Position numbers and translations under genes: made by a program. A stretch of 64,000 nucleotides of DNA from Trueperaceae bacterium (GTDB taxonomy: Bacteria; Deinococcota; Deinococci; Deinococcales; Trueperaceae), in the NCBI GenBank assembly GCA_965213705.1, contig OZ243913.1:3072001-3136000 (forward strand), in the 5' to 3' direction. How positions within the stretch are numbered: the first letter of the stretch is position 1; each line of letters opens with the position of its first letter. Positions 1-64,000 of this stretch are shown piece after piece. Under the pieces are notes generated by a model. The model was not told the DNA's origin and did not search any database. It saw nothing but the letters and a program-made list of their open reading frames with translations.

Positions 1-1361
1 AACGAAGAGCTGGTAAAGTTGCCCCAGGTGTGCCTGAACGCGCCCGACGCTTGCCCGACGACCGACACCTGCCCCAAAGGGCGCGTGCTGCCGCCGTTCC
101 CCGCTTTGTTGGGGTTGAAACCGGTTAAGTCGTCCCAGTAGACCGGCACACCGTAGAGGCTTTTGTCGGTGTTGACGCCGTAAATGGTCAAGCCGTTCTG
201 AGTACCGCCGCCGCTCGTCTCGGCGTCGCTGGCGACGAAGTGATACTCCCCGATGCGGCCCTGGACTTGGGCATGGTAAACGCCGTTCGGAAGTACAGCG
301 TTGCGGTTGTCACGCCCGTTCCAAACGACCGAATTAACGCCCGCCGCCATCGTGCCGAACAGGTACACGTCGTCCACTTCGCTGCCGTCCACGACGACGC
401 TGTTGCCGAACACCCCGTCCTGGTTGGCGTCGATGGTGATGAGGTAACGGCCCGGTACGTCGCTCGTAAACTTAAAGACCCCCGAGTCCTGCACCCCCGC
501 CGAGCTGCCGGGCGAAATGGTCTGGTCGACGCCGCTGTTGTCGGTAAAGGTGATGTCGGAAAGTTGGGGTGCCGAGGTGGGCGGCGGCAGCACGTTCACG
601 GGATAACCCAAGTAAATCGGATACTTTTCGCTCACGCTGTTGCCCGCCTGCGGCACGCTGTAGATAACGTTGGCGGCGTCCACCCCCTTGTCGTTCGCGA
701 CAAGGTCGTAGCCGTAGCCTGCAAAGTTGTTGAGGTCGAGCTGCCACACGAAGTTGGTGTTGGGCCGCCCGCCCGGCACGAGGATGTAGTAGTCGGCGTC
801 GGTCGACTTGTTTTCTGTAAACGCGCCCGCACTGTAAGCCCAGTTGTAAGCAAACACGCGCCCGGCGGCGAGTTTCGGGTTCGGCTTCGTCGCCGTGTTC
901 GGCGTCACCGTGATGTCGAAGCGGCTGAGAAGGTCTGAGGTGGCGTTGTATAGTCGCAACTGGTAAGTACCGGCAGGCAGACCCGAGGTACTGGGCGACC
1001 ACTTGAAGGCGGTGGGCGGGTCGAGTTCGGTCGGATAGGTCGTCGCCGAAAAGCCGCAGAAACCGGTCTGGGTTTCTTTGAGGGCGTTGGGCGACTTGTA
1101 GTGCAACGTTGCGCCGTTCGCACTCCTGACCTCGAAGTAGACGTTGTCGTTCGAGCTGCTGCCGCGCCCGCACAAAGACACGTTCACGACCTCGGTGGCC
1201 GAGGTGAAAACGACGTATTGAGGGTGGGTAGCGGTCGCGAAGTTGGCCGCCGAAGAGTCGTACTCGTAAAGAGCTTGGGTTAGGCCGACCTGCCATGACC
1301 CTTCGGAAAAAGTGGTAGCACCAAACATAAAGGCCAGCAGACCCAAGCAAACCCGTACCAT
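1..1361 (-). CDS. Secreted beta-rich surface protein, last visible gene of the DUF11 operon (runs off the window edge; possible adhesin with a FlgD-like Ig segment)
   Basis: Absent from the ORF track because it has no stop in the window. ATG at 1361 directly follows the TAA of the upstream gene. Open for 453 codons: MVRVCLGLLAFMFGATTFSEGSWQ...AGVNSVVWNGRDNRNAVLPNGVY...FRHTWGNFTSSS. Signal-peptide-like N-terminus; WNGRD..G.Y resembles the FlgD Ig motif. Confidence 0.8.
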   Translation of the reverse strand, partial: MVRVCLGLLAFMFGATTFSEGSWQVGLTQALYEYDSSAANFATATHPQYVVFTSATEVVNVSLCGRGSSSNDNVYFEVRSANGATLHYKSPNALKETQTGFCGFSATTYPTELDPPTAFKWSPSTSGLPAGTYQLRLYNATSDLLSRFDITVTPNTATKPNPKLAAGRVFAYNWAYSAGAFTENKSTDADYYILVPGGRPNTNFVWQLDLNNFAGYGYDLVANDKGVDAANVIYSVPQAGNSVSEKYPIYLGYPVNVLPPPTSAPQLSDITFTDNSGVDQTISPGSSAGVQDSGVFKFTSDVPGRYLITIDANQDGVFGNSVVVDGSEVDDVYLFGTMAAGVNSVVWNGRDNRNAVLPNGVYHAQVQGRIGEYHFVASDAETSGGGTQNGLTIYGVNTDKSLYGVPVYWDDLTGFNPNKAGNGGSTRPLGQVSVVGQASGAFRHTWGNFTSSS

Positions 1362-4300
1362 TTAGTTGCCACCCCCCGTCGGCGCGGCGCGGCCGCAGGT
1401 CCACTGCTCGTCGAACACCGCGTCGAGCCGCACGAACACGCCGCTGCCGCCGTAAACCGCGCCGTAGTCGCGGTCCAGACCGCCCAGGTTGTAACCCGCC
1501 ACGCCGTAAACGCCGCAACCGAGGCGCTGTGAGACTTCCAGACCGACGCCGAAAGCGCGCTCTTGGACAGTCCAGTCGTTGAAAAGCCGGGCTTGAACCA
1601 GCACGTTGCCGCCCTGCCAAGCGTAAAAGCCGCCACCCACGTTGACGAGGTCTAAGTAGTTCTCCCCGACCAGGTAGCGGTAGGCGTAGCCGAAGCGCAG
1701 GTCGTAGCGCTCGCCGAGCGTCCAAGTCGCTCGAGAGTCGCCCCACACGCTGTCGCCCTGTCCTATACTGCCCCGTCCTGTGCCGCCTCCCCGGGACAGC
1801 GCACCGAACTGGGCTTCGTTGTTCGTGAGCAGGGCGAGGCGTTTGCCCCGGTAAGCGCCCGCGACGCCGAAACTCGCGCCCGAGCCCTGGGCGCTGTCGT
1901 ACAGGTAAGTGCCGGTCACGCTGCCGTAGAGACGGTCCGACAGGGCAAAGGTGCTGCCGCCGACAACGACGTGCTTCGAGGCGGCCGGGTTCCAGGAGAC
2001 TTCATAACGGAGCGCCGCGTCCACTGTGTCGGTGTCGTAGTTCGCGCCGGCGCGCACCGCGACCTGCGTGTCGGTTTGCGCGCCGCCCTGTACGCCGTCC
2101 GCGCTGGACAAGCCGCGGCGGTACTCCGCGCCGAACTGCAGGCTCAGGGTTTCGCTCAGCGGCAACGTCGTGTCCAGACCGAGACGCACCCGCCCGGCCG
2201 CCGCGCTCACCCCGCCCGGAAGTTCGTACTGCGCGGTCACGGTGGTGCTGCCGCCGGACAAGTTGCCGAGTGCGCGCGACGGGTCCGCGCAGTTCAGGGT
2301 GCGGCACAGACTCGCCCGGACGCGGTCGTGTTGCAGGGTCGCCTCGAGCCCCAGCAACAACGCGTTACTGTCGCCCCACACCAGTTCGTCGCTGAGGGTG
2401 AGGCTCAAAAACTCGAGCAGGGGAAAAGCGGCGCTGAACTGGGTAACGCTGCGCGCGTCCGCGCCCAGGCCCTGGCGGTGAACGACGCCCAAGCGGCTCC
2501 CCTGCCAACCGAACAGGTCATAAAGGTTGCCGCCGACCAGTGGACGCAGCAAACCGCCTTCTAAATTCGCCCCGAACTGCAGGTCGAAGCCCTCACCCCG
2601 GTACAGCCCGAGCGCGTCGGCGCTCAAGTCGGTGTTGCCCGCCGTGGCCGACAAACTGGTGCGCGCCGCCACGCTGAAAGCCGAGGAAAACGCGTAGCTT
2701 GCGGCGGCCTCCAACGTGTGGCCTGCCGCTCCCAGCGCGGTCGGCGAGCGGTAACCTGCCGACACGAAGCGCCAACCGGCTTCGGCGTTGAGCGCGTCGG
2801 CGCTGTAGAGCAACCGGGTCGTGACGGCCACGCCGCCGGAACTTTCGCTGACGCCGTACGCGACTTCGGCGTCGGCGCGGACACCGCTACCCTCGTAACT
2901 CGCCCCGCCCGCCACGACGCGGTTGTAGCTGAGGTCGCTGCTCGTTTCCTGCGCCACGCCGAGCCGAAACTTGGCGCCGCCCAGCCCGACCTCGGCCTGC
3001 GCGCCCGCTTGCAAGTAGCGCGCCGCGTTGCCTGCGGCCAAGGTGTAGCTGAGCCGCAAATAGTAGACGTCGCCGCGGGCGTCTACGAGGGGTACGGGCT
3101 TGAAAAGCTCGAGCAGGCCCGTCTCTTCGTTTATCCGGAAGTCCTTCAGGGGCACCAGGACGCGGGTCACCGGGTCGAGGTCGTCCTCGGGCACGCTCAC
3201 GCCGAGGCCGTCTTTTTTGACAACCTCGACGCGCAGCGTGTTGGGCTCAATGGGCGCGTCCGGCACGAAGCGCAGACTTGTCCCGTCGCTTTTCAGGTCG
3301 ACGACGCGCATGTCGGTGACACCGTTGAAGGCCGCGTAAGCGCGCACGCCGAAGTCCACGCCCTCGTGCGCGCCCACATAGACGCCGCTCAGGCCGGTGT
3401 AGAACCGGCCCAGGTCGAGAAAGCCGCTCAGCGGCGTCGTAAAGTCGCCGTACTGAAGGTAACTCTCGTCGCGTTCCAACCGTGCGTAGACCCCTTGGCG
3501 GCTCTCGGCCCCGTAGCTGGCCGCGCCGCTGCTGCCGGGCACGGGAAAAGCTTGATAAGGATTGCTGTCGGCGGGTCCCAAATCGGCAAACGGGTAGCGC
3601 GCCGCCAGGGTCAACAAATAGTCGCCGAGAACGCGGCCTCGAGCGAAAAAGCTGCCGCCCACGCCGAACTCAAACCCCTCACCGTAAGCCGCCCCGACGC
3701 TGCCCGTCCCGCTCACAAGCCAGGGGCGCAAGTTGCTCGTCACCTTTACCGTCTGGCTTTGAAACGTTTCACCCACCAAGACCCTGAGGACGACCTCGGT
3801 GGGTTCGGCGAGGGGCGCGAGCTTTAAGCGCGCGTGGCCGGCCTTCGAGCGAAGCTGAAACCCGACCTCCTCGCTGGCGTCTGCCGAAGCTAGGCCCGCA
3901 CCCTCGACCTCCAGGGTGACGAACCCGTCCAGCGTCGCGTTGCCCCAGGCGTCGGTCACGACGAGGTCCAGCGCGAGCGGCGTGGCCGAGTCGGCGACGA
4001 GCGGCGTCAGGGGCGTGAGGGTAAACCCGGCGGCAGGGCCGGAAAAATAGACGGTGACGCTGTCGCTGACAACCTCGCCGTCCAGGGCGCTCTCGAGCCG
4101 CACCTCGTTCGGGCCGGGCTGCAAGGGCACGCCGACGAAGTCGTAGGTTTGACGGTTCAGGTTGGGGTCGAAGACGCGCTGACCGACGGTGTCAGCGGCG
4201 ACGGGTTCGCCGTTCACCGTAAGGGTCACCTCGCTGTTCAAGGGCGTGTCCGTGCTCACCGTGACGCGGTCGCGCTCGCGCAGCACCAACCCGGGGGCCG

Positions 4301-6383
4301 GCGCCAGGATGACCGCCCCGACACGCTCGCGGGCCACCATGTTCGTCGCCGGACCGCTCTCACTCGCTTCGGCACCATATTCAACACCGAGCGGTTCGGC
4401 GCGGGTGTACAGCTCGAGCGCGTCTTCGCTCCCCAGCAACACTTCGGGCTCGGGCGTAAGACCTACCAGGCTGCTGTGGTCTTTGCCGAGACCCAAAAGA
4501 CCCTCGTGCAACACGGTAAAGCTCACCTGGCCGACCGCCGCCCCCGGCAGTTCGAACACGAGCGCGTCGTCCACGCCCTGCGGGTCGGCTGCCACTCGGC
4601 CGTTGACCGTCGCGCTGCCCGCGACGTAGCTGGCCCCCGCCGGCAACCGCTCGACTAACACCAGGCCGTCCAGCACCGGCAGGTCGTAGGCGGCGACGTC
4701 GACCACCACGGTCGTCGTCTGGTGGGGTTGGGGCAGTTCGGGCAGGGTTTCGACTTTGAACTGCAACAAGCCACTCGAGCCCGCCGGGACACCCTCAAAA
4801 CCTACTGAGTCGCAGTAGGGCGTGACCTCGAGCAAGCCCGTCCCCTCGACCACGCCCCGCACGGTGAGGTTGGCGGTGGCGCTGGCGGCTGCGGGGAGGG
4901 TCAGCGTCCGGGGCGCGTCGACCACCTCCGAACGGCCGCTCCCCTGTACGCCCAAACCGACGGTGACAGGTACGTGGAGCGGGTTGGTGACGGTAAAGTG
5001 AAGCGTCGTTTCCTCGCCTACATAAACCGGGCCGGCTGGGGGCGTCACCTTGGTCGTAAAGTCGGCGCGCATCACGGTGTCCTCGGCGACTCGCTCGAGT
5101 CCCGTTCCGTCCAACACCCCGCGCAAGGTCACCAGGGGCGGCGCGGCGGGCGTGAGGGTGACGGTATAAGAAACCGCGGTCGTCGCCCCCGGCTCCAAAC
5201 TTCCTTGCCACACCAGGTCGTTGCCCGAAACTGTAGCGCCCTCTTGCGCGACGAGTTGCAAGCCCTCGGGCAGCGCTTCGCGCAGCAGGTAGTCCCCGGC
5301 CGCCGCGCCGCCGTTCGTGACGCTCAAGGTGACCGTCAGGGTCTGACAAGGCGCCAGCAGTTCAGAACTCAGGGCACGTGTGAACCCGAGTTTGGGTTGC
5401 GGCGAGACCGAGACCTCAACCTGTGGCAGCTCGACGGGGCGTTTGGGCGTCACGGCGGCGCTTGGAACTGGCAGCGGCAGCGGGCGTTTGGGCGTCACCG
5501 TCACTTCCAGCGTTGGTAACTCGACGGGTTTGAGCGGCGCGACGAGTTGCGCGGCGGGCGTCAGGGTGACGCGCTGCGCCGCGCCGCCGCAGCGCACGAC
5601 GAAGCGCACCGCGTTCGTTTTTTGATACCGCCCCGTGGGCAGCGCGAGTTGCACCGTGTACAGGCCGGGCAAGCGGGGCAGCGCCTGGCTGACCGAAGCG
5701 CGGTCGCCGGACACCGCGAGTTGCAAGGTCACGGGTTGCAGGGTTACGGGTTGCAGGGTTACAGGTTGAAGGGTGCCCGAGGGCAGGCGCAGGCGGGCCG
5801 ACAGTTCGCCACGTCCGTCGCCGTCGTACAGCTCGAGCGCGCAAGCCCGGTGGCCTGCAATGTCGAAACTGAACGCGTCCGTCCAGGCTTCGCTGCTCAC
5901 GTTCACGGTAACGCTTTCGGCTTGCAAAGTCACGTCCGCCAGTTCGGTCTCGAGCTTGAGCAAGTAGACGTTTTTGCCGTTGCCGGCGACCTCGCTCCGC
6001 AAGGTGTAGCTTCCGGCCGCGGCCGGGCCCTCGAAAAAGGTCAGCCACCTAGAAGCGCCCAGACTGAAGCGCTCGCTCCTCAGCGTCGCGACGGTGGCAG
6101 ACCCGCCCCTGGACAGGGTAAAAGCGGCCTCGAGCGGGGCGGCGTCATAATGTTCGTCGCCGGGCTCGTCGAGGTCGATGTTGGGAGAGTAGACCGAGAG
6201 CTTGACCCAGGAGCTTTGCGGTAGGTCGAACACGACTTCGTCGCCGTCGGGTGCCCAGCGTAAAACCGTGCCCGCCGTCACCAGCGGCAGGTGAGTTCCG
6301 GCAGCCTGCGGCGCGTTTTGCGCCCACGCAAACGTGCCGAACAAGCTCAGCAGAAACAGGTACTTCAAGACAAGGTGCTTCAT
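1362..6383 (-). CDS. Large (1673 aa) envelope protein with Ig/DUF11-like domains and a C-terminal outer-membrane beta-barrel-like region
   Basis: Likely start MKHLVLKYLFLLSLFGTFAWAQ (signal peptide), ATGA overlap with the upstream gene. DUF11-like segments (TLTVTLSVTN...LREALPEG; LVERLPAGASYVAGS). C-terminal part has alternating aromatic/Gly amphipathic strands. Confidence 0.8.
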   Translation of the reverse strand: MKHLVLKYLFLLSLFGTFAWAQNAPQAAGTHLPLVTAGTVLRWAPDGDEVVFDLPQSSWVKLSVYSPNIDLDEPGDEHYDAAPLEAAFTLSRGGSATVATLRSERFSLGASRWLTFFEGPAAAGSYTLRSEVAGNGKNVYLLKLETELADVTLQAESVTVNVSSEAWTDAFSFDIAGHRACALELYDGDGRGELSARLRLPSGTLQPVTLQPVTLQPVTLQLAVSGDRASVSQALPRLPGLYTVQLALPTGRYQKTNAVRFVVRCGGAAQRVTLTPAAQLVAPLKPVELPTLEVTVTPKRPLPLPVPSAAVTPKRPVELPQVEVSVSPQPKLGFTRALSSELLAPCQTLTVTLSVTNGGAAAGDYLLREALPEGLQLVAQEGATVSGNDLVWQGSLEPGATTAVSYTVTLTPAAPPLVTLRGVLDGTGLERVAEDTVMRADFTTKVTPPAGPVYVGEETTLHFTVTNPLHVPVTVGLGVQGSGRSEVVDAPRTLTLPAAASATANLTVRGVVEGTGLLEVTPYCDSVGFEGVPAGSSGLLQFKVETLPELPQPHQTTTVVVDVAAYDLPVLDGLVLVERLPAGASYVAGSATVNGRVAADPQGVDDALVFELPGAAVGQVSFTVLHEGLLGLGKDHSSLVGLTPEPEVLLGSEDALELYTRAEPLGVEYGAEASESGPATNMVARERVGAVILAPAPGLVLRERDRVTVSTDTPLNSEVTLTVNGEPVAADTVGQRVFDPNLNRQTYDFVGVPLQPGPNEVRLESALDGEVVSDSVTVYFSGPAAGFTLTPLTPLVADSATPLALDLVVTDAWGNATLDGFVTLEVEGAGLASADASEEVGFQLRSKAGHARLKLAPLAEPTEVVLRVLVGETFQSQTVKVTSNLRPWLVSGTGSVGAAYGEGFEFGVGGSFFARGRVLGDYLLTLAARYPFADLGPADSNPYQAFPVPGSSGAASYGAESRQGVYARLERDESYLQYGDFTTPLSGFLDLGRFYTGLSGVYVGAHEGVDFGVRAYAAFNGVTDMRVVDLKSDGTSLRFVPDAPIEPNTLRVEVVKKDGLGVSVPEDDLDPVTRVLVPLKDFRINEETGLLELFKPVPLVDARGDVYYLRLSYTLAAGNAARYLQAGAQAEVGLGGAKFRLGVAQETSSDLSYNRVVAGGASYEGSGVRADAEVAYGVSESSGGVAVTTRLLYSADALNAEAGWRFVSAGYRSPTALGAAGHTLEAAASYAFSSAFSVAARTSLSATAGNTDLSADALGLYRGEGFDLQFGANLEGGLLRPLVGGNLYDLFGWQGSRLGVVHRQGLGADARSVTQFSAAFPLLEFLSLTLSDELVWGDSNALLLGLEATLQHDRVRASLCRTLNCADPSRALGNLSGGSTTVTAQYELPGGVSAAAGRVRLGLDTTLPLSETLSLQFGAEYRRGLSSADGVQGGAQTDTQVAVRAGANYDTDTVDAALRYEVSWNPAASKHVVVGGSTFALSDRLYGSVTGTYLYDSAQGSGASFGVAGAYRGKRLALLTNNEAQFGALSRGGGTGRGSIGQGDSVWGDSRATWTLGERYDLRFGYAYRYLVGENYLDLVNVGGGFYAWQGGNVLVQARLFNDWTVQERAFGVGLEVSQRLGCGVYGVAGYNLGGLDRDYGAVYGGSGVFVRLDAVFDEQWTCGRAAPTGGGN

Positions 6384-7684
6384 CGGCGCACGTCCCAACT
6401 TAGTGTGGGCGCGGTGAGCAGCTTTTCGGGCGCGCCTGCAAACGCGACCCGGTAGCTGAGGGTGCGCGCGTAGCCCGCCGGAACGTCGCCGAGGGAGAGT
6501 TCGAGCCCCGCACCCGCCGGGGGTGTGCCGTCCGCGAACACCGGAGCCTCTAGCAAAATCGCTCCGGCGACAAGCGTCTCGCGCACGACCACGCCGCGCA
6601 GGGGTGCGCTCGAGCCGACCTGCAAGGTGACTAAAAATCCACCGGGTACGGGCTCGAGGCTTTTTTCGACCGCGAGCGGCCCCATCGCCACGTTCAACCT
6701 CTGCCGCACCGACAGCTCCGTCCGGGGCGGTTTGAAAGGAATGTCTCGCCGCGTGACGACGCCCGGCAGCAAGCGCACGCGCCACAGCCCCGCCTTGTCC
6801 TCGCCGACGCTCACCCCGAACAGCCGCGCGGGCGTGGTGCTGGTGTCGACCCGTAAGGCGGCCAGCGACGGCTCTACGTTTTGAAAGGTGTAACGCCCGA
6901 GTTCGTCGGTCACGGTTTCGCTGCCGTCGGACAGGTAAAGCCGCAAGTTGGGCACCGGGACGTCGTCAGCATCGTACAGGCCGTTCGCGTCCCGGTCGAC
7001 AAAGGCCGTACCGAGCAGCGCCGCGCGCTGCTCGAACAAACCCAGCTCGACGGGCGTCGTTGCCGTGTCCGCCGCGCCCGCCAGCACCAGGCCCGCACCG
7101 TCTTCGGCCAGGGCCTCGGCCCGGTTGACGAGGTCGGTCGCAAACAGGGCGGTAGGCAGCACGACGGCCTGAAAGGTGACCGTCACGACGTCGTTAGGAG
7201 CCAGGTCTACAAGCGTCCAGCGCAAGGTCGAACCGTCGACCTCGGCTTCCGCAGCGACGGTTGCGCCGTCCGGGCGCAGCACCCGGGCGCTGCCCGGAAC
7301 GTAGCGCAGCGCTGCGGGCAAGGTGTCGACGAGTTGTAACTTGCCGATGGACACGCTCTCGGGGTCGTTGGTGACCTGTAACTCGTAAGTCAGGGTGTCA
7401 CCGACGTTGACACGGCTCGGCACGGCGGTTTTTTGCAGGTCGATGAGGACGGGTTGAAAAGTCGTTACGACCTCGGGCGACAGGTCTTCGCGCTCGTCGC
7501 CGTTCCGCAGGTAGGTCGCGCGCGCCTGGTTGACGATTTTGTTGCCCGTCGGCTCAGCCGTTTGGTTGAAACCGGGCAGTGCGGGCGGGCGGGTCTCCGC
7601 GTCCTGGGCCGCCGCAAGGGTCAAGCCGGCCGACAGCAGGACGGGTAGCAGCGCGAGCAAGCTGCGGGAGACGACGGTGTACAT
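6380..7684 (-). CDS. DUF11 plus SdrD-B-like domain secreted protein (434 aa)
   Basis: ATG at 7684 after AGGAG; signal peptide; DLQKTA..VGDTLTYELQVTN..LVDTLP..LVNRAEA (DUF11); GTAFVDRDANGLYD..TDELGRYTF (SdrD-B-like). Confidence 0.85.
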   Translation of the reverse strand: MYTVVSRSLLALLPVLLSAGLTLAAAQDAETRPPALPGFNQTAEPTGNKIVNQARATYLRNGDEREDLSPEVVTTFQPVLIDLQKTAVPSRVNVGDTLTYELQVTNDPESVSIGKLQLVDTLPAALRYVPGSARVLRPDGATVAAEAEVDGSTLRWTLVDLAPNDVVTVTFQAVVLPTALFATDLVNRAEALAEDGAGLVLAGAADTATTPVELGLFEQRAALLGTAFVDRDANGLYDADDVPVPNLRLYLSDGSETVTDELGRYTFQNVEPSLAALRVDTSTTPARLFGVSVGEDKAGLWRVRLLPGVVTRRDIPFKPPRTELSVRQRLNVAMGPLAVEKSLEPVPGGFLVTLQVGSSAPLRGVVVRETLVAGAILLEAPVFADGTPPAGAGLELSLGDVPAGYARTLSYRVAFAGAPEKLLTAPTLSWDVRR

Positions 7685-7784
7685 GCTGTTACCTTTCTCC
7701 TTCCGGGGCAAACGAATCCGGCAAACAAAGCCTCAAATAGGTGGGTTGAGCGGGTAGTCCAATAGGGGTCACAAGCAAGATAGC

Positions 7785-7811
7785 GGCTCCGTCCCTGACA
7801 GGGACGGAGCC
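7785..7811 (-). terminator. Intra-operon stem-loop after the largest DUF11 gene
   Basis: GGCTCCGTCCCT-gac-AGGGACGGAGCC, perfect 12-bp stem about 10 nt past the stop; only a weak U-tract. Confidence 0.6.
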
Positions 7812-7821
7812 AAAGGCGTCG

Positions 7822-10605
7822 TTATTGCACTCGAACGACGAACACGAGGGTGATGGACTGGCCGGGCGTGAGCACGTCGGCGGTGGTGATGGTTCCGTCT
7901 TTGGTGGCCGGTGCCGTGTCCACACCGACGTAGATGCTCTGCCCGACGGTCAAGCTGGGCGCTGTAGAGGTCCAGGTCGAACCGTTCACCGAGTACAGCA
8001 CGGTACCGCCGGTCGCAGTCGTGGTCGCCGCGGCGGAGGTAAAGGTCGTGTAGCTCGGCAGCGGGTCGGACACCTTGACGTTGGTCAGGTTGCCCGAGCC
8101 GATGTTGGTGGCGACAACGGTGTACTCCAAATAGTCGCCGGGTTTGGCGGTCGCGCCGGAGGCGTCGAGCACTGCGCTAGCAGGACTGCACGTCGCGCTC
8201 GAGCAGGTCCGCACCGTCTTGACGAGCCTGAGTTCGCCCGACCTTACGAGGGTCCTGTCTTGCACGCTGGCCGTGGCCGTCGTGCCGCCCGGATAGGTTG
8301 CCGTCGCGGTCACGGTGACCGTCTCCTCAGCGCCGTCCGCTGCGCTGCCGGGCACGATGACGCGGACGTAAACCGTCCGGGACGCGCCCGCCGCAACGGT
8401 CACGCCGCTCAGCGACGAACTGAAGGTGTTGCCGTCAAGGGAGTACTGGTAGGTGAAAGCCTTGCCCGTCTGTTCCGGGATAGCCACGGTCGCGCTGGCG
8501 TTGCCGTTGTTGGTCAGGGTGTGGGTGTAGGTCACGACGCCGTTGGGCGAGGTGGTGGCGGTCTGGTTGGTGACAAAGGTGAGGGCGGTAACCGTGGTGA
8601 CCGTGACCGTCGTGGTGACGGAGTCAGTTCCGGTGCCGACCGGGTCGGTGGTGCTGGTAGCGGTAAAGGTGAGAGGGTTGTCGCCGGGTACAGCGCTGGC
8701 CGGAACGGTGACCTGGACGACGTAACAGGCTTTGGCACCGACGGCGAGCTGAGGCGTTTGGCTTACCGTGGGGCCGTTCGGGGCACCGGTGGCGCAGTCC
8801 GCTTGCACGAACACCGCGCTCCAACCCGCGGGCAGGTTCGGCACCGTGAGGTTGTAGCTGTCGGCCTGTTTGCCGTCGTTCAACACTTCGACCGGATAAG
8901 AAAGCGTCGTGCCGGGGGTGGTGCTCTGGTTGTCCGGGTTGTCGTTGGCATCGTTACGCGGGGATTCGCCACTAAACCCGCGCGTGGCGAGGTCGACGCT
9001 GTAGCCCTTGACGGGCGTGGGGACAACGTCTTTGGTGGCGTCGGTCGCCCCGCTCGAGGTCGAGGTGGCGGTCAGGGTGACGGTGGTACCCGCCGTGGCG
9101 CCGACCGGAACGGCGACCTTGACGACCACGTCTTGCGAAGCGCCCGGCGCGAGCGGCCCCAAGGTGCCGGACAGCGGGGTGACGCCGTCGGCCGCGTAAA
9201 GCGTCACGCTGTAGCCGTTGGCGCTGCTCGTGGTGGACAAGGTATAAGAACTGGTCGCGTTGCCGTTGTTGAGCACCGTGTGTCTGAAGGCCACGGTGTC
9301 GCCGGTATAGACGGGAACGGTGCTGGGGGCGGTAGCCGTCAGGGTTTGGGTGTCGGTATAGGGTGCGGCGGCGGTGTAACCGCCCGACAGGGTGACGGTC
9401 CAGGTTTTGCCCGTTGCCGGGTCGGTGTAAGTCGCGTTGCCCGACAGGGTGGGGTCGGCCGCTTTACCCGCAGGGCCGACGGCCACCCTGGCGTTTGCGT
9501 TGACCGTCACGCTGGTGGTGTTGGTGGGGGTCGTTTTGTTGGTGGCGGAGGTGGTGCCGGTAGCATAGGTGACGTTGGCGGTGTTGGTCACGGTCGTGTT
9601 GGCCGCCGCACCGGCAGCCACCGTGACGCTGAAGGTCATCGAGTAGTTCGTGCCTTGCGTAAAGAAAGCGCTTTTGGTGGGCGAGGTGGGATCGCGAATC
9701 ACGATACCGACGGCGTTGACGGTGCCCGTGGTGGGTACCGTGGTCGACCAAGTGGTGCCGTTGTTGGTCGAGTAAATAGGCTCAACCGCACCCTTGCCGG
9801 AGGTGCCGGACAGGCTGCCTGCAGTGAAGGTCTGGTTGGTGTTCAACACGTCGGTGACGATGATACCGACGCCCGTGAGACCGTAGCTCGAGAGGTCGAC
9901 GCCGTAAGCCGCCGAGCCGCCGTTGTTCGAACCCGCAACGGTGTAAGTAACGGTACCGCCCGCGGCGACCGTGCTCGTCGGGTTGGCCGTTTTGGTGGCG
10001 GTCAGGTTGCCCGCCGTGTTGACGACGGCCCTGGCCCAGTTGTTGGTGTCGGTGACGGCCGTGTTGCCGGCCGAGGTGCCGGTGATGTTTAGAAGCGCGT
10101 TTTGGTTGTTGGTGGCGGTGCCGGGCAAGGTACCCGCGACAATCAAACAGACTGAGGCATCTGCATTGAGGGTAACGCTTGTTACAACCGGGTCGCCCGC
10201 GACGCTGCCGTCACAACCCGCGTCCCGGTAGATGGTCACGCTGCTCAGGTCGAAATTGTCGGTCGTCGGCTGCACGTTTGCCAGGTTGAAGGTATCACTG
10301 CCGTTGCCGGTGTTGGTCAAAATATAGTTGAAATACACAGGTGCACCCGGCAGCGCGCTTTTGGTTTGGCCCGGCGCGGCTTCGGTGCCGTCGGGCGTGA
10401 TGGTGAGGCTGTAGACTTGCTGCACGATGGTAGTGACCGGGTTAGAGAACGTCGTCTTGGGCGTGCCCCCCGAGACGTAAGTCGCCGAGGCGGTGTTGGT
10501 TATCGGCGTGTCCTTGGGCGTGCCGGCGGCGAAAGCCAAACCGAACACGCTCAAAAAGAGGCCGAACAACGCGGTTCGGCTCGAGCGGTTGAAAGACGGG
10601 GTCAA
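7822..10605 (-). CDS. Thr-rich multi-domain DUF11/Ig-repeat secreted protein (about 927 aa), putative major fimbrial subunit
   Basis: TTG start 7 nt after GGAGG (alternative ATG at 10626); signal peptide ending AFA; repeated N.GN..D.(F/Y).L Ig motifs; DUF11 domains LTATKTA.. and LRLVKTV..VSDPLP. Confidence 0.88.
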   Translation of the reverse strand: MTPSFNRSSRTALFGLFLSVFGLAFAAGTPKDTPITNTASATYVSGGTPKTTFSNPVTTIVQQVYSLTITPDGTEAAPGQTKSALPGAPVYFNYILTNTGNGSDTFNLANVQPTTDNFDLSSVTIYRDAGCDGSVAGDPVVTSVTLNADASVCLIVAGTLPGTATNNQNALLNITGTSAGNTAVTDTNNWARAVVNTAGNLTATKTANPTSTVAAGGTVTYTVAGSNNGGSAAYGVDLSSYGLTGVGIIVTDVLNTNQTFTAGSLSGTSGKGAVEPIYSTNNGTTWSTTVPTTGTVNAVGIVIRDPTSPTKSAFFTQGTNYSMTFSVTVAAGAAANTTVTNTANVTYATGTTSATNKTTPTNTTSVTVNANARVAVGPAGKAADPTLSGNATYTDPATGKTWTVTLSGGYTAAAPYTDTQTLTATAPSTVPVYTGDTVAFRHTVLNNGNATSSYTLSTTSSANGYSVTLYAADGVTPLSGTLGPLAPGASQDVVVKVAVPVGATAGTTVTLTATSTSSGATDATKDVVPTPVKGYSVDLATRGFSGESPRNDANDNPDNQSTTPGTTLSYPVEVLNDGKQADSYNLTVPNLPAGWSAVFVQADCATGAPNGPTVSQTPQLAVGAKACYVVQVTVPASAVPGDNPLTFTATSTTDPVGTGTDSVTTTVTVTTVTALTFVTNQTATTSPNGVVTYTHTLTNNGNASATVAIPEQTGKAFTYQYSLDGNTFSSSLSGVTVAAGASRTVYVRVIVPGSAADGAEETVTVTATATYPGGTTATASVQDRTLVRSGELRLVKTVRTCSSATCSPASAVLDASGATAKPGDYLEYTVVATNIGSGNLTNVKVSDPLPSYTTFTSAAATTTATGGTVLYSVNGSTWTSTAPSLTVGQSIYVGVDTAPATKDGTITTADVLTPGQSITLVFVVRVQ

Positions 10606-10628
10606 AGTGTTACCTCCAAAAGACATCG

Positions 10629-11216
10629 TTAAAGAACCTCGACGCGGTAGACGAGGTTGTGTTGGGCGCCGGGCGGCAGCGCTTCTTGCAGGGTCCAGCG
10701 AACGCCTGTGTACTGGTCCGGGTTGGCGACGACTCGCTTCTGTTCGCCCGCTTCGTTGGTGACGGTCATCATGACGGGCGCGGCCATAAAGACGGGCGAG
10801 CCGTCGGCGGCAAGCTCGGCCGAAAACTCGGTCGTGACCAGGTCGCCGCCGCTCGCCGTGTCGGCCAAGTAGGCGGTGGTCGCAGGCACCGGCCCCGCCA
10901 CCACGACGGCGCCGGCCGGTAAGGTTTCGGCGCCGTCGTTGCGGACCAGAACCCGGTATTCGACCACTTGGCCGGGCCTGGCCTCGGCGGCGGCGGTGAA
11001 CGTCTCGGTCACGGTGCCGTCGTCCTGGGTAACGGTCGTTACTATGAACGCTTCCAACGTCACGGTGACCGGCTCGGCTTGGGCGGCGGCCCAGCCCGTC
11101 GCGGCCCAAGCCACTACCAGGGCGAACAAAAAGACCCACGTCGAACGCCCGACCCTGGAACTACTGACCCTGGAACCATCGACCCTAGAAATATCGACCC
11201 TGTGACTCTCGACCAT
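10629..11216 (-). CDS. Small secreted single-domain DUF11-like protein, first gene of the operon
   Basis: GAGGAGG upstream; hydrophobic signal peptide; ARPGQVVEYRVLVRN...VRWTL..LPPG...LVYRVEV. Confidence 0.85.
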   Translation of the reverse strand: MVESHRVDISRVDGSRVSSSRVGRSTWVFLFALVVAWAATGWAAAQAEPVTVTLEAFIVTTVTQDDGTVTETFTAAAEARPGQVVEYRVLVRNDGAETLPAGAVVVAGPVPATTAYLADTASGGDLVTTEFSAELAADGSPVFMAAPVMMTVTNEAGEQKRVVANPDQYTGVRWTLQEALPPGAQHNLVYRVEVL

Positions 11217-11226
11217 AGAATGACCC
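11151..11226. repeat. Degenerate 15-nt tandem repeat (GACCCTGGAAnnnnn, about 5 copies) over the start of the first DUF11 gene
   Basis: gaccctggaactact gaccctggaaccatc gaccctagaaatatc gaccctgtgactctc gaccatagaa. Confidence 0.75.
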
Positions 11227-11397
11227 TCCTCGAGGAATTACCCCGCACCTAGAAGCGCTCGGCCTTAGTCAGTGGGGGTTCTCGAACACGTCATCATGGC
11301 GTTTGGGGCTGCCAAAGCCTGTTAAATTTTCTGTTTTTTGGTGAAGCTGTCGTGTTTTTTACAAGTAGTTTGTGCGCGTGGCTTTTACCTTTACAGC

Positions 11398-11430
11398 AGC
11401 ACGTCGCTAGCACGTCGCTAGCACGTCGCT
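11398..11430. repeat. Perfect 11-nt tandem repeat AGCACGTCGCT x3
   Basis: Read directly; abuts the stop codon of the Gfo/Idh/MocA gene. Confidence 0.9.
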
Positions 11431-12401
11431 TAGGCTAGCCGCGCTTTGAGCGTCTGGGCGCGCCCGGTTCGGAGCGCCCGGTTCGCCGCCAGCGTCACCC
11501 GAAAAGTTTGCAGGGCGTCCTCGTACGGGGACCTGATAAGGCTTGCGTCGCCCGTCTCGAGCGCGCGCACAAACGCCTCGACTTGCTCCGGGTAGCCGCT
11601 GCGCGGCTCGTGCTCGTCGACACGTTCGCCGTCCACCACGCCTTTTATCGTGAAAACGTCGTAGACGAGTTCTAAGTGCAAGTCGCGCGCCACCAAGGTC
11701 AGCGCCCAGTAAAAGTTCCACACCGCCGCCGACGACACCACCGAGCCGACCGCGCCCGAGCCGAAGTCCAGGTTCACAAGGGTCGTGTCCGGATAGTCCA
11801 CCCGGTCGGGGACGTGACCGCTGCTGGCTTTGGCCGACACCCGCGTCACGTCGCCGACCAAGTAGCGAGCTACGTCGACGATGTGGGTGCTCTGCTCGAC
11901 GATTTGACCGCCCGAGAGGTCCCCACGCCCCACCCAACCCCCCGGCGTCGCCCCGATGACTTGCCCCAGCACGAGCGCGGGGCGGCGCGCGCCCAACAGT
12001 TCTTTCGCCCGCTCGGTAATCCCGCTGTAGCGAAACATGTAACCGACGCTGCACAAGACGCCCGCCGCCCGAATCGCCGCGGCCGAGCGCTCGGCCGTGC
12101 CCAAATCCAGCGCCAGCGGTTTGGTCGTGAAAATGTGGAGCCCGCGCGCGGCGGCCTGCACGAGTTCGTCACCGCGCGCGAACGGCGGCAAACAGACGAA
12201 CACGGCGTTTAAGTCGGCCGTTTCGTACAGTTCTTGGTAGCTCTGCAAGGCCCTGGCCCCGCGCCAATTCGCCAGCGCTTCGGCCCTGGCGAGGTCCAGG
12301 TCGCAAAACGCCGTGACCCGCACGCGCTCGCCCAGTTCGTCCAGGCGAGCCAGGTACTCGTGCGCTATCCCGCCGCAGCCGACAAAGCCAATCCGTATCA
12401 C
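11430..12401 (-). CDS. Gfo/Idh/MocA family oxidoreductase
   Basis: IRIGFVGCGGIA Rossmann motif; HIFTTKPLA (EKP-like); EQSTHIVD. Confidence 0.9.
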   Translation of the reverse strand: MIRIGFVGCGGIAHEYLARLDELGERVRVTAFCDLDLARAEALANWRGARALQSYQELYETADLNAVFVCLPPFARGDELVQAAARGLHIFTTKPLALDLGTAERSAAAIRAAGVLCSVGYMFRYSGITERAKELLGARRPALVLGQVIGATPGGWVGRGDLSGGQIVEQSTHIVDVARYLVGDVTRVSAKASSGHVPDRVDYPDTTLVNLDFGSGAVGSVVSSAAVWNFYWALTLVARDLHLELVYDVFTIKGVVDGERVDEHEPRSGYPEQVEAFVRALETGDASLIRSPYEDALQTFRVTLAANRALRTGRAQTLKARLA

Positions 12402-12464
12402 CGGGCCACGGTTACAGGGCCTGCAGCCGCTGGGCTACGGTCACCGGGCCGCACATTTTCGCCA

Positions 12465-13379
12465 CTAGTCTTGTAACCGGGCAAAGTCGGACGCGCTCAG
12501 GGGCGAACGCGCGGCTTCTACGTTCGCGCGCAGGTGGGCCACACGGCTCGTCCCCACGATGGCGGTGTCGACGCGCTCGTCGGCCAACAGCCAGCGCAAC
12601 GCGCCGGCGGTGCGCGCGCCGGGGTCGCCCAACGGGGCCAAGTCCATACGCCGCGCCCGCGCCCACTTGGCGGCCCAGTCGGGGTGTTCGGGCTGCTCGG
12701 CCAAGTCCGCAACGCCGTTGGCGACCGGCTGCTTGACGATGACGCCCACGCCTCTGCGCCGCGCTTCGTCCAACAGAGCGCCCGAGTCCTGCTCGAGCAC
12801 GCTGTATGAAAGCTGCAACGTTTCAAAATCTCCCGAGCGCAACGCCCACCCGGCCGCTTCGCCGTCGGCACTCACGCCGAGGTGCCTCACCAGACCGTCC
12901 GAACGGGCCAGGCGCAGACCCTCGAGCGCTTCACCCGAGTGCAGGACTGAAAGCGGCGGCGAGTGCAGCTGGACGAGGTCGAGCGTGTCGGTTTGCAACG
13001 CCGCCAAGCTGCGCTCGAGCGAGGCGTAGACGCCGGCGGCGCTCCAGTCCTCGTAAACTTGCCAAACGCCGCCGTCTTCAACCTGGTAACGCCCGACCTT
13101 GGTCGCCACGACGGTCTCGCCGCGCACGTCGGCAGGCGCGGCAACTAAGACCTCGCCCAGCAGCCGTTCGCTGGCCCGGTAGTCGGGAGCGGTGTCGAAA
13201 AAAGTGATGCCCGCCTCGAGCGCCGCCCGGACGACCCTTTTCAGGTCGGCCTCGCCGCGCTCCTCACAAAACCCTATCGTCGCCCCGCCGAAACCGAGGC
13301 GCGACACGAGCAGGTCGGTCGCGCCCAGCCGGGCGTGCGTTGGTGTACCTTTTGTCGTTGCCGTACCCTTTTCGGCCAT
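12465..13379 (-). CDS. Aldo/keto reductase
   Basis: VSRLGFG, FFDTAPDY, ATKVG, LDLVQLH motifs; start trimmed to MAEKGT. Confidence 0.9.
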   Translation of the reverse strand: MAEKGTATTKGTPTHARLGATDLLVSRLGFGGATIGFCEERGEADLKRVVRAALEAGITFFDTAPDYRASERLLGEVLVAAPADVRGETVVATKVGRYQVEDGGVWQVYEDWSAAGVYASLERSLAALQTDTLDLVQLHSPPLSVLHSGEALEGLRLARSDGLVRHLGVSADGEAAGWALRSGDFETLQLSYSVLEQDSGALLDEARRRGVGVIVKQPVANGVADLAEQPEHPDWAAKWARARRMDLAPLGDPGARTAGALRWLLADERVDTAIVGTSRVAHLRANVEAARSPLSASDFARLQD

Positions 13380-13505
13380 GTGCCTGCCCCCCGTCGCCCC
13401 ATCATGACATGACGACCGCCGGAGGCCCGGGAAGCCGCGGCGAGTTTCGAGGCTCGAGCCCCAAAGCCGCCCGCTCTCCCGCGAGAAGTTGGGCAAGTTT
13501 ACTTG

Positions 13506-13539
13506 GCGGTACCCCCTCAGAACCTTGCGGGGGTACCGC
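13506..13539. terminator. Intergenic hairpin (terminator or REP-like)
   Basis: GCGGTACCCCC...GGGGGTACCGC, 11-bp inverted repeat downstream of the SDR gene. Confidence 0.5.
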
Positions 13540-13562
13540 TTCGTCGGTCTTTGTTTGTCACC

Positions 13563-14253
13563 TCAGCCGGGTCGAACGACTATTTCGGTGGTTGCCGCCG
13601 TGCGGGGCAGCGCCAGGGCGCCGACGAGCACCTGCGCCACGTCGTCCGGCTGAATAAAGGTGTCCGCGTCGTAGCTCTCCCCTTCCATCTCGCGCACCTG
13701 GCGCTGCATGGGGCTGGCGGTGCGGCCGGGGTAAACGCTCACGACGCGGACGCCCGCCGCTTTGACCTCGTCGCGCAGGCTGTCGGCCAAAGCTTTCAGG
13801 CCGTGTTTGCTGGCGGCGTACTGGCTCCAGTTGCCGCGCGCGCTCAAGCCCGCGCCCGAGTTGATAAAGGCGATTTGGCCCTTGGCAGCAAGCAGCCGCG
13901 GCAACAAAAGCTGCGTGAGCAAGTAGGGCGCGCGCAAGTTGAGCCGGTAGTGCCGGTCAAACGTCTCGACGCTGAGGCTCGCCACCGGCCCCAACGCCAC
14001 CAGCCCGGCGCTGTGAACGAGGACGTCGAGCGGGCCTCGCGCCCCGAAATCTGCGCAGAAACGGTGGACTTGAACGTCGTCGTCCAGGTCGACGCTGTGA
14101 GGAACGGCCCCCGACCCAATCTCTTGGACGGCGTCCGCCAACTTCCGTTCGTCCCGACCGAGCACGTGGACCTCGGCCCCCGCCGCCGCCAACCGCCGCG
14201 CCGTCGCCAAGCCGATGCCGCTGCTGCCGCCCGTGACGAGCGCTACCTTGCCG

Positions 14254-14264
<11 letters not shown>
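13563..14264 (-). CDS. SDR family oxidoreductase
   Basis: TGGSSGIG and YAASK motifs. Confidence 0.92.
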
Positions 14265-15121
<857 letters not shown>

Positions 15122-15144
<23 letters not shown>

Positions 15145-15424
15145 GCCCCGTCACCTCCCCCCAAGCCTGCTCTACGGCGGCAACGGAGGCGTGCGCGGGA
15201 CCGTTTTTGAGCTTGACGAGCAGGGCTTCTAAGTCTGCCCGCAAACCCTCGGCGACGACCTCGACCCGGCCGTCGCTCAGGTTTTCGGCGTAACCCACCA
15301 AGCCGAAGTCCAGGGCGTGCCGTCTTACAAAGGCCCGGAAGCCGACGCCCTGCACGTCGCCGGACACCAGCAAGGTGAGGCGTTCTTTACTTTGGTCGGG
15401 ATAGGGTTCGGGATGGGCGGTCAT
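15122..15424 (-). CDS. acyP: Acylphosphatase
   Basis: [11 protein letters not shown] signature; N..DGRVEV. Confidence 0.95.
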
Positions 15425-15515
15425 GACGCGGTTCGCGACTGCTTTCTCATGGATTGGATGTTATCTTAACCTTGCGTGGGCAGGCGTAGCGCCGACAGGT
15501 GCCACGCCTGCCCTG

Positions 15516-15610
15516 CCGTTGTAGATAACCTTTGTAGACAACCGTTGTGGACAGCCGTTGTAAGTCGTCGTTGTAGACAGTTGCTGTCAAGAGCCGCTGT
15601 AGAAAGCCGC
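15516..15610. repeat. Seven-unit 13-nt tandem repeat (consensus CCGTTGTAGACAG) just upstream of the TamB-like gene
   Basis: ccgttgtagataa cctttgtagacaa ccgttgtggacag ccgttgtaagtcg tcgttgtagacag ttgctgtcaagag ccgctgtagaaag. Confidence 0.8.
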
Positions 15611-15622
15611 ACAGACCCCCTT

Positions 15623-18600
15623 ATGGACGTTCAAACACCCGCGCCCACCGACCATCCTGGGCCGCCGCGTTTTCTAAAGTGGAGCCTGCCCGTCCTCGTC
15701 GCGGGTTTGCTGCTGGCGTTGTACTTTGCGCCGCAACTGCCCGCGGTGCGAGGGTGGCTGTTGTCGCAAGTTGACAGCGCGGTCCCGGCGGGCTACAGCC
15801 TCGACTACAGCAGCAGCGGCGGCAACCTGTGGAGCGGTATCGAGTTCGGCGGGGCGAACGTGGACGGTCCCGGTTTGGCGGTCGAGGCCGACACGCTCAG
15901 CCTGGGCTACTCTTTGCCCGCGCTGCTCACGGGCAGACTGCCCGTGTCGGTGACGGCCGAAGGTGTCCGCGGCAGGGTCGCGCTCAAAGACCTCACTGTA
16001 GGAGGTTCCGGCAGAGGTTCCAACGCCGCGCCCGTCCGACCCGTGTTGCGCGACCTGAGCCTCAAAGACGTCAACCTCCGGCTTGTCGACGTGCCCTACA
16101 CCCTGCCCGACCTGAACGTGACAAACCTGCAAGCACGGCCCGTAGGCGACGCCTTTCGCGCCGAGGCCACCCTGAAAACGGCCGAGGGCGAGGCCGTCGT
16201 CAACGGCACGCTGGCCCTGAACCCGCTCCGCTTTACCGCCGACGTGCCCCGCCTGGACGCGCGCGTGGCGCGGCAGTGGTGGCGGGGCATTACCGGCGGC
16301 ACCCTGGCCGGCACGGTGAGCTACGCGGACGGCCGCCTGCGCGCCGACGCCAGCCTTCGAGACGGCAGTCTGGACTTTTTGGGCGAGACCGCGTCGGGTA
16401 TTCAGGGCGACGTCGCTTATGAGAACGCCACCGTCCGCGCCGACCTGACCGGCGCCGCCCTGGGCGGCGAGGTGACGGCCGCCGGCAGCGTGGACGTCGC
16501 GGCGCTGCGCTGGTCAGCCGAGGCGGTCGGCACCGTGAACTTGCGCGACGCCGTCCTGTGGCTCGCCGCCGGGCGCGTGCCGGTCGACGTGTCCGACGTA
16601 GGGCTGAGCGGCAGCGCTCAAACCCGGCTGAGCGCTGAGGGCTGGCGCGACTTCACGCTCGACGGCGCGGCCACGGGCGCGGGCGACGTGGCGGGCTACG
16701 CGCTCGAGGATTTACAGGTCGACTACAGTTTTGACAGTGATACAGGCGCCCGCGTCGACGCCACGGCAAACTTGGCCGGGGGCGACGTCACGGCCAGCCT
16801 CACGCCGCAAGCGGACGGCTTCTCGTTCGACTTCGGCGGTGCAGGCGTGCAGCTGTCACCCGCGGTCAGGGCCGACCTAGAAGTCGCCCTGACAAGGTCG
16901 CCGGGCGGCCTCGCCGGCACCACCGAGGCCGCGCTGACGGGCACCCTCCTCGACCAAGCCCTGAACGTGACCTTGGGCGGCGTGTTCAAGCCGGACGTCG
17001 TCCAGGCGAGTGTCGACGGAACCGCGCTCGGCGGGCCGCTCACGGGCGCGGGCTCGCTCCAGGGCGGCGCTGTGGCGGCGCGGCTCGAGCTGCCGGGGGC
17101 GGTCCTGCCCGGCCTGAAACGTCCGGTGGGTCTTGAACTCAGCGCGACCGGCCCCGCCGACGCCCTCCCCCTCACTTTCACCCTCACGACGCCGGAGCCG
17201 ACCGGGCTGGTGCTCGGGCCGCTCACCGTTCCCAAAGACATCGGGGGGCAGGCCAGCGCCACGCTGCGCGGGACGCGCCTCGAGGACCTCAGCGGCCGCT
17301 TCGGCACCTTGACCGTGGCGGGCGACCTGGGCCCGGACGCTTCCGGCAACTTGAGCTACAGCTTGGCGAACACGCCCCTAAGCGGCGTCGTACAGGGTGA
17401 GGCGAGCGTCGACGGCGTGTTGACGCTCGCCGACAGGGTGCTCGAAAGCAAGGCGACGGTGACAAGTTCGGACCTGCGGCTAGCCAACCTGACCTTGCCG
17501 CCGCTCGCCGCCGCCGAGCTTGAAGTCAGGCGTGCCGACACCTGGACGGCGACGCTCACAGCGCCGGACGAAACCTTCAAGCTCGGTTACGGCGGCGGTG
17601 ATGACGGCGGTGACGACGGTGACGCTTTGCGCGTGACCACGGCGGACTATCCGGTCACGGTCGCCGGGCAAGCTCTCACCCTCACGGGAACCGGTAAGCT
17701 GGCGGCGGCGGACCCCTTGGGCTCGCTCGACCTCGCGCTGAACACGCAAACCCCGTTCGGCGACGTGACGCTGACGGGCGGGGCGGCGGCGCTCCGATAC
17801 ACCCTCGAGACCCCGACCCTCGGCCCCGGTTCCCAACTGACGGGCACGGCAAACCTGCTCGAGCGCACCACGAGCTTGAGCGGGCGGCTCGGCGCTTTGG
17901 ACGTTGCCGGGACGGGTCGTTGGGACGACAGCTTGGACGGGACGCTCACCGTCGAGGGCGGCGGCGAAAAACTCGAGCTGCGCGTTCGCGGCCAACCGGC
18001 CCAGCCCAGTTTGGCGCTGACCGGGCGACTGCCGCTGAACCTCGTCGGCGACCTCTTCGGCGTGACAGCGAGCGGCACCGTGAACGCCGACCTGGTGCGC
18101 ACCGGCAGCCTCTATCAAGAAGGTCGTTATCGAGACGGCCGTTATCAAGGGAGCGCCGAGGTGGTGGGCACCCTTGCCTCGGTGCCTGTCGGGTTGCGTT
18201 TTTTAGGCGAGGGCGACACCCTCGGAGTGACGGGCGACGTGACGCCGTTTGCCGTGCCGCTCAGTCTCAGCGGTCGACTGCTTCCCACCATTGAGCTGAA
18301 CGGGGCGAGCGAACTGGGCCGTGTCGCCCTGGTTGAAACCGGCTTGACGGGCGCGGGTACCGTACCCGGCGGGACGTTTGCAGGTTTTACGCTCGAGCCG
18401 CAACCGTGGACGCTGGCAGGCGACTTGGCCGCAGGCACGGCGACGCTGTCGCTGCCCGAAACCGCTTCGAGCGTGAGGGTCGACCGGGGCGCGGCGGGCT
18501 GGCGGGCCACCCTCGACCTCGCCCAAACCCTTGCGCGGGGCGACAGCGCGGTGAGCGTCGAGACGAGCGGCACCTTGGCCGCCGGGTCTGCGGTGCGGGG

Positions 18601-21600
18601 AGAAGTCCGGCTGCAGACGCCCGCGGGCGACGCGACGCTGCCGTTGACGGGGTCTCTGGAGGGGCTCGAGCTGGGCGGCACCCTGCCCGCGCCGGTCGCC
18701 GCAAGCTTGCTCGGGTCACCCGTGGCTGTAACCGGCGACCTGGAGGTTGCGGCTCGGGCGCAGGTTGGCGGCGGGTTGACCTACGCCGCCACAGCCGCCT
18801 GGCAAACGCCCCGCAGCACGCTGACGGCGCAGCTTGACGGCGCCGGCACAAACTTCAATATCACGGCGGCGGGCGGCGGCCTCGACCTCCGTTACGGCCC
18901 CGACGGGTTGAGCGTGCAGGCCGACGGTTTTCAGCTCGAGCCGTTTCTGGGCGCGGCGGGCGTGCAGGGCAGTCTGAACGGCTCTTTGCGGCGCACGCTC
19001 ACGTTGAACGAAACCGGGGCGGGTTGGGACGGGGTGCTCACCTTGGACACGCGTGCGCCCGTTGCGCTCCAAGCAGTGCTCAGCGGCGCGGGTGAACGGC
19101 TCGAGCTGTCCACCGACTACGACGCGGACGCCCTGAACGCCCGAGCCGTAGGTACGCTCCTGCCCACGCTCGACCTCGCGCTGAGCGGCGCGTTCCGCGA
19201 CTTGGCGACGCTCCAGGGGCGGGTTGGCGGCACCCTCACCCGGCCCGCCGTGGCCGCCACACTGACGACGAAACCGCTGGACGTTCAGGGGGGCCTCGAG
19301 CTGAGCGTTCCCGCTCAAACCCTGACGCTCACGGCCGACTTCGGAAACGGCTTGAACGCGCCCGGTTTGAACGCGACCGGCCTAAACGCGACGCTGCAGG
19401 GTGACGCGCTCGAGCTTGAACTTTCCGAAGGCGGTTTGCAAGGCGCGCTCAGGCTGCCCTTCACCTTGGCGGGCGCAGAGGAAGTGTTGAGCGCGGAAGT
19501 CGGCGGCACCCTCAGTCGTCCGAGCTTGGACGGCACCTTGGTGGGCAACGTCGCCAGCGGCCCGGTCAGGGTCGCCGACGGCCGCTTGACGACGACCCTG
19601 AACCTCAGGCCTTCACCCTTACTGGGCGGCCTGCCGCTCGACGCGCCCGCGCTCACGGTGGCGTTCACGGGGGCGTTCGAGGGCGCGCGTGACCTGGCTT
19701 GGCAGGCGCAGGTCGAAGGTTCGGCCCAGTTCCAGGGTCTGCCGCTGGCGCTGGGCGGCACGCTTTCGGGTGAGGGCGCAAGCTACCGCGGAACCGTGAG
19801 CGCGACCCTCGCCGGGGAGAGCGTGCCGCTCACCGTGGCTGGGCAAGGTAGCGCGGTGCAGGTGCAAGCGAACCTCGAGGCTTTCAGCTTGGCGAGCTTG
19901 GCACCCGCCCTGCCCGTTCCCGTGACCGGGACGCTCGGCGGCACCCTCGACCTCGACACGCGCGCCCCACAACTCCTGTCGTTCGACCTCACAGCTTCGG
20001 GAGCGGTGCGGGGCCGCGGGTTCGACCTTACGGCCGAACGTACGGAAGGTGAACTGAGCGTCACAGGCGACGTTGCGGGCGCACCCTTCACGCTCGGTGA
20101 CGAAACGGGCGCTTACTCGTTCACCCTCGGCTCGAGTACGGACCTCTCGAGTTTGGCGGGACGGCTCGAGCTTGCCCCCGCGCTCCGTTTAGACGTCTCA
20201 GGACAGTATCTTGCGCAACCCCTCACGGCGACGGCGGCTTACGCGACTTCGGACGCAAGCTCTGGTACGGTGACCCCCGACACGGCGACCCCTGACACAG
20301 CAACCTGGGCGGCGGCGGTCGGCGACGCGACCGTTTCGGGCGACGCCAGGCGGGTCGGCGGCGTTTGGACGTTGCAAAGCGTCGTGAACAGTCCGGCCGA
20401 CGGCGTTTTGCCCTTCCAGGGGCGAGCCGAGGTCGCGGCGCGGGTCGAGGGCGGCAACGTCACCTTGGACACGCTCACGGCGAACACGGCGCTCGGCGGG
20501 CGCGCGGTCGGGCTCGAGCTGTCCGGCCCCGCCTGGCCCGCGCCCGAGCTGACGGGCGGGCTGGAGGTCGCCGGTTTCGGGCGCGGCGACCTCACCTTGA
20601 GCGGCGCCGCGCCCGGTTACGACGTCGCCCTGAACTACGACGGGCTCGTGTTAGCCGCCGCACTCACTCCGGGGTTGGCCGTTGAGACCGTCACGCTCGG
20701 CGGTGCGGGCACCTTGCCCGTCGGCGGGGGCGTCCCCCTGACCTCCGACTTGACCTGGACGGCGGCGGGCTTCAGCGGCAAGGCCGGCGCCGACCTCTCG
20801 TTCGGCAACCTCAGCGCCAACCTGACCGCCGTCGGCACCGGCCCGCTCGGGGTGGCGGGGCGCGCGACGTACCGGGGCCGGGGCGAAAGTCAGGAGGTGG
20901 CGCGGCTCGAGCTGGCCCTTTCCGCCAACCCCTTCGCCCGGCCCGGTCTGAACGGCCACCTCGCCTTGCAGGGTGACGTTGGACGGTTTCTACCCGCTTA
21001 CCGAACCCTCACCGCGACGCCGACGACCCTCACTGGACGGCTCGACGTTTCGGGCGAGGTGACGCGGCCGCGCCTCAGCGGCCCCGTGACCCTGCAGGGC
21101 GCGCTCGCTGCGGCGGGAGCGTTCGTTTGGGACGGGGCTGTCGGGCGGCTCGAGCTGTCCGGGGACGGTCTGGACGCGACCGCGGCGCTCCGCGCGAGCG
21201 GCTGGAGCGTCGCGGCGCGGGCCGACGGCCTCGACCTCACACCTCTCCTGCCCCAACTCGACGCACCCCGGCTCGGCGCGACGGTCACCGGCTCCGGCAG
21301 CTGGGGCGAGCCCGTCCTGCAAGTCGACGGCCTCACCCTGCAAACGCCGAACGGCTCGCTTGCCGGCGACTTGACCTACGACGGGGCGTTGAGCGGGCGG
21401 CTCGAGACCGACCTCGCCCTCGGCGACCTGAACCTCGGCCCGGCGCTCCGGGGACGCCTGACGGGCGACCTCTTGCTAACCGGCGATTCGGGCGGCTCCG
21501 ACCTCACCGGGACGTTGCAAGCGGTCTCGCTCGGGCTTGACGAGCAACCCGCCGTGCTTGACGGGCAAAGCGCCGGGCTTGACGGCACTTTGGTGGTGAG

Positions 21601-24600
21601 GGGAACGCTGGCCGCCCCCGACCTGAACTTGAACCTGCGCGGGGTGGGCGGGGCGAGCGGCACGCTTTCGGGTAGGTTCGCGCCGAGCCAAGGCAGCTAC
21701 GCGCTGACGAGTACCCTGACGCTGGGCGACTTGGAAAGCGACTTTGCCGTGAGCTTGAACGCCGCGAGCCCCGACGGTGTGAAACTCGGTGCCAGCGGTG
21801 AGCTGGCCTACCGCGACTACGCCGTCACGCTTCGCGGCGCGGCGGCCGGCGGCGATTTGACCTTGACCGGCCGTGACCGCCTGGAGGGCTGGCACCTCGA
21901 CCTCGTTCCAGCGGCGGCGCGGCTCGAGGTGCGCGGGCCGCTGGCCGGTCTCGCCGACGCGCTTGCCGGTAACCTGGCGCTCAGCGCCGCCTGGCCGCCC
22001 GCGGACGGTTGGCTCGGCGGCGGCGTGAGCGGTTTGGCGGTAGGGCCGCTTCAAGTCGGCGACGTGGCCTTGGCCTCGAGCGGCGCACGCACCTTGACCC
22101 TGGCCGGCGACCGCCTCGCCGCCACGGTGGCGTTGCGGGGGGGCGTCGCTTGGAGCGGTTTTACTTGGGACGTCGCGCGCTTGGACGCGGAACTGCCCGG
22201 GAATTTGGCGATAAGGGCCGCGGGCCGAGGCACCCTGACCAGCGCCGACTTGAGCACTGTCGTAAGCGCCCAGGTGCAGGGCGAGTCTTTGCAGGTTCCC
22301 GCCGACCTGAGCTACAACCGGGGAACCGTCACGGTAAAGAGCGACGCCGACGCGCTCGGCGGGCACGTCTTCCTGAACGCGCGCGGCTCGGCTGCAGCGG
22401 GCTGGCAGGGCGAGCTGGCGGTCGAAGCCAGCCTGAGCGGGGTCACCGCCAGCCTCGAAGGCACCCTGAGCGGAGCCTGGCAAACGCCCGAACTGGCGGC
22501 GGCGCTGAGGGTCAGCCCCGCGGCCTCGCCGACTACCGTTTTCAGCGGGACCGTGACGGCTTCTCCCGCTTCGCTCAGCCTGACAGGCGACCTGACCTCG
22601 CCGCTCCTCGAAGAGTCTTTAAACCTCGCGGGCACTTTTGCGGCCGAGCCCGCGCTGACCTTGCAAAAGCCTGACGGCGAAACCCTGACGCTGAGTACCC
22701 AAGACGGCTTACTGACGGCCACAGGCGCGCTCGAGCTGGCGGCGGGGCCGGTGCGCGCCCGACTCGCCGCCCTACCCGGCGCGGCCGCCGGTGAGGCCGG
22801 GCTGGCGCTGACCCTCGACGTGCCGAGTCTGGCCGGCCTCACCTTGGAGAGCGCGTTGCCCCGCGTAGCTCCGGCGGACTTGCCGGAGGTCCTCAGCGGC
22901 GGCCTCGTGTTTCGGGGCGGCCGGGACTCCCTGGACGGCACCGGGGGTGGTACCAGCAACACCGAGGGCAGCGTCGTGGTGAACGTCGCCGGGGCAAGCG
23001 CCGACGTGCGCGCGCTGAGCTTTGAAACGCCCGACGGTCGCCTCGAGCTGTCCGGCACCGTCGCGCCGCGCACCAGCCGCCTGAGCGGACGCTGGCAGGG
23101 CGCGGCGTCGGCGTCGGCCACACTGCCCTGGTTGGCGTCGCTGACCGACCTGAGCTTTGAAACCGAGCTGACCGGTGCCGAGCTGAAGGCGAGCGCGACC
23201 GGGAACGGCAGCCACCTGGACGCCCGCTACAGTTTGGAGACGCGAAACGGCGCGCTGGACGCGGCGCTCGACTTGCCCACGGGCAGCGCCCGCGCCACGC
23301 TCGTTTACGACGCCGCGCGCGGTCCGAGCGGCAGCTTGGCCTTTGCGGACTTCCCGCTGTTTTCAGGTCCCACGACCGGCGACGCTCACTTGGGTGCGGT
23401 CCTAACGCTCACACCCGAGGCGCTGTCCGGCACGGCCGACTTGGAGTTGGCCGGCGGAAACCTCACCTTAGACGGCAGCCTCGGCCTGGCAAGCGTGCTG
23501 CCGGGCGCGGTCGTGCCGCTGGGTGCGAACAGCCAAGACGTCACGGCGCGGCTCACGGACTTCGGCGTGGAAAACGTGCCCTGGGCGGCTCGGGTTCTGC
23601 CCTACGTGAGCGCGCCGCTGACCGGCACCGCCGCGCTGCGCGGTGGCAAGCTGTCGGGGCGGCTCACCGCGCCGGTCACGGTGACGGAAGAAACGCTGCC
23701 GCTGACCCTTACCCTCGGCGGCGCGTTCGGCGCGGTGGAGGCCGAAGGCACGTTGGGGCGGAGCACGTTCAAGCTCAGCCGTTCGGGCGGCACCGTGGCC
23801 GGGTTGGTGCGCTTTGTGGACTTTCCTTTGGACGAGGCCGTCGCGGCGGTCGCCGGGCCGCGCGAGGTGAGCGCGCAACTGACCGGCGCGCTGCGTTTCG
23901 AGGTGCCCGGAGGGGTGCTCGAGCAGAGCTACATCCGCTTTTCGAGCGAGCGCTTCGTGTTGGAAGAGGGCGGCGTCTCTACAGAAGGCGACCTCAGTTT
24001 CGACTTGGAAAACGGCGCGCTGACCGTCCAGAGAGCGTCGTTCGAGGGCGTCGGCAGCTGGCAGGCGAGCGGCGTCGCGTCCCGCAACCGCCTCGACCTT
24101 CGTTTCGACGCCCAAGACGCCGACTTCAGCCCGCTGTTGCGGCTCGTCCCGCAGTTGGCCGGGCTGAACGTGGGCGCGTTCGGCAGCGTACAACTCGTCA
24201 CCAGCGGCAGCCTGGTCAACCCGGTGGTGCGGGCCAGCAGTTCAGAGTTGGAGGTGCGTCTGGGCGGCTCGGCTTACCGCTTATTGGACACCGGGTTGAC
24301 CGTGCAAAACAGCGACTTCGTCACGTCGGGGCGGCTGGACGGCGTCGCGCCGCTGACCGGCAGCCTCGCTTTTACCGGCGGCGGCCAGGTCAAACTCGCC
24401 GCGCCGCGCCGCTTCGACCTCGGTTTACGCTTTGCAGGCAACCCCGAGGTGCCGGTTTTGGGCACCCTGGAGAGTGTCGAGGGCACGGTCAGCGTGCGGC
24501 CCGGTGAGCCCTGGCAAATTGCCACGACCGGCGTGCTCGGCAACGATTTCCAACTGTCGGGCAGCCTGAGCCCGCTCGACCTGCGCCTGACGGGTGAGGG

Positions 24601-25927
24601 CCTGAACCTGCGCGCGCCGCAGTTCTTTTTAGCCTCGAGCCTCACCGACGCCGACCTGCGCTTTTTTCGCGCGGACGGCTACCACTTAGCGGGCGCGCTC
24701 CAGGTTCGGCAAGCCGAACTCGACTTGGAAAGTCGCAAGACCGCAGCTACCCCGCCGGAAGCTTCAGCCAATGAAACCTCAGCCGACGAAACCCCAATCG
24801 ACGAAACCCCACCAGTCGACGAAACCCCGGCCGACGAGGCCGCGAGCAGCCCACGCGCGCGCAGCCCCTTTTTGTCTCGTCTGACCTTTGACGACCTCAG
24901 CTTGAGAGCGCCGCAGCAAATCAGCTTTGCGGAGAACTTCGGTTCGGGCGAACTCGGCAACGTCGACCTGGTTTTGAGCGGGACGGCCGCGCAGCCGCGT
25001 TTGAGCGGCGCGGCGCAAGGGCTGCGCGGCACGGTGCGTTTTGCCGGGCGCGACTTCGCCCTGGAAAAAGCGCTCGCCACCTTTGAGCCCGCTCAGGGCC
25101 TCTACCCGACGCTTGACATTGCAGCTACCACCCAGTTCGACAAGCTGCAGGTGCTCGCCGGGCTCGCCGACCGGGTCAGCTTTGTCGAGCCGCGGAGCGG
25201 CAACGATTTCAACGTCACCTTGAGCCTGACCGGCGGCGTGGTACCCAACCCGGCACCCGATCCGGACGCGCCGAAACCGTTCAAGGTCGACGTCACCCCG
25301 AGCTTGAGCAGCGACGCCGTCATCGAAGTCAGCGGTGCCCGGGGGGGCGAGGCGAGCGGCGAAAACCTCGCGGCCGGAACCCGGCCCCTGAGCGAGCCCG
25401 AACTGTTTTCGCTGCTGACTTTGGGCAAGCTCGAGCTGTCCCCCGAATTCGCCCGAGGCGGCCTAGCGACCTCGCTCGCCCAAGGCGCACTCGACACGGC
25501 CGTCGACTTTCTCATTTTGTCCGAACTGCAGCGCGGCCTGGGCGACGCCCTGGGCCTCGAGTTGCTGGAAATCCGCACCACGCCGCTGGGGTCACTGTTG
25601 ACCGGCGACAACGAAGCCTTCGGCGTGTCGCTGCGCTTGGGCGGCTACCTCAGCGACGAGGTTTTTGCCAGCTACGAGGTCGGCAGCTTGGGCGTCGGCG
25701 CGGACGTGTCGCTGCGCAACCAGTTCGACGTTCGCTACAGTCTGGGCGCGCTCGAGTTCAACCTGGCGGGTCGGCTCGACTTTTACCGCGACGCCGGCTT
25801 GGAACCCCTGCCCGAAATCGACCTCAACCTCGCCTACGCGTTTTCGCCGCTGGTCCGGCTCGAGACGGGCATAGACCTCTCGACCGCCAAACAGGGCGTG
25901 CGCTTCGGGGTGAGCCTGCGCTGGTAA
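15623..25927 (+). CDS. Giant TamB/AsmA-like protein (about 3434 aa)
   Basis: N-terminal membrane anchor (WSLPVLVAGLLLALYF), long G/L/T/A-rich beta-strand repeats, C-terminal TamB-like region (LSGTAAQPRLSG..GTVRF..YPTLDI..LSS), ending in a beta-strand ..GVSLRW. Confidence 0.85.
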   Translation: MDVQTPAPTDHPGPPRFLKWSLPVLVAGLLLALYFAPQLPAVRGWLLSQVDSAVPAGYSLDYSSSGGNLWSGIEFGGANVDGPGLAVEADTLSLGYSLPALLTGRLPVSVTAEGVRGRVALKDLTVGGSGRGSNAAPVRPVLRDLSLKDVNLRLVDVPYTLPDLNVTNLQARPVGDAFRAEATLKTAEGEAVVNGTLALNPLRFTADVPRLDARVARQWWRGITGGTLAGTVSYADGRLRADASLRDGSLDFLGETASGIQGDVAYENATVRADLTGAALGGEVTAAGSVDVAALRWSAEAVGTVNLRDAVLWLAAGRVPVDVSDVGLSGSAQTRLSAEGWRDFTLDGAATGAGDVAGYALEDLQVDYSFDSDTGARVDATANLAGGDVTASLTPQADGFSFDFGGAGVQLSPAVRADLEVALTRSPGGLAGTTEAALTGTLLDQALNVTLGGVFKPDVVQASVDGTALGGPLTGAGSLQGGAVAARLELPGAVLPGLKRPVGLELSATGPADALPLTFTLTTPEPTGLVLGPLTVPKDIGGQASATLRGTRLEDLSGRFGTLTVAGDLGPDASGNLSYSLANTPLSGVVQGEASVDGVLTLADRVLESKATVTSSDLRLANLTLPPLAAAELEVRRADTWTATLTAPDETFKLGYGGGDDGGDDGDALRVTTADYPVTVAGQALTLTGTGKLAAADPLGSLDLALNTQTPFGDVTLTGGAAALRYTLETPTLGPGSQLTGTANLLERTTSLSGRLGALDVAGTGRWDDSLDGTLTVEGGGEKLELRVRGQPAQPSLALTGRLPLNLVGDLFGVTASGTVNADLVRTGSLYQEGRYRDGRYQGSAEVVGTLASVPVGLRFLGEGDTLGVTGDVTPFAVPLSLSGRLLPTIELNGASELGRVALVETGLTGAGTVPGGTFAGFTLEPQPWTLAGDLAAGTATLSLPETASSVRVDRGAAGWRATLDLAQTLARGDSAVSVETSGTLAAGSAVRGEVRLQTPAGDATLPLTGSLEGLELGGTLPAPVAASLLGSPVAVTGDLEVAARAQVGGGLTYAATAAWQTPRSTLTAQLDGAGTNFNITAAGGGLDLRYGPDGLSVQADGFQLEPFLGAAGVQGSLNGSLRRTLTLNETGAGWDGVLTLDTRAPVALQAVLSGAGERLELSTDYDADALNARAVGTLLPTLDLALSGAFRDLATLQGRVGGTLTRPAVAATLTTKPLDVQGGLELSVPAQTLTLTADFGNGLNAPGLNATGLNATLQGDALELELSEGGLQGALRLPFTLAGAEEVLSAEVGGTLSRPSLDGTLVGNVASGPVRVADGRLTTTLNLRPSPLLGGLPLDAPALTVAFTGAFEGARDLAWQAQVEGSAQFQGLPLALGGTLSGEGASYRGTVSATLAGESVPLTVAGQGSAVQVQANLEAFSLASLAPALPVPVTGTLGGTLDLDTRAPQLLSFDLTASGAVRGRGFDLTAERTEGELSVTGDVAGAPFTLGDETGAYSFTLGSSTDLSSLAGRLELAPALRLDVSGQYLAQPLTATAAYATSDASSGTVTPDTATPDTATWAAAVGDATVSGDARRVGGVWTLQSVVNSPADGVLPFQGRAEVAARVEGGNVTLDTLTANTALGGRAVGLELSGPAWPAPELTGGLEVAGFGRGDLTLSGAAPGYDVALNYDGLVLAAALTPGLAVETVTLGGAGTLPVGGGVPLTSDLTWTAAGFSGKAGADLSFGNLSANLTAVGTGPLGVAGRATYRGRGESQEVARLELALSANPFARPGLNGHLALQGDVGRFLPAYRTLTATPTTLTGRLDVSGEVTRPRLSGPVTLQGALAAAGAFVWDGAVGRLELSGDGLDATAALRASGWSVAARADGLDLTPLLPQLDAPRLGATVTGSGSWGEPVLQVDGLTLQTPNGSLAGDLTYDGALSGRLETDLALGDLNLGPALRGRLTGDLLLTGDSGGSDLTGTLQAVSLGLDEQPAVLDGQSAGLDGTLVVRGTLAAPDLNLNLRGVGGASGTLSGRFAPSQGSYALTSTLTLGDLESDFAVSLNAASPDGVKLGASGELAYRDYAVTLRGAAAGGDLTLTGRDRLEGWHLDLVPAAARLEVRGPLAGLADALAGNLALSAAWPPADGWLGGGVSGLAVGPLQVGDVALASSGARTLTLAGDRLAATVALRGGVAWSGFTWDVARLDAELPGNLAIRAAGRGTLTSADLSTVVSAQVQGESLQVPADLSYNRGTVTVKSDADALGGHVFLNARGSAAAGWQGELAVEASLSGVTASLEGTLSGAWQTPELAAALRVSPAASPTTVFSGTVTASPASLSLTGDLTSPLLEESLNLAGTFAAEPALTLQKPDGETLTLSTQDGLLTATGALELAAGPVRARLAALPGAAAGEAGLALTLDVPSLAGLTLESALPRVAPADLPEVLSGGLVFRGGRDSLDGTGGGTSNTEGSVVVNVAGASADVRALSFETPDGRLELSGTVAPRTSRLSGRWQGAASASATLPWLASLTDLSFETELTGAELKASATGNGSHLDARYSLETRNGALDAALDLPTGSARATLVYDAARGPSGSLAFADFPLFSGPTTGDAHLGAVLTLTPEALSGTADLELAGGNLTLDGSLGLASVLPGAVVPLGANSQDVTARLTDFGVENVPWAARVLPYVSAPLTGTAALRGGKLSGRLTAPVTVTEETLPLTLTLGGAFGAVEAEGTLGRSTFKLSRSGGTVAGLVRFVDFPLDEAVAAVAGPREVSAQLTGALRFEVPGGVLEQSYIRFSSERFVLEEGGVSTEGDLSFDLENGALTVQRASFEGVGSWQASGVASRNRLDLRFDAQDADFSPLLRLVPQLAGLNVGAFGSVQLVTSGSLVNPVVRASSSELEVRLGGSAYRLLDTGLTVQNSDFVTSGRLDGVAPLTGSLAFTGGGQVKLAAPRRFDLGLRFAGNPEVPVLGTLESVEGTVSVRPGEPWQIATTGVLGNDFQLSGSLSPLDLRLTGEGLNLRAPQFFLASSLTDADLRFFRADGYHLAGALQVRQAELDLESRKTAATPPEASANETSADETPIDETPPVDETPADEAASSPRARSPFLSRLTFDDLSLRAPQQISFAENFGSGELGNVDLVLSGTAAQPRLSGAAQGLRGTVRFAGRDFALEKALATFEPAQGLYPTLDIAATTQFDKLQVLAGLADRVSFVEPRSGNDFNVTLSLTGGVVPNPAPDPDAPKPFKVDVTPSLSSDAVIEVSGARGGEASGENLAAGTRPLSEPELFSLLTLGKLELSPEFARGGLATSLAQGALDTAVDFLILSELQRGLGDALGLELLEIRTTPLGSLLTGDNEAFGVSLRLGGYLSDEVFASYEVGSLGVGADVSLRNQFDVRYSLGALEFNLAGRLDFYRDAGLEPLPEIDLNLAYAFSPLVRLETGIDLSTAKQGVRFGVSLRW

Positions 25928-26022
25928 ACCGACTCGGCGGCTACAAACAGCTTTCGCGCATTACTTTTGCGACAAGGGTGGAAAAACCTCCACCAAGTTT
26001 GTGCAGCGTATGATTGCCGAAC

Positions 26023-26517
26023 ATGACGATACGAACCCTCACGCCCGCGGACGTAACGGCCTACCGAAGCCTCCGCTTAGCCGCTCTGGGGGAGCAACCG
26101 CCCGCGTTCGGGACGCCGCTCGAGAGGGAAGAACGGCTTCCTCTCGAGACGCTGGCTTTACGCCTTCAACCAGCCGAGGACAGCTATCTTCTCGGGGCTT
26201 TCGTAGACGACGCCCTCGTCGGGACGGTTCGCTTTGCGCGTTTTGAGGAGAACGAGAAACACCGCGGCTTGGTTGCGGGTCTCTACGTCGCACCGGACTT
26301 TCGGGGACGGGGGATTGCGCGGGCGCTTTTGAGCGAAGTGCTGGTGAGGGCTCGAGCCTTACGGTTGCGCAGGCTTCACCTCACCGTCGTCACGGGTCAA
26401 AACGCCGCCGTCCGACTTTACGAGTCGTTCGGCTTCAGCATCTATGGCACGGAGCGCGAAGCGTTTTCCAACGGGGGCCGATTTTATGACGAGTATTTGA
26501 TGGAACTGGTTTTGTAA
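26023..26517 (+). CDS. GNAT family N-acetyltransferase
   Basis: LYVAPDFRGRGIARALL acetyl-CoA motif; AVRLYESFGF. Confidence 0.92.
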   Translation: MTIRTLTPADVTAYRSLRLAALGEQPPAFGTPLEREERLPLETLALRLQPAEDSYLLGAFVDDALVGTVRFARFEENEKHRGLVAGLYVAPDFRGRGIARALLSEVLVRARALRLRRLHLTVVTGQNAAVRLYESFGFSIYGTEREAFSNGGRFYDEYLMELVL

Positions 26518-26672
26518 GTCTAAGCACCGTGAGTCCGGAAACTGGCAGATACCACGTAGATTATCTATACTGTTCCGACAAGAAGCAGTACCCATCCTTC
26601 AAAGCTCAGGGGTTGTTCGTTCAGTGTGTGAATTTTATATCATCTTGCTAGAATGGTTTTGCGGAGGAAATT

Positions 26673-26990
26673 ATGGCGAAAAAAGAACCCACCTCGAAAC
26701 ACGACCGGCGAGGGATTAAGAACGACGAACAAGGGAACAAAGCTTTCAACAAAAGCGTAGCATCGGGGCGTCTGGTCAGGGAGAAGTCGGGCAATATAAG
26801 CATGGCGTATCCCAAGCGCCATCCAAAAACGGGTGTTCGCGTTAGCGAAAGCGAGCAGGCCGAGACAAAAGCTCGAGCGAGTCTCATGCTTGAATTCCTA
26901 GACGAGCTGGCGTCGTCACCAATGCCCCCTCGCACAGCCGAGGAAATCGAGGCGGACGTTCGTACCGAGCAAAATGCTTGGGATGAGTGA
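26673..26990 (+). CDS. Putative antitoxin of a VapC-type toxin-antitoxin pair
   Basis: GGAGG RBS; GTGA overlap with the PIN gene; acidic C-terminus RTAEEIEADVRTEQNAWDE. Confidence 0.65.
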   Translation: MAKKEPTSKHDRRGIKNDEQGNKAFNKSVASGRLVREKSGNISMAYPKRHPKTGVRVSESEQAETKARASLMLEFLDELASSPMPPRTAEEIEADVRTEQNAWDE

Positions 26991-27385
26991 TTTACCTGGA
27001 CAGCTGCATCGTCATCTACCTTGTCGAGAAACACCCGATTTACTATAGACACCTCAGTAAGCTATTCAGGGACAACGTTGACAAGGGGTTCGCTACGTCG
27101 TCGCTGGTAGCGCTGGAATGCCTGGTCGGCCCTTTAAAGCGTGGCGACGAGGCGCTCGAGGCCCGGTTCGGTAAATTTTTCGCGGCGACCAGACATCTTC
27201 ATCTTAGCAACGACGTTTACCTGGAAGCAGCCCGAAAGCGCGCGCAACACGGCATAAAAACGCCCGACGCCCTGCATTTGTCGACAGCAGAAATTAATGG
27301 TTGCACCGAGTTCTGGACTAACGACAATAGGCTGGAAAAAGCGTCACCCATTGTGAAGAACATACTCGACGACTCGAGTGCTTGA
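26987..27385 (+). CDS. vapC: PIN-domain VapC family toxin
   Basis: MIYLDSCIVIY, ..ALECLVGP, TPDALHLSTA, FWTND acidic PIN residues; lower GC than flanks. Confidence 0.9.
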   Translation: MIYLDSCIVIYLVEKHPIYYRHLSKLFRDNVDKGFATSSLVALECLVGPLKRGDEALEARFGKFFAATRHLHLSNDVYLEAARKRAQHGIKTPDALHLSTAEINGCTEFWTNDNRLEKASPIVKNILDDSSA

Positions 27386-27535
27386 CTTCGGTCTTGATAC
27401 TTTCATCCCGAACGTACTTGAGAAACCGTTGAGGTGAAGGAGACTTTCCTTCTCCCCTACCAAACTACTGCTTCCACCGCATTCACACCCGGTCGGCCAG
27501 CGCTACAAACTCCAGCAGGCAGGTCAGCGCAAACT

Positions 27536-27862
27536 CTAAAGCCGCGCCATCTCGTCCAGGGCCAGCACGAACACGACCGCCCCGCCGACCTTGACTTCGA
27601 CCGGTTCCGCGTAGGCACTTTCACCGCCGTTGAAGTACTGGTTGGACGGCGCGAGCTTGGTGCGCTCTTTGCACACTTTGTGGATAAGCGCCTTGACGTG
27701 CCAGACTGCCGTGTCCTCCACGCCGATGAGGAAGGTCGTGTTGCCTTCGCGCAAAAAGCCGCCCGTCGAGGCCAACTTTGTCGACTTGAAGCCCTGACGG
27801 GTGAGTTCTTGCCGCAGCTTGGCGGCGTCGTTGTCCTGGACGATGGCGACGACGAGTTTCAT
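27536..27862 (-). CDS. darA: PII-like cyclic-di-AMP receptor (DarA/PstA/YaaQ family)
   Basis: MKLVVAIVQD..TKLASTGGFLREGNTTFLIGVED..VEVKVGGAVVFV. Confidence 0.9.
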   Translation of the reverse strand: MKLVVAIVQDNDAAKLRQELTRQGFKSTKLASTGGFLREGNTTFLIGVEDTAVWHVKALIHKVCKERTKLAPSNQYFNGGESAYAEPVEVKVGGAVVFVLALDEMARL

Positions 27863-27901
27863 GTTCCCCTCCCCGCTCGAGCCCTCGTTCTGTCTTCGTT
27901 T

Positions 27902-29506
27902 TTAAGCCTCATGCACTATTTTACCCCCGCAGACGGTCAACTCGGCGCTGAGCTTTGCCAAGTCTGCGGGCGGAAGCTCGAGCACGTCCTCCGACAGCAG
28001 CACCATGTCGGCGAGCAAGCCCGTTTTGAGGGTGCCTTTTTCGTGTTCCATAAATTCCGTATAGGCGGCGTCTCGAGTGTAAGCGGCCAAGGTTTGTGCC
28101 AGGGTCTGCGCCTCACTGGGCAGCGTGTCCGCCCACGGTTGCCGGTTGACAGCCGCGTCGAAACCCAAAAAAGGGTTCATGCTCACCACCGGCCAATCGC
28201 TGCCGAAAGCGAGGTGCGCCCCCGCCGCGCGCAAACTCCGCCAGGGAAAGCTGTCCCTGAAACGCGCCTCCGGCACAAAGCGCAGCCACGACGGCAGGTA
28301 ACCCAGCTCGGGCCGGGTGCAGTGGTAGGGCTGCATACTGGCAACCACGCCGAGGTCATGAAAACGGCCCGTGTCGTCCGGGTGCAGCAGTTCGACGTGC
28401 TCGACGCGGTGGCGGCTGTCGCGCACGCCGTTCTCGCGCTGCGCCAGCGCGTAGCCGTCCAGGGTGCGGCGCACCGCCGCGTCGCCGACGGCGTGAACTG
28501 CGATTTGCAAGCCCGCCGCGTCGGCGCGTACGGCCACATCTTCGAAGTGTTCGGCGCTGAAAATCGCCTCGCCGGTTGTAGTCAGGTCGGTGTAGGGCCC
28601 TGTCAAAAAGGCCGTAAACGACTCGACCACCCCGTCCATAAACAGTTTCAGCGCGCCTGCCCGCAAAAAATCGCTGCGGTAGCCGTCGCGTAACGAGACC
28701 GCCTCAGCCACGGCCTTTTCGACCGACTCGTGCGGGTTTGTCCGGTAAGGCAGGTACACGCGCAAACTCAGTTCGCCGCGCTCGTCGAGCTTCTGGTACA
28801 GGGAAAACTCTTCGGCGTCGCCGTTCATGTTGTGGACGCTCGTGATGCCGAAAGAATGGGCGAGTTTGACGCCCTGCTCGAGCAGCCGCAGCTTCTCCGC
28901 CGCGCCCACCTTGGGGATGAGGTCATAAACGAGGTGCATCGCCTCGAACTCGCGCAGCTCGCCGGTCGCCGCGCCGTCGTCGCCGAGCACGACCTCGGCG
29001 TTGCCGCCGGGGTTCGCGCCGTGTAAAATCCCCGCCGCGTTGAGCGCCACGGTGTTGCACCAGACCGTGTGAAAGTCGAAACAGGTCAGGACCAACGGGA
29101 GGTTCGGCTCAATAGCGTCCAAGTGCTGCCGGGTCAGGCGCTCGTCACCGGGCAGAACGTCGTAACTGAGGCCGGAGCCGCGCAGCCAGGTCGCGTCAGG
29201 GTTTGCGGCTCGGTAAGTGGCTACGGCCGTTCTCAGGCCCTCGAGACCCCGGACGCCGGTAAGTAAAATATCGTTCAACCGTAACGAACCCCACATCAAG
29301 TGGAAATGCGCGTCGACGATGCCGGGCAGCAGCGTCCTACCGCCCCCGTCAACCACCTTCGTGTCCGGGCCGCGTAGTTGAAGCGCCTCCGCCTCACTGC
29401 CGACGAACGCGATGCGGTCGCCCACCACCGCGACGGCCTCCGCGTGAGGCTTCTCCGGGTCAAGGGTGAAAACCGAAACGTTTGCAACAATCAAATCCGC
29501 CTTCAT
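27902..29506 (-). CDS. YtcJ-like amidohydrolase (amidohydro_3)
   Basis: PGIVDAHFH, KLFMDG, VHAVGDAA, RHRVEHVE, FGSDWPV. Confidence 0.92.
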   Translation of the reverse strand: MKADLIVANVSVFTLDPEKPHAEAVAVVGDRIAFVGSEAEALQLRGPDTKVVDGGGRTLLPGIVDAHFHLMWGSLRLNDILLTGVRGLEGLRTAVATYRAANPDATWLRGSGLSYDVLPGDERLTRQHLDAIEPNLPLVLTCFDFHTVWCNTVALNAAGILHGANPGGNAEVVLGDDGAATGELREFEAMHLVYDLIPKVGAAEKLRLLEQGVKLAHSFGITSVHNMNGDAEEFSLYQKLDERGELSLRVYLPYRTNPHESVEKAVAEAVSLRDGYRSDFLRAGALKLFMDGVVESFTAFLTGPYTDLTTTGEAIFSAEHFEDVAVRADAAGLQIAVHAVGDAAVRRTLDGYALAQRENGVRDSRHRVEHVELLHPDDTGRFHDLGVVASMQPYHCTRPELGYLPSWLRFVPEARFRDSFPWRSLRAAGAHLAFGSDWPVVSMNPFLGFDAAVNRQPWADTLPSEAQTLAQTLAAYTRDAAYTEFMEHEKGTLKTGLLADMVLLSEDVLELPPADLAKLSAELTVCGGKIVHEA

Positions 29507-29625
29507 AGCGAGAACTCCATGCCGCATTGTATGGCTTGGGTCAGGAAAAAGGAGAAAGGAGAAAGTGAAAGTCAAAAGCTTGTTCTCCTTTGCTTCCCGC
29601 CCTCCCCTACGCCCCCACTTACCTT

Positions 29626-30366
29626 CTAACCATAACGCCGCTGCCGCAGCACCTCGAAGGCGATGACCGCGGCCGCGGGCGTCGTGCCCAGGGCTTGTTT
29701 GAAGTTGCGTCCGTAAGGAATTTCCACGACGAGGTCGGCGTTGCCGAGCAGCGTACGGCTCACCCCGCGTTTTTCACCGCCGACGACGACGAGCAGGGGT
29801 TGGGTCAAGTCCGCTTGGTAAAGCGAGGTTGCCCGCTCGCTCAGGTCGGTGCAGACGAGGCGGACGTCTCGAGCCTTCAAAAGCGTCACGAGTTCTTCGT
29901 CCGAACCCGCCACCGCCATCGGCAAAAACTCCGACGCGCCCGCCGAGGCCCGCGCCACGGTCGCGGCGGCCGTCGTCCAGTTGCGCTCCCGCACGACCAG
30001 GCCGTGCGCCCCCGCCGCGTGGAGCGCGCGCACGGCTTGCCCGAAGTTGTAAGGGTCTTCCACGCCGTCGAGCATCGCTAAAAAGGCGGCTTGTGGGCCT
30101 CTGCCCAAGTTTTCCAAACTCACAAACCGCCGTGGCCCCACCAGCGCAACCGCGCCGCCGTGCGTGCTGCCGGAGGTGAACCGCTCGAGTTCCTCCGCGG
30201 ACACGTAGCGCAGCGGCACCCGTTTTTCCTTGGCGCGTTTCTCGAGCGCCGCCAACCGTGAACTTTTACCCCGTTGCAGCAAAATCTCGAATATTTCGCG
30301 GCTGCCGCTGACGAGGCAGGCGCGGATGGACACCCAGCCCTCGAGGGTTTGGGGGGAACCGGTCAT
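29626..30366 (-). CDS. TrmH/SpoU family RNA methyltransferase (RlmB-like)
   Basis: LDGVEDPYNFG, ASAGA, VVGGEKRGVS, EIPY; leaderless TACCCT-N6-ATG. Confidence 0.9.
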   Translation of the reverse strand: MTGSPQTLEGWVSIRACLVSGSREIFEILLQRGKSSRLAALEKRAKEKRVPLRYVSAEELERFTSGSTHGGAVALVGPRRFVSLENLGRGPQAAFLAMLDGVEDPYNFGQAVRALHAAGAHGLVVRERNWTTAAATVARASAGASEFLPMAVAGSDEELVTLLKARDVRLVCTDLSERATSLYQADLTQPLLVVVGGEKRGVSRTLLGNADLVVEIPYGRNFKQALGTTPAAAVIAFEVLRQRRYG

Positions 30367-30721
30367 GGCTCAAGGGTAACGTTTTAAGACGGTGAGAACA
30401 CGGTGGGAACACCCAGACGAACCACAACAGACCGTGACGTCGGCATGGCTGTCCTTAAAAATCTCCAGCAACGACGTCGCCCGCGTGCCCAATTCCCGAT
30501 GGGTGCGCTCGTCGCGGCCATAGTTTTCATCGACACTTTCGATTCGAGTAGCTGTAGAAGCTAAACCAATCTCCGATTTTTTGTGACGGCGTTGGACTCC
30601 GCTTGTTAGCTAATCAAAACCCAACGGCGTCTTTGACCGGAACCTCGGGCTCACCTTTGACCGTAAGCGTCCGACAGGCCTCTGTCGGAGGTGAACGAGT
30701 AGTGAACCCCGCACACGGCTG

Positions 30722-31189
30722 TCAGCGCTTCTCCAACCGCCCCGGCTTGACGCTGTCGAGTTGCTTGATTTCCTCGATAAACCGGTCTACCGAGTCGAAG
30801 TCTCGGTAGACGCTCAAAAAACGGATATAGGCCACGTCGTCTAAGTTTTTCAAGAACTGTAAAGTGCGCAGGCCGATTTCTTCCGAAGTGATTTCGGGGG
30901 CTTGGACTTCGTCTTCCAAGCCGTAAGCGAACTCGCGCAGTTGCTTGTCGGTGACGGGGCGTTTGTTGGTGGCGATACTGAGCTTGTCGAGGAGTTTGTC
31001 GGGCGTGAACACTTCGCGGCGACCCGAGCGCTTGACAACCATCAGCGCTTCGAACTGGGCGCGCTCATAAGTGGTAAAGCGCCGGTTACAAGCGCTGCAC
31101 TCGCGCCTGCGGCGAATCGCGTTGCCCTCGTCGGAGGGTCGTGAATTGATGACGCGGGTTTCCTCGCTCGTGCAGTAAGGGCACTTCAC
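30722..31189 (-). CDS. nrdR: Transcriptional repressor NrdR
   Basis: MKCPYC..RRRREC..C..RFTTYER, ATP-cone, VAYIRF.SVY. Confidence 0.97.
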   Translation of the reverse strand: MKCPYCTSEETRVINSRPSDEGNAIRRRRECSACNRRFTTYERAQFEALMVVKRSGRREVFTPDKLLDKLSIATNKRPVTDKQLREFAYGLEDEVQAPEITSEEIGLRTLQFLKNLDDVAYIRFLSVYRDFDSVDRFIEEIKQLDSVKPGRLEKR

Positions 31190-31205
31190 GCGCCGACCCC
31201 GAAAG

Positions 31206-32081
31206 TCACTTGAGGTATTCCTCTAGCGTGGTCGCGGCCTCGGCCACAAGCTGTTCGTCCTCTAAACCGTCTTCCAAGCTGTCATCGTCTGCGCGCTCAC
31301 TCTCGAAGTTGGGCAGCCCGTCCTCAGTCTCGTCTTCGCCGTACAGACTTGCCTCCAAATCGTCCTGGCGCACGTTGTCGTCGAGGGCGGCGCGCACCTC
31401 GGGGAGCATGGACTCGGTCACGCGGGGCGGCGGCGGCAGTTCGACGTACAGGCGGTGGCCCGAGACGCCGCTCGCGTCCCCCGAACTGAGGTAGCGAACG
31501 CTCCTGACCAGGGCCGCGTCGTGTTTGGGGTCCGACGCCGCGCGGGACGGCACCACCACGTTGACGCGCAAACTGGCGTTGCGCGCTTCGAAAGCCGCCG
31601 CCATCCGCGTAATCGCGCCGCGGATGGAGAGCATGTGCGGCTCGGTCGCGCTCCGGGGCGGGCTCACCAGCACAATCCAGGCGTTTTCTAACAGCCGTTC
31701 GGCCATCTTGAGCGTCAAAAAGGTGCTGCGCACGTTCTCGACGAACAGCTCGCCGAATTCTCCCTCGCTCAGGTCGCGGAAGCGGGTGTAGCTCTGACCC
31801 GTAGCGACGTGGACGACGCCGGACAGCTCGCCGAAAATCTCGAACACCTTGTTGAAAGCGTTCTGAACGTCCATCTGGGTCGTCATGTCGGCCTGAATCG
31901 GAATCGCCTGGCCGCCCAACTCTTCAATTTCAGCCGCCGTTTTCGAGGCGAGGTCGACGTCTTTGTCGGCGCAGACCACGTCGAACCCGGCCTGCCCGTA
32001 CGACAGGGCGACCGCCCGGCCGAAGCCCTGACCCACGTTCGTCACCAGGACGACGTCTATTCTGCCCGCCTCTTTGTCCAT
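31206..32081 (-). CDS. Atypical SDR-fold protein with an acidic C-terminal tail
   Basis: VLVTNVGQGFGRAVA Rossmann variant, IQADMT, LRVNVV.P; no YxxxK; D/E-rich tail. Confidence 0.8.
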   Translation of the reverse strand: MDKEAGRIDVVLVTNVGQGFGRAVALSYGQAGFDVVCADKDVDLASKTAAEIEELGGQAIPIQADMTTQMDVQNAFNKVFEIFGELSGVVHVATGQSYTRFRDLSEGEFGELFVENVRSTFLTLKMAERLLENAWIVLVSPPRSATEPHMLSIRGAITRMAAAFEARNASLRVNVVVPSRAASDPKHDAALVRSVRYLSSGDASGVSGHRLYVELPPPPRVTESMLPEVRAALDDNVRQDDLEASLYGEDETEDGLPNFESERADDDSLEDGLEDEQLVAEAATTLEEYLK

Positions 32082-32184
32082 ATCGTTTCCGTCCACGTTC
32101 GCCCAGCATAGCAGCCCGGCCGCAACAGGGGCTAGTCCGGGGCGCTTTTTGGAAGACGTCGGCCGCTCCAAACAAACGTCTTTG

Positions 32185-32286
32185 GGCAGTGTCGCGCTAA
32201 GGGCAGTGTCCGGCCAAAGGCAATGTCGGGCCAAAGGCAGTGTCGGGCCAAAGGCAGTGTCGGGCCAAAAGCAGTGTCGGGCCACG
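32185..32286. repeat. Six-unit 17-nt tandem repeat GGCAGTGTCGGGCCAAA
   Basis: Contiguous units without spacers in the divergent SDR/accD intergenic region. Confidence 0.92.
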
Positions 32287-32502
32287 CTCTCAAACGCCTG
32301 GTCCTCCAAACAAGCCGTCTCCAAACGACTGACGTATTGGTCCGTCCGAGTTTTGCCTGCAGGTGTTTCGCCCGCCCGCTTCCGACCCCTGTAACCGCCG
32401 TGAGTGACCCTTGACTGTTACACTCTAAAGCGTGACGGCTTCTCGCTGTGGCTGGTGCAAGGTTACAGTGCTGCAAGGTTACACTGGGGTCAGGAGAGAG
32501 TT

Positions 32503-33402
32503 ATGACGCTTGAACGCTGGTTCCGCCGCAAACGGCCGACCCGTGGAGACGACGATACCAGCCCGGTCGGGCTGTGGTTGAAATGTGACGAGTGCAAGTC
32601 GCAGGTGTACCGCAAGGACTTGGTTGCCAACGCCTACACCTGTCCCGAATGCGGTCACCACTACCGGATGCCGGTCGAGGCGCGGGTCGAACTGCTTTTG
32701 GACGAGGACACCTTCGAGCAGTGGTCGGGCGCGATTACGCCGCGCGACGCCCTCGAGTTCAGCGACGAAGAACCCTACACCGAGCGGCTCGAGCGCTACC
32801 AGAAAAAACAAAAACGCCCCGACGCCATCCTTACCGGGGGCGGCACCCTGGAGGGGCACACGGTCGGCTTGGCAGTCATGGACTTCGCGTTTGCCGGCGG
32901 CTCGATGGGCTCGGTGGTCGGCGAAGAACTCGCCCGCGCCGCCGAGCGCGCCGCCGTTGAGGGCCGCTCTTTCATCGTCGTCGCCGCCTCGGGCGGGGCG
33001 CGGATGCAAGAGGGCGCGCTGTCCTTGATGCAGATGGCAAAAACGACGCTGGCCCTGGAAAACTTAGCCGTCAAACGCTTGCCCTTTATCAGCGTCTTAA
33101 CCGACCCCACGACCGGCGGCGTGACCGCGAGTTTCGCCACGCTGGGCGACGTGATTGTCGCCGAGCCGAAAGCGTTTATCAGCTTTGCGGGGCCGCGCGT
33201 GATTCAGCAAACCCTCAAACAAGATTTGCCCGAAGGCTTTCAGCGCGCCGAATTTTTGCTTAAAAAGGGGATGCTCGACGACGTGGTGCCCAGGCTCGCG
33301 CTGAAAACGCGCCTGGCGAGCTACCTCGGTTTTCTGCGCGGCGGCGTGCCGGAGCGGTCGGCCGAAGCGGAAGAAAGGGTACTGCGTGCCCCTTCCTTTT
33401 GA
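32503..33402 (+). CDS. accD: Acetyl-CoA carboxylase carboxyltransferase beta subunit
   Basis: [15 protein letters not shown] zinc finger, [28 protein letters not shown]. Confidence 0.97.
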
Positions 33403-34342
33403 AAAACCGATTGACGAGTTAGAGGCCAAAATCCTCGACATGCGCCACTACGCCGAAGAGCAAAACATCGACTTCGGCGACGAAATCGACGGGTTGGAGA
33501 AACGGCTCGAGCTGTTGAAGCGTGAAACCTTTGACTCACTCACGCGCTGGCAGCGCGTCCAGGTGGCGAGAGCGCCGGGTCGGCCCACCGCGCTCGACTA
33601 CATCCAGGGCGCGTTCGAGGGGTTCAGCGAACTCCACGGTGACCGCGTCCAGGGCGACGACCCGGCGCTGGTGACAGGTCTGGCGCGCTTAGGCGGGCAC
33701 AGCGTGGTGGTGCTGGCCCAGCAAAAGGGCCGCGACACCAAGGAAAACATCCACCGCAACTTCGGGATGCTCCACCCGTCGGGCTACCGCAAGGCGCTCC
33801 GCATGTTCGACCTGGCTGATAAGTTCCGCTTGCCGGTCGTCACCCTTATCGACACGCCCGGCGCGTATCCGGGCGTCGCCGCCGAAGAGGGCGGGCAAGC
33901 CTGGGTCATCGCCGAGAGCATCCGGCGGATGAGCCGTTTGACGGTTCCGGCGGTGAGCGTCGTCATCGGCGAGGGCGGCTCGGGCGGGGCGCTCGCCATC
34001 GGCGTGGCGAACCGGGTGCTGATTTTGGAAAACGCCATTTACTCGGTCATCTCCCCCGAGTCCTGCGCGGCAATCCTGTGGCGCGACGCCGCCGAAGCGC
34101 CCAAAGCGGCTGAGGCGCTGAAACTCACCGCGCTCGACTTGTTGGAACTTGGCGTCGTCGACCGCGTCGTCGAAGAGCCGCTCGGCGGCGCGCACAAACA
34201 CCTTGCGGCAACCGTGCAAACGGTGGCGGGGGTGTTGCAGGAGGAACTCGAGAACCTGTTGAATCACAGTGCTGACGAGTTGTTGGCGCAGCGCCAAGCC
34301 CGTTTTCGCGCCCAGGGCCGCTTCGAACTCGCCGGGGTTTAA
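33386..34342 (+). CDS. accA: Acetyl-CoA carboxylase carboxyltransferase alpha subunit
   Basis: [37 protein letters not shown]. Confidence 0.97.
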
Positions 34343-34354
34343 ATTTTCTAGGGT

Positions 34355-35029
34355 TTAGCGTCGCGCGGCGTCCCGCAGAGTTTTGATATTCTCGGCAACT
34401 CTGTCGTACGGCCTGTAAACCGCGCTCCCGGCGACCACGATGTCGGCTCCGGCCTCTAAGACGCGCGTGATGTTGTCAGCCCCGACGCCGCCGTCGACTT
34501 CCAGCTCACAAGCCGGATTTGTGTCGCGCCGCCACGCGGCGACCGTGCGCAGGCGCTCGTAGCTCGCTTCGATAAACGTTTGGCCGCCAAAGCCTGGGTT
34601 CACGCTCATAATCAGGACGAGGTCGAGGTAAGGCAGCGCGTCTTCAACCACGTTCAGCGGCGTGAGCGGGTTGAGGGCCAAGCCGACTTTTGCGCCGGTT
34701 TTTTTGACGAGCTGCAAGGTGCTGTGCAGGTGAACCGTCGCCTCGGCGTGGACGGTCAAACTGTCCGCGCCCGCCGCGGCGAACATTTCCACGTAGCGTT
34801 CGGGCTCGGTAATCATGAGGTGAACGTCGAGCGGCAACTCGGTGGCGCGTTTGCAAGCTTCGACGACGAGCGGGCCGAGGGTGATGTTCGGGACGAAGTG
34901 ACCGTCCATCACGTCGACGTGAACCAGGTTGGCCCCGGCCTCTTCGGCGGCGGCGATTTGCTCGCCGAGCCGGGCGAAGTCGGCAGCCAGAATCGACGGG
35001 GCGAGTTTGAAGGTTTGAGGTGTTTTCAC
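34355..35029 (-). CDS. rpe: Ribulose-phosphate 3-epimerase
   Basis: APSILAADF, HVDVMDGHFVPN, MSVNPGFGGQ, EVDGG; leaderless TATACT-N5-GTG. Confidence 0.96.
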   Translation of the reverse strand: MKTPQTFKLAPSILAADFARLGEQIAAAEEAGANLVHVDVMDGHFVPNITLGPLVVEACKRATELPLDVHLMITEPERYVEMFAAAGADSLTVHAEATVHLHSTLQLVKKTGAKVGLALNPLTPLNVVEDALPYLDLVLIMSVNPGFGGQTFIEASYERLRTVAAWRRDTNPACELEVDGGVGADNITRVLEAGADIVVAGSAVYRPYDRVAENIKTLRDAARR

Positions 35030-35124
35030 AGGAGAGTATAGCAGGCCCTTGTAGTGTCCGTCCGCTCGCCGGGTATGCTGGCCGGAGCGGGCGCGTAGCA
35101 AGCGCGCGTCAACCGGGGGGCAGT

Positions 35125-36210
35125 ATGAACACACGCACAAGTCGAACCTTGCTGGCGGTCGTTGCCACCGTTCTCGTTCTCGCAGCCTTAAAAGCGACGC
35201 GGCCGGTGAGTTTGCCGCTCTTTTTCGGCGTGGTGCTGCTGCTGTTTTTCAGGCCGCTGCAAAGGCGACTGGACCGCCGCTTGCCGCGCTGGATAGGGGT
35301 CATCAGCATTACGCTCCTGGCGCTTGTGTTCTTGGCCTTTTTGGGCGGGCTGCTCGCCTATAGCGTGAACGCCGTCGCGCCCGAAGTGCCGGGTTACGCC
35401 GACCAGGTTCAAAGCCAGCTCCAAAACTTGCAGGGCCGCTTGCAGGAGCGGGGCATCTCGGTGTCGCTGCCGGGTGTGGGTGGGGGCGAGGGTGCTCAAG
35501 GCGGGGCGGCTCAGGACGGGAGTGCGCAGGAGGGGGGCGGCTCGAGCGGCGGAACGGCGGGTTCCTCCTTTTTGGGTAACGCTTTAAGTTTTCTCGGCTC
35601 CTTTACGAGCGGCCTTTCCTTAACCGTGCTCACCCTGACCGTGCTCGTCTTCTTGCTCATCGAGGCGAACGGCTTTCGAAAAAAGGTGGGGCAGTTGGAG
35701 TCCGACTCCAGCAACCGCGTACTCGACGCGTTCGAGCGCATGGCGGGCAAGTTCGAGCGTTACTTCCTCGTTCAAGCTTTTACGAGCGTTTTGACCGGGC
35801 TGCTCACCTGGCTTTGGTGCCTCGTGCTGGGCGTTCCCTTCGCGGTTGTCTGGGGCCTCGTCAGTTTTGCCTTCAACTTCGTGCCGACCGTCGGCTCCAT
35901 CCTGGCGGTGGTGCCGCCCACGCTCTTCGCGCTCGCTTTTAGCGGCGTCGGCACGGGGCTGGCGGTGTTCGCGGGGCTGGCGGTTATCCAGCTTCTGCTG
36001 GGCAACTTTGTGGACCCAACTCTGCAGGGGGGCGCGCTCGAGCTTTCACCCGTGGTGGTTCTCTTGGCGGTGGTGTTCTGGGGCTGGCTTTGGGGCATAG
36101 GCGGGGCCATCATCGGCGTGCCCCTCACGGTAGCGTTGGTGCTGCTCATGCAAGAGTTCGAGGCGACGCGGCCCATCGCCCTCTTCTTGAGCGAGCCCGG
36201 CGAAGCGTAA
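35125..36210 (+). CDS. AI-2E family transporter
   Basis: Multiple TM helices; FNFVPTVG, GNFVDP, LSPVVVLLAVVFWGWLWGIGG. Confidence 0.92.
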   Translation: MNTRTSRTLLAVVATVLVLAALKATRPVSLPLFFGVVLLLFFRPLQRRLDRRLPRWIGVISITLLALVFLAFLGGLLAYSVNAVAPEVPGYADQVQSQLQNLQGRLQERGISVSLPGVGGGEGAQGGAAQDGSAQEGGGSSGGTAGSSFLGNALSFLGSFTSGLSLTVLTLTVLVFLLIEANGFRKKVGQLESDSSNRVLDAFERMAGKFERYFLVQAFTSVLTGLLTWLWCLVLGVPFAVVWGLVSFAFNFVPTVGSILAVVPPTLFALAFSGVGTGLAVFAGLAVIQLLLGNFVDPTLQGGALELSPVVVLLAVVFWGWLWGIGGAIIGVPLTVALVLLMQEFEATRPIALFLSEPGEA

Positions 36211-36268
36211 CCGCGCGCCTTGCGAGTAGTTGAGTAAACATGTCACTATTTTCTTCAGGAGGCACGCT

Positions 36269-37123
36269 ATGGAGTACGCCCACCCGGAAGTCCTGGTCTC
36301 GACCGACTGGGTTTTGGAACACCACGACGATGAAAATGTGCGCGTTTTAGAGGTCGACGAGGACGTGCTGCTGTACGACACCGGCCACATCCCCGGCTCG
36401 CAAAAAATCGATTGGCTCATGGACTTGTGGGATGACCCCCGCCGCGAGTTCATCAGCCCCGAACAACTCGCCGACCTTTTTGAGCGTTTAGGGATTTCGA
36501 ACGACACGACGATTGTCCTCTACGGCGACAAAAATAACTGGTGGGCGAGCTACGCGTTTTGGTTTTTCAAGTACAGTGGCGTTGAAAACGTCAAACTCAT
36601 GAACGGCGGCCGGGTGAAGTGGGTGCAGGAGGGCAAACCCCTCACCACCGACGTGCCGAGTTACGAAAAGGGCAGCTTTACGTCCGGCGAGCGCAACCCC
36701 GAACTGCGGGCGTTCCGGGACGATGTGATGGAACACCTCGAGCAAGTCGAAGCGGGCAAGGGCGCGATGGTCGATGTCCGCAGCCCCGGCGAGTTCTCGG
36801 GCGAGGTCACGCACATGGCCGACTACCCGCAAGAGGGCGTGCTGCGCGGCGGGCACATCCCCGGAGCCAGCAACATCCCCTGGGCCAAAGCCGCCAACGA
36901 AGACGGCACGTTCAAAAGCGCCGACGAACTCAAAACCCTTTACGAGGCCGAAGGCGTCACCCCCGACAAAGACGTCATCGCTTATTGCCGCATCGCCGAG
37001 CGGTCGTCACACACCTGGTTCGTGCTGAAGTACCTCCTCGGCTACGACAACGTCAAAAACTACGACGGCTCCTGGACCGAGTGGGGCAACAGCGTCGGGG
37101 TACCCATTGAAAAGGGTGCTTGA
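36269..37123 (+). CDS. Two-domain sulfurtransferase (rhodanese)
   Basis: [21 protein letters not shown] active loop, [11 protein letters not shown]. Confidence 0.95.
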
Positions 37124-37168
37124 ATCCACGATGGATAGACGCACCTTTGGAACAGCCCTCTTAGACGA

Positions 37169-39691
37169 TTAGACGATGGACACGCGTTTCTCGCCGTGTC
37201 CGTCTGTGACTCCGTCTTCAAAGTCGTAGTCGAACGCTTCGGTGTCGGTCGACTTCGCCAGGGTAATCACGACATATTTCGAAACCGGCGTGTTGCTGCC
37301 TTCGGCCACGCTGCCAATCGGCACGAGCACGTTGGCCTCGGGAAAGTAAGTGGCGGTGCAGCCGCGCGGGATTTTGTAGGGCAGCGCGATGAAGCGCCGC
37401 GCCACGCGCGTTTCACCCTCGAAGTGGCTCGTCAAGTCCAGCACGTCGCCGTCCTTGATACCTGCTTCAGTCACGTCCTCGAGGTTCATCATAATCACGC
37501 GGCGCTCGCCCTTGATGCCGCGATAGCGGTCGTCGAGGCCGTAGACAGTCGTGTTGAACTGGTCGTGCGAGCGAATCGTCATCATCACGAACTGGTCGTC
37601 GGCCAGGGCGCGTTCGGGGATGTCGTGGACGGTGAATTTCGCCTTGCCGGTGTTGGTGGTAAAGCGGCCTTCGCGCGGGCCGTTGGGGAGGTAGAAGCCT
37701 ACGCCGTGGACGCGTTCGTTGTAGTTCTCGAAACCGGGGATGACCCTCGAGATAGCCTCGCGGATGCGCCCGTAGTCCCCGACGAGCCCGTCCCAGTCGA
37801 TGGGTGAGCGTCTGCCCAGGGTTGCTTTGGCAAGCCCCGCGACGATGGCGGGCTCGCTCAACAAATGTTCCGACGCGGGCGGCAGGATGCCCTGCGAGTC
37901 GTGGACGACGCCCATCGAGTTTTCGACCGAAACGAACTGCGGCCCCGACAGTTGTAAGTCGACCTCGCTGCGGGTGAGGCAGGGGAGAATCAGCGCCTCG
38001 TCGCCGTGGACGAGGTGCGCGCGGTTGGGCTTGGTCGAGACGTGGACGGTCAAGCGGCAACGCTCCAAAGCCTCGGCGGTGTATTCGGTGTCGGGTGTGG
38101 CCGACAAAAAGTTGCCGCCCATCGCGAAGAACACTTTGGCCTTGCCCTCGTGCATCGCCTTGATGGCTTCGACCGTGTCGTAGCCGTGCTCGCGCGGCGG
38201 CTTGAAGTCGAACTCTCTGCCGAGCTTGCTCAAGAACTCCTCTTTGGGCCGTTCCCAAATCCCCATCGTGCGGTCGCCCTGCACGTTCGAGTGGCCGCGC
38301 ACCGGGCAGGTGCCCGCGCCGGGCTTGCCGATGGAGCCGCGCAGGAGCAGCAGGTTGACGATTTCCTGAATGCTGCCGACGGCGTTGTGGTGCTGCGTCA
38401 AGCCCATCGCCCAGCAGACGATCATGCGCCTGTTCGCCATGACCAGGCTGGCGGCGGCGCGGATGTCGGCGCGCTCGAGCCCGCTCTCCTTGAAAATTTT
38501 GTCCCAGCTCTCGGCGCGCAGGTCTCTCAAAAAGGCGTCGAAGCCTTGCGTCTTTTCCTCAATAAAGGCGTGGTCGAACACCTCGCCGGGGCGCTTGTCC
38601 TCTTCCTCCAACAGCTCTTTCATGATGCCCTTGAGGAGCGCCACGTCGCCGCCGATGCGCACCGGCAAGAAGAGGTCGCTGAGCTGCGTGCCGGGGCCGA
38701 ACAGCGTCGGCACGGCCTTGAGGGGGTTCATAAAGTCCTGCGGGTTTTTGAACGCCATCAAACCTGCTTCGGGCAAGGGATTGATGGAGATGATTTTCGC
38801 GCCGTTCTTCTTACCGCGCTCTAAAGCGCTCATCATCCGCGGGTGGTTCGTGCCGGGGTTCTGGCCGATGATGATGATGAGGTCGGAGACGTAGAAGTCT
38901 TCCAGCGTCACCGAACCCTTGCCGAGTCCGAGCGTTTCCGACAGCGCCGTACCCGAGGACTCGTGGCACATGTTCGAGCAGTCGGGCAGGTTGTTGGTGC
39001 CATACTGGCGGACGAACAGTTGGTATAAGAACGCCGCCTCATTCGAGGTGCGCCCGGAGGTGTAAAAGACGGCCTCGTCGGGGGAATCCAGGGCGTTGAG
39101 TTCTTGGGCGACCTTGTCGAACGCCTCTTCCCAAGCAATCGGCTCGTAGTGCGTCGCCCCTTTGCGCAAAATCATCGGGTGGGTTATTCGGCCCTGGCTG
39201 TTGAGCCAGTAGTCGGAGCGCTTGGACAACTCTTCGACCGAGTGTTTCCGGAAAAACTCGGGCGTGACGCGGCGCTTGGTGCCCTCGTCGAGGACGGCTT
39301 TGGCCCCGTTTTCGCAAAACTCCGCGACCGATCGGTGTTCGTCTGGGTCGGGCCAAGCGCAGGACGAACAGTCGAAGCCGTCCTTTTGGTTCATGGTCGT
39401 GAGCATTCGCACGCCGCGCAGGGGGCCGGTTTCGTGCAGGGCGTATTTCAGGCTCGAGACCACCGCGGGCACCCCGGCGGCTAAGTGCTTGACCGGCGTT
39501 TTCTTGAGCCCGGTAAAGGCGTCGGGCGGCTGCGCCTGAACCCGCCACGCCTCCGGGTGCGGGCGGTCGGGTGTGGTGTCGCCGACCTGCTCTAAGTCTT
39601 TTTTCGCCTCGTAGTGGTCGGGCGCGCCTATCTCCTCGGAGCGGCTGGTGCTCGAGGGGTCGTAACCCTTCTCAGTCTCGTTTCTGTCCAT
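37169..39691 (-). CDS. FdhF/YdeP family molybdopterin oxidoreductase
   Basis: GFDCSSCAWPD, EFCENGAKA, NLPDCSNMCHES, PVRGHSNVQGDRTMG, RSHDQFNTT. Confidence 0.95.
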   Translation of the reverse strand: MDRNETEKGYDPSSTSRSEEIGAPDHYEAKKDLEQVGDTTPDRPHPEAWRVQAQPPDAFTGLKKTPVKHLAAGVPAVVSSLKYALHETGPLRGVRMLTTMNQKDGFDCSSCAWPDPDEHRSVAEFCENGAKAVLDEGTKRRVTPEFFRKHSVEELSKRSDYWLNSQGRITHPMILRKGATHYEPIAWEEAFDKVAQELNALDSPDEAVFYTSGRTSNEAAFLYQLFVRQYGTNNLPDCSNMCHESSGTALSETLGLGKGSVTLEDFYVSDLIIIIGQNPGTNHPRMMSALERGKKNGAKIISINPLPEAGLMAFKNPQDFMNPLKAVPTLFGPGTQLSDLFLPVRIGGDVALLKGIMKELLEEEDKRPGEVFDHAFIEEKTQGFDAFLRDLRAESWDKIFKESGLERADIRAAASLVMANRRMIVCWAMGLTQHHNAVGSIQEIVNLLLLRGSIGKPGAGTCPVRGHSNVQGDRTMGIWERPKEEFLSKLGREFDFKPPREHGYDTVEAIKAMHEGKAKVFFAMGGNFLSATPDTEYTAEALERCRLTVHVSTKPNRAHLVHGDEALILPCLTRSEVDLQLSGPQFVSVENSMGVVHDSQGILPPASEHLLSEPAIVAGLAKATLGRRSPIDWDGLVGDYGRIREAISRVIPGFENYNERVHGVGFYLPNGPREGRFTTNTGKAKFTVHDIPERALADDQFVMMTIRSHDQFNTTVYGLDDRYRGIKGERRVIMMNLEDVTEAGIKDGDVLDLTSHFEGETRVARRFIALPYKIPRGCTATYFPEANVLVPIGSVAEGSNTPVSKYVVITLAKSTDTEAFDYDFEDGVTDGHGEKRVSIV

Positions 39692-39703
39692 GTTCTCCCT
39701 TTC

Positions 39704-40576
39704 TTAACGTGAAACCAGCGCGTCCGGCTCGGCTGACGGCAACACAAGCCGACCCTCGCCCGCATAGAGGTTGAACCGCTCGCCGCGCAAAAACCCGACG
39801 AGCGTAATGCCGAACTCCTTAGCGACCGACACCGCCAGCGACGACGGGGCCGACACCGCGCAGACCACGCCGACGCCCGCCGCGAGCGACTTTTGCAACA
39901 ACTCGAAACTCGCCCGGCCGCTCAGCAAGACGATGTGCTCGGACAGGGGCAGCAAACCTTCCAACAGCGCCCAGCCGACGAGTTTATCCAGCGCGTTGTG
40001 CCGCCCTACGTCCTCGCGGAGTGCCAGCAACTCACCTTCTTTGCTGAACAGCGCCGCCGCGTGCAGCCCACCCGTCACCTCGAACAAGCCCTGCGCCCCC
40101 CGCAGCTTGTCGGGCAGCGAAGTGACGGTTTCGGGCGTGACCGTGAACGTGACCGGCAACGCCCCGCAACCGCGAATCTCCAGCGCCTCCAAACTCGCCT
40201 TGCCGCAGACCCCGCAGGCCGAGGTGGTGGTGAAGTGGCGCTCCAAAGTCCGCAACTCCGGCAACGCCCCGCGCAGCGTCACGTTGACGATGTTGTAAAG
40301 CTGCTCAGTTTCGGTATCGACGCAGTAGGAGATGCGCGCCACGTCGTCGCGGCTGGTGATGACCCCTTCACCGAACAAAAACCCGGCCGCCAGCTCAAAG
40401 TCACGGCCCGGTGTGCGCATGGTGACGGCGACGGTCTTGCGCGCTGCGCCACTCTCCCTATCGCTCAACAAGCGCAGCTCGAGCGGCTCCTCGGTGGCGA
40501 GCGTGTCGCGCCGCGTCTTGGCCGCGTTGCCCGTCACCGTCGTGACGACGCTGTGGGTTTTGCCCTTAGGTCGCAC
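39704..40576 (-). CDS. fdhD: Formate dehydrogenase accessory sulfurtransferase FdhD
   Basis: EEPLE, MRTPG, SACGVCG, TGGLHAA, EDVGRHNALDK. Confidence 0.95.
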   Translation of the reverse strand: MRPKGKTHSVVTTVTGNAAKTRRDTLATEEPLELRLLSDRESGAARKTVAVTMRTPGRDFELAAGFLFGEGVITSRDDVARISYCVDTETEQLYNIVNVTLRGALPELRTLERHFTTTSACGVCGKASLEALEIRGCGALPVTFTVTPETVTSLPDKLRGAQGLFEVTGGLHAAALFSKEGELLALREDVGRHNALDKLVGWALLEGLLPLSEHIVLLSGRASFELLQKSLAAGVGVVCAVSAPSSLAVSVAKEFGITLVGFLRGERFNLYAGEGRLVLPSAEPDALVSR

Positions 40577-40819
40577 CCCGCCCCCTCACTCCTTGGTGTA
40601 CAAAGCTCGTCTCGTTGCTACCAAGTCGTTCTCAGCTTAGATTGTGCATAAAATAATTTTACAAACTCCACCATGAAAATTTTGTGAGAAAAGGTACCTT
40701 CTTATGAAGATGGTCAGCTCAGGCGTGCCGCGAACTTCCCGACCAGGGTCCCTTACCGCTGCCCTGATACCAACCTCTTCGTAGGCTAGACTGAACCACG
40801 CGGGGCAAGGAGGTTGACC

Positions 40820-41185
40820 ATGTTTGGCGGCCCGGATACTATTTGGATACTCATTCCCGTCGCGGCGATAGCGGCGGGCGCGTTTCGGGAATGGGTCAAG
40901 TTCAAGTCGAAACAGCGCGAACTCGGCAGTTCGGCGGACGAGTTGAAGCAGGTCGTCAGCGCGCTCGAGGCCAAACTGCACGACCGGCAAGCCGCCTTGG
41001 AACGCCGCGTCGCCAACCTGGAAACCATCATTACCAGTCAAACCTGGGACACGCTCCACGATGACCGGCTCTCAAAGGCGGACAAAAAACTGCTGCTCGA
41101 GGACGCGGACGGTGAGCTGCGCACCCTCCGTGAAGAGTTGGGCGACACCCGCAAGGCCGAACTTCTGGCGCGGCGTTTGAAGTAA
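40820..41185 (+). CDS. Small membrane-anchored coiled-coil hypothetical protein
   Basis: GGAGG RBS; one N-terminal TM segment (WILIPVAAIAAG), then LERRVANLETII. Confidence 0.75.
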   Translation: MFGGPDTIWILIPVAAIAAGAFREWVKFKSKQRELGSSADELKQVVSALEAKLHDRQAALERRVANLETIITSQTWDTLHDDRLSKADKKLLLEDADGELRTLREELGDTRKAELLARRLK

Positions 41186-41230
41186 GCTTACTCGTCTAGC
41201 TGCTCAATGCATTTTTCGAGGGCTCGAGCC

Positions 41231-42247
41231 CTAAACTTCTCGTTCGGTTCTCGAGTGCTCCCAGTCGGAGGCTTCGTCGAGCGAGGATATTTCCTCGGGG
41301 GACAGCTCGAGTTCAGCGGCGGGCAACACGTCCCGAAGCTGCGCCACGCTGTTCGCCCCGACGATGGGCGCGGTCATGTAGGGTTTGGCGAGCAGCCAGG
41401 CGAGGGCCACCTGCGCCGGGTGAACAGCGTGCGTATCGGCAACTTTGCGCACCTCGTCCAGAATGTTCCAGTTCTGTTCGGTAAAGCGCTTGTTCGCAAT
41501 ACCTTCGGCCCGCTTGCTGTCGGGCAGCGCCGCGTCGCGTTCGTACTTGCCCGTCAAAAAGCCGCCCGCCAGCGGGCTGTAGGGCAGCACGCCGACGCCG
41601 TAGGTTTCGCACACCCGCGCCAACTCGCGCTCGAAGTCGGCCCTGGTCGGTTGGGTGAGGCTGTACTCGGGCTGAATCGACACAAACTTCTCAAAACCGT
41701 GCTTATCACTCGTCCACAGCGCCTGCATCAGTCGCCACGCCGAAAAGTTCGAGCAGCCCAGGTAGCGCACGTAACCCTTACGGACGAGGTCGGTGAGGGC
41801 GGACAAGGTTTCTTCGATGGGTGTTTGATTGTCGACCCAGTGAACCTGGTACAGGTCGATGTGGTCCGTTTGCAAGCGCCGCAACGAGTCCTCGCAGGCC
41901 TGCATAATCCAGCGCCGGGACAGGCCTTCGCGCCCCTTAGCCGTCCCGCGCCCCTCGTCGCCGTTTTGGCCCATCGGCCCGCGCACTTTAGTAGCGACCA
42001 AAACCTCGTCGCGGTTGCCCCTCGCTTTGAGCCAGCGCCCGATGATTTCTTCGGACACGCCGCCGGGGTTGTTCGGGGCCCACATGCTATAGACGTCCGC
42101 CGTGTCGACGAGGTTGCCGCCCGCCTCTACAAAGGCGTCCATGATTTTGAAAGAGGTTTCCTCGTCCGCCGTCCAGCCGAACTGCATGGTGCCGAGGGCG
42201 AGGGGGAAGGTTTGGAGGCCGCTGTTGCCGAGGTTTCGGTGGGTCAT
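41231..42247 (-). CDS. Aldo/keto reductase
   Basis: [39 protein letters not shown]; leaderless TATACT-N6-ATG. Confidence 0.95.
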
Positions 42248-42355
42248 TTGGGGAGTATAACGATTTTCTGTCGAGCATAAACACTGTTGCCTTTATCAAA
42301 TATCAGAACCGATATTTTTATGAGAAACACAGCCACGGGTGTTAAACTTTGCTAG

Positions 42356-43492
42356 GTGTCTATTAAAGCGACGTTGCGGCGGCTCACCGAGAGCCTTCAG
42401 GTTTGGTCGGATAAAGGTCTGAACGAAGCGCAGACCTCACAAGTCATCGTTCTCCCCGTTCTGCAGGCGCTCGGTTATGATATTTTCAACCCTTACGAGG
42501 TCGTGCCGCAAAGCGCCAACCAAATTTACCGTCCAGATTTCACAATCAACTTTGCTGACAAAATACGTTTTATTATCGAAGTTAAGACCCTAAACAAAGA
42601 TTTTACAGATAAGGACCAAACTCAATCGGTCAACTACGTCAACGCGCAGGGCAGACGGTGGGCGATTCTGACAAATGGCAAAGCGTGGCATTTTTTCGAT
42701 AACCAAATTCCCAAGCCTGCCTCCGAAAAGCTCGCAACCACCGTGGACATTCAAAAACCCGAAGCTGCAACCTACCTCACCAAGCTCCTTGCACGTTCCG
42801 TTTGGGAGCTGGAACGTGCAGATGAAACTGTTGCAACCAGGGTTGAAGAAGTTGCCGACGACATAAGAAAACGAACAAAGCTCAGCGAGATAGCTGCAAA
42901 GCTCGAGCGCGAACTAGCGGCAGGTTTCACCCGAGACGAAGCGGGACTCAAGAAAGCGATTCAACACACGCTCGAGCCTAACGAAAAAGAGTTGGCGCTC
43001 GAGTCTTTATCCGAGTTGAGTAGAAAGCTGCTCAATAAATCTGAGAACGCCTTTTTCCCCGACACCTCAGAGACAAAAGAATCAGCAGGTGTTGTTGAGG
43101 CGTTGAAGTCGGGCATCGCTTTGACGAAGCCGCTCAAGAAAAAAGGCACGCCTTTCAACATCAGAGTTTGGGTTGACGGTGACGAAGTTGATGTGTCTAG
43201 TTGGCGTGATGTAACTTGCGGTATTGCTGAAGCGCTTGTTTTCTTGGGTGAAGAAGCGGCCTTAAAATCTACAGAGTTGGTGAACAACCATATGGATGAA
43301 CGTACAAAAGAAAACAATAAAGGTGTTTATCCGTCGAGCGCGTATAGAAAACTTAGCGACGGTCGGTTTTTATTCCTTAACTACAGTGTTAAAAGTCTAA
43401 GGCAGAAAAGCAAAAAGATGCTAGAACTTGTCAATGCTCCAGCACAGGTACTACGAGTTGTTTACAAGAACGAAGAGTTTGACCTTCCATAA
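42356..43492 (+). CDS. Solitary HsdR-N-terminal-like PD-(D/E)xK nuclease domain protein
   Basis: NEAQT..LQALGY, RPDF..IIEVK, Q..NY, AILTNG..W; clearly lower GC than flanks. Confidence 0.82.
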   Translation: MSIKATLRRLTESLQVWSDKGLNEAQTSQVIVLPVLQALGYDIFNPYEVVPQSANQIYRPDFTINFADKIRFIIEVKTLNKDFTDKDQTQSVNYVNAQGRRWAILTNGKAWHFFDNQIPKPASEKLATTVDIQKPEAATYLTKLLARSVWELERADETVATRVEEVADDIRKRTKLSEIAAKLERELAAGFTRDEAGLKKAIQHTLEPNEKELALESLSELSRKLLNKSENAFFPDTSETKESAGVVEALKSGIALTKPLKKKGTPFNIRVWVDGDEVDVSSWRDVTCGIAEALVFLGEEAALKSTELVNNHMDERTKENNKGVYPSSAYRKLSDGRFLFLNYSVKSLRQKSKKMLELVNAPAQVLRVVYKNEEFDLP

Positions 43493-43807
43493 CATTTAAG
43501 CGACCGAACATAGTGGGCTCGAGTCTACTCGAACCTCTCCGACAGCTAGGCCGAAGTAAGGTTAGGTCGAAGACCCCCAAGCGCGTTACCCTCAACTCAT
43601 GACCGACTCTCCCAAACCCTCCAGGGCTAGGTGTCCATCCGCGCTCGCCCCGTCAGCAGCCGTAGGACTTGTCTGCCGGAAAACTTGTCCAGGTTTGCCG
43701 TTCACCCGCACAGGATTCGGTATAGTGGTCAAGGACAAATTTCTCTGGACACGCGGGCGTTCCGACCCTTAAGCTCAGAGGTCGGCTTTGACCGGCGAGG
43801 AGGCTTT

Positions 43808-44239
43808 ATGAGAAAACCGGTACACGACCCCGAACGGGGTTTTGCGATGCGGATTGCGGGCGGTATCATTTTGGCCCTGAGCGGCTGGATGGTTTTAGCG
43901 TCGCTGGCACTGGAATACGGCAACACCGTGGCGGCGGTCAGCAACGGCGTGGTTGGCGCGCTGCTGGCGCTGCTGGCTCTCACTATCTTGCGCAACCCCT
44001 TTAGTTCGGCGCCGACATGCTACTTAACCGCTATCGGCGGGCTGTGGTTGTTCGCGGCGCCGTTTGCACTGGGTTTTGAGCGTTATACCTTGAGCATGGG
44101 CAACAACCTGTGGGTGGGCGTCATCATCACGGTGTTGTCCTTTTTTATCGTCGGCGAGGCGCTGCAGCTCGAGCAGTCCGTCAGCGTTCAACACAGCACG
44201 AGCGGCGAAGCCGCAACCCGAATGCAACCCAAGGACTAA
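43808..44239 (+). CDS. SPW-repeat-like small membrane protein
   Basis: GGAGG RBS; four hydrophobic segments with GLWLFAAPFALGF and NN.WVG. Confidence 0.7.
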   Translation: MRKPVHDPERGFAMRIAGGIILALSGWMVLASLALEYGNTVAAVSNGVVGALLALLALTILRNPFSSAPTCYLTAIGGLWLFAAPFALGFERYTLSMGNNLWVGVIITVLSFFIVGEALQLEQSVSVQHSTSGEAATRMQPKD

Positions 44240-44241
44240 GC

Positions 44242-44312
44242 AGTACCGAGTGAAAAGTACCGAGTTGAAAGTGATTCAACTCGGTACTTTTCACTCGGTC
44301 CTCGGTACTTTC
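44242..44312. repeat. REP-like 25-bp perfect inverted repeat between convergent genes (likely bidirectional terminator)
   Basis: ACCGAGTGAAAAGTACCGAGTTGAA-agtga-TTCAACTCGGTACTTTTCACTCGGT; same core at 51687 and 59792. Confidence 0.85.
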
Positions 44313-47039
<2,727 letters not shown>

Positions 47040-47126
47040 TGTGGTTTCCTCTCTTTGAAAACGAGGGTTGAAAGACGGTTTAGACTTATTCTAGCGGGTT
47101 TTGCAAAGCTCTAAGGTGCCCTGCCT

Positions 47127-47483
47127 CTAAAAGGCTAAAAACTCGAGCCGGTTTTCAAACGGGTCAGCCACGTAAAACCGCCGAACCTCCGGCAGCGCCG
47201 TGTCCCAGACGACTTCGACGCCGGCCTCGCTTAAGCGTTCAGCAAGAGCTTCGAGGCGTTCGACCCGAAAAGCCGGATGTGCTTTTTTCGCCGGAACGAA
47301 CGGCGTTTCGACGCCCAAGTGCAAGCCGAAACCCGTCCCCGAAAACCAGACACCACCGCGACTTTTGAGCGGTTCGGGCTTTTCGACTTCGGGCAGCTCG
47401 AGCAAATCACCGTAAAAGGCTCGAGCCGCCCCTTCCCCACCCGCGGGCAAGGCGAGCTGAACATGGTCGAGGGCTGAAATCAT
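47127..47483 (-). CDS. VOC/glyoxalase family protein
   Basis: LDHVQL, ARAFYG, KAHPAF, DPFENRLE. Confidence 0.9.
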   Translation of the reverse strand: MISALDHVQLALPAGGEGAARAFYGDLLELPEVEKPEPLKSRGGVWFSGTGFGLHLGVETPFVPAKKAHPAFRVERLEALAERLSEAGVEVVWDTALPEVRRFYVADPFENRLEFLAF

Positions 47484-47561
47484 CGAGTGCTGAGACCTGA
47501 ACTGAAAACGATTCTCTTCATCCCGACCTCCGAATTTTATTTTCCCGCTATGCTGGGTGAT

Positions 47562-48206
47562 ATGGAAGAGGTCAAATCACCCAGCTTGCAAATCGTCACT
47601 GATACGGCAGCCGCCGACCTGCTTATGAACCCGTACACATTGCGGCAGCTGGCACCATTTTTGGGGCGCGAGTGTACCGTCACGCAAGCCGCGCAGGAAA
47701 CGCGGGAGAAGGCGAACACGGTGCTCTCGAGGGTGCACCGTTTCACCACCCTCGGCCTGCTTGAAGTTGTACGTGAGGAGAAGCGCAAGGGCCGCGCCGT
47801 CAAAGTTTACCGTTCTACGGCCGACATCTTTTTCGTCCCCTTCGAAGCGACCACGGCCGAGACCCTGGAGGCGATGCTGCAAGAGCGCGACGCCTACTGG
47901 GAAACGCTGCTGCGCCGCAGCGTGGTGCGGGCTCGAGGCGAGGACGTGGGTACCTGGGGCACGCGCGTGTACCGCGATGGCGCGGGCCGCTTGCAAGTGC
48001 AAACGGCTGTCACGCCGACCCAAAACTACACCCTGCTCGACGCTGAGCGGCCCGCCGTGCTGAGCGCCTGGCGCGACAGCGTTTACCTGGACTTCGACGA
48101 CGCCAAGGCGCTGCAACGTGAAATGTTCGACCTGCTGAAACGCTATCACCAAAAGGCGGGCGCGCAGCGCTACATCGTGCGGCTCGGGATGGCCCCGCTC
48201 GAGTGA
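47562..48206 (+). CDS. Winged helix-turn-helix protein (Deinococcus-type, ArsR-like)
   Basis: L.PFLGRECTVTQAA...GLLEVVREEKRKGRAVKVYRS; leaderless TATGCT-N7-ATG. Confidence 0.75.
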   Translation: MEEVKSPSLQIVTDTAAADLLMNPYTLRQLAPFLGRECTVTQAAQETREKANTVLSRVHRFTTLGLLEVVREEKRKGRAVKVYRSTADIFFVPFEATTAETLEAMLQERDAYWETLLRRSVVRARGEDVGTWGTRVYRDGAGRLQVQTAVTPTQNYTLLDAERPAVLSAWRDSVYLDFDDAKALQREMFDLLKRYHQKAGAQRYIVRLGMAPLE

Positions 48207-48257
48207 AGTTTTCAGCAACCCCGCACCCGCGCGCGCCGAAGGGGCTACACTGGCGTT

Positions 48258-48632
48258 ATGAAGCCCAACGAAACGAAACGACGCCTGTTGGCCGCCGCCC
48301 TTGGCTTCACCCTTCTGGTCAGCGCCTGCGCGCCGCGCACCGCGTCCTCCAACCCGCCGAACACCCCAGCGAGCGCTTCTCTCGAGACGCCCCAGGCGAA
48401 AGCGACCGCCGAAACGGCCGAAATCGCCTATCACCGCATGGCGATAGGTCTCCTGCAAACCGGCGAGTACACGACCAACGCGCTTCTGGAATTGGCCCTG
48501 CCCACGGGCGTCAAGTGGACCCTAGAAGAGTTCAGCGGAGCGGACTACCGTTTGCGGTTCACGTCGGACGACGTGCCGGTTTACGTCTGGCTCGTCACGC
48601 CGCGGGGCGTACAAGTCACGACGCTCAATTGA
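48258..48632 (+). CDS. Hypothetical lipoprotein
   Basis: Lipobox LVSAC after a hydrophobic stretch; leaderless TACACT-N6-ATG. Confidence 0.75.
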   Translation: MKPNETKRRLLAAALGFTLLVSACAPRTASSNPPNTPASASLETPQAKATAETAEIAYHRMAIGLLQTGEYTTNALLELALPTGVKWTLEEFSGADYRLRFTSDDVPVYVWLVTPRGVQVTTLN

Positions 48633-48709
48633 CCTACTTTCGGCAGAGGCTGCACACGCGTTTGGGTTGCTAGGTTGAACCCGAAACATACGTTCAAAAA
48701 GGAGTGAGT

Positions 48710-51090
48710 ATGTCTAGAAAGGTTTTTTCCGTCTTGTCGCTGGCGCTCGGTTTTCTTGCACTCGGGTTGGCCGGGGCGCAACCGCTCGCGGAGTTCGCGC
48801 CGCAAGAAACCGTGCTGAGCTTGAGCTTCGGTTCTCAGGGCGGCGTGCTCGAGACCCTGGACGACGACTTGAGCGCGCTGGGGTGGAAGCAGGGCAAGGA
48901 AACGCTTCGCAAACTTCTCGAGGTCGGCGCGCGCTTGGGCGACGGGGGTTATGCCGACGGCGACTTTACCGACCTGCTCAACTTCTACGACACCATGATG
49001 GGCAGGACGGACGGCAACCTGTATACCGAGGAAGTGCTTGCAGCCTGCCCCGGCCTCCAAGACGTCGCCGACGCCTCGCCGGACTACCGGGGCAAAGGCT
49101 ACCGAACCGAGGGTCTGCTCACCCTCAGCCTCGACGGGTTCAGCCCGGTACCGGCGGGCACCGCGCTGCTCCGCGTCGACGACGCGCTCGCGCCGCTTTA
49201 TGAACAGTTGCAGGATGTGCTGCTCGAGTGTATTCGGGAGACGGACGAGGTCACGGAGTTGGAGCAGGACGGCGTCACGCTGTACGTCGTCGGCGACGCG
49301 GGCGACTTTCCGATCGTCGCGGGCAACGTGGGTACGCTCTACTTTTTAGGCAGCAACCCGGAAGTTGTCCGCGGCGTGGTGCGCAAAGTCCAGGGCGCTG
49401 CTGAGGGTTCAACGCGGGAAACGAGTTACGCCGACACGCCCTTTTACCAGCAAGTCAGCGCCAAACTCGGCGAGACTGTCAACGGCCTCGGCTTTGCCGT
49501 GAACTCGAGCGCGCTCGCCGGCACGTTGGAGGGCGCGGCGGGTCTTCTGGGCGACGACCCGGAAACGGACTACCTCGTTACTCGCGCCGGTACCCTGTTG
49601 CGCACGCTCGGTGGTATAGCCGGCAACTTGAGCTTAACCGACGAAGGCGTGCAACTCGAAAACGTGCTCGCCGTCAACCCCGAAGGCGGTGACGAGGCGC
49701 TGCTCGAGCTGCTGCTTTGCGACACTTGCACGGTGTCCGCGCCCTTTTTGGCGCCTCAGGGCAGCGTCGGCGTGGCGGCGCAGTACCTGCCCTGGCGCGA
49801 ACTGTTCGCCTACGCCCAGGACTGGCTGGACGGCTTAGCGGCGGTCACGGGCGAACCTCTCGACCTCAAACAGCTGGCGCAAGACACCCTCGGCATCGAC
49901 CTGGACACGGCCTTGTTGGACTGGCTCGGCTCCGAGGTGCAAACCTACACGCTGGACTCTTCTTTGACCGACCTGCGCACGCTTCTCTACGGGCAGGCCC
50001 AAGTGAGCGTCGTCCCGGTAAGTTCGCCCGCGGAAGCCAAAGCGGGGATAGAGAGTTTGGCCCGCACCTTCGGTCCCATCCTGAACGAGTTACTGACCGA
50101 AGCGGGCGGCATGGGCGACGTGGGCAGCGCCGAAGACCTTTTCGGCGCGACCAACTTGCTGGGTGAGACGGCAGTCACCACCTACACCTACAAAGACACC
50201 GAAATCACGCGGCTGCGCGCCGGCTACAACACCGACGTCGGTTACACCTTCGTTGGCAACTACCTCGTTTTGGGCAGTCGCGGGCGGTCGAAGGCGTCGT
50301 CGACGCTTTTGGGGGAGGACGTGCGTTCAGCTTCGGACCGGGTTACCGGGCGATGCGCGCCGAGCTGCCCGAGACGGTGAGCAGTTTCAGTTACGGCGAC
50401 ACCGCCGCGGGTCTGAACGGCCTGGCCGACCTGCTGGAGGTGTTCGTCCAGCCCGCCGCCTTCGCCACGGACTTTGGGCTCGAGGCCGCCGTCGCGACGG
50501 CGGACGACCCGAACTTTGACAGCCTCGGCTACGCCGACCTGTACGAGGTCACGCCCGTGCCTTTGAGCGCGCCGGGCAGCGTGGAGGGCATCTTGAGCGA
50601 GGACGACCTCGACTACTACGGCAGCTACTCGGTCTACTACGACCTGACCAACTTGGAACCCGGCGCGCAGGTCAGCGTGAGCTTGGGCAGCGACGCCGGC
50701 GACGTTTACCTGTCCCTCATCGACGCCGACGCCGAGGTTTACCTCGCCGACGGCGAGTACGGCGACGACTACATCACCTCCGAACTCACCTTTAGCGCCG
50801 AAGAGGGCCGCCGCTACTACCTGGAGGTGGTGAGTTACGACGTCACCGAGACGGGCGACTACACCCTCGAGGTAAGCGTTGAGCAAGGGACGCCCCAAGA
50901 GGCGACGCCCGAAGAAAGCCAACCGCTGAGCGAGTTGGACCTGCCGAGTTACGGCGAACTCCTCAGCCTGTTCGACTTGTTGCCGCGAAGCGTCCGCGTG
51001 CTGGCCGACCACACGAGTACCAGTGAAAGCTATAGCGAGACCGACGGCGACACCGTCTACACGCGCAGCCTGACCCGAGTGGTCTGGTAA
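48710..51090 (+). pseudogene. Secreted DUF3352-like protein with an inserted PPC-like domain, split by a frameshift near 50279
   Basis: ORFs 48704-50380 and 50353-51090 join if one base is added at GGC AGT C^G CGG GCG (..LVLGS-P-RAVEGVVDAF..GYRAMRAELP..). Confidence 0.7.
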
Positions 51091-51101
51091 ACAACGACTT
51101 T

Positions 51102-51136
51102 GAGGGGCTCGAGGTCAAGCCTCGAGCCCCTCTTTC
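51102..51136 (+). terminator. Rho-independent terminator
   Basis: GAGGGGCTCGAGG-tcaag-CCTCGAGCCCCTC followed by TTT. Confidence 0.7.
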
Positions 51137-51171
51137 GTCACGAACAAACGAAACAAGCGGCTTTTGACCTT

Positions 51172-51214
51172 GTCTCCCCTTTTAGGGGAGACGGCCCTGT
51201 AGGCCGGAGGGGTC
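51172..51214. repeat. REP-like palindromic element
   Basis: GTCTCCCCT-ttt-AGGGGAGAC, then GGCC-ctgta-GGCC and GGAGGGG. Confidence 0.45.
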
Positions 51215-51297
51215 TCACCCAGCGTAGGGCGCTTCACCGACGAAGCGCCGCGGGCGTGCTATAAAGGTAAGAGCAAGGCCCTACCAGGAGGGTGAAC

Positions 51298-51684
51298 ATG
51301 GACCAAGCACAAGAAACCATGACGGTCACCGAAGCCGCCGCCGCCAAGGCGGGCGAGCTGTTGGGCGCGAACAACAAACCCGACGGCGCGATTCGCGTGT
51401 TCGTCAAGTCGGGCGGCTGCAGCGGCTACAGCTACGGCATGGCGATCGACGAACGCACTTTGGAAGGCGACCGGATTATCGAGGACCGCGGCGTGCGAAT
51501 AGTCGTCGACCCAAAAAGCTGGCCGCTGCTGCGCGGCGCGCAAGTTGATTACGTCGAAAACATGATGGGCGGCGGCTTCAGCGTCAACAACCCCAACGCC
51601 ACGAGTTCTTGCGGCTGCGGCCACTCATTCCGCACCGACGGCCGGGCAGCGCCGGACGGCGAAGGCGCGGCGAGCTGTCACTGA
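51298..51684 (+). CDS. Fe-S cluster insertion/carrier protein (HesB/IscA/ErpA family)
   Basis: GGCSGYSY and [13 protein letters not shown] motifs; AGGAGG RBS. Confidence 0.95.
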
Positions 51685-51731
51685 GCAGTACCGAGGACCG
51701 AGTAGAAAGTAGAAAGTGAAAACCAAAAGCC

Positions 51732-51756
51732 AAAACCCCGCCTCGGCGGGGTTTTT
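51732..51756. terminator. Bidirectional rho-independent terminator
   Basis: AAAACCCCGCC-tc-GGCGGGGTTTTT between convergent genes. Confidence 0.85.
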
Positions 51757-52564
51757 AGTGGAGGTGCGCCTCGAGAAAACGCTTTATCTCTTTGAACGCT
51801 TGCGGCTGCGCGCGAGCGAACAGGGCGGCGTGGCCGCCCGCGACCTCGAGAAACGCCTTGTCGGCCATCGACAGCTCGAACAGTGTGCGGCCTTGAGACA
51901 GCGGAATCAGGCGGTCGTCCGTTGCGTGGATGAACAGGATGGGCGCAGTGACCGCAGCTATTTTCGCGTCGGACTCGAAGCGGTTGCGCAGCAGGCCGGA
52001 CGGGAGCACGCGGTAGAGCGACTTCGCCACGGCGTCCAGGGAAGTGTAAGCGGCCTCGAGCACGACGGCACCCACCTCGACCCGGCTCGCCAAGTCCACG
52101 GCGACGCCCGTCCCCAGGCTGTAGCCGTATAGGACGATGTTTGTGGGCTGCACGCCGCGCTCCAACAGATAAGCGTAAGCGGCTCGAGCGTCCGCATACA
52201 GTCCCGTCTCGCTCGGCACGCCGTCGCTGCGGCCGTAACCGCGGTAGTCCAGGGTCAGCACGTTGTAACCGAGCCTGACAAGTTGCGTCGTCACGCTCAA
52301 ATAGTGAGAGATGTCCTGGCCCTGGCCGTGGAAGTAGACGAGCCAGCGCTGTGAACCTGGGTAGGGCAAAACCCAGCCGAAGAGGTCGACGCCGTCGGCG
52401 GTCGTCACCGTGACCTCTTCGAAAGCGTGGCCGAAGTCGGCGGGCGTGGCGACGAAGTCGCGCCGCTCGAACGCACCCGTGTAAACGAGGCGCTGCTCGA
52501 GCCGACTCAGCAGCCCCGGAAAAGCGAACGTCACCAGAAAAACTCCGACACTCAGCAAGCGCAC
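51755..52564 (-). CDS. Alpha/beta hydrolase
   Basis: YFHG, DYRGYGRSDG, GYSLG nucleophile elbow, H..D..IP, GGH. Confidence 0.92.
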   Translation of the reverse strand: MRLLSVGVFLVTFAFPGLLSRLEQRLVYTGAFERRDFVATPADFGHAFEEVTVTTADGVDLFGWVLPYPGSQRWLVYFHGQGQDISHYLSVTTQLVRLGYNVLTLDYRGYGRSDGVPSETGLYADARAAYAYLLERGVQPTNIVLYGYSLGTGVAVDLASRVEVGAVVLEAAYTSLDAVAKSLYRVLPSGLLRNRFESDAKIAAVTAPILFIHATDDRLIPLSQGRTLFELSMADKAFLEVAGGHAALFARAQPQAFKEIKRFLEAHLH

Positions 52565-52573
52565 CGCCGGACG

Positions 52574-55495
<2,922 letters not shown>

Positions 55496-55885
55496 TTACG
55501 CCTCGGCTTCGGCCGTTTGGTCGTAGGCGTCGGCGTCCAGCAAGTTCTCGAGGTCGCCCGCATCACTGAAGCGCACTTTCATAATCCAACCCGCCTCGAA
55601 CGGGGACTCGTTGATGGTCTCGGGGGCGTCTTCTAAGGCGCTGTTGACCTCTAAGACCTCGCCGCCGACCGGGCTGTACAAGTCCGAAGCCGCCTTGACC
55701 GACTCGACCACGCCGAACTCGTCGCCCGCGGCAAGTTCGCGGCCGACCTCGGGCAATTCGACAAAGACCACGTCGCCGAGCGCTTCTTGCGCGTGCGCGG
55801 TGATGCCGACGGTGGCGGTGCCGTCGCCGTTGTCCAGGACCCACTCGTGGGACTTGGCGTATTTAAGGTGTTTAGGACTCGTCAC
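55496..55885 (-). CDS. gcvH: Glycine cleavage system H protein
   Basis: [21 protein letters not shown] lipoyl site. Confidence 0.97.
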
Positions 55886-55920
55886 GACTCACTCCTTGGT
55901 TTACCAGGATACGGCACGGG

Positions 55921-57000
55921 TCAGGTGTGAAAGGGAGGTTTCACGACAGTCGCCGTAACTTTTTGACCACGAATTTCGACCGCGATTTTTTGGCCCGGTT
56001 CGGCGTAAGCGGTGTTCAGCCAGCCCAGCGCGATGCCTTCACGGGTGAGTGGCGAAATGGTGCCGGAGGTGACCTCGCCGACCTGTTCTGCGTCGACGAA
56101 CAGCTTGTAGCCCTGCCGTGCCACGCCGCGTTCATTCAACCGCAAGCCGACCAGCCGTTTTGAGCAGTCCGCGTCCCACATGGCCGCACGGCCGTAAAAC
56201 TCTTTATCCTTGACGACCCAGGCGTAGTCCGAGCACAGGGGGTTGGTCGTCTCGGTAAACTCGTGGCCGTAAAGAGGAAAGCCCGCTTCCAAACGCAAGG
56301 TGTCTCGGGCGCCCAAACCGCAGGGTTGAGCGCCCGCCCCGACGAGCACCCCCCACACGGAAACGGCGTCGTCCGGCCGGCAAAAAATCTCGAAGCCGTC
56401 TTCGCCCGTGTACCCGGTCCTCGCCAGGTCGACGTTGGCTCCTTTTAGACGCGCCGCGACCTTCTGGTTTTTTTTCACGTGGGTCAGGTCCGTGTCGGTG
56501 AGGCGGGTCAAGAGCAGCGCCGACCCCGGACCTTGCAGGGCCAACAGCGCCCAACTGTCGCTCTCGTCACTGACCCGCACGTCGTAGTCCTGCGTTGAAG
56601 AGTCTCGCGCTGAAGAGTCTCGCGCCAACCGCTCGAGGTGACTCGTCACCGCTTTGCGATTGGCGGCGTTGCAAACGACGAGGTAGTCGTCGGCGTCTCG
56701 GTAGACGTACAGGTCGTCGATAAGCCCGCCCCGGTCGTTTTGAAGCATCGAATACTGTCCGCGACCGGGTTTGAGCTTGGCGGGGTCGTTCAGCGTCGCG
56801 TACCGTAAAAAATCCGTGGCGTCCGCTCCCGCGACGCGCAGCTCACCCATGTGGCTCACGTCGAACAGGCCCGTCTCGGAGCGCACGGCCATGTGCTCTC
56901 GCTGAATGCCGCCCCCATAGTTGAGCGGCATGTCCCAACCGGCGAAGTCCACCATTCGCGCGCCCTGCGCCACGTGAGCGTCATAGAGAGGCGTTTTCAC
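55921..57000 (-). CDS. gcvT: Glycine cleavage system aminomethyltransferase T
   Basis: TPLYDAH, FDVSHMG, RTGYTGEDGFE, GLGARDTLRLEAG; leaderless TACTCT-N6-GTG. Confidence 0.97.
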   Translation of the reverse strand: MKTPLYDAHVAQGARMVDFAGWDMPLNYGGGIQREHMAVRSETGLFDVSHMGELRVAGADATDFLRYATLNDPAKLKPGRGQYSMLQNDRGGLIDDLYVYRDADDYLVVCNAANRKAVTSHLERLARDSSARDSSTQDYDVRVSDESDSWALLALQGPGSALLLTRLTDTDLTHVKKNQKVAARLKGANVDLARTGYTGEDGFEIFCRPDDAVSVWGVLVGAGAQPCGLGARDTLRLEAGFPLYGHEFTETTNPLCSDYAWVVKDKEFYGRAAMWDADCSKRLVGLRLNERGVARQGYKLFVDAEQVGEVTSGTISPLTREGIALGWLNTAYAEPGQKIAVEIRGQKVTATVVKPPFHT

Positions 57001-57213
57001 CCGGAAAGAGTACCACACTGTGCGGCTTGCTCAGAACGGGGCGGCGCACCCTGAACACGGTGAACTGTGGCGCGGCCGGGTGACGCAACTTCGGCAGGGG
57101 TGTTAGACTCGCGCCTGTTGACCCGCTCGAGCGACGACCTCGGACGGCGTGGACGAAAAGTTTTGGGGGCGGGAACATCATCCGCTGCAGGTTCGCAGCC
57201 GTGGGAGAAACGC

Positions 57214-59781
57214 ATGAACATTTTAGGCCACGTAACCGTGCTGCCGCAAGTGCCGCAACGCATCAGCCGTCTGCAAGACTTAGCCCGCAACCTGTGGTGG
57301 ACCTGGACGCCGCAGGCGCGCACCCTGTTCCGCACGCTCGACCGCGACCTGTGGGAGTCGACCGGTCACAACCCGGTCGCCCTGCTGCAGGGCGTGTCGC
57401 AAGACAGGCTCGAGCAAGTCGCCCAGGACGAGGCTTACGGCGCAAAGTACGACGCCGTGCTGCGCCACTTCGACGCTTACCTCGCCCGCGACGCCTGGTA
57501 CGACACGGCTTTTCCCGACAGACAGCACGTCTACGCTTACTTTTGCGCCGAGTACGGCTGGCACGAGGCCCTAGCGCTTTACTCGGGGGGGTTGGGCGTG
57601 TTGGCGGGCGACCACACCAAAGCGGCGTCCGACTTGGGTGTGCCCTTGGTCGGCGTGGGTTTGTGGTATCCGGAAGGCTACTTTCACCAGCGCGTCGCCG
57701 CCGACGGTCGCCAGGAGGCGGTCTACACGCGCAGAGACCCTCAAACGCTGCCCTTGGAACTCGTCACAAAGGGCGAGCAAGAGGTCCGCGTGGCGGTCAC
57801 CCTGTACGACCGCGAGGTCAGTATTCGGGCTTGGCAAGTCACCGTCGGCCGGGTGCCGGTGTACCTGCTCGACACCGACGTGCCCGAAAACACGGCGGAG
57901 GACCGCGACCTGTTGCGCCGTCTGTACGGCGGCGACCAACGAACGCGCGTGGCCCAAGAGATTGTTTTGGGTATCGGCGGCGTGAGGCTGTTGCGCGCGC
58001 TGGGCGTCGCGCCGACGAGCTGGCACATGAACGAGGGTCACAGCGCCTTTATGGCCCTGGAACGTTGCCGCGAGTTCGTCGCGCAGGGCTTGAGCTTCGA
58101 GGTTGCCCGGGAGGCGGTCGCGGCGAGCACCGTTTTTACCGTCCACACCCCGGTCGCCGCGGGCAACGACGCTTTTCCTTTCGAGCTTATCAGCCAGTAT
58201 TTTGGCGACTATTGGGGCAGTTTGGGGCTGAACCAACAGAGTTTTCTAGAGCTGGGCCGCTACGACCTCGGGTGGGGGCCGGTTTTCAGTATGCCCGCGC
58301 TGGCGATTCATTTCAGCTCGGGTCGCAACGGCGTCGCCGAACTTCACGGCGACACCAGCCGCAAACTGTGGCGCGAACTCTGGCCCGAGGTGCCGACCGA
58401 CGAGGTTCCTATCGGCTCGGTCACCAACGGCGTCCACCTGCCGACCTGGGTAGCTCCGGAAACGCAAGACCTCGTCGCAACGGTGTTGCCCGAGGACTGG
58501 CACGCGCGGCTGGACGACGTCGACATGTGGCGGCGGGTGGAGGGGCTGGACGAAGCCAAACTGTGGGCGGTACGAAAAGCGCTCAAGGCGCAGAGCGTAC
58601 GCTTTTTGCGGCGCCGGGTGCTGCGCCAGCTCGAGCGCCAAGGTGCCACCCCGACCGCCCTGCAAAACACCGGCGAGCTGTTCGACCCGGACGCGCTCAC
58701 CATCGGTTTTGCACGCAGGTTCGCGACCTACAAACGCGCGACGCTCATCTTTCGGGATTTGGAGCGCTTGGCGCGCATTTTGGGCGACCCCGAACGGCCC
58801 GTCCAACTGGTTTTTTCGGGCAAGGCGCACCCGGCGGACAAACCCGGTCAAGAACTCATCACCGTTATCCACAACTTGTCCAAAGAGAAGCGCTTCGCCG
58901 GAAAGATTCTGTTCGTCGAGGACTACGACATGGCCGTGGGCCGGGCGCTGACACGCGGGTCGGACGTGTGGCTCAACAACCCGCGGCGGCCCCTGGAAGC
59001 GTCCGGAACGAGCGGCCAAAAAGCCGCCATGAACGGCGGCTTGAACCTCAGTATTTTGGACGGTTGGTGGCCCGAGGGCTTTGACGGGGACAACGGGTGG
59101 GCGATTGGTTCCGCGCGCAGCTTCGACAGCGAGGAACAAGCCGACGCCGCAGACGCCGACGCCCTTTACGACCTGTTGGAACGCGAGGTCGTACCGCTCT
59201 ACTACGCGCGCGACGAGCAAGGCGTGCCGCGCGGGTGGCTGGCCCGCAGCAAAGACGCGATTGCCACCATCAGCCCGCGCTTTAACGCGAGCCGCATGGT
59301 CAAAGACTACACCACGCTCTACTACGCCCCGGCTTCGGAGCGCGCGCAAGCGCTGTCCGCCCAAGGTTTCGAGGCCGCCGCCGACTTGGCCGCCTGGCGG
59401 GAGCACGTTTCTTCGAGCTGGAAGAGCGTCGACTTGAGCGCGCAAGCAGCAGCCGAGGGGGTGCGCCGCAGCGGTGACGCGCTGAACGTCAAAGCCAGCT
59501 TTCGACCTCACGACTTGGGTGACACCGAGGTCCGCGTCGAGGTCGTTTACAGCCTCGAGAAAGACAACCTGATGACCAACCTCTACCGCGTGCCCATGCA
59601 AAAAGTAGCCGACAACGAGAGCGCTGCAGACGGCGCAGACGACGCGGCGGACGGCGCGGTGCATTACCAGGCGACGTTCAAGCCCGAAATAAGCGGCCAC
59701 CTCGTCTATGGTGTGCGAGCTTACCCGGTCAATGACCACCTCGCCAACGTCTTCGACGCGCGCGCGGTTCGCTGGGCGTAG
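57214..59781 (+). CDS. glgP: Alpha-glucan (glycogen/maltodextrin) phosphorylase
   Basis: NLWWTW, YSGGLGVLAGD, MNEGH, GFARRFATYKR, EASGTSGQK. Confidence 0.95.
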   Translation: MNILGHVTVLPQVPQRISRLQDLARNLWWTWTPQARTLFRTLDRDLWESTGHNPVALLQGVSQDRLEQVAQDEAYGAKYDAVLRHFDAYLARDAWYDTAFPDRQHVYAYFCAEYGWHEALALYSGGLGVLAGDHTKAASDLGVPLVGVGLWYPEGYFHQRVAADGRQEAVYTRRDPQTLPLELVTKGEQEVRVAVTLYDREVSIRAWQVTVGRVPVYLLDTDVPENTAEDRDLLRRLYGGDQRTRVAQEIVLGIGGVRLLRALGVAPTSWHMNEGHSAFMALERCREFVAQGLSFEVAREAVAASTVFTVHTPVAAGNDAFPFELISQYFGDYWGSLGLNQQSFLELGRYDLGWGPVFSMPALAIHFSSGRNGVAELHGDTSRKLWRELWPEVPTDEVPIGSVTNGVHLPTWVAPETQDLVATVLPEDWHARLDDVDMWRRVEGLDEAKLWAVRKALKAQSVRFLRRRVLRQLERQGATPTALQNTGELFDPDALTIGFARRFATYKRATLIFRDLERLARILGDPERPVQLVFSGKAHPADKPGQELITVIHNLSKEKRFAGKILFVEDYDMAVGRALTRGSDVWLNNPRRPLEASGTSGQKAAMNGGLNLSILDGWWPEGFDGDNGWAIGSARSFDSEEQADAADADALYDLLEREVVPLYYARDEQGVPRGWLARSKDAIATISPRFNASRMVKDYTTLYYAPASERAQALSAQGFEAAADLAAWREHVSSSWKSVDLSAQAAAEGVRRSGDALNVKASFRPHDLGDTEVRVEVVYSLEKDNLMTNLYRVPMQKVADNESAADGADDAADGAVHYQATFKPEISGHLVYGVRAYPVNDHLANVFDARAVRWA

Positions 59782-59791
59782 CGGGGCGGCG

Positions 59792-59846
59792 CCGAGGACC
59801 GAGCTAAAAGTACCGAGTCGAACCCTCCCAACTCGGTACTTTTAGC
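59792..59846 (+). repeat. REP-like hairpin after glgP (same family as 44242 and 51687)
   Basis: CCGAGGACCGA, then GCTAAAAGTACCGAGT...ACTCGGTACTTTTAGC (16-bp stem). Confidence 0.8.
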
Positions 59847-60002
59847 GTTTCCAACCGGTAGTGAGACGGCTGAGCGGGTTGACCTCTTCCCGGGTCCGCT
59901 TTCTTGAGTCGTTGAAGTTTGAGTGGCTCACGAAAACACTGTTGCTGCTTGGGTCTCTTGACTATCTCCCCTACGCTTCAGGCCGCCCTGGTAAACTAGC
60001 CC

Positions 60003-60587
60003 ATGACCCCGACGAGAGACGAAGCTTACACCTTGATGACGGAGTGGACCGCCTCCGACAGCCTGCGCAAACACATGCTGGCGGTCGAGGCGGCGGTGCG
60101 CGCCTACGCACAAAAGTTTGGCGAAGACGAGGACTACTGGGCGGCGACCGCGCTACTGCACGACTTCGACTACGAAAAGTATCCCGACTTAGGCCCGGAC
60201 GGCCATCCGTTCGTGGGGGTACGCTACTTGCGCGAGCAGGGCTATCCAGAAGAGATGTTGGACGCGATTTTGGGCCACGCCGACTTCAGCGGCGTACCGC
60301 GCGAAACCCTGCTCGCCAAGACACTTTATGCCTGCGACGAGGTGACGGGCCTCATCACGGCGGCGGTGCTGGTGCGGCCCGACAAGGACGTCGCCAACCA
60401 AACCCTCAAAAGCCTCAAGAAAAAGTTCAAGGACAAAGCTTTCGCGCGCGGCGTCAACCGCGAGGACGTGGAGCGCGGCGCGGCAGAACTTGGGGTTGAG
60501 TTGTGGGAACACGTCGCTTTCGTGCTCAGCGCGATGCAGGCTCGAGCGGAAATCTTGGAGTTGGACGGGCGGTTGGCAGCGGAGTAG
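60003..60587 (+). CDS. HDIG/HD-domain hydrolase
   Basis: H.LAVEA, LLHDFD, AILGH, ACDE.TG, KDKAFARGVNR; leaderless TAAACT-N5-ATG. Confidence 0.92.
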   Translation: MTPTRDEAYTLMTEWTASDSLRKHMLAVEAAVRAYAQKFGEDEDYWAATALLHDFDYEKYPDLGPDGHPFVGVRYLREQGYPEEMLDAILGHADFSGVPRETLLAKTLYACDEVTGLITAAVLVRPDKDVANQTLKSLKKKFKDKAFARGVNREDVERGAAELGVELWEHVAFVLSAMQARAEILELDGRLAAE

Positions 60588-60827
60588 GGCTGAACTTGAA
60601 GGTCGCCCAAAATCACTTATGTTTTTTCAAGCCACGCCTTTATAGAGACTACCGGCGGGAAAATAGAACAGGTGCTCTACGCTTTTTTACGCTGGTTGAG
60701 TTTTGTCGGCACGCCTTGTACCCTCGACGGCTGACGCACACGTTGAACTAAAAGTCTGTGAGAATGCTGTAAGAAGTGAACTGCTAGAGTAACACCGTTG
60801 CAAGCGTTGCGCTCCCGAACGGCAACC

Positions 60828-60908
60828 TTGTAAGAGGCGAAGACCCACCCCAATCCGTTTTTCGGGCGCTAGGACGGGTGACGAGCCAGTAGCGCGACCG
60901 GCTTACAA
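60828..60908 (+). promoter_or_regulatory. c-di-GMP-II riboswitch aptamer
   Basis: P1 TTGTAAG/CTTACAA; P2 GGC/GCC with kink-turn-like GAAGA...GA; P3 CACCC..TCC/GGA.GGGTG; loop GGGCGCT pseudoknotted to AGCGC; 3' GAGCCAGTAGCGCGACCG matches the class II GAGYYAGUAGUGCAACCG pattern with a compensatory change. Confidence 0.85.
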
Positions 60909-60945
60909 AACTGTTTGTTGTTTGGAAAGGACCGTGTATCACGTC

Positions 60946-62235
60946 ATGCAACGCAATCCCGAAGCAAACCGAACCTCGAGCAAGCAACTTTCAGCCACCC
61001 TCATACCTGTGCTCGTCGCCGCCCTGTCGGCCTGCGGCAGCGTGACCCCGGAGCTGCCCCAAACAGCGCCGGAGCGCTTCGACTATTCTCTGAGCGTCGA
61101 GGTTGCGCCCGGCGCTTCTCGAGCCGCTACCGAAGCGCAGTATGGCGGTAAGGCGGTCGTGTGGCGGCCCGAAGCGGGTTTCGCCGTGCTCGGTCTGCAC
61201 GACGCGGGTGGCCTGAGTACCCTGGGCGCAAAAGACAACAAAAAGGCTTTCAAGTCGCCGGAAGTCGCCACCAGCTCGGTCGACGGTAACGGGCGCTCCG
61301 CTTGGAGCGGCGGCCGCTCCGCTTGGAGTGGGGGCCGTTCGGCCTGGAGCGGGGGCGCGCCGACGACCTTTACGGAGAACTTAAGCTACTGGGACCAAAT
61401 CGACTTGCCCGAAGGTCAAGCGCTCGCCCCGCGCTTGGGTGACAGCGTCAAAGTCGCCGTTATCGACACGGGTCTCGACCTGCACCATCCGGCTTTCCAG
61501 GGTAGACTCGCACCTGCACACGAGTGGAAAGACTTTGTAGACGGTGACACCTACCCGCAAGAAGTGTCGGGACCGAACTACGGGCACGGCACGGGCGTCG
61601 CCGACATCATCGTGCAGGTGGCTCCCAACGTGACGATTTTGCCCATCCGTGTACTCGGCCCCGACGGCTCGGGCGACACGACCGACGTTGTCGCCGCCAT
61701 CAACCACGCCGTCCAGAAGGGTGCGGACATTATCAACTTGTCGCTCGGCACCGACACGGGTGAGAAAACGCTCGAGAACCTCATCAAGTACGCCGTGAAG
61801 CAAAACGTCGTCGTCGTCGCCTCGGCGGGCAACAACGGTCGGGAAGACATCTTGTTTCCCGCCAGGTACAAAGACGAAGTCGTCGGCGTCGGCAGCGTCG
61901 ACCCGAACGACGAACTCTCGACGTTTTCCTCCTACGGCAAAGAACTCAACTTGACCGCGCCCGGCGAGTCCATCTACACCGCCGCCCCCGACCAAAGTGT
62001 CGGGTCTTGGAGCGGCACCTCGTTCGCCGCCCCCATCGTCTCGGGCGCGGCGGCGTTGGCGCTCGGCGAAAGGTCCAACTACAAGGGGATGAAGCCTGAG
62101 GACCTCAGCAAAATACTTTCCGGCGCAACCAACGACGTGCGCGGCCGGGGCAGAAACAGAAACTTCAAGGCCGACGTGCTCGGCAAGGGCCGCTTGGACA
62201 TCGACGACTTTTTGAAAGCCGTTTTCAAAAAGTAA
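60946..62235 (+). CDS. S8 family (subtilase) serine protease lipoprotein
   Basis: Lipobox LSAC; catalytic VIDTG, GHGT, GTSFAAP; oxyanion ASAGN; exact start uncertain (GTG 60934 or ATG 60946). Confidence 0.95.
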   Translation: MQRNPEANRTSSKQLSATLIPVLVAALSACGSVTPELPQTAPERFDYSLSVEVAPGASRAATEAQYGGKAVVWRPEAGFAVLGLHDAGGLSTLGAKDNKKAFKSPEVATSSVDGNGRSAWSGGRSAWSGGRSAWSGGAPTTFTENLSYWDQIDLPEGQALAPRLGDSVKVAVIDTGLDLHHPAFQGRLAPAHEWKDFVDGDTYPQEVSGPNYGHGTGVADIIVQVAPNVTILPIRVLGPDGSGDTTDVVAAINHAVQKGADIINLSLGTDTGEKTLENLIKYAVKQNVVVVASAGNNGREDILFPARYKDEVVGVGSVDPNDELSTFSSYGKELNLTAPGESIYTAAPDQSVGSWSGTSFAAPIVSGAAALALGERSNYKGMKPEDLSKILSGATNDVRGRGRNRNFKADVLGKGRLDIDDFLKAVFKK

Positions 62236-62245
62236 GGGTTTGACG

Positions 62246-62281
62246 GCTCGAGCAGCGTCCGGACGCTGCTCGAGCTTTGTT
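62246..62281 (+). terminator. Rho-independent terminator after the subtilase
   Basis: Perfect 30-bp palindrome GCTCGAGCAGCGTCCGGACGCTGCTCGAGC followed by TTTGTT. Confidence 0.75.
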
Positions 62282-62425
62282 GAGTATCCCTTGAGCGACA
62301 GAACGACGCTTCGCACAGCCTCGGCAAAATCGAAAGGCTTGTAAGAACCGAGACAGAGACGACCCTGTAAACTACACTTCGACGACACACAGACGCGTTG
62401 GGTGTCGAAACGTCAAAGGCTGACC

Positions 62426-64000
62426 ATGACCAGAGCGAGCGCACAGACACAGACGAACCCAGGTGAGGAGCGGGCCGCCGCCCACATTGACGACCTCAAC
62501 GCGCTCGCCTGGGAACTGCGCCGTAGCGACACGAAGCGGTCGCTGCTGCTGGGCGACGAGGCGCTGCGGGCTGCCAAAACGGCAGCTTATGAGCGGGGCC
62601 GGGCCTGCAGCCTTTTGGTGTTGGGCTACGGCGCGATGCGCGCCGCCGACCTGCACGGCGCGCTGGACAAGCTGCAAACCGCCCTGACGAGTTTTGAGCA
62701 CTTGGGCGACAAAGAGGGCGGCCGCAGGGCGCTCAACACCCTGGGCATCGTGTACGGGCAGTCCGGCAACTACGCGGACGCGCTCAGGACGTTTTTGACC
62801 TTACAAATCCTCTGCACCGAGCTGGGCGAGCCCGAGGGCGTTGCCGAAGCGCTGAACAACACGGGCGCCGCTTACTTTCACTTGGGCGACTACGCCAACG
62901 CCCTCGAGTTTCACTTGCAAGCCCTGGCGGCGTTCAGCACTCTGCAAGACGCGGCGAGTCAAGCAGCGGGCAAGGTTCAGGCGCTCGTCAACATCGGGAT
63001 GGTCTACTTCGAGCGGGGCCGCTTCGAGCAAGCCCTGGAAGCCTTCAACCATGCCGAAACTGACAGCGACCCCGGAGACGGCTATACCCGCGCCCTTCTT
63101 TTCAACCACCTCGGCCGGACGCATTTAGAACTCGGCCAGTACGAGCAGGCGCTGGCCCGCAACGAGGAGAGTTTAAACCTCATGAACGCGCTCGAGGACC
63201 TTTTGGGCGCAAGTTATACCCGGGACGACCTGGCGGCTATTTACACCCGGCTCGGCCAAGTCGGTGCGGCGGAAAGCCACTTGTTGGGAAGTTTGAAGAC
63301 CAAACGGGCGGCGGGCGACACCAAAGGCGAGGCGGAAACCTGTTTGCAGTTGGGACGGTTGTACTTAAACCAGGGCCGGGTGGAAGCCGCCCTGGACACG
63401 CTGCACGAAAGCTTAGCGAGCGCCCAAACCAGCAACGCCAAGCTCGAGGTCTATAAAGCCCACCGCGCCCTGGCCGAAGCCTACAAAAAGAATCGGCAGT
63501 TCCGCGAGGCTTGTCTACACTTGGAAAAACACGCGCAGCTCGGCAAAGAAATGTTCGACCGAGATTCAGACCTGCGGCTGCAGGGTTTGCGCGTCCGCTA
63601 CGAAGTCGAGCAGACCGAACGGGAAAAAGAGATTTACCGGCTCAAAAACGTCGAGCTGGCGCAGGCAGTAACCGCGCTCCACGAACTCACCGCGTCGTTG
63701 CAAAGGGCGAACGACGACAAGGCGCTGCTGCTAAAGCGGCTCGAGCGCCTGACCCACGAAGACGCCCTGACCGGTCTTTACAACCGCCGCTACGCCGACA
63801 GTAAACTGGAGCAGGAGTTCGCGCGGGCGCACCGTTACAGCAAACCTTTAAGCGTCGCCGTTTGCGACATCGACTATTTCAAGCAGGTCAACGACGACTA
63901 TTCGCACCAAATAGGCGACGCGGTCCTCAAGCAAGTTTCCGAACTGTTGCGCGACGGGGTGCGGCAGAGCGACACGGTCGCCCGCTACGGGGGCGAGGAG
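62426..64000 (+). CDS. TPR-repeat diguanylate cyclase (runs off the window edge)
   Basis: Not in the ORF track. Frame MTRASAQ..IDDLNALAWELR; TPRs (ALNTLGIVYGQSGNY..AL; ALNNTGAAYFHLGDY); D.LTGLYNRR, DIDYFKQVND.Y.H..GD, I-site RQSD, and RYGGEE at the window end. Confidence 0.93.
   Translation, partial: MTRASAQTQTNPGEERAAAHIDDLNALAWELRRSDTKRSLLLGDEALRAAKTAAYERGRACSLLVLGYGAMRAADLHGALDKLQTALTSFEHLGDKEGGRRALNTLGIVYGQSGNYADALRTFLTLQILCTELGEPEGVAEALNNTGAAYFHLGDYANALEFHLQALAAFSTLQDAASQAAGKVQALVNIGMVYFERGRFEQALEAFNHAETDSDPGDGYTRALLFNHLGRTHLELGQYEQALARNEESLNLMNALEDLLGASYTRDDLAAIYTRLGQVGAAESHLLGSLKTKRAAGDTKGEAETCLQLGRLYLNQGRVEAALDTLHESLASAQTSNAKLEVYKAHRALAEAYKKNRQFREACLHLEKHAQLGKEMFDRDSDLRLQGLRVRYEVEQTEREKEIYRLKNVELAQAVTALHELTASLQRANDDKALLLKRLERLTHEDALTGLYNRRYADSKLEQEFARAHRYSKPLSVAVCDIDYFKQVNDDYSHQIGDAVLKQVSELLRDGVRQSDTVARYGGEE

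Follow-up and report, generated by a model that had tools for sequence, protein, structure and literature searches.

A putative head-to-tail surface fibre, predicted to assemble through split DUF11 domains, is encoded by a five-gene operon of a Trueperaceae bacterium

Whether secreted proteins encoded side by side may build a surface fibre by completing each other's unfinished domains is the question raised by a locus of a Trueperaceae bacterium, located in the 64,000-nt stretch of DNA analysed here (the window). Five genes, g1 to g5, all on the minus strand, form one operon of secreted proteins: g1 (10629-11216, 195 aa), g2 (7822-10626, 934 aa), g3 (6380-7684, 434 aa), g4 (1362-6383, 1673 aa) and g5 (622 aa in full, L004:11493-13361), which occupies 1..1361 and continues past the left edge of the window, residues 454-622 being encoded outside it. 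These coordinates confirmed the tight coupling proposed in the original prediction, since g1 and g2 are separated by 2 nt and g2 and g3 by 137 nt, g3 and g4 overlap at an ATGA and g4 and g5 are directly adjacent. The operon neighbours, an ABC transporter and a GFO/IDH oxidoreductase, are unrelated. The size of the main protein had to be corrected: the 927-aa reading begins at a Leu codon, whereas the ATG at 10626, 2 nt past the g1 stop, gives 934 aa, and P0001, a 95%-identical homologue of g2, likewise begins MSFGGN.

The g2 protein comprises a signal peptide, N-terminal donor strands, ∼7-8 Ig-like domains and a C-terminal truncated DUF11 domain (AF2 monomer, mean pLDDT 89.9). One of its Ig-like domains is a complete internal DUF11/CLIPPER domain (9499..10020, minus strand; residues 203-376) that has its own triad, K212-D259-N348. 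As a reference profile we used a 168-position HMM built from this internal domain (70 sequences), which its own source domain matched over positions 2-168 (E 1e-53). Searches for g2 homologues scored 8000 candidates, of which 520 had E<=1e-5, and conservation was counted in 70 aligned homologues with 32-95% identity. The C-terminal domain (7825..8244, minus strand; residues 795-934) is a DUF11 domain that lacks the last four strand segments and ends at ...ITLVFVVRVQ*. In the 70 homologues, its match to the profile stopped at a median position of 128 (range 81-129; all E<1e-3), and in the 20 g2 orthologues of the loci that we fetched it stopped at 128-129, always in the final residues of the chain; Pfam DUF11 covered residues 815-909, corresponding to profile positions 8-94 of 114. 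The mature N-terminus holds exactly the segments that are absent from this domain, the Asn included. Its 42 residues fitted HMM positions 130-133 to 165-168 in 70/70 homologues (all E<1e-3), so that the claim that the missing strands sit at the opposite end of the chain is borne out by complementary positions (<=128 vs 130-167) in every one of them. The donor segment (10417..10527, minus strand; residues 34-70, AGTPKDTPITNTASATY...SNPVTTIV) comes immediately past the point at which the signal peptide is predicted to be cleaved (AFA|AG) and was modelled by AF2 as strands 41-44, 47-52, 55-60 and 64-68, the block-mean pLDDT being 90 or more.

This donor segment is also the best-conserved stretch of g2. 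N44 and S61 were found in 70/70 homologues, I42, A46 and N62 in 69, Y50 in 68 and A48 in 67. Conservation alternated along the strand, positions 42, 44, 46, 48 and 50 being kept in at least 67/70 and positions 43, 45, 47 and 49 being variable, as expected if one face of the strand is buried in a domain core. The putative bond-forming residues, N44 in the donor (10495-10497) and K803 (codon 8218-8220) and D854 (codon 8065-8067) in the acceptor, lie where they had been placed and were each invariant (70/70), above the triad of the internal domain (K212 61/70, D259 67/70, N348 67/70). With hmmalign, N44 fell on the internal Asn column in 70/70 homologues and D854 on the internal Asp column in 69/70. 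K803 fell on the internal Lys column in only 24/70, since a variable insertion follows the first strand, and the equivalence of K803 is based on the common L-x-L-x-K first-strand motif and on its invariance in the MAFFT alignment. The conservation of these three residues makes a Lys-Asn isopeptide bond between subunits likely.

Three other proteins of the operon contain only one half of such a domain. The g3 protein consists of a signal peptide, donor strands (7454-7555, minus strand; residues 44-77, with N52 at 7529-7531), a self-complete DUF11 domain with K85, D120 and N187, an SdrD_B-like domain and a final Ig-like domain. Pfam DUF11 matched residues 82-192 with 43.3 bits, and TIGR04226 (isopeptide-forming fimbrial domain) scored 31.6 bits (cut-off 30). 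The orphan N-terminal strand proposed for this 434-aa protein proved to be real: residues 44-74 matched HMM positions 132-159 more weakly than the g2 donor (E 0.018), and the motif follows the signal peptide in 16/20 orthologous loci by strict regular expression and in 19/20 by eye. The g2 and g3 donors differ in sequence and have their buried residues in common (I/V-x-N-x-A ... S-N/P-x-V-x-T). We regard g3 as a candidate for ending the fibre, or for linking it to the barrel. That g3 is donor-only had not been noticed in the original prediction, nor had the acceptor-only role of g1. The latter protein is secreted and contains one truncated DUF11-like acceptor domain (about 10635-11015, minus strand), whose residues 68-194 of 195 matched HMM positions 7-128, ending at the same strand as g2; Pfam DUF11 gave 22.5 bits, under the cut-off of 24.6. 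Neither Lys nor Asp is present at its triad positions or conserved in its alignment, and at least one junction would therefore be non-covalent. A free donor strand may be capped non-covalently by g1, or g1 may act as a donor-strand holder.

The g5 protein, which had been proposed as a possible tip, has the architecture that a tip should have, namely a signal peptide, ∼480 aa of domains without assignment except for one FlgD_ig match, and a C-terminal truncated DUF11 acceptor (terminus ...YVQFRVKIQ*) with K491 and D534, no donor motif being found. Its match to the profile is weak (residues 518-621 of 622 vs HMM positions 41-128, E 0.034, score 2.7). A same-genus orthologue retains VELVKEV, LTDPLP and FRVKIQ*, and comparable acceptor-ended proteins are encoded downstream of the barrel gene at two other loci (L016 and L018). 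We consider g5 a candidate tip subunit. With only an acceptor in g1 and in g5 and only a donor in g3, these orphan halves need complementation in trans.

The g4 protein contains an N-terminal half of DUF11-like Ig domains, two further Ig-like domains (3738-4316, minus strand; residues 690-882) and, as predicted, a large C-terminal outer-membrane beta-barrel region (1413-3725, minus strand; residues 887-1657). AF2 modelled residues 690-1673 with pLDDT 83.6 and pTM 0.73 and with ∼40 long strands, counted from the DSSP list, in one barrel or two. Foldseek matched the model to LptD, SlpA, FimD and SprA (E about 1e-6 to 1e-7), VIA-align matched it to porins and the PapC pore (Z 14.0), and Pfam Porin_4 was found in two g4 homologues. 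This barrel likely holds the fibre at the cell surface and may also provide its path through the outer membrane.

Conservation of gene order, which had been put forward as a check, was found across the phylum: the order g1-g2-g3-g4 is kept across Deinococcota and recurs in Moraxella osloensis. In 20 loci, proteins resembling g3 and g4 came after g2, and a g1-like gene lay directly upstream of g2 in 15 of these 20, as it does in Moraxella. At two Deinococcota loci (L011, 1776 aa; L020, 2742 aa) and in Moraxella (L026, 1593 aa), the donor-carrying g3 is fused to the g4 barrel, and the fused proteins have no such acceptor at their end. Thermophile versions of the split domain also exist (Thermus, Meiothermus). 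In the 98%-complete genome, family-model searches found no sortase family, in agreement with the proposed sortase independence, and no Usher or PapD-like chaperone family; no chaperone-like protein was identified that would keep an open acceptor domain soluble in the periplasm.

Taken together, these data lead us to favour, as the probable reading, a fibre in which secreted Ig-domain subunits join head to tail by complementing split DUF11/CLIPPER domains, with a likely autocatalytic intermolecular Lys-Asn lock and with a giant outer-membrane barrel as its likely holder. All the sequence-level predictions of such a fibre that were tested came out in its favour, while insertion in trans and the covalent bond are the parts of the proposal that we still infer. 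Assembly might proceed as follows. After Sec export, the N-terminal donor of an incoming g2 would enter the open C-terminal domain of the previously added subunit, where K803 and D854 of the acceptor and N44 of the donor would rebuild a CnaA-type triad and the bond would form with loss of ammonia. The g2 donor left free at the distal end would go into an acceptor-only protein, either g5, which would give a tip, covalently attached and carrying a putative binding region, or else g1, in which case the junction would be non-covalent. Growth would end when the donor-only g3 fills the last acceptor; g3 would be attached to the g4 barrel protein, or form part of it as in other genomes, and the barrel would anchor the fibre and may serve as its conduit across the outer membrane.

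Could the same halves be used in another way? Complementation might occur only between different proteins, with g1 or g5 taking up the g2 donor and g2 taking up that of g3, which would produce a stalk of fixed length, that is, a single tip-g2-g3-barrel adhesin of about three subunits, instead of a g2-g2 polymer. Each end of g2 has a dedicated heterologous partner within the operon, g2 with its ∼7-8 Ig domains is already a long rod, and the differences between the g2 and g3 donor sequences could encode specificity. However, the donor and the acceptor of g2 both derive from and match one DUF11 profile, so that nothing visible blocks self-addition, and the buried residues are common to both donors; we therefore judge a stalk of this kind unlikely, though a serious competitor. 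That complementation takes place and leaves the subunits unbonded, Lys, Asp and Asn being kept for packing or hydrogen bonding, seems to us improbable. It would agree with the acceptance of a donor by g1 without Lys or Asp, with the absence of the bond from some DUF11 domains (PMC12617251) and with the behaviour of BsaA N35A, whose oligomers hold without the bond until heating (PMC11580942), but it fits poorly with three residues that stay invariant down to 32% identity, above the triad of the internal domain, at columns homologous to those of a proven triad and in its K...D...N order.

Closure in cis, by which the N-terminal strands would fill the C-terminal domain of their own chain and make g2 a ring or hairpin monomer, is less probable still. 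Donor and acceptor do share one chain, and the high pLDDT of the N-terminal strands in the AF2 monomer is compatible with self-docking. Nevertheless, ∼7 Ig domains lie between the two ends of g2, g1, g5 and g3 have one half each that can be completed only in trans, and the fused proteins carry a donor on the barrel protein itself. Finally, we give very little credence to the absence of any functional split, whereby the C-terminus would be a short Ig variant, the N-terminal segment would belong to the first domain, and the proteins would be independent surface adhesins or S-layer-associated proteins encoded beside a porin gene. Tandem DUF11 proteins are commonly monomeric fibrillar adhesins (PMC12617251) and the g4 barrel is not specifically similar to pilus ushers, yet the two pieces of g2 fit non-overlapping parts of one profile in all 70 homologues and the first domain of g2 already has a full strand set of its own in the AF2 model.

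How does the favoured fibre compare with known systems? In chaperone-usher pili such as type 1 and P pili, each subunit's N-terminal donor strand completes the incomplete Ig fold of the preceding one and subunits are added at the base; the tip proteins FimH and PapG are acceptor-only, the shaft proteins FimA and PapA have both functions, the terminator PapH is donor-only, and the usher, a barrel of 24 strands, is encoded in the same operon. The predicted donor/acceptor logic of the operon described here, with acceptor-only, donor-plus-acceptor and donor-only proteins and a co-encoded outer-membrane barrel, parallels that of these pili, although the proteins are unrelated and no chaperone or sortase was found. 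The operon differs in that its subunits are about five times larger, g2 donates ∼37 residues in four strand segments instead of one strand, a covalent lock is predicted and g4 has ∼40 strands, in one barrel or two, instead of 24. The predicted chemistry resembles that of SpyTag/SpyCatcher, in which one bond partner is on a strand, the other two residues are on a truncated Ig-like domain, and the two pieces reconstitute and ligate spontaneously. The operon would likewise use an isopeptide domain split in this way; however, SpyTag/SpyCatcher and DogTag/DogCatcher are laboratory-made splits of Gram-positive adhesin domains, whereas that of g2 would be a natural one serving polymerisation.

DUF11/CLIPPER domains (PF01345) form an autocatalytic intramolecular Lys-Asp-Asn bond, as in PDB 9IFR (K715, D748, N806) (PMC12617251). 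The operon shares this domain family, by Pfam matches, and the K...D...N order, and both the internal g2 domain and the first g3 domain resemble typical self-contained members of it. In contrast, the triads described in the available text of that survey lie within one domain of one chain (PMC12617251), whereas in g2 the Asn strands are at the opposite chain end; the same text does not mention split or intermolecular DUF11, its five uses of the word 'intermolecular' being unrelated, and no such split-DUF11 fibre system was found in the literature searched.

Head-to-tail complementation with a sortase-independent inter-subunit isopeptide bond has been described for the threads of a thermophilic archaeon (Saci_0406), in which the N-terminal amine of Asp24 is bonded to Asn57 of subunit n+2 (PMC9715654). 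The operon resembles them, compared by description, in both respects, the bond being predicted here; the threads differ in being archaeal and in having no Lys-Asp-Asn triad, no Pfam domain and no outer membrane. By analogy, the closest mechanistic precedent is BsaA of C. perfringens, which combines donor-strand exchange with an N-E-K lock. There, an N-terminal segment inserts as a strand into the Ig-like sheet of the neighbour without a sortase, the donor Asn N35 is bonded in trans to the acceptor Lys K74 with catalysis by the acceptor E56, and Ala substitutions abolish the oligomers (PMC11580942). Donor-strand insertion, the donor Asn-acceptor Lys bond, the acidic acceptor residue and the lack of a sortase are features that we predict from sequence for the operon as well. 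The fold family is another one; TIGR04090 was touched only by g1, at 15.7 bits (cut-off 60). In its monoderm host, BsaA is a small subunit of one domain and depends on SipW and type IV pili (PMC11580942), whereas the operon would provide diderm bacteria with a multi-domain rod of ∼900 aa whose split DUF11 domain gives away four strand segments, together with candidate proteins dedicated to tip and termination and with an outer-membrane barrel.

All five genes of the operon lie on the minus strand. The first of them, g1 (positions 10629-11216 of the window), encodes 195 aa and is followed by g2 (7822-10626), which encodes the main subunit, g3 (6380-7684; 434 aa), g4 (1362-6383; 1673 aa) and g5, which starts at position 1361, runs out of the window and encodes 622 aa in the genome. 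Counted from its ATG, the g2 product comprises 934 aa. The 927-aa protein of the original prediction began at a Leu codon seven codons inside this frame and had to be corrected; a homologue 95% identical to g2 (P0001) likewise opens with MSFGGN. The spacing between g1 and g2 is 2 nt and that between g2 and g3 137 nt, while g3 and g4 overlap by 4 nt (ATGA) and g4 and g5 adjoin with 0 nt between them. Because the neighbours on the two flanks are an ABC transporter and a GFO/IDH oxidoreductase, we took the unit to consist of these five genes. Judged by eye from the translations, each of the five products begins with a Sec-type signal peptide. No signal peptidase gene was found in the operon, a SipW-type one being a criterion of the TasA / BsaA family, and scans for promoters and terminators at both operon ends gave nothing usable above shuffle expectation. 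Among the sequencing runs listed, none of RNA contains the locus. In the g1 ORF read from its ATG (10629-11216), about 25 residues (MVESHRVDISRVDGSRVSSSRVGRS) precede the hydrophobic signal core, and this part differs in the same-genus orthologue. The true start of g1 may lie further in than this ATG.

The C-terminal DUF11 domain of g2 had been predicted to be split, with its missing strands placed at the mature N-terminus. We aligned g2 with 69 homologues, picked among 120 matches listed and showing identities of 32-95%, and turned the complete internal DUF11 domain of these 70 sequences (g2 residues 203-376) into an HMM of 168 positions. In every sequence the C-terminal domain matched this HMM from about position 10, with a median end at position 128 (range 81-129), and in the same 70 sequences the 42 residues past the signal peptide matched from positions 130-133 to positions 165-168, each with E < 1e-3. 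The ends of g2 are therefore two non-overlapping parts of one domain, and the predicted split was borne out. Hereafter we call the N-terminal strand segment the donor and the C-terminal domain, which lacks its last strands, the acceptor. The g2 orthologues in 20 of 20 loci from other genomes of the phylum also end at HMM position 128-129, which their final residues occupy. Independently, Pfam aligned g2 residues 815-909 with positions 8-94 of the 114 in the DUF11 profile. For a solved CLIPPER domain (residues 712-812), the accessible text of the report gives the Asn as residue 806 (PMC12617251); in sequence terms, this position would fall just past the point where g2 stops. The AF2 model of g2 (mean pLDDT 89.9, pTM 0.49) strings Ig-like domains together, and its N-terminal segment was modelled as four strand pieces (residues 41-44, 47-52, 55-60 and 64-68; block-mean pLDDT at least 90) that mirror the last four of the internal domain (345-348, 350-355, 363-367 and 371-375).

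The Lys-Asp-Asn triad of an isopeptide bond is present within one domain in the internal DUF11 of g2 (K212, D259, N348) and in the DUF11 of g3, which is self-complete (K85, D120, N187). It is incomplete in the C-terminal domains of g2 and g5, both of which end before the Asn strand. In g2, the proposed intermolecular triad would combine K803 and D854 of the acceptor with N44 of the donor. Each of these three residues was invariant in the 70 sequences, in agreement with the conservation expected for them, and the internal, intramolecular triad was less conserved (K212 in 61, D259 in 67 and N348 in 67 of the 70). When the split domain was aligned by hmmalign, D854 occupied the column of the internal Asp in 69/70 sequences and N44 that of the internal Asn in 70/70. 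K803 reached the internal Lys column in no more than 24/70, owing to a variable insertion after the first strand, and is taken as equivalent on the strength of the shared L-x-L-x-K motif. In this genome a Cys-containing insertion, RTCSSATC, stands after the acceptor Lys strand (window 8170-8215, g2 residues ∼805-820); the region varies across the family and disturbs the HMM alignment of K803. Within the donor, positions 42, 44, 46, 48 and 50 were conserved in at least 67 of the 70 sequences and positions 43, 45, 47 and 49 varied. Such an alternation is typical of a strand that has one of its faces buried, the putatively buried positions being almost invariant across the 70 sequences.

We then assigned donor and acceptor roles by searching the five proteins with the internal-domain HMM and by reading their sequences. 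g1 contains one acceptor domain (HMM positions 7-128 on residues 68-194 of 195) and no donor, and in the alignment it has neither Lys nor Asp at the triad positions. The reverse holds for g3, which carries a donor, with N52 in IVNQARATY...SPEVVTTF, and no truncated acceptor. No donor was found in g5, whose C-terminal acceptor has K491 (LELVKEV) and D534 (LTDALP) and whose last residues reach HMM position 128; with an E value of 0.034 and a score of 2.7 this match is weak, so that g5 was assigned chiefly through the two motifs, which the same-genus orthologue conserves. Donor and acceptor occur together in g2, which might accordingly close on itself, its N-terminal strands completing its own C-terminal domain. 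Against such a closure, g1, g5 and g3 carry one half each, and for these proteins completion is therefore possible in trans only. These one-half proteins are the main argument against a g2 closed on itself. Short acceptor-domain proteins were also considered as a minimal pilin. The search, limited in length to 512 residues, gave 12 matches, all of them under this limit, and these were taken for fragments; for at least three the source itself says partial, short contigs hold most of them, and no minimal pilin was found.

The 1673-aa product of g4 had been predicted to be a barrel. We modelled its residues 690-1673 by AF2 with 40 homologues (pLDDT 83.6, pTM 0.73), and the model comprised two Ig-like domains followed by ∼40 long beta-strands, according to our own count of the DSSP list. 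The best Foldseek matches were LptD, D. radiodurans SlpA, the FimD usher, SprA and TonB-dependent receptors, with E values of ∼1e-6 to 1e-7 and TM-scores of at most 0.32. In VIA-align, g4 gave Z 14.0 with a porin (rmsd 6.0, 227 aligned), Z 14.0 with the PapC pore (rmsd 8.3, 263 aligned), Z 11.7 with the SlpA complex (419 aligned) and Z 12-14 with porins over model residues 198-968. AF2, Foldseek and VIA-align agreed on an outer-membrane beta-barrel region, and the predicted barrel stood. The likeness to the PapC pore is at the level of a generic barrel, its Z being tied with that of porins, and the model shows g4 as a protein with a very large outer-membrane barrel region and not as a member of the usher family. 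The ∼40 strands, located at window 1413-3725 (g4 residues 887-1657), exceed those of the ushers, LptD or SlpA matched. Should they make up one barrel rather than two, it would rank with the largest known in outer membranes.

Conservation of the system was analysed in related genomes, so that the following counts are not independent. g2-like proteins occurred in 175 of 301 sampled genomes of Deinococcota (E ≤ 1e-10), and 520 of the 8000 candidates scored matched g2 at E ≤ 1e-5, including one named Candidatus Eisenbacteria by its source. The gene order, which the original prediction proposed to check in homologous operons, was conserved: in 20 loci, each from a different genus, a g3-like and a g4-like protein come after g2, and in 15 of the 20 a g1-like gene stands directly upstream of g2. 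A strict regular expression finds a signal peptide and a donor motif in the protein after g2 in 16 of 20 loci; by eye the count is 19 of 20, locus L018 being doubtful. g5 was found only in a same-genus genome; in two loci, L016 and L018, genes downstream of the barrel gene encode proteins with a K/D acceptor at their end. In the loci of Thermus and Meiothermus type, the gene after the barrel encodes a different large DUF11 protein that is not a g5 homologue (L021:12029-14158, L007:12089-14176, L019:12139-14232 and the last downstream ORFs of L008, L022 and L023); in T. thermophilus HB8 it is TTH_RS10925, of 996 aa.

In some genomes g3 and g4 form a single polypeptide. Such fusions were found in two Deinococcota loci (L011:4671-9998, 1776 aa; L020:4406-12631, 2742 aa) and in Moraxella osloensis, a member of the Pseudomonadota, where the same order is kept: a 158-aa g1-like protein and a 909-aa g2-like protein precede a 1593-aa protein (L026:12917-17698) that opens with a signal peptide and a donor motif and continues with g3-like and g4-like sequence. 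The N-terminal 688 residues of the window copy of g4 have no counterpart in the fusions. Since the barrel protein itself carries the donor in these genomes, we take the barrel to be the anchor for the fibre's acceptor end. The orthologues of g3 end, before the stop codon, in a conserved ...LTDPEVRWRYP, which in the window copy (6380-6480) reads ...LLTAPTLSWDVRR, and in the g3-g4 fusions this motif stands before the g4 part. It may be a contact with the barrel protein.

The DUF11 / CLIPPER family PF01345 (cut-off 24.6 bits) was matched above its gathering score by g2 (49.4 bits), g3 (43.3) and g4 (25.8), and slightly below it by g1 (22.5). A match to TIGR01451 of NCBIfam was also obtained. The fimbrial isopeptide D2 domain TIGR04226 was matched by g3 barely above its cut-off (31.6 vs 30 bits), and this kinship is at the level of the domain only. 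The TasA / BsaA model TIGR04090 was hit by g1 only, at 15.7 bits, below its cut-off of 60. Among PDB sequences, phmmer with g2 or with its internal domain found no CLIPPER entry, the best hits being unrelated proteins (E 0.67 and 0.1). Foldseek with the whole g2 model returned generic multi-Ig chains only, and ESM Atlas look-ups of the g4 barrel part and the g5 N-terminal part returned unnamed clusters only.

These observations suggest a way in which the fibre might be assembled. After Sec export, the donor of an incoming g2 would complete the open C-terminal domain of the previously added subunit, and the rebuilt K803-D854-N44 site would form a Lys-Asn isopeptide bond, as self-contained CLIPPER domains do. 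The distal donor would be taken by an acceptor-only protein, and the donor-only g3, either attached to the barrel or continuous with it, would fill the last acceptor, whereupon growth would end. The barrel would serve the fibre as an anchor and may also be its passage through the outer membrane. For g1, we can only guess at a cap or a temporary holder of donor strands. We tentatively propose, as a reading that is quite possible but that we stop short of calling probable, that the operon represents a widespread pilus pathway of diderm bacteria not described before. Its product would be a 'Tag/Catcher' fibre of natural origin. Each subunit would carry the parts of one CnaA-type isopeptide domain at its two ends, and a single autocatalytic step, with no sortase, chaperone or usher, would fold, polymerise and covalently lock the subunits. 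The fibre would be ended by a donor belonging or fused to a ∼40-stranded outer-membrane barrel wide enough for folded Ig domains. If true, double-membraned bacteria would have a further route to build surface fibres, covalent yet enzyme-free, that unites chaperone-usher logic with the chemistry of Gram-positive pilins. A large family of ∼900-aa 'DUF11 repeat' proteins would gain a function, giant barrel proteins without a known role would be explained, and the Thermus and Meiothermus versions would be ready-made heat-stable protein-ligation pairs for biotechnology.

Finally, we compared the operon with known systems. In its own genome (98% complete), neither the usher family PF00577, which the E. 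coli control matches, nor the sortase family PF04203, which 3 of 14 control genomes match, had any match. None of the five operon proteins matched an usher or chaperone family, and the C-terminus of g2 (...VFVVRVQ) has no LPXTG sorting signal; the sortase-independence put forward in the original prediction is consistent with both sortase results. Among the full-text papers searched, mostly from outside the subscription journals, none described a DUF11/CLIPPER fibre of the split or intermolecular kind. A 'donor strand plus Asn-Lys lock' has been reported for C. perfringens BsaA (PMC11580942), a small TasA-like subunit of a monoderm that is unrelated to the operon subunits. Archaeal threads, as far as the accessible text describes them, combine donor-strand complementation with a bond of another kind, and would resemble the operon fibre by mechanism only (PMC9715654). 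With DUF11/CLIPPER proteins the operon shares both domain and chemistry, which the accessible text describes as an intramolecular cross-link only (PMC12617251). From chaperone-usher pili the operon copies the division of labour, without their proteins.
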